Assembly: GCA_963677485.1 (NCBI GenBank)
Contig: OY781964.1
Location: forward strand, 576,001 to 640,000
DNA: 64,000 bases
DNA from: Armatimonadota bacterium
GTDB lineage: Bacteria; Armatimonadota; HRBIN16
Direction: 5' to 3'
Shown: one piece after another, positions 1 through 64,000 of the stretch
Layout: every line of letters begins with the position of its first letter
Position numbering within the stretch: position 1 is the first letter of the stretch
Translations under genes and position numbers: made by a program
Notes under the pieces: model-generated
Told to the model about the DNA's origin: nothing
Database searches by the model: none
What the model saw: only the letters and a program-made list of their open reading frames with translations

Positions 1-450
1 CACGGACACACAGACGCTTACAGCACATCGGCCGGCTACCCGCAAATCGAGTCCGCGTCGTCGCAAGGCTACACGATGCGTCTCGTCAGGTTCAACCGAG
101 ATGGTTCGGGTAACTGGACACTGGGAAGTGTGGGCTACAACGGCGGTCAGAAATCTATGACCGTGGCATCAAGCCCCACAAAGCCATATATCAAGCGTAC
201 GTTTCTAAAGGCCAATGACGGATCTCTGTCTACCAACACCGTGACGATACAAAATGATCTTTCGGAAACATTCGAGAATGCACGTGCCCGTTTCATCATG
301 AAGCAGGGCACGCCGAAAGTGACCGGCGGCACCATCGTTGATTGCTATGATTCGGATGATCACCGCAAAACCATCGTGCTTGTGGAGATCAAAGCGACCG
401 CGAACCAGTCGAGTTCGTGCTCTGTCACGACATCGGCCTTGCGCAAATAG
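1..450 (+). CDS. C-terminal part of a gene starting before the window (possibly a metallophosphoesterase-containing protein)
   Basis: The frame of ORF 76..450 is open back to base 1 (HGHTDAYS...), resembling a GHT motif; it ends at TAG 448-450. Confidence 0.5.
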   Translation, partial: HGHTDAYSTSAGYPQIESASSQGYTMRLVRFNRDGSGNWTLGSVGYNGGQKSMTVASSPTKPYIKRTFLKANDGSLSTNTVTIQNDLSETFENARARFIMKQGTPKVTGGTIVDCYDSDDHRKTIVLVEIKATANQSSSCSVTTSALRK

Positions 451-473
451 AAGTCGATGCATCCAACCATCAC

Positions 474-566
474 CCAGATTTCGCCATTGTCCACCAAACA
501 ATGCCATATCTACTTGCAACCGATGGTGGATCATGTTAATATTTGGTAGATGATGGGCGATTTTGG
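474..566 (+). promoter_or_regulatory. Sigma70-type promoter inside a 10-bp-phased CCA/TGG operator-like array
   Basis: TTGCAA 514-519, 17 bp spacer, TG-n-TAATAT 537-542. CCA at 474/484/494/504 and TGG at 524/544/554/564. Confidence 0.65.
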
Positions 567-597
567 CCCGTAATGACTGAATTGGGAGCTTGACGAA

Positions 598-2064
598 ATG
601 ACGGTCTACCTGACATTCGACATCGGTACCACATCGATGAAGACCGCGCTGGTGGCCGATGATGGTGTGATGCTCGCGGTTTATACCACCGAATACAGCT
701 TCATGACGCCATCGCCCGGATGGGTGGAGATGGAGCCTGAGGCTTACTGGCAGGCCGCCATCGAGGGCACGCGTGAGGTTCTCCGACGCTCAAAAGTCAT
801 ACCCGCAGACATCGCAGCCATCGGCTTCAGCTCGCAAGGCCAGACCTTCGTGCCGATAGACACCTCTGGCAAACCACTCTACAACGCGATCGTGTGGCTG
901 GATGAACGCGCCGCGGAGATCACCAGAGAGTGGGAAGCCGCCTGGTTGTCTACTGCGCTGTTCCAGCAAATGGCTGGTTACCCTCAGATTTCACCTATGC
1001 TCACTGTGTACAAGATCGCATGGCTGGCCAGATACCAACCCGACGCTTTCAATGCCTGGAAGTTCCTCACCCTGCCCGACTACCTCATCTACCGTATGAC
1101 CGGTGAACTCGCCACCGACTTCACGATGGCCCAGACAACCGGGATGTATAATATCGGCTTACAGCAGTGGAACCCGCAGATGATCACCGCCGCAGGCATC
1201 CGCACAGATCAGCTTCCTAAAGTGCTCAAACCGGGTGATGTGGCGGGTAAGCTATCGAGTGCAGCGGCTGAGGCGTTGGGGCTCTGTGCGGGCGTACCGG
1301 TCTGCGTGGGTGCTAACGACCAACTCTGCGGAGCACTCGGTGCGGGTAACACTCGCGAAGGCATCGCCACGGAGACCACCGGTACGGCGCTGGCGGTTGT
1401 GGCCACCACCAACCAGCTCATCCGCGATTCGGGCTTCATCGTCGGTCGTCACCCGATGGGCAACGCCCACTTCGCCATGCCCTATACCAACACATCGGGC
1501 ATCGTGCTGAAGTGGCTGCGCGACCTCTGCGCCGAGGGTTCGAGTTATGAAAGTTTCCTAGCGGATGTAGAGCAGATTCCAGTTGGCAGCGATGGCATCA
1601 CGATGCTCCCCTACTTTTGCGGAACCGCCTCACCCGACTTCAATTCGGAGGCTCGCGGCGCGTTTGTCGGCCTCACCCTCGGGCACACCAAAGTGCATCT
1701 GGCCAGAGCTGTGATGGAGTCCTGCTGCTGTGTGCTTCAAGACTTGCTGGATGGGGTGGTCAAGCACGGCGTGTCGATCGATGTAGTGCGCTGCTTAGGT
1801 GGAGGTGCCCGCAGCGATGTCTGGCTGCAGATGAAGTCCGATATGCTTGGCACACGCGTAGAGCGGCCAGCCTGCACCGATGCCGCCTCCGTCGGAGCCG
1901 CCATCCTGGCTGCCGTGGGCACAGGACAGTGCGATTCCCTTCAGTCAGCCTCATCAAGCTGGTACCGCACCGATAAGGTGTTCGAGCCCGACAGCTCACG
2001 CTCCGCAGCCTACCAGGACGTATATCATCGACACATAGATATCCGAAAAAGGCTGTATGAATAA
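598..2064 (+). CDS. FGGY-family carbohydrate kinase (xylulokinase-like)
   Basis: DIGTTSMK, IGFSSQGQ, VWLDERA, GANDQ, LGGGARS motifs; 488 aa. Confidence 0.9.
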   Translation: MTVYLTFDIGTTSMKTALVADDGVMLAVYTTEYSFMTPSPGWVEMEPEAYWQAAIEGTREVLRRSKVIPADIAAIGFSSQGQTFVPIDTSGKPLYNAIVWLDERAAEITREWEAAWLSTALFQQMAGYPQISPMLTVYKIAWLARYQPDAFNAWKFLTLPDYLIYRMTGELATDFTMAQTTGMYNIGLQQWNPQMITAAGIRTDQLPKVLKPGDVAGKLSSAAAEALGLCAGVPVCVGANDQLCGALGAGNTREGIATETTGTALAVVATTNQLIRDSGFIVGRHPMGNAHFAMPYTNTSGIVLKWLRDLCAEGSSYESFLADVEQIPVGSDGITMLPYFCGTASPDFNSEARGAFVGLTLGHTKVHLARAVMESCCCVLQDLLDGVVKHGVSIDVVRCLGGGARSDVWLQMKSDMLGTRVERPACTDAASVGAAILAAVGTGQCDSLQSASSSWYRTDKVFEPDSSRSAAYQDVYHRHIDIRKRLYE

Positions 2065-2099
2065 AGAAATTTCGAGAGTTGTTCATCGAACAGCCGCCT

Positions 2100-2305
2100 C
2101 CGCCACAGCCTAAAGGCTATGGCTATTGACATGTCAAGCCTGCTGAAGCAGGCTGCAGGGCTTCGCCCTGTTAGTGCAGCTGGTGAATGTATGCTGTATA
2201 GCGATTCATGCGCCAATTCTCGGTGCCAACCATACGGCACGAAGAGCCGCAGCATGCTTCAGCATGCTTGAAATGTCAATAGCCATGTGCTTTAGCGCGT
2301 GGCGG
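2100..2305. repeat. Long imperfect palindromic element with nested hairpins
   Basis: Arm CCGCCACAGCCTAAAGGCTATGGCTATTGACATGTCAAGCCTGCTGAAGCAGGCTGC pairs with GCAGCATGCTTCAGCATGCTTGAAATGTCAATAGCCATGTGCTTTAGCGCGTGGCGG. Confidence 0.8.
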
Positions 2306-2380
2306 TGCCGGAATGAACGTAACAAAATCGCAATACACCCACAGCCCATATGCCGTGGACCATAAAAGTGAGGAATCAAC

Positions 2381-3769
2381 ATGAATAAGAAGCCGCTACT
2401 GCTTGGTTTTTGCCCCATCGGCAAGTTTGTGTTCAGCCATGAGGATGCCCTTAGGATAAAAGGCCTCCTTGAGGAGAAGTTCGCGGAGTGGGATGTCAAC
2501 TATGTGGGCATTGACGATGTGCTGCCTGACGGCATCGTGCGCTCACAAAAGGACGTCACCCCAGTGGTGGAGCACCTTCGCAAACAGGGCATCGACGCTC
2601 TGTTCATCCCGCACTGCAACTTCGGCACCGAGGGTGCGGCCGGTGTGATCGCACGGGAGCTTGGTGTGCCGGTATTGCTCTGGGGACCGCGGGACGACGC
2701 GCCGCTGGCCGATGGCACACGGTTGCGCGACTCGCTCTGCGGGTTGTTTGCCACCAGTAAGGTGCTGCACAAACTGAAGGTGCCCTTCCACTACATCGAA
2801 AACTGCTCGGTCGATGATCCAGCCTTCATGAATGGGTTCGACACCTTCCTGCGGGCCGCCAACGTGGTCAAGCGGATGAGGCGGCTGAAAATCGGGCAGA
2901 TTGGGCAACGTATCGACTTCTTCTGGACCACCATCGTGAACGAAAGTGAGCTGCTGGAGAATTTCGGCATCGAAGTACTGCCCATCGACATGGTGGAGTT
3001 CATCGAGAAGGTTCATGCTGAAGCACGCGACCACCACGACGAGATCATGCTGGAAGTTAACGCCACCACAGAACGCTTGAAGTTCGAGGGGTTTGACTCG
3101 CTGGAGCCCATCGTAAACATGATCGCCCTTCGCAATGTAATGCTCCGCGTGGCCGAATCCGAGCAGCTCGACGTCTTCTCGCTGCAATCCTTCTCCTCCA
3201 TCTGCGACGCATTGGACTGCATGGTGGAGTATGCCACCGCGATGGTCGCCGATGCTGGGGTGCCAGTTGCCTGTGAGTCGGACATCCATGGAGCGATCAG
3301 CTCCGCCATGCTCTCCGCGGCTTCATACGATAAGGAGCCCATCATCTTTGCGGACTTGACCGTCCGGCACCCCGAGAACGACAATGCCGTGCTCATTTGG
3401 CACTGCGCTTTCCCTGAGAGCTTGAAAAACCCAGATTCACCTGCATCGGTGGGCACGCACTGGATTCTGCCGGGGATTCAATCTGGCTCCTGCCACTGGG
3501 AGATGAAGCGTGGGCCACTCACCGTCGTGCGCTTCGACGGCGATGGCGGGCTTTACAGCACCATCAGCGGCGAAGGGCAAGCGGTGCCAGGACCCAGCAC
3601 GCTCAACACCTATGTGTGGATGGAAGTTCACAACTGGCCAGAGTGGGAGCGTATGTTCATCTACGGCCCATACATCCACCACGTCGCCTGCAGTTACGGT
3701 AACTACACGGATGTCATCAAACTGGCCTGCAAGTTCATTGCTGGCGTGGAACACGAGCAGTTGCCCTAA
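2381..3769 (+). CDS. L-fucose/L-arabinose isomerase family protein
   Basis: NFGTEG, RDSLCG, ACESDIHGA, WHC and YIHH motifs; RBS GAGG. Confidence 0.85.
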   Translation: MNKKPLLLGFCPIGKFVFSHEDALRIKGLLEEKFAEWDVNYVGIDDVLPDGIVRSQKDVTPVVEHLRKQGIDALFIPHCNFGTEGAAGVIARELGVPVLLWGPRDDAPLADGTRLRDSLCGLFATSKVLHKLKVPFHYIENCSVDDPAFMNGFDTFLRAANVVKRMRRLKIGQIGQRIDFFWTTIVNESELLENFGIEVLPIDMVEFIEKVHAEARDHHDEIMLEVNATTERLKFEGFDSLEPIVNMIALRNVMLRVAESEQLDVFSLQSFSSICDALDCMVEYATAMVADAGVPVACESDIHGAISSAMLSAASYDKEPIIFADLTVRHPENDNAVLIWHCAFPESLKNPDSPASVGTHWILPGIQSGSCHWEMKRGPLTVVRFDGDGGLYSTISGEGQAVPGPSTLNTYVWMEVHNWPEWERMFIYGPYIHHVACSYGNYTDVIKLACKFIAGVEHEQLP

Positions 3770-3821
3770 CGCAATAAGATCACCGATCAGGTGGTCACAC
3801 TAACGAAAAAGAGGAATACAT

Positions 3822-4616
3822 ATGTCATACCTATTCAGAGACCAATCCTGGCCCAAAATCCAGGAACACATTGATAAGCAGTCACTGTTGATCCTGCCGA
3901 TCGGCACCACCGAGGAGCACGGCCCTCATCTGCCCGTCGACACCGACGCCCGCATCGCTGAGGCGTTCGGCAACAGACTGGCCCAGGAACTCTCACCCGA
4001 TCTTCCGGTGCTGTTGATGGACACCATCCGTTACGGCTATTCGATGCAGATTATGAAGCAGTGGCCCGGCACCATCGTGGTCAGAAGCCGCGTGTTTATG
4101 GATATGGTGTTTGATATCTGCCGCTCCGTTCTGGACATGGGCTTCACCAAGCTTGTCATTCTCGACTGCCACGGGCACCACAGCGGCCCGCTCAACACCG
4201 TCTCACGTGAGCTCTGCGATGCTTGCGGGAAGGCGGTCTCGATCATCAGCCCAGCCCATATGTCGCGTGATGCCTTCAACGCGATCCGAAAATCACCGCA
4301 GGGTGGAGCCATCCACGCCTGCGAATGGGAGACCTCGCTCTGTCTGCACCTGAACCCTGAAGCGGTCGATATGTCGCTGGCCACCGATGTGGACCAGATG
4401 AACTACCATACGGAATTCGTGGCCGGTGACGGCTTCATGGGCCGCCAGATGGTCACATGGTCGACCTGGTATCTGCAGCCCAGTCAGACTGGCACCTACG
4501 GATCGCCCACCTTCGCGACCGCCGAGACGGGCAAAATCGTGATGGACGCCGCGGTTGAGAACTCCACGCGCTTCCTGCGCCAATACTGGGAGACACCATC
4601 ACAGCAGATTTTGTAA
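3822..4616 (+). CDS. Creatininase-family amidohydrolase
   Basis: LPIGTTEEHGPHLPVDTD, DCHGHH and HACEWETS motifs. Confidence 0.9.
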   Translation: MSYLFRDQSWPKIQEHIDKQSLLILPIGTTEEHGPHLPVDTDARIAEAFGNRLAQELSPDLPVLLMDTIRYGYSMQIMKQWPGTIVVRSRVFMDMVFDICRSVLDMGFTKLVILDCHGHHSGPLNTVSRELCDACGKAVSIISPAHMSRDAFNAIRKSPQGGAIHACEWETSLCLHLNPEAVDMSLATDVDQMNYHTEFVAGDGFMGRQMVTWSTWYLQPSQTGTYGSPTFATAETGKIVMDAAVENSTRFLRQYWETPSQQIL

Positions 4617-4640
4617 GGGCCCTTTCCGTAGTTTCCGGCC

Positions 4641-4669
4641 GTAGGGATGACCCTTGTGGGCATCCCTAC
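4641..4669. repeat. GTAG-type REP palindrome
   Basis: GTAGGGATG-ACCCTTGTGGG-CATCCCTAC; same family as the copies at 28514-28704 and 30526-30611. Confidence 0.75.
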
Positions 4670-4703
4670 AATCGAGATTACCGGGTAACAAGGAGGTAAT
4701 ACC

Positions 4704-5798
4704 ATCGATAACGCAGCTCGCACACTGCTATATAAGCCAGACTGGGCGATAGCCCAGAAACGCTGGAACGCCTTCTGGGACTGCGGACCGACAGACAGAC
4801 CATGCCTGTGCGTGACCGCTCCGCGGCCTGTCACGTTGCCGCCGGAACCGGAATACCGCACGATGGAGGACTTCTACTTCGACCCGGAGTATGTCTCCAA
4901 CCGGATACTGAGGATGATGGAGTCCACATGGTTTGGCGGCGAGACGGTGCCCTCCTACAACTATCTCATGGCGGGTTATGCGCTGGGATGCGGGCCTGGG
5001 GTTGAGTTCGCGAAGGACACCGTTTGGCACCCCAGAAACTGGAAGAGCATTGATGATCCCGTGCCCTGGCACCCGGGACCAAATGATCCCTGGCGTCCGA
5101 AGATGGAAAAACTGCTCAATCGTATCATCGAAGCCTCGAAAGGCAAGTTCCTTGTGGGCTATGTCTGCCAGACGATGATGAATGATCTGCTCGCTGTTTC
5201 GCGTGGCACCGAGCAGTTTCTGATTGACCTCGCGACCAATATGGATACCTGCATCCTGCGCCTGAGCGAGACACTCCCGCTGTGGCTGGAGGATATGGAG
5301 CACTTCAGTCAGCTCGTGGATGCCCATCAACCGGGCTGCGGGCATGTGTGGGCTGACCTGTGGTCAGAGCAGCCGTTCGCCATCTCGCAGTCAGATATGT
5401 CTTGCATGGTCTCGAAGCAGATGTTTGAGAGCTATGCGCTGGCCGAAGTGGACTTCCTGGGTGAGCACTACGACCGTATCTGGTATCACCTTGATGGTCC
5501 AGGAGCAGTGCGCCACCTGCCGTCGTTGCTGAGCCGTCCGCATGTCCGGGCCATCCAATACGTGCCGGGTGATGGGGTTCCGTCGAATGGCCCCCACTGG
5601 ATGGAGGTCTATCGGCAGGTTCAGGAAGCCGGCCGATGCCTGGACATCACCGTACCGCTGGAGAATGTGGAGTATTTGGTGCGCCATTTGAGCCCCGAGG
5701 GGCTGCGCATCAACACCTCGACAGCCACCATCGCACAAGGCGAAGAGCTGCTCGATGCCGCCGTGAACTGGTGCGGTTCGGATTGGAACAAGGCGTGA
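4704..5798 (+). CDS. Uroporphyrinogen decarboxylase/methyltransferase-like TIM-barrel protein; probable ATC start
   Basis: C-terminal YHLDGPGA..HL, IQYVPG and LSPEGL. The frame is open upstream of GTG 4812 (YKPDW..AQKRWNAFW...DRP) to ATC 4704, 7 nt after AGGAGG. Confidence 0.75.
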   Translation: MDNAARTLLYKPDWAIAQKRWNAFWDCGPTDRPCLCVTAPRPVTLPPEPEYRTMEDFYFDPEYVSNRILRMMESTWFGGETVPSYNYLMAGYALGCGPGVEFAKDTVWHPRNWKSIDDPVPWHPGPNDPWRPKMEKLLNRIIEASKGKFLVGYVCQTMMNDLLAVSRGTEQFLIDLATNMDTCILRLSETLPLWLEDMEHFSQLVDAHQPGCGHVWADLWSEQPFAISQSDMSCMVSKQMFESYALAEVDFLGEHYDRIWYHLDGPGAVRHLPSLLSRPHVRAIQYVPGDGVPSNGPHWMEVYRQVQEAGRCLDITVPLENVEYLVRHLSPEGLRINTSTATIAQGEELLDAAVNWCGSDWNKA

Positions 5799-5835
5799 TG
5801 ATGAGGTATTCACTCAACACTCACCTGAAAGTTCA

Positions 5836-5898
5836 CCATACTTCACCATATAATGACATTATATCTTGATATATATGGCGTATATTGGTAATATATGG
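5836..5898 (+). promoter_or_regulatory. Promoter of the DeoR gene with a phased CCA/TGG array
   Basis: TTGATA 5866-5871, 17 bp spacer, TG-n-TAATAT 5889-5894. CCA at 5836/5846 and TGG at 5876/5886/5896. Confidence 0.65.
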
Positions 5899-5927
5899 TG
5901 GAATACAAACGAAATGAGAGGTGTCCG

Positions 5928-6773
5928 TTGAGTTCTATCCGACCGGAGCAACCGGCTGTCATCGCTGAAGACCGCCGTCAGAAGATCGTAGAGCGCATCC
6001 AACTGCAGGGCTCTGTGACGGTCAATGAACTGGCCGACTCGCTGGCCGTTGGCGCGAACACCATCCGCCGCGACCTGGAGCTGCTGGACAAAGAGGGCAA
6101 GCTGCGGCGATCCTATGGCGGAGCGGTGGCGATCAAAAGTGCCAGCCCGCGTCCGCCGTATGAGCAGACCCGCAACGAATACATGCTCGAGAAGTCATGG
6201 ATCGGACAGACGGCCCTCTCGTATGCACCAGACTCGGGCACGGTGTTCCTGGGATCGGGCAGCACCACCTACCAACTGGCATCGAAATGGTGTCCTTCCC
6301 CACAAGTGCATATCTTGACCAACTCCCTTGAGAACGTGCTATGCCTGACCAACAACGGCGTTGATTGCGTGGACTTCCCTGGAGGCAGCATCCGGCGGGA
6401 ATGCCTCGAATCGGACATGTCGATGTCCCGCGATATCCTGGACGGGCTCTATTGGGATGTCACCATCATGGGAGTGGAAGCCATTGATCCCGTGCGGGGC
6501 ATCACCGCACTCGACCGCTCCGGTGCGGAGCTGCAGCGGCTGATCATCGAGCATGGCGAAAAGGTGATCGTGCTCTGCGACTCATCTAAACTCGATCGGT
6601 TCGCCTATGCGCGCGTGGGGCCGGTCAGTATGATGGATATGCTCATCACAGATCCGGGCATCAGTCTCGAAACCATCAAGGCTTTTAACCTGGCAGGCGT
6701 GGAAGTGGTGGTCGCAGCGGCAACGAATGAGCTGCGACAGCACCACCCGCCGACCAATAACGTATTCGACTGA
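5928..6773 (+). CDS. DeoR/GlpR-family transcriptional regulator
   Basis: HTH 'VTVNELA..L.V...TIRRDL..L', YGGA, GSGSTT, DSSK. TTG start after GAGAGGTG; ATG 5895 abuts the -10 box and is an unlikely start. Confidence 0.9.
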   Translation: MSSIRPEQPAVIAEDRRQKIVERIQLQGSVTVNELADSLAVGANTIRRDLELLDKEGKLRRSYGGAVAIKSASPRPPYEQTRNEYMLEKSWIGQTALSYAPDSGTVFLGSGSTTYQLASKWCPSPQVHILTNSLENVLCLTNNGVDCVDFPGGSIRRECLESDMSMSRDILDGLYWDVTIMGVEAIDPVRGITALDRSGAELQRLIIEHGEKVIVLCDSSKLDRFAYARVGPVSMMDMLITDPGISLETIKAFNLAGVEVVVAAATNELRQHHPPTNNVFD

Positions 6774-6786
6774 GGAGGCAACCGAC

Positions 6787-8172
6787 ATGGAACGACCATC
6801 CACATATGGAACCTATGACCCAGCACCCTACAACCTGGACCTCTCCGTTTGGCCTGAGCTAGTGAGTTCAGAAATCCCAGGCCCGATGAGTAAAGAGATG
6901 CACTCGAAGGCATGCGAGTATATCAGGGGCCTGTCCGGACAGGTGAAACTCTTCCCCGTGGTGTTCGAAAGCGGCAAAGGCTGCACTCTGCAAGATGTAG
7001 ACGGCAACAAATACATCGACTTCTCCAGCGGCATCTATGTCACCACCCTGGGGCATTGCCATCCCAAAGTGTCTGAGGCAGTGGCCAAAGCGGCCAACAC
7101 CTTGATGAACGCCCATGACTTCACCACTCCCATCAAGATGAAGCTGCTAGAAAAGCTGATCGAAGTGCTGCCAGGTGACTTGAAAGGCGTCCAGTTGTAT
7201 GACTCCGGCACCACCGCCGTGGAGGCTGGCCTCCGGACCTGCCGCGCAGCCACTGGCAAGTACGAGTTCATCTCGTGCTTCAAAGATTTCCATGGCAAAA
7301 GTGGCCACTCGATGAGCCTGGCCAACATGACGCAGCTGAACGGGCATGGACGCTCTCAGGGCTTCTACATGGTGCCGCGGCCCGACACCTATCGGCCTTG
7401 GTGGACGCGTGAAGACGGCTCCATCGATACCGAAAAGTATCTGGAGTTCTACGACGCATACATCAAGAACGGCACCACCAATCAGATTGCGGCATTCGTG
7501 CTGGAGCCCATCCAGGGCTGGGGCGGTTCGATCATGCCTCCGGACGACTTCTTCCCGAAACTCTCCGTTTTCTGTAAAGAGCGCGGCATTCTGTTGTTCG
7601 CAGATGAGGTGCTCACAAGCTGGGGCCGCACCGGTAAATACCTGTGCATGGAGCACTGGGGTGTGGTTCCCGACGTAGTCACTCTGGGCAAGGGCTTTGG
7701 CAACGGCTTCCCTGTGACCGCGATGGTCGTGCGTGAGGAGTATGCCGACGCGGTGGACAAGATCAGCGCCTCCACAAGCTATGGCGGTAACCCGATGGCC
7801 TGTGCTGCAGCTCTGGCCTCCATTGAAGTGATCGAAGAAGAGGGTCTGCTGGCGCACGCGAAGGAGCTGGAAGATATCTTCCGCGCGAAGATGGCCGATT
7901 GGACCACCAAATACGCCATCGTGGGCGATTGCCGCGTGAAGGGCTGCTTGATGGGTGTGGAGCTTGTGAAAGACAAGGCCACCAAGGAGCCATTCGACGA
8001 AGCCGGCAAGCTGGTTTACCAAGCCGCCTTCCGCAAGGGTCTTGCCTGGATCCCCGCCGGTCACATTCTGCGCATGAGCCCCCCGATCATCATGCCAAAC
8101 GAGGTGGCGATCAAGGCAATGGACATCATCGAGGAGTCGATCGCTGAAGTCCAGGCGAAACTGGGGTATTAA
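6787..8172 (+). CDS. Class III PLP-dependent aminotransferase
   Basis: DVDGNKYIDF, SGTTAVE, FHGK, EPIQG, DEV and TLGKG (PLP lysine); RBS GAGGAGG before ATG 6787. Confidence 0.92.
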   Translation: MERPSTYGTYDPAPYNLDLSVWPELVSSEIPGPMSKEMHSKACEYIRGLSGQVKLFPVVFESGKGCTLQDVDGNKYIDFSSGIYVTTLGHCHPKVSEAVAKAANTLMNAHDFTTPIKMKLLEKLIEVLPGDLKGVQLYDSGTTAVEAGLRTCRAATGKYEFISCFKDFHGKSGHSMSLANMTQLNGHGRSQGFYMVPRPDTYRPWWTREDGSIDTEKYLEFYDAYIKNGTTNQIAAFVLEPIQGWGGSIMPPDDFFPKLSVFCKERGILLFADEVLTSWGRTGKYLCMEHWGVVPDVVTLGKGFGNGFPVTAMVVREEYADAVDKISASTSYGGNPMACAAALASIEVIEEEGLLAHAKELEDIFRAKMADWTTKYAIVGDCRVKGCLMGVELVKDKATKEPFDEAGKLVYQAAFRKGLAWIPAGHILRMSPPIIMPNEVAIKAMDIIEESIAEVQAKLGY

Positions 8173-8176
8173 TGAA

Positions 8177-9334
8177 TTGAGAACGGTGAAGTTCGGGATC
8201 ATTGGCTGCGGGCTCATGGGCAGGGAGCTCGCCAGCGCCACCGCACGCTGGTGCCACCTGCCCGGCATGGACGTGCGTCCTGAGCTGGTCGCCGTCTGCT
8301 CCAGAAGCGAGTCATCGCGCGCCTGGTTCACCGACAACTTCAGCTCGGTCAAACAGTCCACTCCCGATTACAGGGAGCTGCTGGCAAACCCCGATGTGGA
8401 GCTGGTGTATTGCGCGGTGCCTCACAACCTGCATCAGCAGTTCTACTGCGACATCATCGCGGCGGGTAAGCATCTGCTGGGTGAGAAGCCCTTTGGCATC
8501 GATCAGGCTGCGAACACCGCGATACTGGAGTGCATCGCGGCCCATCCGAATGTGTTCGTGCGCTGTTCGTCCGAGTTTCCCTTCGTACCCGCCGTCCAGC
8601 GGATGTGCAACATGATCGAGGCCGGTGAGATCGGCGAGATCATCGAGGTCAACGCGGGCTTCAAGCATTCCAGCGACTTGGACGCCAGCAAGCCCATCAA
8701 CTGGAAGCGCATCATCGAGTTCAACGGCGAGTATGGCTGCATGGGCGACTTGGGCATGCATGTGTGCCATGTGCCGTTCCGTGCGGGCTGGCTGCCCAGG
8801 AATGTGCGGGCGGTGCTGTCCAACCTGGTGCCTGAGCGGCCAGACGGCAAGGGCGGAGTAACCCCCTGTGAAACCTGGGACAACGCCACGCTGCTGTGCG
8901 AGGCGGAGAACCCCGCAACCGGCCACAGCTTCCCGCTCACCATCAAGACCCAGCGAATCGCGCCGGGTGAAAAAGACACCTGGTACTGCGAAGTGATCGG
9001 GATGCGCAAGAGCGTGAAATACTCGTCGAAGAACACCAATTCGATTCAGATACTAGACTATTCGCAAGGTGGCGAGCAGGCCTGGCAGCAGATCGACATG
9101 GGGCATGAGACCGCTTTCAAGAGCATCACCGGCGGGATTTTTGAGTTCGGGTTTTCCGATTCAATGCTTCAGATGTGGGCGGCATTCCTCTACGAGCTGG
9201 CGCATGGCCAGCCTTTGAAGCGGTTTGCAGGATGCGTCACGCCGGAGGAGACCGCGCTGAGCCACCGCCTCTTCACCGCGGCACTGCAATCGCACCGCGA
9301 GAGCAGCACGGTGAAGATCGAGACCGAATATTAA
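8177..9334 (+). CDS. Gfo/Idh/MocA-family oxidoreductase
   Basis: GIIGCGLMG Rossmann motif, EKP, GDLGMH. Confidence 0.9.
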   Translation: MRTVKFGIIGCGLMGRELASATARWCHLPGMDVRPELVAVCSRSESSRAWFTDNFSSVKQSTPDYRELLANPDVELVYCAVPHNLHQQFYCDIIAAGKHLLGEKPFGIDQAANTAILECIAAHPNVFVRCSSEFPFVPAVQRMCNMIEAGEIGEIIEVNAGFKHSSDLDASKPINWKRIIEFNGEYGCMGDLGMHVCHVPFRAGWLPRNVRAVLSNLVPERPDGKGGVTPCETWDNATLLCEAENPATGHSFPLTIKTQRIAPGEKDTWYCEVIGMRKSVKYSSKNTNSIQILDYSQGGEQAWQQIDMGHETAFKSITGGIFEFGFSDSMLQMWAAFLYELAHGQPLKRFAGCVTPEETALSHRLFTAALQSHRESSTVKIETEY

Positions 9335-9376
9335 CCCGGTGTGATAGGCAGCAACCCATATGATTGGCGGACCAAT

Positions 9377-11976
9377 TTGAAGTATCTTGGCTGCGTGTTA
9401 CTGATTTGCGTGATGGCGTCTGTGAGCAAAGGTGGTGTGATGGCTGCGAATACCAACCCGTCGGCTCCATTCATCAACTCCTGGCTGGTGATTGGCACGT
9501 TTGAGAATGACACATCGAACTCAGGTTTCGATACTGACATCGTTGGTGAATCGCAAATCGCACCGAGTGCTCAGATGGTCACTGCGGGGAAAACATGGCG
9601 GTATTTCGACGACCGCCTGTTTAGCCGCAACTACGACGACTACCAGGACCTATTCAGCTACTTCAAAACCAAGAGACATGAGTCGGTGGCCGCCAGGGTG
9701 GCCTACGCCCATGTGTATGTTTACACTCCCAGGCCTCAGCAGGGCGAGTTACGCCTTGGCGCGAACAATGAAGTCAAGGCATGGGTGAACGGCAAACTGG
9801 TCGCGTCATCGGACGTTCCAACGCCCTATCGTGACACACTGAAGTCTGTAATCACACTAGACACCGGCTGGAACCGGCTGTTACTCAAAATCGTCAACAA
9901 GCAAAATGGACGGTTTGGGTTCTACGCCAGAATCTGTGACGTCAACGGAAAGGCCTTGTCCAACCTCACCTACAGCCCAGGCGGCGGATCTGGCACCCTT
10001 GCGATCTGCACGCAGGCGATGAATGATATCGGGTCGGCTACCATGCCCGCCGCATTCCGGGAGTGGCCATATGTCGAGGCTGATCCAGTGAATGCGGTGA
10101 GCAAGCGAAATCAGCAGCTCATCAGCGGCCACACGGACATCGTGCTCCACGCCTCGCCCTTCCAGTTTACGGCTCAGGGCGGCACCCCACCATATAGATG
10201 GCGTCTGCTCTCCGGTAGTCTGCCACCCTGTCTACGTCTGGGTAAAGACGGCACCATATCTGGTACGGCAGCATATGATGCCAAGCTGGTGAACTATGAG
10301 TTCAAGCTTCAGGTTACCGACGCCAATGGTCACGTGGCCTCACGAATTCTGACCATCAAACTGAATGAACGTCCCAATAGATGGTATGAAGCTGCGAAGC
10401 TGGTGGGACTGATTCACGGCCCCGAGAAAGTGGCCGATGACCAGATCCCCCGATTGGCCAGCCTCATGAAATCCGAAGGTTACGGTGTGGGTATCCCCAT
10501 ATCCTACGACAACGGTGACTTTGAATTCCGCTGGCCTTCGAGCTTCGACCCTGGCCGCGCAGATACCATCGGAAAGTACAAAGCGGCACTGGAAGCGCAC
10601 GGCCTGAAGTTCGGCATGTATATGGGCAACATCGCAGGACCCAACGTGAGAACCAACAACGGGATTCTGATGGTGGAAGAGGCGATGCGCAGATACCATC
10701 CCAAGGTGCTGTGGTTTGACTGGGGGGCGGATGTTTCGGGCTATGAATCGATCGATGCCCTCTACTCGATGGTGAAGAGCATCGACCCTGAGACGGTGAT
10801 CGTTAAGAACGGCTTTCAATTGCTCTACCATGGCGACTGGGATGTGCTCAGCCTTGAAGGTTTCTGGGCCTGGGGCAAGTATTACTGGAGCATCTGGCCC
10901 AGTGAGCTGGCCTGGCCGAAAAAGAGCGTGGTCGAAAGCTGGCGTCTGATCACGGATCCAAATGGGAGTCTGCCAAAGATATCAACCCCGATTGGAAGAT
11001 GTATATGCGGGTCGTCATCTCGATGATCGGTGAAGGCCAGGTCGCCAACCTCGACCACAGTGCCACGCTGGTATCCGGCCTGGAACGCGATGGGGTGCTG
11101 CACAAACTTGAGGAATCGCCAATTTCGGTCGCTCATTTCAACATGGCGGCATGGGCGAACCCTGCAGGTATGCCATCGCTTACCGAATCCTACACCCAGG
11201 TGGATCAGGGTCCACTGGATGGCAGTACATATGGTTACAACACCATTAACATGAGTCGCGACGCCATCTACATCCATATGCTCAAGAACCCGTTTGGCAG
11301 AACCGGCATGCCGACTAATAGCACACTAACGCTCACCAGATGCAAACAAAAAGTGAAGAGTGTGGTCTGGATGAACGGCAACCAGCCATTGAAGTTCGTG
11401 CAGACCGGCGGGAAGATCAGCATCAACCTGACGGGTGTGGCCGCCGACGAGATCGACACGATTTTGAAGATCAACATTCAAGCCGCGCATCCGCATGTTG
11501 CACTGAAGCCTTTTGTGCCCGCGCCTGTGGCGGTGGAGCCGCTGCTGCCGGCAGGGAACCTGGCCTATTGCAAGCCGGCGAAGCTACTCAGCAACGATGG
11601 CATCACCGAACTGGAAGCCAGCAGCGGCACATCCGAAGCGAGATGCGGTGTGGATGGCGACCCCGACACTGTGGCGCAGGGAGCCTGGGAGTGGGCCTGG
11701 ACATACCAGCTCGATCTATTGAAGAGCTACACCCTCCGCACAGTGCGGATACAGTTCGCGAAGACATGCTGGGCGACCGACTACAAGCTCTTGCTGTCAA
11801 AAGACGGCAAGGCTTGGAAAGAGGCTGCTCACATCACGGACGGCAAAGGCGGCACCGTGGTCCATGATCAGGACGGCATTTCAGCCCGCTATATACGGAT
11901 CACCGCATTGAAGCCTGATGGGCCCGGTCAGGAAGGTGCCCAAATGGGCATCGCAGAGTTTCAGGCTTACGAGTAG
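9377..11976 (+). pseudogene. Secreted multidomain glycoside hydrolase (GH29/alpha-fucosidase-like, with Ig-like and F5/8-type domains), frameshifted near 10960
   Basis: Signal peptide, Ig-like GGTPPY...LP..L.L, catalytic-like VLWFDW, C-terminal discoidin (VDGD..T, ARYIRI). ORFs 9341..11026 and 10999..11976 join by a -1 shift (…ITDP/KWESAKDINPDWKMYMR…). Confidence 0.7.
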
Positions 11977-11988
11977 ACGCCCCACTTG

Positions 11989-12017
11989 CTGGTAGTGCCC
12001 GTTCACGGCACTACCAG
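11989..12017. terminator. Hairpin between convergent genes
   Basis: CTGGTAGTGCC-CGTTCAC-GGCACTACCAG, an 11-bp stem overlapping the hydrolase stop codon. Confidence 0.55.
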
Positions 12018-13552
12018 TCGTTTTGCAGCAGCCACAGGATACTGCCTATGGTCACAGGCTCATCGTCAAAGCCGCCATGGCAGGTCGATTTTGTGCTGGC
12101 TCCATCACCGCCGTCTACCTCTGACCAGACCATGCGATGCGAAGCGGCACTGAAGAAACCTCGAGCCCACTCCACGCCAGGATAGTGCGCGGCATCATAA
12201 CAGGCGGCGCGCACATAGTATCTCTGCATACCCAATAGTGGCTTGTCGCTTTCGTCCTCCAAAACACCTGAGACGAAGTAGAGCAGTGAGCTGGGGTATA
12301 CCACCCTGGCTATCGGTCCTATCACATCCTTAGCCATCGCGTCGGCCAGTTCGAGGGGGTCCTTCATCCCAAACAGGCGCACGCTGCCGACCTGGGCTGA
12401 GCATGTGGTCATCGCCCTCTTGAATTCATCGAAGCTGACGGCTGGTGCCAGTAGAATGATGTCAAACTTAACCTCGGCGGGAAGCACATTTTGAGCGGCC
12501 TTGAGGAAGTTGCAGATATAGATCGCACCTGTCGAGTGGCCCACAAGCGTGATCTTCGGTGCCTCTAGGCCGTCCTCTATGTGTTTCGCCAACCGGGACA
12601 GAAACTCACTGCCGCCAGGCTCCTGCCCGGGCACCACAACATCGGAAAAGGCGTCTGCCGTATCTTTCTTCATCTGGTCCCATAGAAGCTGTTTGCCAAT
12701 CTTGGCCACATAATAGGCTTTGTAAACCTCTTCGACTACCGTGGCATACAGCTTGTGGTCACGCCCTTTCAGATAGCGTTTGACCACCTCCAACAAAATC
12801 ATGGCGATCATTCCTATCGCACCCTGCAGCGACTTCTGCGGGATACCCTCAACACGAGACACACCCTTCAGCTCATCCAGAGTGTCGCGGTCCATCAAGC
12901 TCATATCGGGGCTCCAGGCCTCCCCTTCCAACAGCTTTCTGCTCTCATCTCTCGGGGTCAACCTGGCCAGCGCATCTTGAAACCGCTGGTCCTGTGCAAG
13001 GTCCTGCTCGATGAAGTCCATATCATCGGCGGTGAGTTCCGCTACGGAATCCGTGGGTTTGCCTGACGGCAGTATATCAAAGTCTTGCGAAGGCGGTTCG
13101 GCCAGCTCGTAGGCGAACCATCTGTCGATTTGGGTGGCGACCTGCTCGCTGTCGATCTGCATCGTCTCAGGCCTCAGGCCATCGGGTACCCCGAGCTTTC
13201 GTTTCGTGTACTCGGACACCTTGCGGATCAGTTCATGGAAGATGCTTTCGCTGGCGATGTCGTGCAGGTTGTTACACACCGTCTCCCACGGACCGGATTC
13301 CCAGACGAAGAACACCGGATAGGCCTTTGATTCAGAGTAGGGTTTTGTGAGCCCGTCCACAATCTTCTGGCCCAACTGATAGGAAACCAGCCCTCCATGA
13401 AAGTGGATCACCATGCGCTCAAGTCCGCTCTCCGAGTAGTTCTTGAGAAGCGCATCGATGTCTTCCGCCTGGGTGTCCGTCTTACTGGAGAACTTACCAT
13501 CCTCAAGATGGATGCAGTGCAACTTATCTAGCTTATCGCCCATAATCATCAT
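12011..13552 (-). CDS. Alpha/beta-hydrolase-fold protein
   Basis: HFHGGL oxyanion-like motif, nucleophile elbow VGHSTG, LLAPA and a C-terminal HGGFD; AGGAGG upstream. Confidence 0.8.
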   Translation of the reverse strand: MMIMGDKLDKLHCIHLEDGKFSSKTDTQAEDIDALLKNYSESGLERMVIHFHGGLVSYQLGQKIVDGLTKPYSESKAYPVFFVWESGPWETVCNNLHDIASESIFHELIRKVSEYTKRKLGVPDGLRPETMQIDSEQVATQIDRWFAYELAEPPSQDFDILPSGKPTDSVAELTADDMDFIEQDLAQDQRFQDALARLTPRDESRKLLEGEAWSPDMSLMDRDTLDELKGVSRVEGIPQKSLQGAIGMIAMILLEVVKRYLKGRDHKLYATVVEEVYKAYYVAKIGKQLLWDQMKKDTADAFSDVVVPGQEPGGSEFLSRLAKHIEDGLEAPKITLVGHSTGAIYICNFLKAAQNVLPAEVKFDIILLAPAVSFDEFKRAMTTCSAQVGSVRLFGMKDPLELADAMAKDVIGPIARVVYPSSLLYFVSGVLEDESDKPLLGMQRYYVRAACYDAAHYPGVEWARGFFSAASHRMVWSEVDGGDGASTKSTCHGGFDDEPVTIGSILWLLQNDW

Positions 13553-13913
13553 TACCTCCTTCCCATTTTACCTGTAGTCGACCGGCTGTAGTCATATTAC
13601 CCGTTTTCTACGCAGGCGCAGGCTGGCATTATTACGGGATTCGGGTTTTGTGGGGCAGACGTGGGGCGGAAGGTGGGGGCATGTGAACGCTGGATGTGGT
13701 GAGCGGGTTAGGCGAGATTGTGGATCCACGGTTCCGCGAACGACTATGTAGTGTCAATGTGTGCGTCATCCTGAGCGCGGCAGTTCTGCTATTTTTGGGT
13801 TTGAACAAATGGCCAGGGATTGCTTAAAACAGATCGGAAGTAGAGAGTCAATCAATATTCAAACCTTTGCTTGTATGGCTGTTCGCATATTCATATCCGG
13901 TTGTATAGGTACA

Positions 13914-16853
13914 TCACTGTAGCCTCGGATTTTGCTCGATAGGAAATCCAGGAGGCGTTGGTTTGAATTTACTAGATTCACGCTGAGCTTCAAAATCCCA
14001 TTTTTGAAATTGCCTAAGGGACTGAATGTCAATGGTGGTTGCTAGGAAGGTCGTATTATCTCCCCCTTTTATTGTTACCATGTCCATAGATTCTGTTCGT
14101 GTGGGCTGCAAAATTCTCGTATCACCGTATTTTGATGTATTTGCTTGCGCTATATAGCAATGCAAGTCTCGTACTGTTGACTCAACGATATTCGAAAAAT
14201 AATTAACATCGCGGTTCAATTCCGTTACAATTAACAAGTCGATTAGGCCCTTGAATTTACATCGGTCTGCTATATCTGCTAATTCATAACAATCAAATAA
14301 AGTGAAATATATGCCATGCCAATGCAGAAGCCAGTAATTCTCTTGAATGGTGGGAACCATCAGTCGATATTTGTGCTTAATGTCAAATACTTCAGCCGGT
14401 GCATAATGCCTTTTAAGACGATATACAGGAATACATGACCTATAACCTGATTCATCTTTGAATGGCATCAATGCAATTACTTCATTCCACACATATGTCT
14501 GTTCAACTCTGTATTCCAAGCCACCAACTAATCCGATTTGCTCTTTACGAGACCATGCATTTAGCGTTGGTAACCATGTTCGTGGAATGCTAAGCTCTGG
14601 AAAAACCACCACATCAATCCTATCGCCACTATGGTAGCGATACGACGATATCTGATTGAGTAACTTGTTTAGTTCTTTCAATCTGGTTTTGAATAACGTA
14701 TGATGATTGGACAGGCAGGTTAAAACTTCTTCATCATTCACATGCAGATTGACTATTGCTATGTTGATATTTTTAGGGGTTTTGTCTTTGTCCATGGAGA
14801 TAACACTGTATGATTCATGCTGGTTATCGGTGTGCGCATGCAGATATTTATACTTATGGATTTTTTCGTATGTGTCATGAGCGTACTGGTAAAGATCGAA
14901 GGTAATATTACTTTCTGATTGACAGCCTATTGATAGCCTTTGCATCTCGCGTCCAAAATGTACTAGTTCTTCAAAATGAATATACCTAGGCGTGTAATCA
15001 AGCTTAGTTTGGTTGAGTATGTTGATAGTCGGTATACCGTCGCCAATCAGTGATCCATCATAATCTGTATAGTTTAGTAGAGGACATCGAACATAGTGGT
15101 GTCGGATCATGTTAGATTTACGAAAATATTCCGCTATGGTCGTAGGGACCGCAGGAACAATGGCAGCCAATCCATATGCCATTGCTTCACAATGATTGAG
15201 GTGATGTAGTAAAAATGTGCTCACATTTGTAGCGATTGATTCATTTTTTATATGATCTATTTTACTAATTTCTTTGTGTATTAGGTCGGTAAACATTTTT
15301 AACGCGTTACGGTCATCTATTACGATGAAGAGCGTAATCACCTTTTCCCACAGATCGTAAAACTCAATGGAATTAGCCCCTTTAAAAAATGTTATAATGC
15401 CTCTTATTGAAGTTTGATCTGGTTTTTGGGAGGTATCCAAATAGAAACTGATTTGTTTGGCTAAATACACAGATACTTCATATCGATTTTCGCATATGCC
15501 TGTTACACTGCGGAACTTATTTTTAGATCCGTTGTACAACAAATCATATGCTGCCTCTTCCATAGATCGATCATCTTCATCAAGAGGTAATAACCTGAAT
15601 GCACTGGCATTGGCTTCAAGCTGCTGTTTGAATTTATTAAGCCCTGCAGAGGAGTAGTTTGCGTCGAAATATTGAACAACGAACTTGCTTGGCTGGAGCT
15701 TGATATTTCGATGTTTGGTTAAATGTAGAGATTTATTGCCGTCGCCATCATTACCTTAAAATACACCGCTGTGAAGCAGAATATCGTTTACTCTGTTACA
15801 GATTCCTAATGTGCTTGGGTCGTCTAGTGGGGGTAGCGAAAAAACCAATAGGATGTCATCTATATACCTGCCATAATACGCAGGCATGAGGTTGTGTAGA
15901 ATATCATTATCAAACTCTTTGAGGTACCAGTTGGCGAATATCGGTGAGCTTGGTAACCCGATGGGTAGCAAGCCAGCAAATTCTACATTATAAAATGTTT
16001 CTATGTCGACCTTAGCGACTTCCGAATATGCCTCATGTATAGCATTAACTAAATCGATTAGTCCACAAGTATCGGTATTTTTGGAACAACTTTCATCAAG
16101 CGCAGCTGTTCGCAAGGTCGCAATGATGTTTTTAAGTTTGGTAAAGTCCACATCAACATTATAGAAAAACTTCTCAATGTCGAGGCCAACGATGATGACA
16201 CTTTTTCGATCTTGTGATAATAATGACTGTGCTTTACTTATACCATTATCCCGCCAGTTTGAGTACAGTGGATGGTAGTTCCTGAATAATTTAGTTGAAT
16301 CATCATTATTCCCTAGACACTTGTCAAGTCGTGAACCATAGCATACCATCTCTGGTTCATCCAATAGATGATCTAGGAGAAATCCTTCCTCCATGATCCA
16401 TAAAACGCAAATGATATATAGTTCAATCGGTCCATCAAAGAAAAAATTAACATTATCGATGGCGTATGATTTGTCAGGATGCCGATTGCTGATACATTTC
16501 GGTTCATCTTTATCTTTAGTCCCACGATCTATGTCACCTTTGCTTTCCGTTGAATCTACAATATCTAGTCTATCTTCGCCATCATTCCCTGTGTCTATAC
16601 TTCTTACATTGCTTTTAGGAACAACCAAATATCGTATTTTCTCAAGCCAATCTATAAAACGCTGGTTCTTATTTGGATTCGATGAGTGCAGCACGCTATA
16701 GACATTCTTTAGCCTTATTTGAAGAGTTCCTTCGGTATCATCTATCTCAAATCTAGCTAGTTTCTCACGTAAATAAAGATTAGATTTTTCATAATAAACA
16801 AATTGCTTAAGCTTTTTATATGCTTGAATAACTCTATCTTGAGTAACTGACAA
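13914..16853 (-). pseudogene. Reverse transcriptase-nitrilase fusion (DRT1/UG1-UG5-like anti-phage RT) interrupted by one in-frame TAA at 15756-15758
   Basis: RT motifs DIEKFFYNVD, LPIGLPSSPIFANWYL and YGRYIDD; nitrilase triad FPE, RLKRHY and DCYE. The 64 codons between the TAA and ATG 15563 are open and in frame. TTG start at 16853 after AAGGAG. Confidence 0.85.
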
Positions 16854-17069
16854 ATGAAACTCCTTTTGGCTGCCACAAAATCGACAGCACAATCGTATTG
16901 ATCACATAGTTTTCATGTTTATCGATCTTATTGGCTCAGCCATGAACTCCTTACCATGACAGCCAGCATAGTCTAGGTTTCTCATAGATGATATACCTAA
17001 TGGTAGATAAACTAATGCCCTGACCGTTGGCTTAAGCTGTCATCGTTATAAACATGAGTCGATCCCTCC

Positions 17070-17387
17070 TTAGGCCGCATAGAGCTCCCGCCCTTCCGCA
17101 AGCACGGTGCGGTATATCAAGCCGATGTTATCCTTGTGCCGTTCCAGAAGCGAGGGTATTGTGACCAAGACGTCTACAGCGAATGGAATGCCGAAAAGCT
17201 TCGTATGGATATACCCAGCCACACCACGACGGTCGGTACCTTCGGGCATGACGACCAGCATGTCAATGTCGCTGTCCGCATCCATCTCACCACGAGCAGC
17301 CGAACCGAATAGAATGATGCGCTCGGGATGGACGGCATCAACTATTCGCTGCACTATCTGGTCTAGCTGGTCTTCTGTAGGGTTCAT
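17070..17387 (-). CDS. Minimal nucleotidyltransferase (MNT, HEPN-MNT antitoxin-like)
   Basis: LFGSAARG...SDID signature; 105 aa. Confidence 0.9.
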   Translation of the reverse strand: MNPTEDQLDQIVQRIVDAVHPERIILFGSAARGEMDADSDIDMLVVMPEGTDRRGVAGYIHTKLFGIPFAVDVLVTIPSLLERHKDNIGLIYRTVLAEGRELYAA

Positions 17388-17666
17388 TCCAATCCTCCTT
17401 CGGCAAGGCTGGAAATCGATCTGTTATGTACCCTATTATGGCTGGCCCAGCCAGATTCGTCAAGTCACAATAAGCTCAATCCCATGCCCATTTTCAAACC
17501 TTTAGCAATCAACTGGCACATTTGACACCAGTGCGCACAAACCCACTTGACTTTGGGTTTCGATATCCTGCATAGTTATGTTATATGCGAACCTGCAAGC
17601 ACTGATATCCGTGGTAAAAACAGTCCTTATCTATAGTGGCAGCGGTCTACCGCATGAGGAGAGAAT

Positions 17667-18692
17667 ATGACTATCGACGAAAGTATTCATGGAAACACCA
17701 CAGTACTAAAGCTGCAAGGCAGAATTGACGCCACCAGTGTGTCGGATACGGAACAGCACCTCAAAGGCGCGTATGACAGAGGTGTTCGGCAGATGGTGCT
17801 TGACCTTTCGGGTGTGGACTACATCAGCAGTGCCGGTCTTCGCGTGCTGCTCACCTCGGCCCGTCGCCTGCAGCAGGGCAAAGGAAAGCTGGTCATCGCC
17901 ACACCGTCGGCTCAGGCAAAGCACATACTGGACATGGCCGGTTTCTCAGCCATCATCCCTGTCATCGATAGTATCGACGACGCGATCGGCAGTTATGCCC
18001 CGCCCAAAGAAAAGACGGCTTCCGAGCCGATGATGCTCAGCTTTGCGGAGGAAATCTACCTTCTCGCTCTGGACGACAAACAGGGTGACATCAAGTCGCT
18101 CCCCGCCTCCGCACTCGATTACGCCCTCTCAGGTGCGCTGCTGATGGAGCTCGCGATCAAAGACCGTATCGACACCGATCCCGAAGGCTTGAAGGTCACA
18201 TCGTCTGAACCAACCAAAGACCCCCTGCTGGACTACGCTCTGGAGAAAATGAAGCTACAGACGCATCTACAGCCAACCTCTGTGTGGCTCAACGACTTCG
18301 CAAACCGGGCTGAGCGTCTGCAGAAGCGGGTGTTAACACGGCTGATTGATAGGTCCATCCTGAAACAAGAAGACCGCAAAGTGCTCTGGGTGTTCAACGT
18401 GCGCCGGTATCCCATGCAAGACAACTGCGAAGTGAAAGAAGTGCGCGAGCGGTTACGCGACATCATCCTCAGCGGCGACATCCCCGACCCTCGCGACATC
18501 GTGCTGATCAGCCTCGGCAACGCTTGCGGCCTACTCGATGACCTCTTTTCTGAGGATGAAATTCCTACCGCCACCGCGCGCATTACCCTTCTTGAGAAGA
18601 TGGACCTGATCGGCCAGGAGACTACCATAGCCATCCATGAGATTCAAGATGCGCTGGCGTTGATGTCCACGCACATGATGTGGAGTATGTAG
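17667..18692 (+). CDS. STAS anti-sigma-factor antagonist fused to a GPP34/GOLPH3-like domain
   Basis: N-terminal DLSGVDYISSAGLRVL; C-terminal LSFAEEIYLLALDD..GALLMELA..RI..DPLLD. Confidence 0.8.
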   Translation: MTIDESIHGNTTVLKLQGRIDATSVSDTEQHLKGAYDRGVRQMVLDLSGVDYISSAGLRVLLTSARRLQQGKGKLVIATPSAQAKHILDMAGFSAIIPVIDSIDDAIGSYAPPKEKTASEPMMLSFAEEIYLLALDDKQGDIKSLPASALDYALSGALLMELAIKDRIDTDPEGLKVTSSEPTKDPLLDYALEKMKLQTHLQPTSVWLNDFANRAERLQKRVLTRLIDRSILKQEDRKVLWVFNVRRYPMQDNCEVKEVRERLRDIILSGDIPDPRDIVLISLGNACGLLDDLFSEDEIPTATARITLLEKMDLIGQETTIAIHEIQDALALMSTHMMWSM

Positions 18693-18803
18693 CCCAAACA
18701 CTCTACCAATGAAATCACGCGACCACCACTGACGTCATGAGGCGACCGCCAGTCTGCATCGCCTCATAATCGAGCAAGTCCATATTATGGAAAAACGGAG
18801 ATT

Positions 18804-19841
18804 ATGATTTTGACGAGTAAATTTCAGTGTAATAAATCCGCACGATTGTGCTTCTTAGCACTCGCCGTGGTCGCCACGGTATCCCTCTTAACGGCCGTCA
18901 CCGGCTGCGGTCGAAAAGCACCGAGCACCACTGCTACGGGCGAAAAAAGCTATCGAGTCGCCTTTGCCTCATTCGGTCCTGACGCAGCGGCGGACAATGC
19001 CATCAAGGGATATATCGACGGGCTGGCGGCCGAGGGCATCGTTGAAGGCAAGAACCTGACAGTGATACGCAAGCACGCGTTTGGCGAGATCAGCCAGCTC
19101 CCGCTGCTCATGCAGTCTCTGGAATCCCAAAACATCGACCTGATCGTGCCTATGTCCACACCCGGACTTCAGGCCGCATTCGGTGCGGTGAAGAAGACAC
19201 CCATGGTTTTCGTCTACACATATGATCCGCTGGGAGCCGGTGCGGGCAAGAGCCTCACCGACCATCTACCGAATGTCACAGGTGTCGGCTCCTTCCCCCC
19301 CATCGAAGGCACCATGGAAGTGATCCTCAAACTATATCCGAACATCAAGAAGGTTGGTACCATCTACAACGCATCGGAAGCTAACTCAGTCAAAGCGGTC
19401 AAGGTGGCGCGTGAAGTGCTGAAAGCCAAAGGAATTAGTCTGGAAGAGGTCACTGTGACCGGCACTGCGGACGTCCATATGGCGGCTCAGGCACTGATAT
19501 CCCGCAAACCTGAAGTGATATGGGTCACAGGTGACAACACGGTTCTGCAGGCTCTGGAAGGCGTGATCAAACCCGCCACTTCTGCCCATTTGCCGGTGAT
19601 CATGAATGACCCGGAGTTTGTGGACCGTGGCGCGCTGGCGGCGGTTGGCATCGGCTGGCACACCAGCGGTATGGCTGCCGGCAAGATGGCCGCCAAGGTG
19701 CTGCGCGGTGAGTCGCCTGACGGTATGCCCATCGTGGAGCTGGCGGAACGCAGCATCGTCATCAACCAGAAGGTCGCCAAAGAGCTGGGTGTCACCTTCC
19801 CGCCTGAGATAATCAAAGAAGCGGTTCAGCAGATTAAATAG
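18804..19841 (+). CDS. ABC transporter substrate-binding lipoprotein (ABC_sub_bind type)
   Basis: Lipobox LTAVTGC; NVTGV, IYNASEANS and DNTV. Confidence 0.85.
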   Translation: MILTSKFQCNKSARLCFLALAVVATVSLLTAVTGCGRKAPSTTATGEKSYRVAFASFGPDAAADNAIKGYIDGLAAEGIVEGKNLTVIRKHAFGEISQLPLLMQSLESQNIDLIVPMSTPGLQAAFGAVKKTPMVFVYTYDPLGAGAGKSLTDHLPNVTGVGSFPPIEGTMEVILKLYPNIKKVGTIYNASEANSVKAVKVAREVLKAKGISLEEVTVTGTADVHMAAQALISRKPEVIWVTGDNTVLQALEGVIKPATSAHLPVIMNDPEFVDRGALAAVGIGWHTSGMAAGKMAAKVLRGESPDGMPIVELAERSIVINQKVAKELGVTFPPEIIKEAVQQIK

Positions 19842-19861
19842 CCGCTCCGTATCAGCATCAC

Positions 19862-19911
19862 AAGCCGGGTTGAGTGAAGGCCAACCGTATTTGGCCCATT
19901 CAACTCGGCTT
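19862..19911 (+). terminator. Long hairpin after the substrate-binding protein gene
   Basis: AAGCCGGGTTGAGTG...CATTCAACTCGGCTT. Confidence 0.5.
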
Positions 19912-20055
19912 TGCAGGAACTAGATACATCAAAGGATAAATGTATAGTGGAAATGATCGCAGATTAGCAACAATCTATGATGCTCTATTCATACGCCTGT
20001 CAGACAGTAATAATCGTCTATCTATGGGAATTCCCGATTCGGAAGGACATTACCA

Positions 20056-21075
20056 TTGCTACATTCGATCTGTCACACTCACGCCACGAAGTTATGGGTA
20101 ATCTGTCTTGCCAGTATAGCCGCTTCGTGCGCTCTCGCTAAGCCACTCAAGCCCGTCTCACTCGCCCTGCAATGGTCCCACCAGGCCCAGTTCGCGGGTT
20201 ACTATATGGCTTTGAAAAAAGGCTTCTACAAGGACGAAGGGCTCAACTTACGGCTGATCAAGGGCGGTCCTGATGTTCGGATAAGGCAGCTACTCAAAAC
20301 CAAAAAAGCCGACTTTGGCTGCCTGATGCTGTCATCCGGCATGGATGAACGGGCCAACGGCATTCCGCTGGTTCACTTGGCGCAGGTGGTCAACCGCAGT
20401 AATTTTTTGATGGTGGCGTGGCGTGATGCCCCAGATGGAAAGAAGATCAGCAAACTGACCGACCTCGACGGTCGCAAGGTGACCATCTGGGCGCACGACT
20501 TCCGAGCACCATATCTAGCCATGTTCGCTACACACTCGATAAAACCTGTCATCCTCCCTCAGTACAGCACTTTCTCGCTATTCATGTACAAAGGTGCAGA
20601 TGCATTCGCAGGGATGCGTTATAACGAGTACCACACATTGCTGCAAAGCGGGGTGCTGGAGGACCAACTGATCGTTTTTGCACTGAAAGACTATGGTGCC
20701 AACCTGCCAGAGGACAGCCTGTTCTGCCTTGAGGCTAAGTGGAAAAGCGATCCCGGAGCCTGCAAGGCGTTTGCGCGGGCCTCTATGAAAGGCTGGAGGT
20801 ACGCCCGCGACCACTTCGAAGAGACTCTAGATACAGTGATGCAATACGTTGATGCAGACAACCTGCCGACGAACCGTCCTCATATGGCCTGGATGCTTAA
20901 GGGGATGGTCACATCGATATTCCCAGGAAAAGAGGGCGGATGGAAAGAGGGTTTGATTTCGCGTGAAGCCTACGCCGAAACACAGCGGATTTTATCGACA
21001 TATGCAGGCTTAAAAAACGCACCGAAATATGACGAATTTGTAGTGGGAGATGCGATCAATGAAGGTCTGCAATAA
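20056..21075 (+). CDS. NMT1/THI5-like periplasmic binding protein
   Basis: LQWSHQAQFAGYYMA..KGFY..EGL; signal peptide; KGWRYA. Confidence 0.85.
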   Translation: MLHSICHTHATKLWVICLASIAASCALAKPLKPVSLALQWSHQAQFAGYYMALKKGFYKDEGLNLRLIKGGPDVRIRQLLKTKKADFGCLMLSSGMDERANGIPLVHLAQVVNRSNFLMVAWRDAPDGKKISKLTDLDGRKVTIWAHDFRAPYLAMFATHSIKPVILPQYSTFSLFMYKGADAFAGMRYNEYHTLLQSGVLEDQLIVFALKDYGANLPEDSLFCLEAKWKSDPGACKAFARASMKGWRYARDHFEETLDTVMQYVDADNLPTNRPHMAWMLKGMVTSIFPGKEGGWKEGLISREAYAETQRILSTYAGLKNAPKYDEFVVGDAINEGLQ

Positions 21076-23455
21076 TGTTCTAGCACGAAAACTAGTCACA
21101 TTCATCCTAGCCGGCACCGGCATTGTGCTGTTGTTGGTGATGGCATTTAGCTATACCGCACAAAAAAAACAGATGCTGCAACTGGCAGGTTTTGAAAGTG
21201 AAACTCTGACCGTCTCGATGGTGGCCCAAATCCAGGCATCACTGGCCCCTGTTGAGTCTATTGCGGAACAAACAGCCATACTTCTGGGCAAAAATGACAT
21301 GAATAGCAGTGCCAGTAAAGAGATCATACGGACAACTCTCAAGGCACACCCAGCAGTGTTCGGCATGGCCATCGCCCTCAGTGAAAAAACCGCGGCCACC
21401 ACCGATTTTGCAGTGCTCTATGGGTGGCATGATGGTCAGAACATCCCCGTGACCACCTACCCCAGTAGCGCTTATCAAGATGACTGGTTCTACCTGCCCA
21501 CCCACCTGAAGAAAGCCGTTTGGGTCGAACCATATTACGATTCGCAGTCCAAAACGACGATGGTCACCTATGCTGTGCCCGTTATGCGCAACGATGAGGT
21601 AATCGCTGTGGTCACCTGTGATCTCTCTTTGAGAAAGATCGGAGAACTGCTGCGGGATCTGCCTTTAGGTCCAGGTGGATTAGCGGTCTTGCTCTCCCGA
21701 AGGGGCACGTTCGTGTCACACCCAGACCATCCCGACCTGGAGATGAAGTCGACCATATTCAGCCTGGCTGAAGCCCAAACAGACCCCACCATTGCGAAGG
21801 GGGTCAATGACCTCGGGCACGCCATGCTCAGCGGGAAATCGGGTCAGATACGCTACCGGCGGCCATGGGGTAAGCAGGTGGATGTGGCATATATGTACTA
21901 TGCCACCGTGCCATCTACCCGATGGTCTATCGGCATATTCCGGCCTGAAAACCGGGTGCTGGCCCCTATGAACAACCTCAACCGTCAGAGCGCCATATTG
22001 GGCTTACTCGGCCTGGTGTTGCTGCTGCTCCCGGCACTATTCATCGCTCGGTCGGTAGCCATGCCCCTGCAGCGGCTGGCAAGTGCGGCTAACCAGCTTG
22101 CTAAAGGCAACTTTGGCACCGTATTACCTGAGGTTCACACTCATGATGAGGTAGAGTGCCTAACGGACTCCTTCAACACGATGAATGTCGAACTACACCG
22201 ATATATCACCGAACTCACCGCCACCACCGCCGCCAAGGAGCGTATCGCTGGCGAACTGTCCGCCGCCCGTGAGATACAGATGAGTATCGTGCCCAAGCTG
22301 CTCCCGCCGTTCCCCGACCGTCCAGACATCGACCTGTATGCCATGCTCATCCCCGCCCTGGAAGTGGGCGGCGACCTCTATGACTTCGCGCTTCTGGACG
22401 ATGACCACCTCTACATCGCAATCGGCGATGTATCAGGAAAAGGCGTGCCGGCCTCGCTGCTGATGGCGGTCGGTAAAACCCTGCTGAAGTCTACCATTCA
22501 GACGGTGAGGGCACCGGCTCGGGCCATGGCTCACGTCAACAACGAGCTGGCTGAAGACAACGAGTCGTGCATGTTCATCACTATGTTCGCCTGCATACTT
22601 AACCTTAAAACTGGTGATTTTATCTATTCAAATGCCGGACATAATCCCCCGTTGCTGGTGCGCAAGTCCGGCGAAGTGGAGCTGCTGACCGACCGGCCCA
22701 GCCCTGCTTTAGGGATGTGCATGGGTACCTCATATACGGACCACAGTCGGCATATGAACACCGGTGATATGCTGGTGCTGTATACCGACGGTGTGACAGA
22801 AGCCATGAATTCCAAGGGAGAGATGTATGGCGACGATGGCCTGATGGAGTTCATCCTCAAGGAGGGCCAGAGAGACGCCAGGGGGCTCATGGAGAGCCTG
22901 AGTGCGTCGGTACACTCCTTCGCAGCCGGTGCCGCCCAGTCAGATGACATCACCGCGCTGGCGGTTCGGTATCGCGCCGATCCCAAGGCAAACAGCCACA
23001 GTAGTCTTCCGCAAGCCGTAGATGAACACATCCCCATTTCAACGCTAGATCTCAAGAACGAACTGAACGAGATATCGAGGATGGCGGTATGGATCGAAGA
23101 ACAAAGCGGCGCACTGAACCTTTCACCAGTGATGCAGATGAACATCAACCTGGCACTGGAGGAGTGGTTGGTCAACGTCATATCGTATGCCTTCGAAGAG
23201 ACCTCAGAACACATCATAAAACTGCGCCTCTGGTATCGGCAGGCGAAAGTTGTGATAGAGATTGAGGACGATGGCTGCCCATTTGATCCCACCGCTCAAG
23301 CCGACGCTGATACCTCGCTGCCGCTGGAACACCGGCAGATTGGCGGCCTTGGTATCCACTTCATCCGGCACACCATGGACGAATTCGACTACCGTCGTGA
23401 AAACGAAAAGAACATTGTGACGATGTCCAAAGACATAAATGAAGAGGCCAAATGA
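21050..23455 (+). CDS. Membrane sensor: Cache-HAMP-SpoIIE/PP2C phosphatase with a C-terminal RsbW-like kinase domain
   Basis: TM-Cache (WVEPYYD)-TM-HAMP; VGGDLYD, GDVSGKGVPA, NAGH, YTDGVTEA, QSDDIT; then LEEWLVNVISY, DDG.PFDP and GGLGI. Confidence 0.92.
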   Translation: MRSMKVCNNVLARKLVTFILAGTGIVLLLVMAFSYTAQKKQMLQLAGFESETLTVSMVAQIQASLAPVESIAEQTAILLGKNDMNSSASKEIIRTTLKAHPAVFGMAIALSEKTAATTDFAVLYGWHDGQNIPVTTYPSSAYQDDWFYLPTHLKKAVWVEPYYDSQSKTTMVTYAVPVMRNDEVIAVVTCDLSLRKIGELLRDLPLGPGGLAVLLSRRGTFVSHPDHPDLEMKSTIFSLAEAQTDPTIAKGVNDLGHAMLSGKSGQIRYRRPWGKQVDVAYMYYATVPSTRWSIGIFRPENRVLAPMNNLNRQSAILGLLGLVLLLLPALFIARSVAMPLQRLASAANQLAKGNFGTVLPEVHTHDEVECLTDSFNTMNVELHRYITELTATTAAKERIAGELSAAREIQMSIVPKLLPPFPDRPDIDLYAMLIPALEVGGDLYDFALLDDDHLYIAIGDVSGKGVPASLLMAVGKTLLKSTIQTVRAPARAMAHVNNELAEDNESCMFITMFACILNLKTGDFIYSNAGHNPPLLVRKSGEVELLTDRPSPALGMCMGTSYTDHSRHMNTGDMLVLYTDGVTEAMNSKGEMYGDDGLMEFILKEGQRDARGLMESLSASVHSFAAGAAQSDDITALAVRYRADPKANSHSSLPQAVDEHIPISTLDLKNELNEISRMAVWIEEQSGALNLSPVMQMNINLALEEWLVNVISYAFEETSEHIIKLRLWYRQAKVVIEIEDDGCPFDPTAQADADTSLPLEHRQIGGLGIHFIRHTMDEFDYRRENEKNIVTMSKDINEEAK

Positions 23456-25466
23456 TGTTGATCCGCCTCAGAAGGAGCACACGGACTTGAGAATATTGAA
23501 AAGCCTGTGGTTGGGAGTGATGCTGATATTGGTCACTTCCGCTATGCTGCTGTTCTCGGACCTTGACAGCCGCAAGGTGAATGAACCAGCCCCTTCAGTC
23601 AAATCATTGCCAAAACTGGCGGTGATGCAGTGGGCATCTACGGACTTGCTGGACCACACAGTGGAGGGTATCATTGAGGGACTGCGCCAGCAAGGGTATA
23701 TCAACGGAAAAACAGCGGACATCCGCATGTTCAATGCCTCTGGTGATAACACAACCGGATATGCCATCGCTCAAGATTTAGTAAGCGGCCGTTACGACAT
23801 GATATTGACCGCCAGCACGCTGGCCTTGCAAGCGGTGGCTAAGACCAATAAAGATGGCCGTGTGGTGCATGTTTTCGGTGCGGTCACCGATCCATATGGT
23901 GCCGGCGTCGGCATCACCGGCCCCGGGCTTGACCAACACCCCCCGCATCTAGTGGGCGTGGGCACGTTCCAGCCCGTTGATCGGGCTTTTCGCATCGCAC
24001 GGCAGATGAACCCCACGATCAATACCGTAGGTGTTGTCTGGAGCCCCGGGGAAAGCAATTCGGAAGCTTGTGTCAAAAAGGCTAAACTCATCTGCAAAGA
24101 GTTGGGCATCAAGCTAATTGAGGCCAATGCGGGCACCACCACTGAGGTATCGGAAGCGGTTAGATCAGTGCTGGCCCGTGGCTGCAAGGCGATCTGGGTG
24201 GGCGGCGACACGGTTGCCAACTCATCTATTGGCACGATCATTTCTACTGCACGAGCCGCAATGGTGCCGGTGTTCACCAATGACCCAACCGATTCCTCCC
24301 GAGGTGCCATTTTCGGCATCGGAGCATCATACCAAAAAGTGGGGGCTGCTGTCGGCGAAATCGGTGGACAGATACTCAAGGGAGCCAGCCCTAAGTCATG
24401 GGGTGTCAAAAGCCTGGTACCCGAAGTGTTGACGATCAATAAGGCCGTTGCCAGCAAGTTTACGGGCTGGACTGTCTCTGCCGATCTATTGAAGCAGGCA
24501 GCAGCCTCAGCTTCTGCGTCTAGTGCCGTCACACCCGCAAACCAGCGATCGCCGGATAGAGAGAAGGCCAAGCCATGGGAGATCAGGATCGTCCGATATA
24601 ATGACGCCCAGTTTTCGGAAGAGACATGGCGCGGCATCATGGACGGATTTAAGAAGCAGGGGCTGCAGGAGGGACGCGACTTCAATGTACGCTGCCTCAA
24701 CGCGCAAGGCGATATGGTCACACTGACCAGCATCCTGACCGCCATCCGGGCAGAGAAGCCCGATGTCGTCATGCCGATTTCCACCCCCGCTCTGCAGGCA
24801 ACCCTGCAGCAGCTTCACGGTGTTCCCATCATTTTCGCCGCTGTGGGAGATGGTGTGGTTGCGGGTGCAGGCAGATCGGTGACCGATCATATGCCTAATG
24901 TGACAGGTATTACCACGCGTTCGCCATTTGAGGAGATGGCGAAGCTGATCAAAGATTCGGTACCTGGAATACGAAAAGTGGGCACACTCTTTACCCCGGC
25001 AGAAATCAATAGCGTGACCTACCGCAAGTGGTTTGGTGATGCCCTGCAGAAGGAAGGGCTTGAACTGGTCGCCGTGCCTGTGACGACAAGTGCCGAAACC
25101 TCAGAAGCCGCCACGGCTCTGCTGCAGTCTGGCATCCAGCTCATCGCCCAGATCACTGACAGCACCACACGCTCCGGTTTACCCCAGGTTGTAAAGCGCG
25201 CCAGCGCGGCTAAAATACCATTCTTTAGCTTCGACAGTTCACTGATCGACTCCGGTGCAACGCTGGCTTTGGCACGGGACTACTATCATACTGGTATCGA
25301 ATCATCTGAGGCGGCGGTGCGTGTGCTGCGAGGCACATCACCGAAAGATATCCCCTTCGCCAACACCATAACTGAATCACTGACACTCAACAAAGCTCTT
25401 ATCACCAAATATGGCATTCGCTTGTCTTCCGATATGTTACGAAAAGTAAAAAGTAGTGGTAAATAG
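23439..25466 (+). CDS. Tandem double ABC substrate-binding domain protein
   Basis: N-terminal TM followed by two ABC_sub_bind-like repeats (NASGD...PGESNS and NAQGD...PAEINS). Confidence 0.85.
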   Translation: MKRPNDVDPPQKEHTDLRILKSLWLGVMLILVTSAMLLFSDLDSRKVNEPAPSVKSLPKLAVMQWASTDLLDHTVEGIIEGLRQQGYINGKTADIRMFNASGDNTTGYAIAQDLVSGRYDMILTASTLALQAVAKTNKDGRVVHVFGAVTDPYGAGVGITGPGLDQHPPHLVGVGTFQPVDRAFRIARQMNPTINTVGVVWSPGESNSEACVKKAKLICKELGIKLIEANAGTTTEVSEAVRSVLARGCKAIWVGGDTVANSSIGTIISTARAAMVPVFTNDPTDSSRGAIFGIGASYQKVGAAVGEIGGQILKGASPKSWGVKSLVPEVLTINKAVASKFTGWTVSADLLKQAAASASASSAVTPANQRSPDREKAKPWEIRIVRYNDAQFSEETWRGIMDGFKKQGLQEGRDFNVRCLNAQGDMVTLTSILTAIRAEKPDVVMPISTPALQATLQQLHGVPIIFAAVGDGVVAGAGRSVTDHMPNVTGITTRSPFEEMAKLIKDSVPGIRKVGTLFTPAEINSVTYRKWFGDALQKEGLELVAVPVTTSAETSEAATALLQSGIQLIAQITDSTTRSGLPQVVKRASAAKIPFFSFDSSLIDSGATLALARDYYHTGIESSEAAVRVLRGTSPKDIPFANTITESLTLNKALITKYGIRLSSDMLRKVKSSGK

Positions 25467-25469
25467 AAC

Positions 25470-26720
25470 ATGCAAATAGAGACCCAGCTTCATGAAACCT
25501 ATGCACTGGTATGTGTCACAGGTCGGCTGGACGCCGCCTGGGCTGACCATTTCCAGGAGGTGATTCGCGACCTCATCAGGGCAGGAAGCGACGACATCCG
25601 AGTAGACGCTGAGCAACTGGAATACCTCAGTTCAGCCGGTATACGCGCCTTGTTGAAGGTTCGGCGTGAAGTCGAACAGGTGAATGGATCGTTTGGCGTC
25701 ATCCGCGCATCTACCTTCGTACACGACACGCTACGGCTATCCGGCATGGAAGCACTGCTGCGTGTATACGAGGAACCAGTTGCCGCGATACCCCCAAAAG
25801 CAGACGATGCGGCTCCACCACCAGCATCTGTGGTTCCTGGGGTGTGGTTTGAAACCCACGCCCTGGCGTCTCAACAGCCCATACAGGTGCAAGCTCACTC
25901 GGGATGGAAACCATGGGATATCTTGAAGCCGGGCAGTTCTCAGGAGATAGACTTTTCACGCCCTGTGTTCGGCTTTGGCATCGGTGCTTCGGGACGTGAT
26001 GCGCAGGATGCCAGCACCCGGTTCGGTGACTTCGCAGCGGCTGGCGGTTATGTCTCATGGCTGGCTGGTGATGGCATAGACAAGCCCGACTACCTCGAAC
26101 AGGCGGAACAGTTTTCCCCACACCTGTATACCATCCAGGCACTCACCGGAACTGGCGCATTCACCCACCTGCTGCGCTTCCGGCCCGAAACAAAGGATGT
26201 AGTTCTCAATATTTCCGACCTCTACGAACAAGTTCTCAACGCCACACAATCTGACGCTGCGGCTGTCGTGGCCATGCTTGAGGTGGAGGGTCTGGTCGGT
26301 GCTGCCTTAGCGAAATCACCAGCCGCCATCACAGATGCTGACCGACCGGGTGAGTTCCCAGAGGTGCGTGAATGGCTGGCATTCTGCGGCGAACGGCTCC
26401 ACAGGAGGACACTGGCCCTGGTCATCGCTTTTGTGTGCAGGGACTCAGAGCATCCGATCAGCCGCTATCTATCGCCTGTGCCATCAAAGCCCGACATCTA
26501 CGCTCACGCCCATGCAGTGGTTCTACCCTTTTCGGCCTTACCTCAAGGCATGCTGGATCTAGACGCATCCATCAGCACGGCTTACCAAAACAGCGACCCC
26601 ATTGCGTTGCTTCACCTCATTGAGGACGACAGACCAGTCATCGGGCTGGGGCAGAGTTCCTTCATTCAAGGTGCCTGCTGGTGCGCACCAATACAATTTC
26701 GACCGGAGACTAAATCATGA
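25470..26720 (+). CDS. STAS domain protein with a large unassigned C-terminal domain
   Basis: GRLDAAW...LEYLSSAGIRAL followed by ~300 aa I cannot assign. Confidence 0.8.
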   Translation: MQIETQLHETYALVCVTGRLDAAWADHFQEVIRDLIRAGSDDIRVDAEQLEYLSSAGIRALLKVRREVEQVNGSFGVIRASTFVHDTLRLSGMEALLRVYEEPVAAIPPKADDAAPPPASVVPGVWFETHALASQQPIQVQAHSGWKPWDILKPGSSQEIDFSRPVFGFGIGASGRDAQDASTRFGDFAAAGGYVSWLAGDGIDKPDYLEQAEQFSPHLYTIQALTGTGAFTHLLRFRPETKDVVLNISDLYEQVLNATQSDAAAVVAMLEVEGLVGAALAKSPAAITDADRPGEFPEVREWLAFCGERLHRRTLALVIAFVCRDSEHPISRYLSPVPSKPDIYAHAHAVVLPFSALPQGMLDLDASISTAYQNSDPIALLHLIEDDRPVIGLGQSSFIQGACWCAPIQFRPETKS

Positions 26721-27658
26721 CACTCGTCATCGGAGCTCTGACCATGGGGCTTATCATATCACTTCTATCCATGGGAGTCTGGCTCAGTTTCCGAATACTA
26801 CGCTATTGTGATATCACGGTCGATGGATCGATTACCCTTGGGGCCTCGGTCTGCGCGGTGATGCTTATCGGTGGCTGGTCACCTTGGTTAGCCACTCTGG
26901 CCGCAATATTAGCTGGCGGGCTCGCGGGGCTGGTCACTGGGCTGCTGCATACACGTTTCCGCATACAGGAACTGCTGTCAGGTATTTTGGTCATGACCGC
27001 GCTCTATTCCGTCAACCTGCGTGTGATGGGGCGCAGCAACGTGCCGTTGCTGAATGTAAAGAACCTGTCAGACCCCCTCGCCGCATTGCTCACAAAAGCC
27101 ACAGGCCAAGCTGAGTCGCTGCTTGTGTTCGGCTGGCCGGTCCCCATCCGTGACCTGGCGATGCTGATCACCGTGTTTCTGGTCACCTTAGTGATCGCGC
27201 TGCTCATTAGGTGGTTCATGCTGACCCATGTGGGCACAGCGATGCGCGCTACCGGCGAAAACGCCCAAATGGTGCGGGCACAAGGCGTCAATGACCAGAC
27301 GATGCTGGTTTGGGGGTTGGGATTCGCCAACGCGCTGGTCGGGATGTCAGGTGCCCTGCTGGCGCAGTACCAGGGTTTCGCCGATGTGCAGATGGGCATC
27401 GGCATGATGGTATGGGGGTTAGCCAGCGTGATCATCGGCGAGGCTTTGGTAGGCCATTCTTCCCCAGGACTGGCACTCTGTGGTGCCATTATGGGCACTA
27501 TACTTTTCCGGCTGCTCGTGGCCATCGCACTGCGGTGGGGCCTTGATCCCAACGACCTCAAACTCGTCACAGCCATATTTGTTTTGGCCGCCTCTATTTT
27601 GCCAACCAGCCTGAAGATATGGGCAGACAAACTGGCCAGGGGGCGATCAAATGCTTAG
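26717..27658 (+). CDS. ABC transporter permease
   Basis: DITVDGS, LLSGIL, MRATGEN and QYQGFADV; hydrophobic. Confidence 0.92.
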   Translation: MTLVIGALTMGLIISLLSMGVWLSFRILRYCDITVDGSITLGASVCAVMLIGGWSPWLATLAAILAGGLAGLVTGLLHTRFRIQELLSGILVMTALYSVNLRVMGRSNVPLLNVKNLSDPLAALLTKATGQAESLLVFGWPVPIRDLAMLITVFLVTLVIALLIRWFMLTHVGTAMRATGENAQMVRAQGVNDQTMLVWGLGFANALVGMSGALLAQYQGFADVQMGIGMMVWGLASVIIGEALVGHSSPGLALCGAIMGTILFRLLVAIALRWGLDPNDLKLVTAIFVLAASILPTSLKIWADKLARGRSNA

Positions 27659-28463
27659 CATACGGCATCTCAGCAAAACTTTCTTTCCCAACACACCAAA
27701 CGAAGTTCGAGCCTTAACCGGTATCGACCTCGACATCCCTGAGGGCACCTTCACCGCCATCATAGGCACGAATGGCTCAGGCAAGAGCACCCTGTTGAAT
27801 GCCATCGCTGGCACATTTGAGCCTGACCAAGGTTCGATACACATCAAAGGGCAAGACATCTCACGTTGGCCGGAATACCGCCGTGCCTCGTTGATTGGAC
27901 GGGTGTTTCAGAACCCATTTGCGGGCACCGCCGCAGAGATGTCCATCGCTGAGAACATCGCCATGGCCATGAGACGTGGATGCCGGAGGGGATTGGGAAT
28001 GGCACTCAAGCGGTCATACCGTGACGAGATTCGCGACCGCATCCGCACGCTCAACCTGGGGCTGGAAGACCGCCTGGATAACCCCATCGGCACGCTCTCG
28101 GGCGGACAGCGGCAGGCACTGACACTGTTGATGGCCACATGGCTGCGTCCCAGCCTGCTGTTATTGGATGAGCACACCGCAGCACTCGATCCCAAAAGCG
28201 CCGCTCAGGTGGCGGAACTCACTTTGTCTATCATTAAGCAGCAAAAACTGACGGCTCTGATGGTCACACACTCGATGCAGCAGGCGGTGCAGCTCTCCGA
28301 ACGGATCATCATGATGCACAAGGGGCAGATCGTGCGGCAATATGAAGGGCCAGAAAAGTCCAGAACGAACGTCTCCGATCTGTTGGCCGCGTTTGACCAC
28401 TTGCGCCGGCGCGAACAACTGGATCCAGCCGTCGCCGAAATCCTGAGCAGGCAATACATATAG
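27651..28463 (+). CDS. ABC transporter ATP-binding protein
   Basis: GTNGSGKST, LSGGQRQ, LLLDEH and VTH. Confidence 0.95.
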   Translation: MLSIRHLSKTFFPNTPNEVRALTGIDLDIPEGTFTAIIGTNGSGKSTLLNAIAGTFEPDQGSIHIKGQDISRWPEYRRASLIGRVFQNPFAGTAAEMSIAENIAMAMRRGCRRGLGMALKRSYRDEIRDRIRTLNLGLEDRLDNPIGTLSGGQRQALTLLMATWLRPSLLLLDEHTAALDPKSAAQVAELTLSIIKQQKLTALMVTHSMQQAVQLSERIIMMHKGQIVRQYEGPEKSRTNVSDLLAAFDHLRRREQLDPAVAEILSRQYI

Positions 28464-28474
28464 GATGCACCGCT

Positions 28475-28704
28475 CTTGAGTTCAAGGTGGTGTGTAATAT
28501 GATTAATCCGGTCGTAGGGATGACCCTTGTGGTCATCCGCAAATAGGGGTTGATGATGTTCGATAGCGTGTGCCCTTGAGTTCAAGGTGGCGCGTAATAT
28601 GAATAATCCGGTCGTAGGGATGACCCTTGTGGTCATCCGCAAATAGGGGTTGATGGTGTTCAATAGCGTGTGCGGATGACCACAAGGGTCATCCCTACGA
28701 CCGG
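28475..28704. repeat. 100-bp tandem duplication containing REP copies, ending in a REPIN doublet
   Basis: 28475-28573 is nearly identical to 28575-28673; perfect 34-bp inverted repeat at 28608-28641 / 28671-28704. Confidence 0.9.
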
Positions 28705-28734
28705 AAGCATACCAAAGGAAAGGAGGGCTTATAC

Positions 28735-30168
28735 ATGGATGACACCATAAGAAAACTCACAGAAGAGATCATCGGACGAGCGTCCCAGGCGGCGGCGATT
28801 TTTGCAGAACTGGACCAGGCTGCTACGGATCGCATCGTCGATGCGGTTCACAGAGCGGCGTTCAACAATAGAGTCCGCCTGGCTCATATGGCGCATGAAG
28901 AAACGGGTATGGGCAAGTGGCAGGACAAGGTCATCAAGAATGTGGTGGCCGCTCAGCTTGTCTATGAAGATATCAAAAATCTTAAAACCGCAGGTGTCAT
29001 CAGTGAGGATTTTGTGAATGGCATCACAGAGATCGCCCAGCCTGTCGGGCCTATCCTGGCAATTATACCAGTCACGAATCCGACCTCTACCGTGATATTC
29101 AAAACGCTGATCGCACTGAAAACTAGAAACCCTATCATCATCAGTCCGTCGGGTAAAGCGAAGCGGTGTTGTTCAGAAACCGCAAGGGTCTGCTACGAAG
29201 CGGCCCTCGCTGCAGGGGCTCCTGATGACTGCATTCAATGGCTCACCGAAACCTCCCGCGAACAGACCCAGGCGTTGATGGCACACAAGAGCCTGGCAAT
29301 GATCCTGGCGACCGGCGGGACGGGCCTGGTCAAGACTGCATATAGTTCAGGCACACCGACCCTTGGGGTGGGTGCCGGCAACGTGCCCGTGTTCATAGAC
29401 ACCAGTGCAGACATCCCCTTCGCAGTCAGCCAGATTTTGATTTCGAAGCTGTTTGATAATGGCACCATATGCGCCAGTGAGCAGGCGTTGGTGGTGGAAT
29501 CGACTATCGCCCAGGAAGTGCGCAATGAGTTCGAGCGACAAGGAGCATACTACCTGTCTGCAGAGGAAACGACCAAGCTGGAAGAGGTCGCCTATGACAA
29601 AGCCAAAGGCGCTATGAACCCCGATATCGTGGGACAGTCGGCATCCTTCATCGCCGAAAAAGCCGGCATATCTGCTCCTGACGATGTTAAGCTGCTGATC
29701 TCTATCCAAAAAGGGGTGGGTGACAAACATCCATTATCATCGGAGATATTAGCCCCCATTCTCGCCTGTTATGTTGAAGACAGCTTCATTAACGCCGTCA
29801 ACCGCTGCATCGACCTGAACTTCTACGGAGGTATCGGCCATTCGGTCAGCATGTATGGTAATGATGAAGGGCGGATCACCGAGTTCGCACTCATGATGAA
29901 TGCAGGCCGGATCATCGTCAACTCACCCTGATCGCAGGGATCGGTGGGAGGGATATACAACCACCTGAGTCCGTCATTCACGTTGGGCTGCGGTACCGGA
30001 GGCAAAAACATCACTACGGACAACGTCACGGCCCGTCACCTGGTCAACATCCAGCGCATTGCACGCCGCCGCGAAAACCAGCGATTAATGCGTTTCGATA
30101 CAAAACTCTATCTGGACGAATCGCTTGATGTAGATGCGATCGAAGACAGATACAATAGTAACTACTAA
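28735..30168 (+). pseudogene. Acylating aldehyde dehydrogenase (AdhE N-terminal-like) with an in-frame TGA at 29929-29931
   Basis: PVTNPTST, ATGG.GLV, GVGAGN and DNGTICASEQ; reads VNSP*SQGSVGGIYN...SFTLGCG in one frame. Confidence 0.85.
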
Positions 30169-30192
30169 CTCATGATTCATGGGAGGCATCAT

Positions 30193-30480
30193 ATGGACAT
30201 TAAAACTGTAGACGGCACGCTGATCTGTAACCTGGATGGGCAGATTGACACGCTTGAAAGTCAAAAGCTCGAAGCATTACTCAAGGAACACATTGCTGGG
30301 CAGCTGCCCGTCAGCTTTGATCTGAAGAGCGTCACATATATCTGTTCGGCATTCTTGCGGGTATGCCTTTATGTAGCCAAAACGGTCGGTGCTGCCAACT
30401 TTTCGTTGGTTGGATTAACGCCGCCAATCAAGCGTGTGTTTAAAATGGCAGGCATGTCAGAAATATTCAACGTTGAGTAG
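30193..30480 (+). CDS. Small STAS anti-sigma-factor antagonist
   Basis: GQIDT..., DLKSVTYICSAFLRV, VFKMAG; RBS GGGAGG. Confidence 0.85.
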   Translation: MDIKTVDGTLICNLDGQIDTLESQKLEALLKEHIAGQLPVSFDLKSVTYICSAFLRVCLYVAKTVGAANFSLVGLTPPIKRVFKMAGMSEIFNVE

Positions 30481-30525
30481 TGCCCAGAAACTGCCGTCAG
30501 TGGCCTAACGCCTTGTAAGCAACTG

Positions 30526-30611
30526 GTCGTCGGGGCGTCCCTTGTGGGCGCCCTAAAATAGAACTATCGAATGAACAGCGATTAGGGCGCCCACAAGGGT
30601 CATCCTTACGA
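30526..30611. repeat. Degenerate REP doublet (REPIN)
   Basis: GGGGCGTCCCTTGTGGGCGCCCTAA ... TTAGGGCGCCCACAAGGGTCATCCTTACG. Confidence 0.75.
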
Positions 30612-30722
30612 ACGCATCTTTAATAACACGTGCTGACTTGAACTTAAGAGCGGTGCTCTCCTGCAAGACCGTCGCAGTTAACAGCCCTCGAATCCAACAC
30701 AGAGTGAGAAGTAGAGAAAGAT

Positions 30723-33700
30723 ATGAACACCAACACAATCACACCGAAACCAACCCTCCCAACGGCACGGCTCATGCTACGAGCCAGGCCCTCTGGCGTA
30801 GGGTTGGAAGTGCTCATGCATGGTGATGAAGGTAGGAATGTGCCGGTTATTCTGTATGGACGAGAAGCTGTCCGTTGCATGTCCGTGACAAGTGGTGGGA
30901 AATTCATCTACTTCAAAATCACCGATCAAGCATTCAAGAACGGCAAGTCACCGATGGTGGCCATCACGATAGACTACTTCGACGAAGGAAGTGGTGATAT
31001 CATCATTCAGTATGATTCGCTGGACGATACCACCAACCAGGGGGCATTCAAGTTAGTCACGTTGGCCAGGCTTGAGAACACGAAGAGCTGGAAGTCAGAG
31101 GCAGTGGACATTGCAGATGCACGCTTCGCCGGACGATGCAATGGCTATGACTTCCGCATAGCGGTGCCCACCGGTGTTGACCTGGCGGTATCCGCTGTCA
31201 AACTCGAATCGCTTGCCACTCCCTTCATCAAGAATTTCAAAGTTCCACCAGTCCGATGGCGAATCTGCAACACGAAGTATCCCACCCTCGACATCGTGAT
31301 AGCCGGTTATTCGGTAACGGAGTTCGGAGCCAAAGCTGATGGGGTGACCGACAACACGGCCGCCTTTCAGATGGCAATGAACGCGATGGCCAAAGCGGGC
31401 GGTGGAACGGTGTTTGTGCCCGAAGGCCGCTATGTCATCAGGCGAAACCTCAATGTGCCCACCAGCGTGACGCTACGCGGGGAGTGGAGGAAGCCTGTTA
31501 CAGGGAAATCAGTGGGCGGAACAGTGCTCATGGCGTATGCCGGTCGGGGCGCCAGCAAGGGGCGTCCGTTCATCGTGCTCAACCAGTGTACGGGCATTAA
31601 AGACATGAGCATCTGGTATCCCGAGCAGAAAGCCGATAACATCGTGCCCTACCCATACTGCATCCGGCAGGCGAACGGCATGAGCGTCATGATGGAAAAC
31701 ATCACACTCGTCAACCCATATCAAGGAATTCAGATAGGACCTGACCAGACCGAGCTGCACTACATCAAAAACCTCTACGGCACGCCACTGCTCACCGGTA
31801 TCCAATTTGATTTCATTTCCGACATCGGTCGGCTGGAGAACCTGCATTTTTCACCCGACATCTGGAGTGACTCGGGCCTGCCAGGCGCCCCACCCCGAAA
31901 TGGAGCCCATGCCAAGTGTATATATCAAAACGGCACGGCCTTACGAACCTATCGGTGTGACTGGCAGTATGCGGCCTTTGTGAATATCAGCGGCTACAAA
32001 ACTGGATTCGAGATACTCCCGGCGCCACAGGGTACGAACGCGCAATACTACGGGTTCAACATCACCAACTGCGCCACCGCACTCTCCGTCGTGGATGCGC
32101 TCTACCTGGGGATCATGTTCACCGAGAGCACTTTACATGGTGACGACTATGGTGTACTTACCGATCCAAGTTTCACATCAAAGCTCATGTTTCATTCGTG
32201 CAGCATCAAAGGCGCGATGAGCTCAGTGTTGTTTAATGGCAGGTCAGGATCGGCCACGCTCTTCCAGGGCTGCACTTTCGAAGGCACCTATACGCAGAGC
32301 ATTGGCGACCTCTCCCTTCTGGGATGCACATTCAAATCGCAGGCTGAGCATATCGTGCTGGGAGCCGGTGTCAATGCGGCCACGATCGCTGGCTCCAGCT
32401 TCACGGCTGCCCCACAAATCGTGATCCACAGCACCTCCAAGGCGGTCAAAATCAGCGACCAGCCAGTGAAGAAGTCTGCCATTCCGAAATACTCGCTGCC
32501 TGAGGGCCGGGGATTCAAGCCCGCCAGACGCACTCTGTTGGTGGTCACCGACAAACCATATGGGGCCCAAAGGAACAAACTGCATGACGACACGCAGGCC
32601 ATCCAAAAGGCACTCAACGATGCCGCAAAAGGCGGCGGTATCGTGTTCTGCCCTGGCGGGGAGTATGCCATCCGAGGCCAACTGACCATCCCCTCCGGTG
32701 TAGAGCTGCGTGGCATATATGATGTGCCGCATCATACTATTGGCAAAGGCAGCACGTTCCGCCTCTATACCGGACGGAATGATGCCTCAGCGGCACCCGC
32801 GATCATCATGAAGCGGCAAAGCAGCCTGCGTGGGATGACGTTCATCTATCCTGAGCAAAAACACGAATCGCTTGTGCCCTACTCTCCCATGGTGCAAGGT
32901 CAGGGTGACGGCATCTCCATCGTGAACACCACCGCCATGAACCCCTGGTATATGCTCGACTTCAAAAGCTACAAATGCGACCGGCATTTCATCGATTACC
33001 CTGCCGGTGCCCCGTTGAGAGTTGGTATTGCTGTCGGTGCAGGATGTGTTGGCGGTGAGATACTGAACACGCAATTTAACCCGCACTACTGGAACAGGGC
33101 ACCATTCCCAGATTGCCCTGGCGGTCCGATTGAGCTGTCGATCAATGATGTCTGGATATATTCCAAAGAGAATCTGGAGGCGTTCGTTCTTGGTTACGCG
33201 GTGGGCGAGAAGATGTTCCAGAACTTCGTATTTGGATCCAAAAACGGGCTGCATTGCATCTCGGAGAACGGCCGTGGTGCCTCTGGCGTGGTATTCGGGC
33301 ATGGTGTTGATGGCTCCAAAGTGGGGGCCGCCTTTGACGGTCTCAGCCCGGCCGGAATCGACCTGATCAACCCTGAGTTCGCCTGCTTCATGACCACCGA
33401 ATCGGCCTATGTATCATGCGGAGAACAGCTCCACTCACAAGCCAGGCTGTATAACTCGATGCTTTGGGGCAGTCCTGACCACTCCGCCATGGTCAAAGCT
33501 GGGGCGCTGTTGTTTGAGCTGGCCCATTTCTGGAACTACTCTGGTTTTGTAGCGGACAAGGGCACACTGGCGCTCACTAACACATATCTCAGCAACAACG
33601 CCATCGGTGAAGATGAACTGGCGGTCCGCAACGGTGGTCACGTGGCATTAACTGGCAACAACACCGCTTTCGGAATGGCGTATAACCCGGATGCCCCCGC

Positions 33701-34244
33701 CACGTCCGTGACCGAACAGTTCGAAGTCCAGCGAAACCAGCCCATTCCCAGAAACGCCAGGGAGATATCTGTCACGCTCACCAACCCCCAACTGAAGTCT
33801 GGTCTGTCACTGCGTGAATCGGACGCCGAAACGACCACCAAAGCGGTCATGAAGGACGGTCGACCGGCCTGGGCCAGCACGATGATTCCCGCCCACGCCA
33901 AGGGGGCATACATGATGTACATCTCAGTGGAGTATCCTGGCTTCAAATCGGGCAAGGTGCCCGCCGTGAAGCTCACCGTGGACTACTTCGATGAGGGCAC
34001 TGGCGATTTCCGCATCGTCTATGACTCCAGTGATGAATCGGTGCTGGTAGTGAAGCAGTCTCCTGGGGCTTGGAAGCAAGCGACCACCTTCCCTCTGACA
34101 AACAGCGGCAAATGGAAAAGCATCGAGTGCATCATCCGTGATGCGAAGTTCGCAGGCCGATGCAACGGCGGCGACTTGCGGTTCGAGATCACCTCGGGGG
34201 ATGTCCAACCCGCCATCGGGCTGGTGAAGCTGACAAAGCTGTGA
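30723..34244 (+). CDS. Double beta-helix glycoside hydrolase (pectate-lyase-3/GH55-like) with duplicated terminal domains
   Basis: Two cap motifs, FGAKADGVTDNTAAFQ..GGGTVFVPEGRY and YGA...DDTQAIQKAL..GGIVFCPGGEY; the DYFDEG...YDS...DA.FAGRCNG.D.R domain occurs at both ends. Confidence 0.8.
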   Translation: MNTNTITPKPTLPTARLMLRARPSGVGLEVLMHGDEGRNVPVILYGREAVRCMSVTSGGKFIYFKITDQAFKNGKSPMVAITIDYFDEGSGDIIIQYDSLDDTTNQGAFKLVTLARLENTKSWKSEAVDIADARFAGRCNGYDFRIAVPTGVDLAVSAVKLESLATPFIKNFKVPPVRWRICNTKYPTLDIVIAGYSVTEFGAKADGVTDNTAAFQMAMNAMAKAGGGTVFVPEGRYVIRRNLNVPTSVTLRGEWRKPVTGKSVGGTVLMAYAGRGASKGRPFIVLNQCTGIKDMSIWYPEQKADNIVPYPYCIRQANGMSVMMENITLVNPYQGIQIGPDQTELHYIKNLYGTPLLTGIQFDFISDIGRLENLHFSPDIWSDSGLPGAPPRNGAHAKCIYQNGTALRTYRCDWQYAAFVNISGYKTGFEILPAPQGTNAQYYGFNITNCATALSVVDALYLGIMFTESTLHGDDYGVLTDPSFTSKLMFHSCSIKGAMSSVLFNGRSGSATLFQGCTFEGTYTQSIGDLSLLGCTFKSQAEHIVLGAGVNAATIAGSSFTAAPQIVIHSTSKAVKISDQPVKKSAIPKYSLPEGRGFKPARRTLLVVTDKPYGAQRNKLHDDTQAIQKALNDAAKGGGIVFCPGGEYAIRGQLTIPSGVELRGIYDVPHHTIGKGSTFRLYTGRNDASAAPAIIMKRQSSLRGMTFIYPEQKHESLVPYSPMVQGQGDGISIVNTTAMNPWYMLDFKSYKCDRHFIDYPAGAPLRVGIAVGAGCVGGEILNTQFNPHYWNRAPFPDCPGGPIELSINDVWIYSKENLEAFVLGYAVGEKMFQNFVFGSKNGLHCISENGRGASGVVFGHGVDGSKVGAAFDGLSPAGIDLINPEFACFMTTESAYVSCGEQLHSQARLYNSMLWGSPDHSAMVKAGALLFELAHFWNYSGFVADKGTLALTNTYLSNNAIGEDELAVRNGGHVALTGNNTAFGMAYNPDAPATSVTEQFEVQRNQPIPRNAREISVTLTNPQLKSGLSLRESDAETTTKAVMKDGRPAWASTMIPAHAKGAYMMYISVEYPGFKSGKVPAVKLTVDYFDEGTGDFRIVYDSSDESVLVVKQSPGAWKQATTFPLTNSGKWKSIECIIRDAKFAGRCNGGDLRFEITSGDVQPAIGLVKLTKL

Positions 34245-34245
34245 G

Positions 34246-34330
34246 GGCGGTAGGGGCATGGCGTGCCGTGCCCGCATTTCCGTATCATGTCTGGCTGGGA
34301 TTGGGCACGGCACGCCATGCCCCTACCGCC
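34246..34330. repeat. GTAG REP doublet (REPIN)
   Basis: GGCGGTAGGGGCATGGCGTGCCGTGCCC ... GGGCACGGCACGCCATGCCCCTACCGCC. Confidence 0.85.
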
Positions 34331-34347
34331 TCCTCCGCCTCCCCCGT

Positions 34348-34377
34348 TTGACAGCATCGCCCCCTGCCAGTTATAAT
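34348..34377 (+). promoter_or_regulatory. Consensus sigma70 promoter
   Basis: TTGACA 34348-34353, 18 bp spacer, TATAAT 34372-34377. Confidence 0.8.
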
Positions 34378-34422
34378 ACTTTGAGAGGGCTACTCGCCCG
34401 GCCCCTTTCTACGGAGGTCGCT

Positions 34423-35994
34423 ATGGGGGAATCCCAAAAATCCATCATCGTCATCGGTTCTGGTCCCATCCGAATAGGACAAGGAATCGAGTTTGACTAC
34501 TGCACCGTTCACTGTGTATGGGCTATTCAAGAGGCCGGTTATAAGGCCATCGTTATAAATAACAACCCCGAAACTGTTTCTACCGACTTTGATACCTCTG
34601 ACACCCTCTATTTTGATCCCTTGACCTTCGAAGATGTGATGAACATCATCGAGCAGGAGAACGCTGAGGGCGTCATGGTGCAGTTTGGTGGACAGACTGC
34701 CATCAACCTGGCTGCGCAGCTAGATGAAGCCGGCGTAAAGATATTCGGCACCCCGTCAAGTGCCATTGATAACGCAGAAGACCGTGATCTGTTCGAGCGC
34801 ATTCTCAACGAGCTTGAGATTCCTAAACCACCAGGCCGAGGCGTCATATCCGCTGACCAGGCGGTCGTGGTTGCCGAAGAGATCGGATATCCCGTGCTGG
34901 TTCGCCCCTCATTCGTGCTGGGCGGCCGGGCCATGGAGATCATCTACAACGAAGCGGAGCTGCACCACTACATGCGTTATGTGGTGGAGGTTTCGCCGAA
35001 AGCACCGATCCTGGTTGACAAATATATCACAGGCGGCGAATCGGAAGTGGATGTCATCTGTGACGGCGAAGTCTGCGTGCTTCCTGGCATCATGGAGCAC
35101 ATTGAGCGCGCTGGTGTACACTCGGGTGACAGCATGGCGGTCTACCCGCCCCAAACGCTGTCTCAAAATCTGCAAAACCAGATCGTGGATATTGCCACAC
35201 GACTGTCGCTCAGACTAGGCATCCGCGGCATCATGAACATCCAATATGTCACCGCGGACGACACCGCTTTTGTTCTGGAAGCCAACCCACGCGCCAGCCG
35301 CACCGTGCCTTACCTCAGCAAGATCACCAACATCCCGATGGTCAAGCTGGCTACTCAGGCGGCTATGGGCGTCAAACTGCGTGATCTGGGCTACGAAGGC
35401 GGATTGGCCAAGCCGACCCCGCTGATCGCCGTGAAGGCACCTGTGTTCTCGTTCCTGAAACTCACCAAGGTTGACCCCACACTCGGGCCCGAGATGAAGT
35501 CCACCGGTGAGATCATGGGCATCGACACAGACTACGGCCGCGCGCTCTATAAAGCGATGGTGGCTGCTGGTATCAACTGTCCGTCTAAGGGCAGCGTGTT
35601 GTTCACCGTAGCCGACAACGACAAGGAAGAAGCGCTTCCCATCGTGGCCGGGTTCGTGAAGCGCGGCTTTAAGGTCTACGCCACCGGCGGCACCTGGGCT
35701 TATCTACACGAGCGCGGTATCGAAGCCACAAAGGTGGCCAAACTACACGAAGGTTCACCCAACCCGGTGGAGCTGATCGAGAGCAAGCAGGTTGATCTGC
35801 TGATCAACACACTCACCCGCGACCGTCAGATCGAGCTGGAAGCCCGCCAAATCCGCCGTGCCAGTATTGAGATGGGTATCCCCTGCCTCACCAGCCTGGA
35901 CACAGCCAAGGCGCTCTTGACCGGTCTTGAGGCGTTTGACTGCGACCATGTCATCGGCGTTCATACCGTTGAAGAGTATGTGGCCGGCGTATAA
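34423..35994 (+). CDS. carB: Carbamoyl-phosphate synthase large subunit, C-terminal half only
   Basis: Begins KSIIVIGSGPIRIGQGIEFDYC; one ATP-grasp domain (GYPVLVRPSFVLGG, HSGDS, EANPRASRT) plus the MGS domain; ATG after GGAGG. Confidence 0.9.
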   Translation: MGESQKSIIVIGSGPIRIGQGIEFDYCTVHCVWAIQEAGYKAIVINNNPETVSTDFDTSDTLYFDPLTFEDVMNIIEQENAEGVMVQFGGQTAINLAAQLDEAGVKIFGTPSSAIDNAEDRDLFERILNELEIPKPPGRGVISADQAVVVAEEIGYPVLVRPSFVLGGRAMEIIYNEAELHHYMRYVVEVSPKAPILVDKYITGGESEVDVICDGEVCVLPGIMEHIERAGVHSGDSMAVYPPQTLSQNLQNQIVDIATRLSLRLGIRGIMNIQYVTADDTAFVLEANPRASRTVPYLSKITNIPMVKLATQAAMGVKLRDLGYEGGLAKPTPLIAVKAPVFSFLKLTKVDPTLGPEMKSTGEIMGIDTDYGRALYKAMVAAGINCPSKGSVLFTVADNDKEEALPIVAGFVKRGFKVYATGGTWAYLHERGIEATKVAKLHEGSPNPVELIESKQVDLLINTLTRDRQIELEARQIRRASIEMGIPCLTSLDTAKALLTGLEAFDCDHVIGVHTVEEYVAGV

Positions 35995-36014
35995 CAGCGC
36001 AGTGTGCTTAGCCG

Positions 36015-36050
36015 AAATCACCGCGGTGGCCTCCACCGCGGTGATTTTTT
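36015..36050 (+). terminator. Rho-independent terminator
   Basis: AAATCACCGCGGTGG-CCT-CCACCGCGGTGATTTTTT. Confidence 0.9.
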
Positions 36051-36149
36051 GTAACCATCCAGCCATTGGCGACGGGTTCCATTTGTTACTGCTCAGCCAT
36101 CAGTAGATATTGCCAAGTAACTGTTCTGCCGTAGGTGCACCGCTTTCAG

Positions 36150-36391
36150 GCATCCCTACGGGCACCCACGAAGTGGGTAGCAGTTCTTATAGCCAGGGGT
36201 GAGCGAAGCGATACCCCTGGAAAGCGACGCATCGTTCCTACCCCGAAGTGGGTCGCACCTATTCTTGGCAGCCGATTCACCAGGGAATCGAAGCCGACCC
36301 ACTTCGGGGTAGATGCTTATGGCCATCTTCCACGGGTTGCGCTGGCGCTTACCCGTGGCTATAAGAATCCTACCCACTTCGTGGGTGCCGG
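36150..36391. repeat. ~240-bp nested palindromic element
   Basis: GGCACCCACGAAGTGGGTAG..TTCTTATAGCCA pairs with TGGCTATAAGAAT.CTACCCACTTCGTGGGTGCC; inner pair TACCCCGAAGTGGGTCG / CGACCCACTTCGGGGTA. Confidence 0.85.
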
Positions 36392-36478
36392 AAGCTACAT
36401 CCACATGACCGTGAATTAATGCCTACACATCGCCAGTGGCTGAGTAGTTACTACTATTTTACTATGGGTTCAGGTCCA

Positions 36479-36504
36479 GGGCAGGCACGGGGGCCTGCCC
36501 CTAC
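36479..36504 (-). repeat. GTAG REP overlapping a stop codon
   Basis: The minus strand reads GTAGGGGCAGGCCCCCGTGCCTGCCC; its TAG is the stop of 36501..39446. Confidence 0.75.
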
Positions 36505-39446
36505 CGCACGGTCATCAAACGCGTTTGGCCTGCGCGGAACGGGATGGTGACTAGCTTGCCGGAGCCAGCCCAATCCGAATACAGGTCTTGCAGGCTTGCG
36601 GAGGCCGGCATCTGCACGGCTAAATCGCCGCTCACCGGTGAGGTGATGCTCAGCAACTGCTTCACTCGGCGCACCTGACAGCCGACCGGCGCATATATAT
36701 GAACGCCAGCCTCGGACATCCATCCCCGCAGCAGCTCCGCATCGATCGGTGGCACGCCGACCCAAGTCAGTCGACCGCCGCCAGGGAGCCGTCGCGCGCA
36801 GCTAGCCGATACGCCGTCGGCATAAACCAGCGAACCCTCGCCTTGGCACTCCATCCGTGGACGCACCATCGGCACCGAGGCCACGGCTTTGCCATCGGCA
36901 CGCAGCCGAAGGCCCACGGTTCGGGCCACATCGGCCCCCACGCTGACCGGCAGCCCAAGAATCCCCGCCATCCGCTGAGGTACCCAGTGTCCAGTGCGGG
37001 CATCGACCAGCCCGATCGGCCCCACCGCAAGCACATGCATGCCAGGTCGTTTGAGCAGAGTCATGACGCCCTTCAAACTCGCATCGTCGGCACACACCGC
37101 ACTCGCCAACACAACCAGTTTGGTTCGCCTGGGCAGCCGTGCCGCGTCTGACAGCAGCCACACGTCCACAGGCGCACCGCAGCGTTGGATCTCTATCAAC
37201 AGCCTCTTGTGGCACGCCCCCCACCACCCCGTGTCGATCACGCTCTGGCTAAAGCTGCGGTCATCCACCACGAACGCCACTTCCGCCATCGGTGTGCGGT
37301 CCAACTCACGGCAGTGCCGATTCACCGCGGCTAGTTTGCCGAACTCATCCAGCAGGATGCTGTCGTGGTGCCAACTGCTCATCAGGCTGAACTTGTGCTC
37401 TGCAAACGCCTGGATGGCGGTCATCGCACCTACCCGCTGATGCATATCGATCGCCCCCTGCCGGGGGTTCGACGCATCATATGGCTGATGCCACAGCCCC
37501 GGGTGCAGCCAGCTAAACAGGTCGTTCTCCATCAACATCAGCTTGCCAGAGGCGGCCACACTGGCGTCGGCGGTGCCAGTGGTGATGGCCCCGTCCAGAT
37601 ACCCACGGCCATCCAATAAGGGCACACCGGCGATGATGTCGATATCCTCACTCTTCAACAGCTTCTGCAAACCGAAATGGCCAGAGGTGCTCTGCCGGCT
37701 CTCGCCGGTCAACTGGATGACATAGCCCTCAAACGCACCTGTCAGCGAACGCCCTTTACTAAACTTCTTGACCGCTTTCGCGAACTTCAGCACCACATCG
37801 GAGGTCAGGTCGCTGATAAACTGCGAGGTGGCGGCCACCCAGCGGCCATCAGTGCTGTCGGGCTGGAAGTCCATGCCGGTGGTGCGCCTGAGCTCCGGCG
37901 TGGCGATCTGATCGGGCAGCTCGTTCAGGCCGCGCTCTCGCTTCCATTCATACCAGGCGGTTTGGAAGGGCTGGCTGTAATCCGCCAAGCCGTTGTCGTT
38001 GCTGCCCCAGGCGAACCACTCTTCGGTCACCTCGGCGCACAGGAAGAAGCCCACCACTCGGTCAGCCCAGGGCATGCGGTCGCAGCTCTCGATGAACTGC
38101 TTGAACCACTCCATCTGGTCATGCAGCCAACTCTGGCTGGCGATGGAGACCGCCGATGTGCTGGTCTCCTCCCAGTTCACTATCTCGCCGTTGATCTCCA
38201 CTATCGCCCGCTGGTCCAGATGCTGCTGCACCCACCAGGCGGGAGGTGTCAGCGAGCATCGGAACAGGATGTGAGCCTGTGGGTTGCTCTGCAGCGAATA
38301 GCCGACCCGCTCATGAACCTGCGCGAAATCCATCTGACCAGGTGCCGGCACGGTGGGATTGGCCACGTGATGCAGGTGCGCCCCCACGCTCACTGGTATG
38401 AAGAACAGCCCATGACCGCGTTCACCGAACTGGCGCACCGGCCCCGGTTGGTAGTCGTATGACGAGTAGGCCTGCCAGTGAATCGGCTGACCATTGGCAT
38501 ACACCCAGGGACGTCCGCCCAACTGCTTCCGCTGGCATTTGGCCAGACCCGGTTTGCGGTTGTTCTCGATCTGCACCATCATTGTCAAGCCTGGCAGCCA
38601 GTATCCACCCTTCGTGAGTGTGACCTCGGCGGTTCCCTCAGGGAGCCAGGCGGGCGGAGTGAGCGTGATCTGCTCACCGTGATGAAGCTGCATCACCTGC
38701 TCAGCAGACAGGGTTTGTCTCCAATAGACACACCCGACGTGGCACCACTCCATCTCCATCGGCTCGGACACCGGTACTGTGGCGAACTCCACCCCGAACA
38801 GCCACGGCTGCCCGGCCTTCACCCTTGGTGCGGCTCGCCAGGTCTTGACGGCAGGAGCGGAGGCAGACGGTGAGACCACCTGCAGGTCACTGCAATCTAT
38901 CTTGTAGTCATCACCCACATCGCTGCCGGGTATCAGCAAAGTCATCCCTGACAGCGGACAGACCACATCCACCGGTTGCAAGTTACTCGCCAGGCGCAGC
39001 TTGTCCCAGTCGAACTGCACCATCGTGCTCTGGCCTGGGTCGACGCTGTAGCTTTGATCGAACCGCAGGTTCTTGCCCGTAAACACGGGCTTGTTCTCCC
39101 AAGCCATCTCGTTCAGTTCCATCATCAAGTGGATGGGCTTCGCACTGCGGTTGGTTACGCGGAAAGTGATGTGTGAGAAAGCGTGGCGTATGAACGGACC
39201 CCGGAGTGAAAGCGACGGCAGCACCAGGCTCGATAGTGTGAACTGCAGCCGGGTGTAGGACAGCAACCCCTTGTGATCCGTGGTGATGCTGAGATTTGAA
39301 TACTGTTTGGACCGCAAAGCCAGCGGAGTGCCGAAGGTACAGCCGATTCCCGTCTCGAAGCACTGCCACTTCTGCACCGGGGCATTGGCAAACGCCTCAT
39401 CTGGATAGTGGGGATAGGTGAGGGTGAAGGGCTGTGGGTCGCTCAT
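36501..39446 (-). CDS. Large putative glycoside hydrolase (beta-galactosidase/GH42-like), paralog A
   Basis: 981 aa; end-to-end similarity to 42732..45665 (EVTEEWF.WG.ND..LADYSQPF, ENDLFSWLHPGLWH). The family assignment is tentative. Confidence 0.6.
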   Translation of the reverse strand: MSDPQPFTLTYPHYPDEAFANAPVQKWQCFETGIGCTFGTPLALRSKQYSNLSITTDHKGLLSYTRLQFTLSSLVLPSLSLRGPFIRHAFSHITFRVTNRSAKPIHLMMELNEMAWENKPVFTGKNLRFDQSYSVDPGQSTMVQFDWDKLRLASNLQPVDVVCPLSGMTLLIPGSDVGDDYKIDCSDLQVVSPSASAPAVKTWRAAPRVKAGQPWLFGVEFATVPVSEPMEMEWCHVGCVYWRQTLSAEQVMQLHHGEQITLTPPAWLPEGTAEVTLTKGGYWLPGLTMMVQIENNRKPGLAKCQRKQLGGRPWVYANGQPIHWQAYSSYDYQPGPVRQFGERGHGLFFIPVSVGAHLHHVANPTVPAPGQMDFAQVHERVGYSLQSNPQAHILFRCSLTPPAWWVQQHLDQRAIVEINGEIVNWEETSTSAVSIASQSWLHDQMEWFKQFIESCDRMPWADRVVGFFLCAEVTEEWFAWGSNDNGLADYSQPFQTAWYEWKRERGLNELPDQIATPELRRTTGMDFQPDSTDGRWVAATSQFISDLTSDVVLKFAKAVKKFSKGRSLTGAFEGYVIQLTGESRQSTSGHFGLQKLLKSEDIDIIAGVPLLDGRGYLDGAITTGTADASVAASGKLMLMENDLFSWLHPGLWHQPYDASNPRQGAIDMHQRVGAMTAIQAFAEHKFSLMSSWHHDSILLDEFGKLAAVNRHCRELDRTPMAEVAFVVDDRSFSQSVIDTGWWGACHKRLLIEIQRCGAPVDVWLLSDAARLPRRTKLVVLASAVCADDASLKGVMTLLKRPGMHVLAVGPIGLVDARTGHWVPQRMAGILGLPVSVGADVARTVGLRLRADGKAVASVPMVRPRMECQGEGSLVYADGVSASCARRLPGGGRLTWVGVPPIDAELLRGWMSEAGVHIYAPVGCQVRRVKQLLSITSPVSGDLAVQMPASASLQDLYSDWAGSGKLVTIPFRAGQTRLMTVR

Positions 39447-39598
39447 TTGGAACTCTCCTTGCTGAGGGCCTGTCGAAACAACAGCTTAACCGGCGCATCT
39501 ACTGCGCACTACGCTCATTTTGCGCTATATGCATGCGGGATATAATGATATTCGCTAATACTATGTCATACAGCATATGATGCCATAAAGGAAACAAC

Positions 39599-40108
39599 AT
39601 GCCCAACATCACCATCCGACCAGAAACGGTAGTCGATGTAACCGCAATCAGTCTGCTGTTGTTGGAAGCCTTCGCCACCCACCCGCACAGCAACCAGACG
39701 GAACATCGGCTGGTTGAGGAGCTGCGCCGGGTTAACGCACTCGACATTTCGCTGGTCGCGGTGTGCGGTGATCAGGTGGTCGGGCATATCGGGTTTTCGA
39801 AAGTCACTATCAACGGCTTGTGGTGCGGTTGGTATGGGCTGGCCCCTCTGGCGGTTCTGCCGCGGTATCATCGTCAAGGCATCGGAAGCCAGTTGATGCA
39901 TGAAGGGATACAGCAGCTTAAGACTCTGGATGCCATAGGCTGCGTGCTGGTCGGCGACCCGAACTACTACCAGCGGTTTGGCTTTGCACCCGACCCAGCA
40001 TTGACGCTCGATGGAGTGCCGCCTGAGGTTTTCCTGTCGCTGCCCCTCTGTTCAGAACCCGCCAAGGGTAAGGTGGAGTTCCATAAGGCGTTCGATGTGT
40101 GCGGATAA
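39599..40108 (+). CDS. GNAT N-acetyltransferase (YhbS-like)
   Basis: VVGHI.FS, LAPLAV.P....QGIGS.L and LVGDPNYYQRFGF. Confidence 0.92.
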   Translation: MPNITIRPETVVDVTAISLLLLEAFATHPHSNQTEHRLVEELRRVNALDISLVAVCGDQVVGHIGFSKVTINGLWCGWYGLAPLAVLPRYHRQGIGSQLMHEGIQQLKTLDAIGCVLVGDPNYYQRFGFAPDPALTLDGVPPEVFLSLPLCSEPAKGKVEFHKAFDVCG

Positions 40109-40193
40109 AAAACAGCCACGGGTTGGAACGGCAGTTCAGACTGTAACTGATGATGTCGTAGAGGCATCCTGACCAGTTTCCGTCAAGCGTTGC

Positions 40194-40360
40194 CTATGTC
40201 CGGGGCGGTCTGTGCGCAGGTTAGCGGATGCAGAAGGCTCGAGACCGCGCCGGTCTGGCGGATAGCCACAAAAGATATGTGTCAGGATCAAGACCGGCGC
40301 GGTCTATAGACGGTGGCCTCCGAAGGCGTACTGACAGACCGCCCCGGACATAGCCAACCA
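40194..40360. repeat. ~160-bp MITE-like element, copy 1
   Basis: Terminal IR CTATGTCCGGGGCGGTCTGT / ACAGACCGCCCCGGACATAG; inner IR AGACCGCGCCGGTCT / AGACCGGCGCGGTCT. Confidence 0.85.
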
Positions 40361-40541
40361 AGTTACTGATACGTGAAGCCTGTCGTTCCAGGCTGGATAG
40401 TTCCGTTATGATCATAATATCTATTCACCGCATCACTGTTATCTATAACTAACCACTGAAATACAAAACAGCTTTGTCGGTCATCTGCCATAAGGCGCCT
40501 GTATACTAAGATCAGGTTCATACCCAAGGAGATACCAATTC

Positions 40542-42467
40542 ATGAATAAAACTGATAAAGCATTATCGCTGACGGTGTCAGCATTGATGGGACTAGCAGC
40601 ACCAGCATCTGCTGCGCAGGTCACCATATCGGGCACGGTGAGCCAGCCTGTGCGTATTATCTGCGCGAAATCACCAGATACGGTGGAGGTGGCGCAATAT
40701 CTGTGCGAGTTCCTCAAGACTCGGCATTGTGCGGTGACCTTGGCTGTGAACGGCCGGCTGGACATAGCAACACCATCAGCACAACTCGTTCTTGCCACCC
40801 CCGACAACTTGCGTGCCATGGCTCCTGGCGTATCAGCACCTGAGTTTGCGGCCAATGCCAGGGATGAAGCTTATCTGCTTGATGTAAAATCCGGGAATCC
40901 AGGACCCGTCATCGCGTTGGTAGGCAAGTCGGTAGCCGGTATCAGGTTTGCGTCATCTCGATTTATCTCCACTCTCGCCAACGACGGCAAGACGCTCAAG
41001 ATGTCTATCCGGCGTGAGCTAAACGACCCCTTTATCAACATTCGAGCGTTGATCATGGGCAACGCTGGTCGTCGACAGTGTCCTGAAGGCTCTCCCTTCA
41101 AAGATATCGACTTCGAGAGCTGGCCTGTTGAGAAGATAGAGGCTTACCCCGAGCTATTCAGGCAGTTTGGTTTCAACTGCATTCAAATCTCCGAAAACCG
41201 CGGATATGGCAGCCTTCGTGGTGAGACACTGAAGCGGACACAAAACGCCGTGGCGGCACTGGCGAGAGGCACTAAAGCACATAACATGCTGGTCTCATTC
41301 GACGCCTGGGGCGACTGTCCATTTAACGAAGGCGAGACCTACTCGTGGAACGATCCCGTGCAGCACCAGGTGCTGGTGGATTACATTGAAGAGATGGGCC
41401 GCAGGTACGGTTCATATGTGGATCACTACAATATCCACGTGGGCGACCCAGGTGGCTGCAGCCGAGATGGTTGTGACCCCTCCTACAAAACGCCTCAACA
41501 AATCGCAGCGGAATACCTGCGTGCGTTTCGAAAGCACAATCCCAAAGTCATGGGCGCACTCAGCACCTGGGCGAATGCCGGGTTCTGGATGCACAGCCCT
41601 CGGCCAGTTAGTTTTGCCAACTACCGTGAATACTTCGCCCTGACAAATCCGCCACACGCTGTGCCGATCGCAGACGGAGCAACCTTCCTGGATGAGGCTT
41701 TCATGCCTAAGGAGATCGGCATCACCCAACACCAACTCTATAATGACGATCAGGCTGATATGCTGGTTGAAGCCGGTCGTCCTGTTGATATCTGGTCATG
41801 GTATATCGGCGACATGGAGATGGTCAACAACCTCTACATCGCGATGCACCGCGTGGAGGAGTCCTACCGCAATATGCCCGATTCCGCACGCGACAAGATC
41901 CGCGTCCATACGGTTGAGATCACCTTCCACGGCTGGCCGCAGATCATCAACCAGTATTGTGCCGCCCAACTGATGTGGAATCCCAAACGCGATTTGATGG
42001 AGATCGAACGAGAGTTCTGTGCGGCCGCGTTTGGACCACAAAATGCGGAAGCCGTGTTGGAGCTATACCAGGTTTGCGAAAATGGTGTTCTCCACCCAAT
42101 TCCTCAACCGGCCGACTTCGCAACCTCTGAATACAACGCCAAGCTCAGGACGGTACTTGAACACTCCAAGTCGATCAAGTTCAGTAAGTCATGGGTCTCC
42201 AACTTCGCGTTCCCGGTGCCTCCGCAGAAGTTCGTAGATATGCTGGTCGCCAGACTGCAGCTGACCCTGGCGGTCTCAGAGGCCAAAGAGAAAGTGGATG
42301 CGGCCAAGAAGAACGGGCAGACTGTTGAACAGATCGCTCAGATAAAGAAGGACGCGCTCGAAACACTTCCGAAACTGCCGATTGATCCCATCTATGACCA
42401 AAGCGCAGCTACTATTGTCGATCCGTTCAAAGCACAGACTTTCGCTGAGATGATCGAGGCGTTGTAG
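40542..42467 (+). CDS. Secreted putative glycoside hydrolase (GH20/GH67-type N-terminal domain plus TIM barrel)
   Basis: Signal peptide ending ASA; 'DEAYLL...IALVGKS..G..FA' N-domain; GDPGGC. The function is tentative. Confidence 0.55.
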   Translation: MNKTDKALSLTVSALMGLAAPASAAQVTISGTVSQPVRIICAKSPDTVEVAQYLCEFLKTRHCAVTLAVNGRLDIATPSAQLVLATPDNLRAMAPGVSAPEFAANARDEAYLLDVKSGNPGPVIALVGKSVAGIRFASSRFISTLANDGKTLKMSIRRELNDPFINIRALIMGNAGRRQCPEGSPFKDIDFESWPVEKIEAYPELFRQFGFNCIQISENRGYGSLRGETLKRTQNAVAALARGTKAHNMLVSFDAWGDCPFNEGETYSWNDPVQHQVLVDYIEEMGRRYGSYVDHYNIHVGDPGGCSRDGCDPSYKTPQQIAAEYLRAFRKHNPKVMGALSTWANAGFWMHSPRPVSFANYREYFALTNPPHAVPIADGATFLDEAFMPKEIGITQHQLYNDDQADMLVEAGRPVDIWSWYIGDMEMVNNLYIAMHRVEESYRNMPDSARDKIRVHTVEITFHGWPQIINQYCAAQLMWNPKRDLMEIEREFCAAAFGPQNAEAVLELYQVCENGVLHPIPQPADFATSEYNAKLRTVLEHSKSIKFSKSWVSNFAFPVPPQKFVDMLVARLQLTLAVSEAKEKVDAAKKNGQTVEQIAQIKKDALETLPKLPIDPIYDQSAATIVDPFKAQTFAEMIEAL

Positions 42468-42520
42468 ACGTAGAACCGCACCAGGCAGCTCAAGCCGTAA
42501 CTGATGCGGTCCCTTCAATC

Positions 42521-42688
42521 GCCTAAGTCCGGGGCGGTCTGTGCGTAGGATAGCGGATGCAGAAGGCTCGAGACCGCGCCGGTCTGGCGGATAGCCCTGA
42601 AAGATATGTGTCAGGAAAAAGACCGGCGCGGTCTATAGACAGTGGCCTCCGCGGCGTACTGACAGACCGCCCCGGACATAGCCAACCA
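42521..42688. repeat. ~160-bp MITE-like element, copy 2 (direct repeat of copy 1)
   Basis: Nearly identical to 40194-40360 and in the same orientation. Confidence 0.85.
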
Positions 42689-42731
42689 TGTTTTTTACAA
42701 GGGGCACGCCATGCCCCCGCCCAATACCGCC

Positions 42732-45665
42732 CTACAGCAGCTTAAGCAGCCGTGTCTGGCCGGCGCGGAAGGGTACCGTTAGCTTCTCGCCAGAGCCCTT
42801 CCAGTTGTTATACAAGTCCGTTACCTGCGCAGCACGCTTCAAGATGATCTCCGCGTCGCCCTCTATGGGTGATGTCACCGTCAGAAGCTGCCTGCTGGCG
42901 TGAACGGCATAACCCTCAGGTGCATACAGCGTCACACTGGCGGTTTTGAGCTGCGACCGCAGCCACTGACTGTCACAGGGAGGCGCACCGATCCATAACA
43001 GCTTCCCGCCATTCGGCAGCGGACGCACCGCACTGGCGAAAGGTCCATCCGAGTATTTCCACTCGCCAGGCTCTTTCACCTCACCCCGTGGCAGCAGGTT
43101 ACCGGAGCCTTTCAGCTCGCGGTCGTCGTTTGACATGGACCCGCTCAGACCCGGTGTTTCCAAAATGCAGATCGGCAGACCAAGCAGGTCGGCGGTGCGG
43201 TTTCGCATCCACTTTCCGCTGCGTGAATCTACCAGCCCGAGTGGGCCGATCGCCAGCACATGAACCCGTCCCCGCTTGAGCAGCTTGGAGAACGCCGCCA
43301 AAGACTCGTCGGTGGCTCCAATTCCGCTGGCGACCACCACATACTTGATGCGCTCCGGCAGCTTCGCCGCATCGGACAGCAGGTAGACCTCCAGCGGCGC
43401 TCCGGTGAGCCCCAACGCATGCACCATCATACGGTGCGCCTCCCACAGCCATGTGGTGCTGAGGGTGCTCAGGCTCATGCTGCGGTCATCCACCAGCATG
43501 GCCACTTCGCACTCACTGCTGCGGTCCAGACTCATCGCCTGTAGTGTGACCTTCGCATTGCGGCCAAGCGAATCCAGCAGCTCCTTGTCGTGGTGCCAAC
43601 TGCAGGCCAGGCTGAATTTGTGCTCCAGATACCCCTCAGTAGCTGCCGTAGCCGATACCCGCTGGTGCATATCGATGGCACCCAAACGCGGGTTTTCCGC
43701 ATTGTATTCCGTATGCCATAGCCCGGGATGCAGCCAGCTAAACAGGTCATTCTCCATCATGTGGATTTTCCCCGCCAGAGCATAACTGGCTTCCGCCTCG
43801 CCACTGGAGACCGATCCGCGCAGATAGGTTCGTGATGAGAGCAGCGGAATTCCGGCGATAGTGTCGATATCCGGGCTATCCAGCAACGCACGCACTCCGA
43901 AATGGCCAGAGGTGCTCTGACGTGCTTCACCAGCCAGTTGGATGAGGTAGCCGTATAACACCGCGACCAGCAGTTTCCGGTTACACATCCGCTTGGCCTG
44001 CTTGCAAAAATGCAGTATCACCTGGGCCGTGATATCCGACAAGAACTGGGCGGTGGCGACGCACCAGCGGCCATCCGCGCTGTCGGGTTGGATCAGCTCC
44101 TTGCCCGCTCTGCGCATCACAGGTGGTGCGATGGTATCTGGCAGGTCGGTACGCCGTTCACGTGCCTTCCACTGGTTCCAGGCCCGGTTGAATGGCTGGC
44201 TGTAGTCGGCTAGTGCGTCGTCGTTACAGCCCCAGGTGAACCACTCCTCAGTAACCTCGGCACTCAGAAACACGCCCACCAGCCTATCCGCCCATGGCGC
44301 CTTCTGGCATTCATCGATCAAGCGTTTCAGCATGTCGGTCTGATACTTGATCCACTCCTGGCTGGCCAGGCTGATCGCCTCAGTACCAGTCTCTTCCCAA
44401 GCCATCATGTCGCCGTTCTTGTTAGCGATGGCCCGTTCCGATACGTGCTGCTGGGTCCAGTATGGTGGTGGAGTCAGCGAAACCCGCAGCATCACCACCG
44501 TATCACGCGACGTTTGAAGACAGAAGTTCACACGCTCGTGCAACTGCCCGTAGTCATACTCACCCGGCAGCCGATTGGTCGCGGTGGCCACCTGGTGATG
44601 GATGTGCTGTCCGGCACTCACTGGCACGATAAACAGCTTGTGCCCGCGCCGGCCGAATTGACGCACTGGTCCGGGTTGGAAGTCATATGAGGTCCATCCC
44701 TGCCAGTGGATCGGCTGACCGTTGCGGAAGGGCACATTGCGTCCCAGGTACTGCCTGACTTCTAACTGAGCGAAGCCGGGTTGCCTCAAGTTTCGCAGCT
44801 CCACCGGCGTGCTTCCCCCCGACACATGGTAGCCACCTGCACACAACACCACATCATACCGCCCCTGCGGCATCGTGTTCGGCACGTTCAGGCTGATCTC
44901 GCCCGACGACTTCAACGCAGATATCTGCAGCCTATCAAGCACCACACGCCAGTTGGTATAGCCGCCCAGACGCCACTCCAGAGCCAGGTCCTCTGGCCAG
45001 AGGCCGTCTATCCGAAGCTTCATCTTCCATGGATCACTGGCCTTCGCTTTTCCGTCCGCCACGAAGGAGGTCGCCACCAGCCCAGCGGCTGGCGGGTAGT
45101 GAACCTGCAGGTCACGCAGCACCAGATGGTATGGCTTACCCACCACCGCACCCGCGGCCATGATGAGCATCCGACCGAGTGGATAGATAGGTGTCGAAGG
45201 CTTCCCCGTGTTGGGATCACCGGTGAGTCGCATGTCATATTCGCAGAGTCGGCTTTCGCCTGGAGCAATATCCACTGGTTTGGAGATGTGGTGCCGTTTA
45301 CCGGAAAAGTGATCCAGCGGCTCCCAGCTCATTTCATCAAAACCAAGGTGAAGGTGCATCGGTTCGGCACTCTGGTTGGTCGCCAGGAAGGTCACCCTGG
45401 AGGGTGCATGCCGAATCCAGCGTCCGTCTACATTCACTGCGGGCAAGACAGGCTTGTACAGCACGAAACGCCACTCGGTATGGGGATCCTTGGGAAGCCC
45501 CTCCAGCCGCATAGAAACCTCTTTATAATCATCCTTGCGCTGCCACACGTTACCGTCAATCGTGCATCCCACCAGAGTCTTGAAGTGCGGCCAATGCTCC
45601 ACGGCCGGACTGGCGAAAGCCTCATCAGGGTATCCGTTTTGTAGCGAAAGTATATCGGAATTCAT
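42732..45665 (-). CDS. Large putative glycoside hydrolase, paralog B
   Basis: 977 aa; paralog of 36501..39446, sharing the N-terminal YPDEAFA and C-terminal PFRAGQTRL. Confidence 0.6.
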   Translation of the reverse strand: MNSDILSLQNGYPDEAFASPAVEHWPHFKTLVGCTIDGNVWQRKDDYKEVSMRLEGLPKDPHTEWRFVLYKPVLPAVNVDGRWIRHAPSRVTFLATNQSAEPMHLHLGFDEMSWEPLDHFSGKRHHISKPVDIAPGESRLCEYDMRLTGDPNTGKPSTPIYPLGRMLIMAAGAVVGKPYHLVLRDLQVHYPPAAGLVATSFVADGKAKASDPWKMKLRIDGLWPEDLALEWRLGGYTNWRVVLDRLQISALKSSGEISLNVPNTMPQGRYDVVLCAGGYHVSGGSTPVELRNLRQPGFAQLEVRQYLGRNVPFRNGQPIHWQGWTSYDFQPGPVRQFGRRGHKLFIVPVSAGQHIHHQVATATNRLPGEYDYGQLHERVNFCLQTSRDTVVMLRVSLTPPPYWTQQHVSERAIANKNGDMMAWEETGTEAISLASQEWIKYQTDMLKRLIDECQKAPWADRLVGVFLSAEVTEEWFTWGCNDDALADYSQPFNRAWNQWKARERRTDLPDTIAPPVMRRAGKELIQPDSADGRWCVATAQFLSDITAQVILHFCKQAKRMCNRKLLVAVLYGYLIQLAGEARQSTSGHFGVRALLDSPDIDTIAGIPLLSSRTYLRGSVSSGEAEASYALAGKIHMMENDLFSWLHPGLWHTEYNAENPRLGAIDMHQRVSATAATEGYLEHKFSLACSWHHDKELLDSLGRNAKVTLQAMSLDRSSECEVAMLVDDRSMSLSTLSTTWLWEAHRMMVHALGLTGAPLEVYLLSDAAKLPERIKYVVVASGIGATDESLAAFSKLLKRGRVHVLAIGPLGLVDSRSGKWMRNRTADLLGLPICILETPGLSGSMSNDDRELKGSGNLLPRGEVKEPGEWKYSDGPFASAVRPLPNGGKLLWIGAPPCDSQWLRSQLKTASVTLYAPEGYAVHASRQLLTVTSPIEGDAEIILKRAAQVTDLYNNWKGSGEKLTVPFRAGQTRLLKLL

Positions 45666-45866
45666 TTACTATCTCTCCAGTTTGAACAGACGTGTTTGAG
45701 CGGCTCGGAACGGCCCATCTTTGACCTGCCCTCTGCCCCGCCAATCGGAATACAGATCAGACATCGCCGCTGGCGGACGGAGCCGGGATATTATCGAGAC
45801 CAGGCCTCACGGCAAGATCATTTTACCGATATTCCGGGTAGACTTACATCATAAGCTACCAGGAGG

Positions 45867-46709
45867 ATGCCCATGTCATCAGTCATTACAGTATCTGGCG
45901 ACCACAAGCTCAAGCTTCAAGATGTGAACCCGTCTAACACCAACGGAATGGAGCGAGAGGACGCTGAAGCGAAAATAGCAGTGCTCGGTAAGCAGTTAAC
46001 CGATCTGAACGAGCTGCAGTATGAGGCGAACACACAAGGTCTTTTGATTGTCTTGCAGGGAATGGATACGAGTGGGAAAGACGGCACCATCCGTTGCCTG
46101 CTGGACTACGCGAACGCCCAAGGCACTCACGTGGTACCGTTCAAGGTGCCTACGGAAATCGAGAGCTCGCACGACTTCCTGTGGCGGGTGCATCTGCGTA
46201 CACCCGGTAAGGGGGAGATCACCATATTCAACCGCAGCCACTACGAAGATGTGTTGATCGCTCGGGTTCATGAGCTGGCGGATGAGCGCACCATTGAGCA
46301 AAGATATAAGCAGATCAACGCCTTCGAGCAACTGCTGTCTGACAGCGGAGTGATTATTTTGAAGTTCTTCCTGCACATAGATAAGGATGAGCAGAAGGAA
46401 CGATTACTGGCGCGTGAAGAGGATCCGGAGAAGAGCTGGAAGTTAAGTATGGCGGACTGGCAAGAACGCCAGTACTGGGATGATTACCAGAAAGCCTACG
46501 AGCTCGCAATTAACAACTGCAGCAGCTCGATAGCCCCATGGCATATTGTGCCTGCTAACCATAAATGGAGCCGGAACTACGCCATACTGCACACCATCGT
46601 GCATCATCTACAGCCATTTGGCGAGATATGGCAGGGACAGCTTGAGGAGCGCGGGAAACGGGCCCTGGCGGAGCTGAAGGCTTATCGGGCCAACAACGCG
46701 ACACCGTAG
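45867..46709 (+). CDS. ppk2: Polyphosphate kinase 2 family phosphotransferase
   Basis: QGMDTSGKDG Walker A, FNRSHYEDV, KFFLHI and PANHKW. Confidence 0.92.
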   Translation: MPMSSVITVSGDHKLKLQDVNPSNTNGMEREDAEAKIAVLGKQLTDLNELQYEANTQGLLIVLQGMDTSGKDGTIRCLLDYANAQGTHVVPFKVPTEIESSHDFLWRVHLRTPGKGEITIFNRSHYEDVLIARVHELADERTIEQRYKQINAFEQLLSDSGVIILKFFLHIDKDEQKERLLAREEDPEKSWKLSMADWQERQYWDDYQKAYELAINNCSSSIAPWHIVPANHKWSRNYAILHTIVHHLQPFGEIWQGQLEERGKRALAELKAYRANNATP

Positions 46710-46713
46710 ATCT

Positions 46714-46846
46714 CGGGCAACCGGCCGGTTGCCCCTGCCGATTTCAACTTTAACTGGGCGGCCTTACCACGTTCGGGGAGGTGGAAATCGGATGGATCGG
46801 ACGGATAGGACGGATAGCATCGTGGGCGACCGCCGGTCGCCCCTAC
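46714..46846. repeat. Intergenic REP copies and a short GGA(T/C) tandem repeat
   Basis: GGGCAACCGGCCGGTTGCCC (46715-46734), ATCGGATGGATCGGACGGATAGGACGGATAG, and GGGCGACCGCCGGTCGCCCCTAC overlapping the stop at 46843. Confidence 0.7.
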
Positions 46847-47316
46847 GCGTTCGACTTACCCGTGATGTGCTCTATCTCGATGCGCAGCACAGCCGTCTTT
46901 TGCTCTGAGTTTTGGGCGTATTTCTGGCCCATGGCGACTTCTTCAGGGCTGGTGGAGTATTTGGTGACTAATGCCATCAGACCCAACTGCTTCTCTTCGG
47001 TGTCGGTCACCTCGTAGATGCGTCCGAACGCCATCACGCTGTGATATCGCATCGTAAATTTGGCAGACAGAACCACCGCTTCACCCACTACACAGAAGGA
47101 GACGCGGTTGTCTTGACGGATCAGCTCCAGCTTCTTGCCTTCCAGCGCACAGTGCAGGTAGATGCTCTGACCCACCTGAGCGTAGTTCATCGGCACCGCG
47201 TAGCCGCATCCTTGCATGTTGTTCATCGCCAGAAACCCATAAATGCCGGACTTCAGCAACTCGACAGCCTGTTCGTCATCCAGTTGCCTGTCGTTGCGCC
47301 TCATTTCAGTAAACAT
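46843..47316 (-). CDS. Pyridoxamine 5'-phosphate oxidase-family (NimA-like) flavin-binding protein
   Basis: MRR.DRQ, YAVPMNY, IYLHCALEGKK, VSFCV, Y.SV..FG and ITGK. Confidence 0.9.
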   Translation of the reverse strand: MFTEMRRNDRQLDDEQAVELLKSGIYGFLAMNNMQGCGYAVPMNYAQVGQSIYLHCALEGKKLELIRQDNRVSFCVVGEAVVLSAKFTMRYHSVMAFGRIYEVTDTEEKQLGLMALVTKYSTSPEEVAMGQKYAQNSEQKTAVLRIEIEHITGKSNA

Positions 47317-47607
47317 ATCTATACCTCCGTTTTGTATAGTGTATCGCTTGCGTCAAGCACATAGCTACACTGGCAGGTATTTATACTAGTTTTACGAGTC
47401 TTCGCTTGTAAACGAACCGTCTTGGTAACCCATGCCTGTCATAATACAGATATATCGATATTCTTTGCCGCAACTAAGCACGCAACAGCAAAGCGATGCC
47501 ACACATAGAGGTATACCCAATGACCCAGCGACTTGTCTTTATGCTCATCAAACCAAAAGTCATCAACGCAGTAACGGCCATGGTGGTACAAACCAGGTGG
47601 AACCTGT

Positions 47608-48132
47608 ATGTTGATTAGGATAATGACCGCCCTGTCCACAGTGTATGCGTCACTTCGCAAAGACATTACGGAAAATCGCCAGTTTGTGGCAACCTATGCG
47701 GTGATTTTACTGCTGACCGGGATCATATATGGCATGGCTATCTATGTAGCGGATATTGTGTTCGGTCAGATTAACAATCCACTCCTTCATATAACTAAGC
47801 ATTTCTATCAAACACGCCTGATAAACAGCGTCATTTTCCAAATGGCCTTTATTTCGATTGCCTGTCTATTCCGTAGATTCTGGCCGTGTTACGGTGTGTG
47901 GTATATTGTGCAAATCCTGGGTGCTATGGTGATAGTGACCATTTCGGGAATTCTATACCCAACCAATTTCGCCTGGATGCCATTGTTTCGGACTATGATG
48001 TCATACATGCCTCGCGCGATAATGGACTCAGGTGGCACAGCTCTTGTCTTCTTTGGTCTGTGCAGCATATCAGGTTTACCACGCCCCCAAAGCAGAGGGT
48101 GGAAGGCCAAATTGAATGAAATGGCGAGTTGA
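47608..48132 (+). CDS. Hypothetical membrane protein
   Basis: 174-aa ORF with about 4 hydrophobic segments in an AT-richer patch. Confidence 0.55.
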   Translation: MLIRIMTALSTVYASLRKDITENRQFVATYAVILLLTGIIYGMAIYVADIVFGQINNPLLHITKHFYQTRLINSVIFQMAFISIACLFRRFWPCYGVWYIVQILGAMVIVTISGILYPTNFAWMPLFRTMMSYMPRAIMDSGGTALVFFGLCSISGLPRPQSRGWKAKLNEMAS

Positions 48133-48180
48133 GATGCCTGCAGTAATTGGCATTCCATGCCTGGAGAAGGAGTTAACAAA

Positions 48181-48867
48181 ATGAATCGTCGGTATGCATT
48201 TACACTAATCGAGCTGTTGGTAGTGATCGCCATCATCGGAATACTGGCAGCCGTATTGTATCCGGTTTTCTCTGGAGCACGCCAGAGGAGTAAGAAGACA
48301 ACATGTATTTCCAACCTGCGTCAATGCGGTGTGGCCTTAAGACTATACATGGATGACTATGCGACCAACATCCCGCCTGATTCCATCACCGCCAGTATGC
48401 TGCTGAAGAAAATGCCTACCTGCTGCCTTAATGATAGTGAATGGACCAAAGGCTGCACGCAGCCATTTGGTCCGCCAATGGTTGGATCGTATGCCTATGT
48501 CCGCTCGCTTCTTGACATTGATACACCAACCCACGAAGTGTTGGCCAAATATTACGATGCGGGCCATGACTACGTGTGGATGGTCGATATCTTCCATTCC
48601 ACCTACGGCATTCCCGCACCATATTATGCTGAAAAGGAAAACCTAAGACAATATACGTTAAGGATAGGCCAGACCGAGCCCCTGGATTCATGGAAACGCA
48701 CTGCTTTCCCGAACAATCTGCTCGGACTATCCGACGACGGCCACGTGCAGATTCTGAACCCAGAAGGCTTTGCACCTTCAACCCCACACGGTGGATTCAC
48801 ATTTTCATGGCAACTCATATTTCAAGTACCGAATGTGAACAGCGAATTGGCACCGGTGACTAGATAA
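48181..48867 (+). CDS. Prepilin-type N-terminal cleavage/methylation domain protein
   Basis: MNRRYAFTLIELLVVIAIIGILAAVLYPVF...CISNLRQ and a C-terminal DGHV; RBS AAGGAG. Confidence 0.9.
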   Translation: MNRRYAFTLIELLVVIAIIGILAAVLYPVFSGARQRSKKTTCISNLRQCGVALRLYMDDYATNIPPDSITASMLLKKMPTCCLNDSEWTKGCTQPFGPPMVGSYAYVRSLLDIDTPTHEVLAKYYDAGHDYVWMVDIFHSTYGIPAPYYAEKENLRQYTLRIGQTEPLDSWKRTAFPNNLLGLSDDGHVQILNPEGFAPSTPHGGFTFSWQLIFQVPNVNSELAPVTR

Positions 48868-48896
48868 AAATAGGCCTCCCCTACACAGGGAAGGCC
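48865..48896 (-). terminator. Rho-independent terminator for the porin gene
   Basis: The minus strand reads GGCCTTCCCT-GTGT-AGGGGAGGCC-TATTTTT. Confidence 0.65.
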
Positions 48897-48972
48897 CATG
48901 CTCGACAGGAACCACTACCCGAACCGAAATGTTGTCATCTGTCAGCTTCGGATGTTGCCATCGGTATCTGCT

Positions 48973-50250
48973 TTAGAGTTTGTACTGCAAGCGCAAGGTG
49001 GTGGTGTCGTAACGGCGCTCACCTGGGTTGTTCTTCTCGTTCAGGAAGGCCTCATAAGCAGCCATGAGACGGGCTCCGGGGTTCATATAGTAGATATAGC
49101 TCACACCCAGTCCGGTGATCGCGTTACCGACTGTGTCTGTGTTCGGGTCGAACTGCTCCCACTTCAGGCTCATCACATTGCGCTTATTCAGGTTATAGTT
49201 GGCCATCAGGTGATAACCCACCATATTTGTGGCGTAAGAACTTGTTTTGCCAGAGGCACTGGGAAGACGGTCCTTGCCCCACATTAGCTCGCTACGCAGT
49301 GTGAGCTGAGGAACAGCCAACCCAACATAAGACGCATCCAGCATATAGAGCTCACGGTCGACTGCTGGCGAGGTGACGGCATTCGCACCGGTAAAGCTGG
49401 GACGAGTGGCCCAGAAGCTGTTGATACCCACTTTGAAGCTCTTATCTGACCAGTTCAATCCTGCGGTAGTGCCCAACTGACTGGCTGGGGTGTGACCACT
49501 CTGCTCCGCATCGCCCACTGTAAGGGCATCCCATACGCCCAGCTCCGCGGAGAGGTTGTGACTCAGACCTTGTGTCAGCATCACGCCACGGCCATACTCA
49601 CCGCCGAACATTTTTTGGTTATAGAGGCTTCGCTCAGGCAGCTCGCGCACGCTGGAGCTGCGTGCGATCTCATATCCCAAAGGCATATTTTGCTGACCAA
49701 CGGTGAGGATAGTGCCAACCTTCTTTGTAGAAGGCACGATGTTGTAGCTGAGCGTGGCTTCCTTGAGCTGTGCGGAGGTGTTGTCGGAGCCCGTCGCCAC
49801 ATCGAAACTCAGCTTCATACTGGTTTTAGGGTCGATGGTGCTGGTCACACCAAACTCCGTGCGGCGCATCGCAAAGTTATTGGCCGTTTTACCTGCCTCG
49901 TCGGTGGATTTATACTGGAACTGCGCATAGTTGTTGAATTTGAGCTTCCTGAGGTCGGCGATGTCGTTGCTCATCACCGGCAGCTTTTTCTTCTGACCTT
50001 CAATCCATCCCTTGTTTTCGTCAACCTCATGTTGCAGCTTGTCGAGTTTCTCATTGATCTGCTTGAGCTGATCGATCAAGCTGGTCAGGTCGACTTTGTC
50101 CTTCGAGGACAGTGCCCCTGCGATTTGTTGGGTGACACCCGCCGCCTCGTCTCGGAGCTCAGACAGATCCTCAGCGGTCTGTGCAAAAAGGGGCATGGCG
50201 GTCAGTGTTAGTACCGCCGCTAGACTGCCCATCACTATCTTATATTTCAC
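48973..50250 (-). CDS. Outer-membrane porin (phosphate-selective OprO/P-like)
   Basis: Signal peptide, coiled coil, 'YAQFQY', 'F.MRR', 'VGQ..MPLGYE...SS' and a C-terminal beta strand LRLQYKL. Confidence 0.75.
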   Translation of the reverse strand: MKYKIVMGSLAAVLTLTAMPLFAQTAEDLSELRDEAAGVTQQIAGALSSKDKVDLTSLIDQLKQINEKLDKLQHEVDENKGWIEGQKKKLPVMSNDIADLRKLKFNNYAQFQYKSTDEAGKTANNFAMRRTEFGVTSTIDPKTSMKLSFDVATGSDNTSAQLKEATLSYNIVPSTKKVGTILTVGQQNMPLGYEIARSSSVRELPERSLYNQKMFGGEYGRGVMLTQGLSHNLSAELGVWDALTVGDAEQSGHTPASQLGTTAGLNWSDKSFKVGINSFWATRPSFTGANAVTSPAVDRELYMLDASYVGLAVPQLTLRSELMWGKDRLPSASGKTSSYATNMVGYHLMANYNLNKRNVMSLKWEQFDPNTDTVGNAITGLGVSYIYYMNPGARLMAAYEAFLNEKNNPGERRYDTTTLRLQYKL

Positions 50251-50308
50251 GAATATCTCTCCTGAATGGTGTTTGTGGTGACTAGTATTTCTATGTCTGT
50301 ATTTATTG

Positions 50309-50359
50309 TGTTATGAGCAGGTTAAGGCTTTGTTATGCGGGGATTAACACCATGTTAAA
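50309..50359 (-). promoter_or_regulatory. Pho-box-like 11-bp-periodic array
   Basis: (G/A)TTA(A/T) at 50311/50322/50333/50344/50355, upstream of the porin gene. Confidence 0.55.
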
Positions 50360-50547
50360 ATTATTAAGACGGGCGAATATAGACATGGTCACCCACTGGA
50401 TATGCATAACCGCGCCACCAACTGGCATTTGTGTACAAACCAAGATATGCTGATATCAAGCGATACATGGTTTCTTCAGACAAAACATATGATCATCGAA
50501 AACATACACCCGTGCAGCAACCATGCTGCCAACAGGAGGACATCTGC

Positions 50548-52014
50548 GTGAACATCCGAACCTGCTTAACCGCACTGGCTGCGTTATGCGCTTTACCCGC
50601 ATTGGCGGGACCAACCACCTGGCTCGACTCCCCCATCAATGCACGCCCGATGCTTGCCAGCAGTGCCAATCCTGAGCTCGAAGAGAACGGCGATGCCCGA
50701 CCGATAGCCGCCGGTGAAACCCTCACCATCACCGACGTGAAGGGCCCGGGCCGCATCAACCATATCTGGTTCACCGTGGCCGCCAATGAGCGTGCCTATG
50801 GCCGGATGCTGGTGATTCGCATGTACTGGGACGGCGAGAAGACACCCAGTGTGGAATGCCCCATGAATGACTTCTTTGCCGAGGGGCATGGCATGGATAT
50901 GAATGTGAACTCCGCGGTGGTGACCGTCACCGCCGAAGGCCGTGCCCGAAACTGCTACTGGCCTATGCCGTTCCGCAAATCGGCCAAAATCACCGTCACC
51001 AACGAAGGGAAACTGCCGGTTCAGGCACTCTTCTGGCAGGTGGACTGGTTGAAACTCAAGTCGCTGCCCAAAGACACCATCTATTTCCACGCGCAATACC
51101 GGCAGAACCACCCTCGGCCGCGCACAGGCAACTACACGCTGTTCGACGCTGTTGGCAAGGGGCAGTTGGTCGGCACCGTAATCAATGTGCGGATGCATGA
51201 AGGAGGGTGGTTCGGCGAAGGTGACCAGCTCATCAGCATCGACGGCGAGTCGCGCCCTTCCATTCAAGGCACCGGAAGCGAAGACTACTGGTGCGATGCC
51301 TGGGGGCTGCGCCCTTCACAAAGCCTTTACTACGGCTTCCCCATCAGCGAGGGCTTCAGCGACGCGGGCAGTCTGCACACCGCCTATCGCTGGCACATCA
51401 ACGACCCGATTCCGTTCAGCAAGTCGATCAACTTCCAGATTGAGACCAGGGGTGCTCATCAGTTGGCTGATGGTTCCTGGGATGGATATGGCCGCCGTGC
51501 TGATGACTTCAGCAGCGTGGCCTACTGGTATCAGACCGAGCCTCACGCACCCTTCCCTGCCCTGCCCAAAGCGCAAGATCGTGTTTATGCAGTACAGGAT
51601 CTGATCGAAGCCGAGACGCTATTATCCGAGTCCAAGCACAGCTCCGATGCTATTTCGGTACAGGTGATTGAATCCCTCAGCGGAGGCAAGCAACTGTGGT
51701 ATACACCCAAAAACAGCAACGAGACGCTACAGGTGCCGGTGCGCGCCTCCAAACCAGGCCGATATCTGGTGAAGCTCACGTTCTTGAGCTCGTGGGATTA
51801 CGGAACCTGGAGCGTCAAGCTGGACGCATCTCAAGCCGCCAAGACCATTGATCTGTTCGCGAACCCTCCCACCCCAAAGTCGGTGAACCTCGGGATATTC
51901 GAGTTCGGCACAGAGCCTAAAGAGCTCAGCCTCAGTTGCACCGGCAAGAACAATGGCAGCCAGGGGTATTTGCTCGGCCTGGACAGCATCGAACTGCTGC
52001 CGTTGTCGAACTAG
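50548..52014 (+). CDS. DUF2961/GH172-family glycoside hydrolase, copy 1
   Basis: GPGRINHIWFT, RMYWDGE..PSVECP, NCYWPMPF and GTGSEDY; GTG after AGGAGG. Confidence 0.9.
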   Translation: MNIRTCLTALAALCALPALAGPTTWLDSPINARPMLASSANPELEENGDARPIAAGETLTITDVKGPGRINHIWFTVAANERAYGRMLVIRMYWDGEKTPSVECPMNDFFAEGHGMDMNVNSAVVTVTAEGRARNCYWPMPFRKSAKITVTNEGKLPVQALFWQVDWLKLKSLPKDTIYFHAQYRQNHPRPRTGNYTLFDAVGKGQLVGTVINVRMHEGGWFGEGDQLISIDGESRPSIQGTGSEDYWCDAWGLRPSQSLYYGFPISEGFSDAGSLHTAYRWHINDPIPFSKSINFQIETRGAHQLADGSWDGYGRRADDFSSVAYWYQTEPHAPFPALPKAQDRVYAVQDLIEAETLLSESKHSSDAISVQVIESLSGGKQLWYTPKNSNETLQVPVRASKPGRYLVKLTFLSSWDYGTWSVKLDASQAAKTIDLFANPPTPKSVNLGIFEFGTEPKELSLSCTGKNNGSQGYLLGLDSIELLPLSN

Positions 52015-52038
52015 AGCGTGGTACACGGGAGTATATAG

Positions 52039-53499
52039 ATGAATAGATGGATTGTCACAGCGCTATTGGCGTTGTTTTGCATCATGCCGCTGTTAGCTGG
52101 GCCGATGGATGGTCTCGACCGGTATGTCGACGCCAAGGCCATGCTGAGCAGCAGCACGGACCCCAACCTTGAGGGCAACGGCGATTGCCGCTCCATCCCG
52201 GCTGGGCAGACGCTCACCATCACCGATGTGAAGGGCCCAGGCCGAATCAACCACATCTGGTTCACCATCGCCGCCAGCGAGCGTGCTTACGGTAAACTGA
52301 TGATTTTGCGCATGTACTGGGATGGCGAAACCACGCCCAGTGTGGAGTGCCCCATCAACGACTTCTTCGCAGAAGGCCATGGCATGGACATGAACGTCAA
52401 CTCAGCGATGGTCACGGTCACTGCAGAGGGGCGTGCCCGCAACTGCTACTGGCCGATGCCGTTCCACAAGTCGGCGAAAATCACCGTCACCAATGAAGGC
52501 AAGCAGGCAGTTGGCGGGCTCTTCTGGCAGGTCGACTGGCTGAAGCTCCATAAGCTGCCAAAGGAAACCCCAACTTTCCATGCTCAATACCGTCAGGAGT
52601 TCCCGCGGGCACGCACTGGCAACTACACCATCCTGGAGGCCGTCGGTAAAGGCCACCTGGTGGGCACCTTCATCAGCGTGCGCATGCATGGCGAAGGCTG
52701 GTTTGGCGAGGGCGACCAACTCATTAACATCGATGGCGAAACCCGCCCCTCCGTGCAGGGCACCGGCAGCGAAGACTACTGGTGCGATGCCTGGGGCCTG
52801 CGCCCCTCGCAGAACCTCTACTACGGATTTCCGATCAGCGAGGACTACCAGCCGGGGTCACTACATGCGGCTTACCGATGGCACATCGCCGATCCAGTGC
52901 CGTTTGATAAGTCATTCAAGATGCAGATTGAGACCAAAGGTCAGCAGCGCCTGGCCGATGGCTCGTGGGATAACTACGCGCGGCTGGCGGATGACTACAG
53001 CAGCGTGGCTTACTGGTATCAGACCGAGCCGCACGCGCCGTTCCCTGCCCTGCCCAAGGCCGCAGACCGACTGTATGCCCCTCCCGTGGTGATTGAGGCC
53101 GAGTCGCTGATTGACAAGGTCACACCGGAGAAGCCATACCGAGTCGTGCAGAAGATCGAGCTACTAAGCGGCGGAGCGCAGATACTCTTCGAGCCCCCGA
53201 CAGAACAGGCGGAGATGCAGGTGCCCATCAAGGCTCCGAAACCAGGCCGGTATATCGTCAAGCTGAAGTTCCTATGCAGCTTCGACTTCGGCATTTACAA
53301 ATTCGAGATGGGCGATAAGCTGTCTGCTCCGGCGATCGACACGTTGTTTACCGGCGAGTCTACGAAGTCGCTTAAGCTTGGGATGATCAGCTTCGGTGAG
53401 GAGCCGATACCATTGAAAATGAAGTGCGTGGGCAAAAACCCCAGCAGTGCGGGTTATTTCCTCGGTTTTGACAGCATCGAGCTGCTTCCGGTGCCGTAG
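52039..53499 (+). CDS. DUF2961/GH172-family glycoside hydrolase, copy 2
   Basis: Same motifs as copy 1; tandem paralog. Confidence 0.9.
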   Translation: MNRWIVTALLALFCIMPLLAGPMDGLDRYVDAKAMLSSSTDPNLEGNGDCRSIPAGQTLTITDVKGPGRINHIWFTIAASERAYGKLMILRMYWDGETTPSVECPINDFFAEGHGMDMNVNSAMVTVTAEGRARNCYWPMPFHKSAKITVTNEGKQAVGGLFWQVDWLKLHKLPKETPTFHAQYRQEFPRARTGNYTILEAVGKGHLVGTFISVRMHGEGWFGEGDQLINIDGETRPSVQGTGSEDYWCDAWGLRPSQNLYYGFPISEDYQPGSLHAAYRWHIADPVPFDKSFKMQIETKGQQRLADGSWDNYARLADDYSSVAYWYQTEPHAPFPALPKAADRLYAPPVVIEAESLIDKVTPEKPYRVVQKIELLSGGAQILFEPPTEQAEMQVPIKAPKPGRYIVKLKFLCSFDFGIYKFEMGDKLSAPAIDTLFTGESTKSLKLGMISFGEEPIPLKMKCVGKNPSSAGYFLGFDSIELLPVP

Positions 53500-53503
53500 A
53501 AGT

Positions 53504-53731
53504 CAGTCTATTACCCACAAGTATCGCATAACCAGTAGGTCACCGATTCCGCGACATAAATATCTCGGCGATTGAACACCAAGACTGCTGAAGCAGTCTT
53601 CATTAACGTTATCTTTGTCGGTAAGGAGCTCCACAGCCCGGTTTAGCGGGCTTGTTGATCAGTAGCCGAGACATTTATGTCGCGGCATATGGTCAATACG
53701 ATCCCGATCTGGATTTGTGGGTAATCGGCTG
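53504..53731. mobile_element. 228-bp MITE with terminal IRs and a 10-bp target-site duplication
   Basis: TIR CAGTCTATTACCCACAA / TTGTGGGTAATCGGCTG; flanks CCGTAGAAGT at 53494-53503 and 53732-53741. Confidence 0.85.
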
Positions 53732-53752
53732 CCGTAGAAGTAGTGCCTTTCG

Positions 53753-53784
53753 AAAAAGGCCGTCCTTCACAGGACGGCCTTTTT
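53753..53784. terminator. Bidirectional terminator
   Basis: AAAAAGGCCGTCCT-TCAC-AGGACGGCCTTTTT. Confidence 0.9.
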
Positions 53785-54717
53785 GAGGTTACTCGATCGA
53801 CAGCACCATTTTGCCATGCGCCTTGGAGCCCATGATCCGGGTGTGAGCAAGCGCAGCATTCTGCAGCGGGATGCTGATACCCACCTCAGGTCTGATCATC
53901 TTGGTTTCAAGCAAAGAATGAACGGCATCTCGACACTGTTTATACGCATCTGGCGTCATGTTGAAAAGGGCCATACCCAGGATATCCGCCTCTTTGACCA
54001 TGGCTAACCGAGGATTGAAGTCCAGACTACCGCGGTTGCCGATGATGACGATACGTCCGAATTTCGCGATCATTCTGAGGTCGGTCTCCAGATTATCATT
54101 GGCCAGCATCTCGATGATGACATCAGGCCCCTTACCAACAGTGACGGACAGCACCTGATCGATCGTGTCCGCGGTGATGTGGTCAAACACATGTGATGCC
54201 CCAGCCGCTTGCACCAACGACTTTCCCTCAGGCGAACCAGCGGTGCCGATCACAATCGCACCCGTCGCTTTCGCGATCTGAACGGCCAGAAGACCCACAC
54301 CGCCGCTGGCTCCATGCACCAGTACCGTCTCACCTTTTTTCACGCAGCCCCGATGATATACTGCTCGGACGGCAGTCAAAGCTGGGACACCGAGCGACAC
54401 TCCCTGCTCAAAAGTAATATCGTCTGTCAAACGATAGATAGCCTCAGCATCGCAAACCACCTTTTGCGCATAGGTGCCTGTGCATCGCTTCGCGAACAAG
54501 GCGCAGACATACACGCGGTCGCCCACGCTGAACTGCTTTACATCCTCGCCAATGGCATCTACCACCCCGGCTCCATCGCTTCCTGGCGTGTAGGGCAGAT
54601 CGGGTCTGCTGAAAACATATGTGCCGGTCCGGGTGTAGACTTCACTCGGGTTAACCCCCGCCGCGAACAGGCGCACCCGGACTGTATCGCACCCGGTTAC
54701 ACAGACACGGGTTAGTG

Positions 54718-55632
54718 TTAAGCCGCAGTTGTAATGGAGTGCTCTTCTACAAAGCACTGGCGGGTTTCAAGCGGCGTTTTGAATCCCATCTTCTCCAATC
54801 GCCACGAACGATTGTACTCCTGTTTGAATTGTAGCACTGCTTCCCTCACTTCGTCGACATTCTGAAATACATGTGCGTAAATGACCTGTTCCTTTAGTGT
54901 CCGGTTGAATCGCTCAACCACACCATTTGTCTGGGGCTGTTGCACATAGCTGAAGCTGGGTGTGATCCCCAGCCGCTTGATTTCATACTGGAAGTGATCG
55001 GAGCAATTTGCGGATCCGTTGTCGAGTCTCAGAGTAAGCCCGTTGGCGACAGCACGCTCTACGCTGCCATATATAGCCTGAACCCCTTCAAGCACAGGTT
55101 GAACGGCGTTGAACCGGGTACCGAGTTTGCAGACATATATGCCTACGCACTCACCGTTCCAGTGTTCTACCGCACTGAATATCCAGATATTTCCATCATC
55201 AACCGTCCGCACCTGTGTGCCGTCAGTACCCCACATGATATTGGGAGCATCAGTAATGATCGTTCCATTGTGTTGATTAGTATCTGCCTTAGGTCTGCGA
55301 TAAGGCGATAGAAGCTCATTGTTACGCATTAGCCGAAGCACACGGTTCCTGCCCACTCGCAACTTCTGTGCTCCAAAGTGCAGTGACGCGTGGATTTTCT
55401 TATAGCCTTCACCTTGAAATGGAGAGCCATTGATTACAAGCTTGATCGCTTCCAATAGTTCATCATCGGAAACGGAGGTCTTGGGTCCACGCTTTAGCCT
55501 GGGTGTGCTTAAAGCAGGATGAACAACCTCTGTGATTTGCATATAGTAGGTAGAGCGAGGTTGTTCCCAAACTCGGCATACCCTTTCTACACCATAGTGA
55601 GCGCATGTGGCGGGGGAAATGGCAGTGCTCAT
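54718..55632 (-). CDS. Transposase OrfB (rve/DDE integrase core)
   Basis: WGTDGT, LDNGS and PQTNGVVERFNRTLKE. Its ATG overlaps the OrfA stop (ATGA); a C CCT TTT slippery site lies in the overlap. Confidence 0.9.
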   Translation of the reverse strand: MSTAISPATCAHYGVERVCRVWEQPRSTYYMQITEVVHPALSTPRLKRGPKTSVSDDELLEAIKLVINGSPFQGEGYKKIHASLHFGAQKLRVGRNRVLRLMRNNELLSPYRRPKADTNQHNGTIITDAPNIMWGTDGTQVRTVDDGNIWIFSAVEHWNGECVGIYVCKLGTRFNAVQPVLEGVQAIYGSVERAVANGLTLRLDNGSANCSDHFQYEIKRLGITPSFSYVQQPQTNGVVERFNRTLKEQVIYAHVFQNVDEVREAVLQFKQEYNRSWRLEKMGFKTPLETRQCFVEEHSITTAA

Positions 55633-56057
55633 TTCCGTAATTTCCCCCGCGTAAAAGGGGCTTCTCTCCGGTGACATCGCTCGTATAGGAGTTCAATCTC
55701 CATAGATTGCTCACCGATACGTCGCTGGGCCTCTTTGAGCTGATGCTCTAAGGGATCTTGAACACGTATCTTCAGAGCGGATTCCATGCCAGCCAGGGCT
55801 CTATCACGCCACTCCTCAATCTGATATATCGGTACACCTATTTGCCTTGATACGATCTCCAAGGATTCGCCGCCAATCAAGCGTTGAACCACCTCAAGTT
55901 TGCGTCGGCAGGACCACCGTCGGCTCTCCGGTAAAAAATTTACGTCCGGGGTGGAACTCGCCCCTTCAGTCGCGCTCCGCGCTCCTTCCGGGGCTCTTTC
56001 CACCCCGGACGTCGGAACAGACATCGGATCCGGATCATTCAAATGATGTGTCTTCAT
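55629..56057 (-). CDS. Transposase OrfA (HTH plus coiled coil)
   Basis: RRWS..RKLEVV.RL..GESL..VSR..GV....IEEWR. Confidence 0.85.
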   Translation of the reverse strand: MKTHHLNDPDPMSVPTSGVERAPEGARSATEGASSTPDVNFLPESRRWSCRRKLEVVQRLIGGESLEIVSRQIGVPIYQIEEWRDRALAGMESALKIRVQDPLEHQLKEAQRRIGEQSMEIELLYERCHRREAPFTRGKLRK

Positions 56058-56353
56058 GAACTCAGTTTACCTTAATATTCTGTCTGTAAAAATTCGGGTA
56101 CCGCTCAAGGCGCACCCGGACCTCGCCTGCGCCAGGCACTGGCTGCTCAACATCGACGTATTGTAATACCTCTGGCCCTCCGAATTCGGATACTCGAATA
56201 GCTTTCATATGGCGCCTCCTGTCCGATCAATAGGTGCGGGCCGATACTTTTCTTGAATATCTGTGCAGCACCATCAACTCAGAGTTTACCTGTAATATAA
56301 TGATCTGGTGTCGGTCTTGCCGATGACTACCCTAATATCTTTCCACGCCACAC

Positions 56354-56382
56354 TTGCGTGATATGCGATGGCATGTTACAAT
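56354..56382 (+). promoter_or_regulatory. Sigma70 promoter of rpmB
   Basis: TTGCGT, 17 bp spacer, TG-n-TACAAT. Confidence 0.65.
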
Positions 56383-56413
56383 ACGATGGTCAACATGTCG
56401 GAGGTAACCGAAA

Positions 56414-56626
56414 ATGAACATTTGCGAAATATGCGGCAAAGGTGTCTTATACGGTCAGAATATTCGTCACCGCCATTCGGGTGCATGGGCACTTCGCGCT
56501 CCAAAAACCAAGCGCGTACAAAAGCCTAACTTGCAGACCGTGCGGGCGATCGTGAAGGGTTCCCCGTGTCACCTTAAGGTTTGCACCCGCTGCCTGAAGG
56601 CTGGTAAGGTGCAGCGCGCCAGCTAA
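56414..56626 (+). CDS. rpmB: 50S ribosomal protein L28 (zinc-binding type)
   Basis: CEICGK...G.NI.H...TKR..KPNLQ...KVCTRCLK; RBS GGAGGT. Confidence 0.95.
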   Translation: MNICEICGKGVLYGQNIRHRHSGAWALRAPKTKRVQKPNLQTVRAIVKGSPCHLKVCTRCLKAGKVQRAS

Positions 56627-56660
56627 GCCTTCGCGGTTGTAAAGCCGTTTCAACAGTTTC

Positions 56661-56698
56661 AGCCGTCTTGCGTAACGCAAGGCGGCTAATCTGTTTTT
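56661..56698 (+). terminator. Terminator after rpmB
   Basis: AGCCGTCTTGCG-TAA-CGCAAGGCGGCT followed by a T-rich tail. Confidence 0.7.
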
Positions 56699-56706
56699 AG
56701 GGGGCT

Positions 56707-57160
56707 ATCCACAGATTACGCAGATTACACAGATGGGTGTGATTCCTCTGGATTGTTGTCTGAACCACGGATAACGCGGATTTGTGGGATTGCACGGATG
56801 GGAAGGAACGTCTGAACCACGGATGAACGCGAATGAACACGGATGGGGAGGAACGTCTGAACCACGAATTACGCGGATTGTTAGGATGACACAGATGGGA
56901 ACGGAGATGGCCAATCGGGAGATTGGCGTTCCCAGGCAACATCCCCCTCCGCGACCTCCGCGTCTCCGCGTGACACATCGCCGTCCCTATCTGCGTTCAT
57001 CCGCGTTCATCCGCGGTTTAGAAATGCACCTTCGCGCCTTCGCGTCTCCGCATGACACGTCTCCGTCCCTATCTGCGTTCATCCGCGTTCATCTGCGGTT
57101 TGGACAAAGATTCCGCGTGAGCAGTGCCGTTGAAAGTGGCCAATCGGGAGATTGGCGTTC
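56707..57160. repeat. Dense cluster of short periodic repeats and palindromes
   Basis: Units ACCACGGATGAACGCGAATGAACACGGAT in both orientations, CTCCGCG..CTCCGCG units, and two GCCAATCGGGAGATTGGC palindromes. Confidence 0.85.
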
Positions 57161-57171
57161 GCGGGGGGTAA

Positions 57172-57708
57172 CTACCGCTTGCGATGAACGCCTTTAATGC
57201 GCTTGTGGATCACCGCATCGGGCCGGTCGGGGTCATTCCGTATCACACTGATGCTGCCATCTACCTCAAGCATCGCCAACTCCACATCGCTGATGTTCAA
57301 AGCCTCATGCTGCCGTAACGCGGCCGCGAGTTCATCCAATGTGATCTGTTCATGCATCAGATTGCGGTGGACCGGCTCACCATGTGTTACCAGCACTACC
57401 GGAACGCCCTCCACCCAGCGTCGAAAATTGTCGCTGCGCATCCGGAACCGGCTGACCATCCAGTTGATACACAGAAGCGTCAACGCTGACAACAAGCCGC
57501 CAGTCAATGTGATATCGGCCCCTACCATGGCGGTCTGCACCGAATTGCTGATGAGCAGCAGTACCACCAGGTCAAACGGCGTCATCTGCCCGATTTCGCG
57601 CTTACCCGATATCCGTACGCCCGTCAGCAACCCAACGTACACCAGCGAGGTTCGAAGAATAATACCCCACGCCGCAGGAAATGTGATATCTAAAATACCA
57701 TGCATCAT
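57172..57708 (-). CDS. DUF421/YetF-family membrane protein
   Basis: GKREIGQMTPFDLV, EG.P..LV..G and A.LE.DGSISV. Confidence 0.9.
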   Translation of the reverse strand: MMHGILDITFPAAWGIILRTSLVYVGLLTGVRISGKREIGQMTPFDLVVLLLISNSVQTAMVGADITLTGGLLSALTLLCINWMVSRFRMRSDNFRRWVEGVPVVLVTHGEPVHRNLMHEQITLDELAAALRQHEALNISDVELAMLEVDGSISVIRNDPDRPDAVIHKRIKGVHRKR

Positions 57709-57714
57709 CGGTGA

Positions 57715-58647
57715 TCATCTCTCCCTGGAGGTTCGCTTCACTTTAATCTGCACATCACCGGCTTTAGCTGGATCCCATGGGTCCATATGCACCACCACTT
57801 CACACGGTGCAAGCAGATCGCGAATCCGCCTTTCCATGCTTTCCGCAATCGCATGGGCCTCTTTCAAGCCCATTTCGGTAGGTAGCACCACATGGAAATC
57901 CACATGCCGTAAAGAACCGGTCTTGCGGGTACGCAGGTTATGCCAGTTCAATAGTGTGGTTTCACTATCCAGCAACCGTGTGATCTCTGAGACCTCGTCC
58001 GCAGGCAGGCTGCCGTCCATCAACTGTTGACCAGCCGTCCAGGTGAGTTTACTGCCGATATACCCTATCAAGGTCGCTACGCCAATGGCCACGATGGGGT
58101 CCAGAATATCAAGCTTGGTGATAGCCACCACGGCCAATCCTAACGCCACACCAAATGAGGTCATCACATCGGTAGACAGGTGATGCGCATCGGCTTCCAA
58201 CGCCATCGAATCCGTCGCCCGTGCCACACGGAATAAGAATCGCGACACCAGGATATTCACCACACCCGATACCAGCATCACCGCCACACCTAACCAGGCA
58301 AAGTCGATCTTCGCGTGGTCGGAGATGATCGCGTGTATCTTGTGGAACGCCTCATAGGCTATCCAGATGGCTGCAAACACAATCAGTGCCGCTTCAATGG
58401 CACCCGAGATGCTTTCGGCTTTTCCATGGCCGTACTGATGTTCTTTGTCAGCCGGCTGGTCGGATATCCGCACGCAGACCCATGCGATCACAGCAGCCAC
58501 CAGGTCAAGTCCGCTATGTATCGCCTCAGAAATAATACTGACCGAGCCACTGATGGTGCCCACAACCAGCTTCATCACGATTAACAGGCTATTGGACATT
58601 ACCGAAATGGTTGCTGCTCTTGTTTTTAGCGAACCTACACTACTCAC
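57715..58647 (-). CDS. Cation diffusion facilitator (FieF-like)
   Basis: SEAIHSGLD, H.YGHGKAE, DAHHLSTD and VVHMDP. Confidence 0.93.
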   Translation of the reverse strand: MSSVGSLKTRAATISVMSNSLLIVMKLVVGTISGSVSIISEAIHSGLDLVAAVIAWVCVRISDQPADKEHQYGHGKAESISGAIEAALIVFAAIWIAYEAFHKIHAIISDHAKIDFAWLGVAVMLVSGVVNILVSRFLFRVARATDSMALEADAHHLSTDVMTSFGVALGLAVVAITKLDILDPIVAIGVATLIGYIGSKLTWTAGQQLMDGSLPADEVSEITRLLDSETTLLNWHNLRTRKTGSLRHVDFHVVLPTEMGLKEAHAIAESMERRIRDLLAPCEVVVHMDPWDPAKAGDVQIKVKRTSRER

Positions 58648-59540
58648 GCCTTATCCCCTGACTGCTTACGATATGGTTCGATATGGATCAACACATCAGC
58701 GACGCGCTGCTGCTTCTGTTTGATCATCTCTCGGACATCGGAAGCTATTCGATGCCCTTCGCTAACACTAATGTCGCCGTTTACCCAAATGTGAAGGTCA
58801 ACATAATAATCAAATCCCATCTTGCGCAGCAGGCATTTTTCGACGGTCATCACCCCTGGAACCGCCTGTGCGATCATCTTGACCGCAGCCGTGAACTCAG
58901 GTGAAGGAGCGATGTCCATCACCTCCGCCACCGCTGGTCGAAGCATCCGGACCGCGTTAAACACGATGATTCCAGAAGCAAATAGTGCCGCCCAGTCGTC
59001 CGCGTCCTCATATCCCTTGCCCGCCCAAAGTGCCACGCTAATCCCCACGAAGGCGGCTGCTGAGGTGATGGCGTCGCTGCGATGGTGCCAGGCGTCAGTT
59101 TTGACTGCCGTGCTGCGAGTTTCCGTGCCCACGTCAAAAACATATCGGAACAGGGTCTCCTTCACCACTATCACGACCACCAGCACGAGAAGGGTAAACG
59201 GTGCGGGGGTGGTGTGTGGCGACCGGATCTCCCTGATCGACTGAACAGCTATTGTCACAGCCGCCATCATGAGCATGCAACTGACAATGATCGCGGCGAT
59301 GGGCTCCGCTTTGCCATGGCCATACGGGTGGTTTTCATCACGGGGGATGGTAGCGACCTTCAAACCGGCGGCTACGATAAGTGAGCTGAAGACATCCGAT
59401 CCCGATTCGATCGCATCGGCGATCAACGCGTAGCAGTTACCGAAATACCCGGCGGCACCTTTGAACAGTGCCAGGGATGCGTTGACCGCAACCCCCATTA
59501 AAGATGAGCGTATACCCCTACCCACCGCGCGCGTGTTCAT
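58644..59540 (-). CDS. Cation diffusion facilitator (FieF-like), second copy
   Basis: ADAIES.SD, HPYGHGKAE, DAWHHRSD and LIHIEP. Confidence 0.93.
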   Translation of the reverse strand: MNTRAVGRGIRSSLMGVAVNASLALFKGAAGYFGNCYALIADAIESGSDVFSSLIVAAGLKVATIPRDENHPYGHGKAEPIAAIIVSCMLMMAAVTIAVQSIREIRSPHTTPAPFTLLVLVVVIVVKETLFRYVFDVGTETRSTAVKTDAWHHRSDAITSAAAFVGISVALWAGKGYEDADDWAALFASGIIVFNAVRMLRPAVAEVMDIAPSPEFTAAVKMIAQAVPGVMTVEKCLLRKMGFDYYVDLHIWVNGDISVSEGHRIASDVREMIKQKQQRVADVLIHIEPYRKQSGDKA

Positions 59541-59738
59541 ACCTGCTCCTGCATGACCGCTTAACAGAATGCTCCCACGCGGTTTGGTTATATTACATTA
59601 TACGGGACTTCCGCACTATGCATCTACAAGCACACTATACATAGACAAAACACACTGTATCATCTTAAAAATGGTGTTATCGCACTGCGGCATTGACTCG
59701 TTACTTGACACGGCTTATCTATACGGTTGTGAACACTG

Positions 59739-60608
59739 ATGAACGAAATGCAATACAAATTCAGACCATATCATCCATTTACTGCACTCGATAACAGGTT
59801 CAGAAGCCATCGCTGGTTGGCTAAAATGGGGCCCGAAAACTGGTTCATGTATTCGGAGCTTGCCATGCGTTCCAATGCTGATTTCATCTCTTGGGCATCC
59901 ATCCGAACCATGGCAGACGAGCTTGGTATCAGCCCATCAACGGTGCAGAAATGCATCAAGGAGCTGAAGGAGCTTGGGCTGCTCAACGTGACCCAACGGT
60001 GGTCGTCCAAAGGTGACAAAACGAGTAACTTGTATCAGCTCATGGTACCTGATTTCGATAGTGAGGAGGCCGAGGGGGGTGTACCACCACACGGTACACC
60101 CTGTACCACGCCACGGTACACAGGTGTACCGCCACACGGTACAGAATTAAAAGAATCTGAAGAAGAAGAAGTTAAGGATAATTCCCTTACGGGTTCGGCT
60201 GACGCCGAAGCGGCTGAACACCCTCCCGTTCAACCTCCAAAACCCAAAGAGCCGAAGCCGGACCCCTACCGCTCCGTGATCGAGACCTACTCGCTGGCCG
60301 GGCTTCCGGAGCCGCCCAGCAGCGAGGTAACCCCACTGCTGCGGGCCATGAAACAAGCCCTCGCCTCCGGGTGGCCACCCACCAGGATCGCGGCTGCCTG
60401 GAGCAATGCCAGAGCCAGGTGTAACCCCCAGAGCTTGAGCGTGTGGAGCTTGGCATACACGCTCAGGCACTTGACCGATGCCGAAGCCATGCAGTCCAAA
60501 CCGCCGGGAAGTGGTAACAAACCTCCGAGGTTGTCTGATGATGAACTCGAGGCGCGGGCCAGAGCTAACGCCGCGAATGTGATGGGAGAACTCTACAATG
60601 ACCGATGA
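59739..60608 (+). CDS. Phage replication initiator with an N-terminal HTH
   Basis: SIRTMADELGIS.STV...IKEL...GLL and SNLY.L; contains internal iterons. Confidence 0.8.
   Translation: MNEMQYKFRPYHPFTALDNRFRSHRWLAKMGPENWFMYSELAMRSNADFISWASIRTMADELGISPSTVQKCIKELKELGLLNVTQRWSSKGDKTSNLYQLMVPDFDSEEAEGGVPPHGTPCTTPRYTGVPPHGTELKESEEEEVKDNSLTGSADAEAAEHPPVQPPKPKEPKPDPYRSVIETYSLAGLPEPPSSEVTPLLRAMKQALASGWPPTRIAAAWSNARARCNPQSLSVWSLAYTLRHLTDAEAMQSKPPGSGNKPPRLSDDELEARARANAANVMGELYNDR
60080..60185. other. Putative phage replication origin (three 19-bp iterons plus an A-rich tract)
   Basis: TGTACC-N7-GGTACA at 60080, 60102 and 60125, then GAATTAAAAGAATCTGAAGAAGAAGAAGTTAAGGATAATT. Confidence 0.75.
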
Positions 60609-61143
60609 AAGATTTGCCGACGCGATGGCCTTCTTTGCCATCACCTACGGTGCTGAATACAGCCAGAAGCAGCAGACCATGTGGAGGGTTCAGATCGAAC
60701 GCCACGACATCACTGACGATGAGTTTGACGCCGCTCTTGATAAGTTCCTGATGACCAAAGAGTCGAACTTCATGCCACGAACGCCAGGTGCAGTGCTGCA
60801 TTACGTGGTGGAGGCGCGTGAACACGCCCAGATCGAAGGCGTGCCGACTGTGGCGGATGCGTTGTGGGAGGTGCGTGAGACCCTCAACCGCTATCAAGGT
60901 CAACCGAAATACAGCCACCCCATCATCGCAAAAGCCGTGGCCACGATCGGATATTACCGGCTCTGCGAGATGACATCGGAGGATATTAGCCGGGAGTTCA
61001 GGGTGACATATGGGGAGTTACGCAAGCACGTCCTGGACAAACCCATCGAGGAACGGCCTATGGTTGAAGGGCGTCGGTCTGGAATGGGGTCCATCGGCGA
61101 CTCGCTGCGGTCACTTCCCGGTCTGCTGGGAGGGTGCAAGTGA
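60598..61143 (+). CDS. Putative helicase loader/inhibitor-like phage protein
   Basis: Overlaps the initiator; 'W...I....DEF..A....L....FMP' and 'I.KAV..IGY..LC' pattern. Confidence 0.6.
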   Translation: MTDERFADAMAFFAITYGAEYSQKQQTMWRVQIERHDITDDEFDAALDKFLMTKESNFMPRTPGAVLHYVVEAREHAQIEGVPTVADALWEVRETLNRYQGQPKYSHPIIAKAVATIGYYRLCEMTSEDISREFRVTYGELRKHVLDKPIEERPMVEGRRSGMGSIGDSLRSLPGLLGGCK

Positions 61144-61427
61144 GGCAGGCACACGAGTTCATCGGGCAGCATGTCATGCGGGCCAACGGGCGTATATGGC
61201 GGCATAGGACATGCGACGCGCCGTATGTGGTTGTTGCGCAAACGAAAAGCATCAACCCACACGAGACTTACCTGCGTGGGCTGTGTGCAAAATGCCTCAT
61301 AGATGGCCATATCAAGTTCACCGATGGGATACGTCCCGTTGAAGCCAACTGGCATACCAAACTTAGGATGACACGACATGAACACTGGCCCGCATGGGCC
61401 TCAATAGGAGTTTTCGATATTGAGTAA
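61140..61427 (+). CDS. Phage hypothetical protein
   Basis: GTGA coupling to the previous gene; CAKC. Confidence 0.55.
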   Translation: MRQAHEFIGQHVMRANGRIWRHRTCDAPYVVVAQTKSINPHETYLRGLCAKCLIDGHIKFTDGIRPVEANWHTKLRMTRHEHWPAWASIGVFDIE

Positions 61428-61926
61428 CGAACCGAAGGGGTTTAACCCATCAGATCACCTGATCAAGGTGCAAGGGAACCGGACGTATCTGCCGGTGAGT
61501 GCAGCCATCGCCTGGTTTAGGACCGAACACCCAGACTGGGGCATCATCTGCGAAGTCACGGTCGACGGCGATAGCTGCTTGGCCGCCGCTACTGTGATGA
61601 GCGAGACCGGCACGGTGGTGGCCACAGCACACAAGCAGGAGACCCGCCAGAGCTTCCCCGACTACGTCGAAAAAGCCGAAAGTGGGGCTGTGGGTAGAGC
61701 CTTGCGCTTTGCCGGGTATGGGACCGCCGACGTGGATGTTGACAACCAACTGCTAGATAGTGCTAGAATATCTACAGATACAAGCACTATTACGACAAAT
61801 CGACCAATACCGACCGCCGAGACATGCGTCGTATGTGGCGTAGCACTGACATCCGGCCAGGCTGCGCTATCTGGCAAGCGATACGGGAAGGTGTTATGCT
61901 CCGAGCATCAAAAAGCGGCCAAGTAA
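61420..61926 (+). CDS. Rad52/Sak-like single-strand annealing protein with a C-terminal zinc finger
   Basis: YLPV...WFRTEHPDW, VATAHK and EKAESGAVGRAL...GYG; CVVC...CSEH. Confidence 0.6.
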   Translation: MSNEPKGFNPSDHLIKVQGNRTYLPVSAAIAWFRTEHPDWGIICEVTVDGDSCLAAATVMSETGTVVATAHKQETRQSFPDYVEKAESGAVGRALRFAGYGTADVDVDNQLLDSARISTDTSTITTNRPIPTAETCVVCGVALTSGQAALSGKRYGKVLCSEHQKAAK

Positions 61927-62198
61927 GCGAGAAGGAGTTCCAGGACACAGTGACCGACGCCCTAAGCCTGTTTGGATGGCTGTGGTATCACACCCACGAC
62001 AGCCGACGTAGCAACAAGGGGTTCCCTGATGTGGTGGCGGTCCGTGGCCAGCGTGTGTTGTTTATCGAACTCAAGAGAGAAGACGGTCGGGTGACCGTTG
62101 AGCAAAAAGACTGGCTGTTGAAGCTTCGAGATGCGGGGCGTGAGGCGTTTGTGCTGCGCCCCTCTCAGATGGACGCTTTCCTGGAGGGTATTCGTTAG
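61896..62198 (+). CDS. VRR-NUC domain nuclease
   Basis: SEKEFQ, HTHDSRRS..GFPD, FIELK...GR....Q..W. Confidence 0.88.
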   Translation: MLRASKSGQVSEKEFQDTVTDALSLFGWLWYHTHDSRRSNKGFPDVVAVRGQRVLFIELKREDGRVTVEQKDWLLKLRDAGREAFVLRPSQMDAFLEGIR

Positions 62199-62282
62199 TT
62201 GACCGCCGACTGGATAAACGTGTATATATTTCTACATAATGATGTGTGGTTACCGATAATCACATTTCTGGAAGTGTTATGT

Positions 62283-63122
62283 ATGCACAAGCTTACCGCG
62301 TTCAGCTACTTTGGTGGCAAGAACAGCCAGTTGGGCTTCATACTGCCCAATCTACCCGCCTCTGAATTCTATATCGAGCCGTTCGGTGGATCGGCTGCCG
62401 TGCTCCTTAACCGGGAGCCTGCCAAGAACGAAGTCTACAACGACTTGTATCTCAACTGCGTGAACTTCTTCAGGGTGCTGAGAGACCACCCGGACGAGCT
62501 CATTACCCGATTGAAACTCACCCCAAACAGCAAGCATGAATATGCGATGGCGATCGACATGAACAAGGGACTGAGCCAGGTCGACGATATGATCGAGCGG
62601 GCCAGGATGTGGTTCATGCTTCCGGTGCTTGGCTTCTACGGCCGTCATAAGGAGGCGTCCAACTGGGGCCGTGCTTACTCGTCTGCGAACGGCATGAATG
62701 GCATGTGTTCGAAGTGGATCACAGCAGTGGACCGCCTATACCCGGTGGCAGAGCGCCTGCGCCGGGTCGTGATCGAGTGCGCGGATGCACGTGAAGTGAT
62801 CGAGCGGTGGGACCGTCCGGAGGCGTTGTTCTACCTCGACCCGCCCTATGTGCTGGCGTCAAGATCGAGCAAAACGGCGCAGTATCAGAACGAGATGAAT
62901 GACCGTCAGCATACCGAGCTGCTTGAACTCTGCCAGAGGTGCAAAGGTCGGGTGGCGATCAGCGGATACGATAGCGAGCTGTATACGATGGCACTGTCTG
63001 GCTGGCGGGTGGTGAAAGCACCGCCCAAGGTGAAGCCGTCTAGCTGCGGGCGTAACGGCACTGGTGATACGGCTGTAGAGGTGCTGTGGATGAACTATGA
63101 TGCGGAGGGATGCCGTTTGTGA
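62283..63122 (+). CDS. DNA adenine methyltransferase (D12/Dam-like)
   Basis: YFGGK, EPFGGS, YND, YLDPPY and E.LW.NY. Confidence 0.93.
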   Translation: MHKLTAFSYFGGKNSQLGFILPNLPASEFYIEPFGGSAAVLLNREPAKNEVYNDLYLNCVNFFRVLRDHPDELITRLKLTPNSKHEYAMAIDMNKGLSQVDDMIERARMWFMLPVLGFYGRHKEASNWGRAYSSANGMNGMCSKWITAVDRLYPVAERLRRVVIECADAREVIERWDRPEALFYLDPPYVLASRSSKTAQYQNEMNDRQHTELLELCQRCKGRVAISGYDSELYTMALSGWRVVKAPPKVKPSSCGRNGTGDTAVEVLWMNYDAEGCRL

Positions 63123-63475
63123 CTAAGAACCCGTGGCGTGACCTGGTAGTGCTTACCGATGTGGAGGTGCTCGCGGAACGGCTGACCACACCCAGCTATT
63201 GGCCGCCAGGCTCTGCTTGCTCTGAGTTAGTCAAGGAGGAGGTGACCGTTGCGCTCAGGGCTGAGGTGATCTCCCCCACCGAATGCATTGTGCTGGTGGC
63301 CAGGTTGTATGACGTGTCGGCTGCTGAGATAGCAGACTTCCTGCATATCTGCACCAGGGCGGTCAACCTGGCCTTTGAACGTGCATGTGGCAAGCTTAAC
63401 GCCTGGTCTGGCTGTGGGGTCACCACCGTGCTTGTAGAGGCCTTCGGACGCTGTGCACTGGACGTGATCGAATGA
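63119..63475 (+). CDS. Sigma70 region-4-like HTH phage regulator
   Basis: ISPTE..V.......S.AEIADFL.I...AV.....RA..KL; GTGA coupling. Confidence 0.6.
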   Translation: MTKNPWRDLVVLTDVEVLAERLTTPSYWPPGSACSELVKEEVTVALRAEVISPTECIVLVARLYDVSAAEIADFLHICTRAVNLAFERACGKLNAWSGCGVTTVLVEAFGRCALDVIE

Positions 63476-63819
63476 GCCAAGCACCTCTTAAGCCATGCGC
63501 TTTCATTGGATGCCGTGAGTTGGTCCGCGGCACCAGATACTGCGAGCATCACACCAAGCGAGCCTGGGATGACGACACGAGGTCGAGTGCTCATGATCGT
63601 GGCTACGATGCGAAGTGGAAGCGGACGCGTGCGTCCTATGTGAAGAAGCATCCACTCTGTGAGCTTTGCCAGGCGCGTGGTGTTGTTAGTCCGATGGAGA
63701 TCGTGCATCACATCGTGCCTTTGAGTGTTGGTGGTGACCAATACAAGCACAGCAACCTTCAAAGCTTGTGCCGCGTCTGCCATGGCCGTGTCCACGGGGG
63801 AGGGGGGTCAAAATGTTGA
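63472..63819 (+). CDS. Terminase-associated HNH endonuclease
   Basis: PC...GC..L....YC..H, RGYD.KW...R, PLC..C, HHIVP...GG and NLQSLC..CH. Confidence 0.93.
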   Translation: MSQAPLKPCAFIGCRELVRGTRYCEHHTKRAWDDDTRSSAHDRGYDAKWKRTRASYVKKHPLCELCQARGVVSPMEIVHHIVPLSVGGDQYKHSNLQSLCRVCHGRVHGGGGSKC

Positions 63820-63870
63820 AATATCATCGACCAATCTACCGGGCGTGTAGTCGCGTGCGGGAGAGACCGA
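63795..63870 (+). other. Possible cos/packaging site region
   Basis: GGGGGAGGGGGGTCAAAA...ACCGG at the HNH 3' end, where cos lies in HNH-terminase phages. Confidence 0.4.
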
Positions 63871-64000
63871 ATTCCAGTTTTTTGGCGATGGGGTTTTTAG
63901 GGGCAAAAACAGGCGGTTTTGTGCTTAAAGATTGCAACTGTGGCGTTGTTTTGTCGTAAATCGATAATGGCTTTTGTGGGTGTGTTTCGACTGGTCACAC

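What the first reader, a model, noticed from the sequence alone, without database searches (positions are those of the whole stretch)
13914..16853. Anti-phage-type RT-nitrilase with one in-frame stop between the RT core and the rest of the protein
Seen: the two track ORFs are one reading frame of 979 codons. TTT-TAA-GGT falls ~35 codons after YIDD, and the following 64 codons (…IKLQPSKFVVQYFD…NASAFRLLP…) are open and protein-like. The RT motifs and the nitrilase E-K-C triad are intact, I saw no other lesion, and the DNA is visibly AT-rich. Established: RT-nitrilase fusions define DRT type 1 and related UG1/UG5/UG6 RTs. Inference: a recent knock-out of a costly defence gene, a sequencing error, or (speculatively) a read-through or split design that uncouples the RT from its effector. 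I see no small membrane partner gene of the kind described for DRT1, so this may be a variant system.
Basis: partly seen in the sequence, partly recalled or inferred. Interest (0 to 1): 0.8.

Follow-up and report, generated by a model that had tools for sequence, protein, structure and literature searches.

The report
Stop-broken UG5 RT-nitrilase defence gene
This is a recently acquired anti-phage reverse transcriptase-nitrilase gene of a known family (UG5-large, also called DRT11) that one real stop codon has most likely switched off, which makes it an ordinary young pseudogene.

Summary
On the minus strand, 13914-16853 is one 979-codon frame with a single TAA at 15756-15758, 33 codons after YIDD. 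Both halves match the PADLOC RT_UG5-nitrilase model.

The TAA is probably not a sequencing error. Logan contigs of three runs from two studies match the stretch with no differences.

The gene and a small nucleotidyltransferase gene lie in an AT-rich insert of about 3.75 kb. A same-genus genome has an empty site there.

No relative shares the break. All 80 related loci are continuous across that position. One is decayed, with four stops elsewhere, and 12 are the known two-gene UG5-small form, split about 270 codons later.

After the stop there is no in-frame ATG, GTG or TTG for 64 codons. That stretch holds family-invariant residues, including a serine near the position of the DRT1 priming serine. 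I found no suppressor tRNA and no unusual RNA fold.

Best reading (0.8): a recent nonsense null allele. Read-through and a functional split are unsupported. The missing membrane partner is normal for this family: 31 of 299 members have one (Mestre 2022), and DRT11 works without it. Interest is low.

The parts
13914..16853 (-). Whole interrupted UG5-large (DRT11-type) RT-nitrilase gene: 979 codons plus the terminal stop, with one internal TAA
16853..16871 (-). Likely start: TTG at 16853-16851, with an AAGGAG Shine-Dalgarno 7 nt upstream
   Evidence: Homologues begin their alignment here.
15759..16853 (-). N-terminal ORF of 365 codons: RT fingers and palm up to the helix after the palm (model helix 361-374)
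   Evidence: Pfam RVT_1 1.5e-9; PADLOC RT_UG5_small 3.6e-96 and RT_UG5-nitrilase 1.4e-75; model
15855..15866 (-). YIDD catalytic motif of the RT (P0001 residues 343-346)
   Evidence: Y343, D345 and D346 are invariant in 69 sequences.
15756..15758 (-). In-frame TAA (P0001 position 379), in a coil after helix 361-374, at an alignment column that varies among homologues
   Evidence: Present unchanged in contigs of runs X1, X2 and X5.
15564..15755 (-). 64 orphan codons with no in-frame ATG, GTG or TTG. They hold the family-conserved Q400, K403, S414, S430, F432 and P436. S430 (15603-15605) is my candidate DNA-priming serine.
   Evidence: Alignment to DRT1 9yfd. pLDDT falls to 53 in residues 431-440. 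The priming role is an inference.
13917..15563 (-). Downstream ORF of 549 codons from ATG M444 (no Shine-Dalgarno): helical repeat region plus nitrilase domain
13917..14795 (-). C-N hydrolase (nitrilase) domain, about residues 700-992, with E766, K827 and C868
   Evidence: PADLOC RTasNitrilase 6.6e-35; DRT1 9yfd 1.3e-5 with C868 aligned to C1116; Foldseek hits to amidases and nitrilases, E 2e-10, target TM 0.68-0.70
17070..17387 (-). 105-aa nucleotidyltransferase (MNT-like) gene that shares the inserted segment. It is not a conserved partner of UG5.
   Evidence: Pfam NTP_transf_2 3.3e-11; PADLOC PDC-S09 1.8e-11; 1 weak hit in 80 related loci
13746..17497 (.). Inserted AT-rich segment of about 3.75 kb that is missing from the same-genus genome G001. 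The BLAST flanks stop at 13667 and 17498. I read homology by eye up to about 13745.

Best explanation
A UG5-large (DRT11-type, class 3 UG/Abi) reverse transcriptase-nitrilase gene arrived by horizontal transfer in an AT-rich insert of about 3.75 kb. It then suffered one nonsense substitution (TAA) 33 codons after the YIDD motif, and the allele is a null. When intact, enzymes of this class make template-free, protein-primed DNA that stays covalently attached to the protein. In DRT1 this DNA drives assembly of the nitrilase effector, and defence needs both active sites (shown for DRT1 and DRT11, inferred here). Here translation from TTG 16853 stops after 365 codons. The product is fingers and palm only, without the conserved segment that follows, the helical repeat region and the nitrilase. 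That following segment includes the invariant serine I take as the likely priming site. The only downstream start (M444) has no ribosome-binding site and would skip that segment. By analogy with RT-dead DRT1, which is monomeric, non-toxic and non-defensive, any C-terminal product would also be inert. The rest of the gene is unblemished, so the break is young.
For: There is one TAA in a 979-codon frame, against 61 and 111 stops in the other two frames. Both parts match RT_UG5-nitrilase. Every column that is invariant across the 17 aligned sequences, and across the 69, is kept on both sides of the stop. The full-length read-through folds with confidence (mean pLDDT 86.5, pTM 0.89), and the stop lies in a coil. 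Contigs of 3 runs from 2 studies carry the same letters. All 80 related genome loci are continuous across the position. 67 are uninterrupted, 12 are the two-gene UG5-small form split near residue 650, and 1 is decayed with 4 stops elsewhere. In the protein databases, 0 of the 2 non-self 'shorter' hits break at this site. The C-termini of 14 short representatives are scattered, and 3 of the 10 looked up have full-length cluster mates. No in-frame start occurs for 64 codons, and M444 has no SD. There is no suppressor tRNA among 59 tRNAs, and TAA ends 774 of 2635 long frames. The RNA after the stop folds no better than shuffles (z = +0.35). The site is empty in the same-genus genome G001 and the gene's GC is 38% in a 54% GC genome, so the acquisition is recent. 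Mechanism comes from PMC13275509 (abstract, sections 5, 7, 10) and PMC13436386 (abstract, sections 23, 24, 28).
Against: I saw no raw reads, only contigs. Contigs drop minority variants, and the runs may all derive from one strain or culture. No RNA or protein data exist for this locus, so expression and low-level read-through are untested. There is no close relative (best full-length identity 34%), so I could not measure relaxed selection. A single lesion in an otherwise perfect 979-codon gene is also what a tolerated or functional stop would look like. The priming-serine assignment is an inference from an alignment that ends 4-6 residues before the DRT1 site. The DRT1 paper states that S402 is not conserved in other class 3 DRTs.
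Confidence: 0.8

Rival explanations
1. Leaky or conditional read-through: the TAA is occasionally decoded, by basal misreading or by a suppressor tRNA brought in by a phage. A small or infection-triggered dose of full-length RT-nitrilase would then be made, keeping a toxic abortive-infection enzyme low until needed.
For: The 64 codons after the stop are open and conserved. The whole frame is otherwise intact. Abortive-infection effectors are costly (PMC13275509, discussion).
Against: No relative has a stop there, 0 of 80 loci. The host has no suppressor tRNA among 59 tRNAs and uses TAA as a common terminator. No stable structure follows the stop (z = +0.35). From general knowledge, TAA is the least leaky stop and TAA-G is not a leaky context. 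A young nonsense mutation explains the open frame equally well.
Confidence: 0.06
2. Functional split: the N-terminal RT core and a separately translated C-terminal protein assemble non-covalently, as the RT and nitrilase of UG5-small do from two genes.
For: UG5-small shows the family tolerates a two-gene layout (12 of 80 loci; PMC9226505 passages). The stop lies in a surface coil between secondary-structure elements.
Against: The natural split lies about 270 residues later, between the RT module and the nitrilase. Here there is no start codon for 64 codons and no SD at M444. A C-terminal product would therefore lack Q400, K403, S414 and S430, which are invariant or nearly so in 69 sequences. 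No relative is split here.
Confidence: 0.04
3. Assembly or sequencing artefact, or a minority or laboratory-arisen allele: the natural population carries a sense codon.
For: Only contigs were available. The X1 and X2 contigs place the stretch at the same record position (11222-15122), so they may come from one strain sequenced twice. Defence genes are easily lost in culture.
Against: Three runs, three samples and two studies, at word depth 9.5, 13.5 and 40, show 0 differences over 13500-17400. The error would have to recur identically each time.
Confidence: 0.07

Closest known systems
DRT11 = UG5-large RT-nitrilase of Sinorhizobium meliloti RMO17 (PMC13436386)
   Same: Single polypeptide of about 1000 aa with an N-terminal RT (YxDD), a connector and a C-terminal nitrilase. 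It has no adjacent membrane protein and no detectable ncRNA (Rfam found none here). It lies near a nucleotidyltransferase module. Same PADLOC family.
   Different: This copy is broken by a TAA after the palm. It is distant from all database members (at most 34% identity full length). I did not compare it directly with the S. meliloti protein. It sits in a two-gene insert between housekeeping-type genes rather than in a defence-rich megaplasmid region.
DRT1 = UG1 RT-nitrilase, cryo-EM 9YFD (PMC13275509)
   Same: Class 3 architecture. The profile of this family hits 9yfd at 1.7e-32 over the RT and nitrilase parts. The nitrilase Cys aligns with C1116. A conserved Ser lies in a flexible stretch about 80 residues after the catalytic Asp pair.
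   Different: DRT1 is about 1230 aa and a separate PADLOC family (Drt1a only 2.9e-12 and 5.8e-15 here). The paper says its priming Ser402 is not conserved in other class 3 DRTs.
UG5-small two-gene systems (RT of about 650 aa plus a separate cluster-249 nitrilase)
   Same: The RT part here is most similar to these: 37-41% identity and RT_UG5_small 3.6e-96. They show that the RT and nitrilase can work as two proteins.
   Different: Their gene boundary lies after the helical region (about residue 650), with an overlapping second ORF in another frame (12 loci). Here the break is at residue 379 in the same frame, with no restart.

Membership tests
UG5-large / DRT11 (class 3 UG/Abi RT) | Best profile match to UG5 models rather than to other UG/DRT groups | tested here: met
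   PDLC03780 RT_UG5-nitrilase 1.4e-75 (N) and 4.9e-146 (C); RT_UG5_small 3.6e-96. The next best hits are Drt3a 8.1e-14 and Drt1a 2.9e-12.
UG5-large / DRT11 (class 3 UG/Abi RT) | RT domain with an intact YxDD palm motif | tested here: met
   YIDD at 343-346. Y343, D345 and D346 are invariant in 69 sequences. Pfam RVT_1 1.5e-9.
UG5-large / DRT11 (class 3 UG/Abi RT) | C-terminal C-N hydrolase domain fused in the same polypeptide, with the Glu-Lys-Cys triad | tested here: inconclusive
   The domain and residues E766, K827 and C868 are present in the same frame. The TAA at 379 means the encoded products are not a fusion as the DNA stands.
UG5-large / DRT11 (class 3 UG/Abi RT) | Downstream transmembrane protein (clusters 85 or 1858), an optional feature | tested here: not met
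   There is no codirectional membrane ORF next to the gene. This is not defining: 31 of 299 members have it (PMC9226505), and DRT11 works without it (PMC13436386).
UG5-large / DRT11 (class 3 UG/Abi RT) | Confers phage defence that needs both catalytic domains | not testable with these tools
   Needs plaque assays. With the stop, activity is expected to be lost (inference).
DRT type 1 (UG1) | Best match to Drt1a models and a length of about 1200-1300 aa | tested here: not met
   Drt1a gives only 2.9e-12 and 5.8e-15, against 1e-75 to 1e-146 for UG5. The length is 979 codons.
Nitrilase (C-N hydrolase) superfamily fold | Alpha-beta-beta-alpha sandwich fold matching solved nitrilases and amidases | tested here: met
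   Foldseek on the model hits 6ypa, 1j31, 2w1v and 3ivz, E 2e-10 to 3e-9, target TM 0.63-0.70. Pfam CN_hydrolase itself did not hit at E <= 0.01.

The most novel reading that the evidence does not exclude
The TAA could be a gate and not a lesion. On this reading, the abortive-infection enzyme is held off by a stop placed exactly between the polymerase core and the segment carrying its presumed priming serine. It is made full-length only when termination is suppressed, for example by a phage-borne suppressor tRNA or stress-induced read-through. That would be a stop-codon-gated defence gene.
Probability: 0.03. Interest if true: 0.8.

Novelty: new member of a known kind. Interest (0 to 1): 0.15.

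Why it matters
It matters little beyond annotation. The two ORFs should be annotated as one pseudogenised UG5-large (DRT11-type) gene, not as two genes or a new system.

It is a clean natural example of a freshly acquired abortive-infection gene lost by a single nonsense change. That fits the view that such genes are costly.

Two by-products may be useful. This is a very divergent UG5-large sequence (at most 34% identical to full-length relatives found) that still folds confidently. The family has an invariant serine (S430 here, 69 of 69 sequences) at the edge of a low-confidence loop about 84 residues after the catalytic aspartates. It is a testable candidate for the protein-priming site of UG5 enzymes, by analogy with Ser402 of DRT1.

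Tried and rejected
Shared or convergent stop. I checked 80 genome-contig loci, 91 near-length and 3 shorter database proteins, and the 150 best of 1239 representatives. Of those I aligned 14 short ones (320-428 aa) and looked up 10. None breaks at the homologous codon.

An intact allele elsewhere. An exact 30-nt search next to the stop found nothing in metagenome contigs or genome contigs. It was not found in 60 relatives. Of 400 other genomes of the phylum, only 2 carry a UG5-large gene: one intact at 1004 aa, and one open to its contig end, where the TGA reported by the tool lies before the ORF start. The third hit, in G001, is only a nitrilase-part match in a different 1260-aa frame.

Read-through signals. 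There is no suppressor tRNA and no special RNA fold.

ncRNA. Rfam gave 0 matches at E <= 1 in 13000-18000.

Origin on a plasmid or phage. blastn of the 3.83-kb segment found no match in either collection.

MNT as a partner. There is 1 weak hit in 80 loci, so I rejected it.

Membrane partner. My crude hydropathy scan found a codirectional membrane ORF beside 21 of 65 loci. In several loci the script picked another large ORF as the reference, so the count is rough.

Expression. No RNA holder was listed among the runs.

Run X6, a wastewater metagenome, holds only two identical 151-nt pieces (15158-15308 and 15322-15472) and does not cover the stop.

Taxon name. The nearest record is an unnamed metagenome chromosome, and I did not pursue it.

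Complex prediction was not used, because halves of one gene tend to pass by construction. Supplements of the papers were closed. Mestre's Tables S2-S4 and the DRT1 extended data on 'DRT5S/L' may bear on partner frequencies and on whether those enzymes are UG5. The text I read does not say.

Full report
WHAT IS THERE. The feature is on the minus strand. The ORF listing gives two same-frame ORFs, 15756-16892 (378 aa) and 13914-15563 (549 aa). Translating 13914-16853 (-) gives one internal stop and the terminal one. The DNA reads GTA TTT TAA GGT, with TAA at 15756-15758. The likely start is TTG 16853, which has AAGGAG 7 nt upstream. The upstream TTG 16892 has no such site. From TTG 16853 the frame is 979 codons and the TAA is codon 366. 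I use the numbering of the read-through protein P0001 (TTG 16892 = 1, X at the stop). In it, YIDD is 343-346, the stop is 379 and the next in-frame start is M444. The coding frame has 1 internal stop, against 61 and 111 in the other two frames. From base composition, 64 open codons have P of about 0.011.

WHAT FAMILY. Pfam finds only RVT_1 (1.5e-9) in the N half and nothing in the C half. PADLOC places both halves in RT_UG5-nitrilase: N 1.4e-75, and C including the 64 codons 4.9e-146. The N half scores even better against RT_UG5_small (3.6e-96), and the C end matches RTasNitrilase (6.6e-35). Drt1a scores only 2.9e-12 and 5.8e-15. A word-indexed search of 5.8 billion proteins gave 91 hits. The best full-length ones (946-1100 aa) are 30-34% identical over 97-98% of the query. 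The UG5-small RTs of about 650 aa are 36-41% identical over 63-67%. It is therefore a divergent member of a known family.

In alignments of 17 and of 69 sequences, every invariant column is kept on both sides of the stop. These columns include Y343, D345, D346, K403 and S430. The stop falls in a column that varies among homologues (T, S, R, N, G, Q, H).

An AlphaFold2 model of the read-through protein with the 69-sequence alignment is confident (mean pLDDT 86.5, pTM 0.89). The stop lies in a coil just after helix 361-374. Foldseek matches the C-terminal domain to solved amidases and nitrilases (E 2e-10, target TM 0.63-0.70). By sequence, the only solved relative of the nitrilase part is DRT1 (9yfd, 1.3e-5), and C868 aligns with C1116. 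The family profile hits 9yfd at 1.7e-32 over both the RT and nitrilase parts.

IS THE STOP REAL? Six listed runs hold the stretch or part of it, five of them at half its words or more. None is on record as RNA. I laid four. Logan contigs of X1 (study P1), X2 (study P2) and X5 (study P1, another sample) cover 13500-17400 with 0 differences, at word depth 9.5, 13.5 and 40-54. X6 covers only two 151-nt pieces away from the stop. An assembly error is therefore unlikely. The caveats are that these are contigs, not reads, that rare variants are dropped, and that X1 and X2 may be one strain.

IS THE STOP SHARED OR DESIGNED? It is not shared. All 80 related loci from species-representative genomes are continuous across the position. 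67 are uninterrupted over at least 93% of the match. 12 show the known UG5-small layout, with 68-70% of the match in one frame and then an overlapping nitrilase ORF in another frame. One (L082) is decayed, with four in-frame stops at other places. The two non-self 'shorter' hits start inside the RT and run through the site. Among the 150 best of 1239 representatives, short proteins end at scattered positions. Of 10 looked up, one is labelled partial, three have full-length cluster mates (656, 1037 and 976 aa), and the others lie on contigs of 1.5-4.6 kb. Broken copies of this family do occur sporadically.

After the stop there is no ATG, GTG or TTG for 64 codons, and M444 has no Shine-Dalgarno. 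The genome has 59 tRNAs, none with a stop-reading anticodon, and TAA ends 774 of 2635 long frames. The 131 nt around and after the stop fold no better than shuffles (z = +0.35).

CONTEXT. GC is 0.35-0.42 in the gene, 0.51-0.61 beside it and 0.544 genome-wide. The gene is single-copy in its 5.22-Mb one-contig genome. It was not found in 60 relatives. In the same-genus genome G001, window 11935-13667 and 17498-18690 align at 86-87% identity and lie only 65 bp apart. By eye, homology runs on to about 13745. About 3.75 kb is therefore an insertion. It carries the RT-nitrilase and, upstream on the same strand, a 105-aa nucleotidyltransferase (NTP_transf_2 3.3e-11; PADLOC PDC-S09). An imperfect 14-16-nt direct repeat ending in ACCTTT lies at 13855-13868 and at the right junction, 17490-17503.

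I saw no integrase, tRNA or Rfam family in the segment. It has no match in the plasmid or phage collections. The flanking genes look like housekeeping genes: a weak alpha/beta hydrolase, a STAS-GPP34 protein and an ABC substrate-binding protein. The nucleotidyltransferase is not a conserved neighbour of UG5 genes (1 weak hit in 80 loci).

HOW IT WORKS, OR WORKED. Shown elsewhere: DRT11, the UG5-large gene of S. meliloti, protects against podovirus-like phages at low multiplicity of infection. It needs both the RT and the nitrilase, and it needs no membrane partner or detectable ncRNA (PMC13436386; abstract and sections 23, 24, 28 read). DRT1 and two enzymes the authors call DRT5S and DRT5L make DNA without a template, primed on the protein itself. 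In DRT1 the primer is Ser402, in an unresolved loop (382-478) after the catalytic D324/D325. The DNA adducts drive tetramer and filament assembly of the nitrilase. RT-dead DRT1 is monomeric, non-toxic and non-defensive (PMC13275509; abstract and sections 5, 7, 10 read).

Inferred here: the intact ancestor of this gene worked the same way. The family profile aligns to DRT1 up to residue 396, which corresponds to E426 here. Four residues further on lies S430, invariant in 69 of 69 sequences. It sits at the end of helix 416-430, before a block of pLDDT 53. This is my candidate priming serine. The DRT1 paper says its own serine is not conserved outside DRT1, so this remains a hypothesis.

The TAA therefore cuts the enzyme between the polymerase core and everything it needs: the priming segment, the helical region and the effector. 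The most likely state is a null allele. Since 4.95% of single substitutions in this frame would create another stop and none has occurred, fewer than about 59 substitutions (2%) have accumulated since the break, at the 95% level under a uniform model that ignores indels.

COMPARISON AND NOVELTY. It works like DRT11/UG5-large and belongs to that family by profile, motifs and fold. The 'fused in one polypeptide' feature fails only because of the stop. The missing membrane partner is the majority state: the partner is present in 31 of 299 members (PMC9226505 passages). My own rough scan found 21 of 65. This is a new, divergent and broken member of a known kind.

VERDICT. It is most likely an ordinary young pseudogene of a known defence family (0.8). 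The rivals are residual read-through (0.06), a functional split (0.04) and an artefact or minority allele (0.07). Interest is 0.15.

Noticed in passing
window 15603-15605 (-), residue S430 of the read-through protein: A serine is invariant in 69 of 69 UG5 sequences. It sits at the end of a helix, before a low-confidence loop, about 84 residues after the catalytic Asp pair. It lies within a few residues of where the DRT1 priming Ser402 would align, so it is a candidate protein-priming site for UG5 enzymes.
   Followed up: partly
window 17070-17387 (-): A lone 105-aa MNT-type nucleotidyltransferase (GS..D.D motif; PADLOC PDC-S09) has no HEPN partner visible downstream. It shares the insert with the RT-nitrilase but has higher GC (about 0.44-0.50), so the insert may be composite. 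The S. meliloti DRT11 locus is also reported next to a nucleotidyltransferase module.
   Followed up: partly
window 13855-13868 and 17490-17503: An imperfect 14-16-nt direct repeat (ATWTTCAAACCTTT) has its second copy straddling the right junction of the insert. The empty site in G001 shares only ACCTTT. It may be an attachment-site or target-duplication remnant, or it may be chance. No recombinase gene lies in the insert.
   Followed up: partly
window 16506-16589 (-), residues 102-128: An acidic and lysine-rich insertion of about 25 residues in the RT fingers region is absent from the aligned homologues and is modelled at pLDDT 40-45.
   Followed up: no
run X6 (wastewater metagenome) on window 15158-15308 and 15322-15472: Two 151-nt contigs are identical to the gene at depth 2, so the same element or strain occurs in an independent metagenome. 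The pieces do not reach the stop.
   Followed up: no
L082 (genome contigs), 2912-5917: A UG5-large homologue in a Bacteroidetes MAG has four in-frame stops. It is the only decayed copy among the 80 loci.
   Followed up: partly
G001:C1:3634707-3635465 (L008): The same-genus genome lacks this gene. It has a 1260-aa open frame elsewhere whose C-terminal part matches the UG5 nitrilase model (1.7e-21), possibly a DRT1-like RT-nitrilase.
   Followed up: no
window 17667-18692 (+): A fusion of a STAS domain with a GPP34 (Golgi phosphoprotein 3-like) domain, conserved at 94% protein identity in the same-genus genome. It is an unusual bacterial architecture.
   Followed up: no
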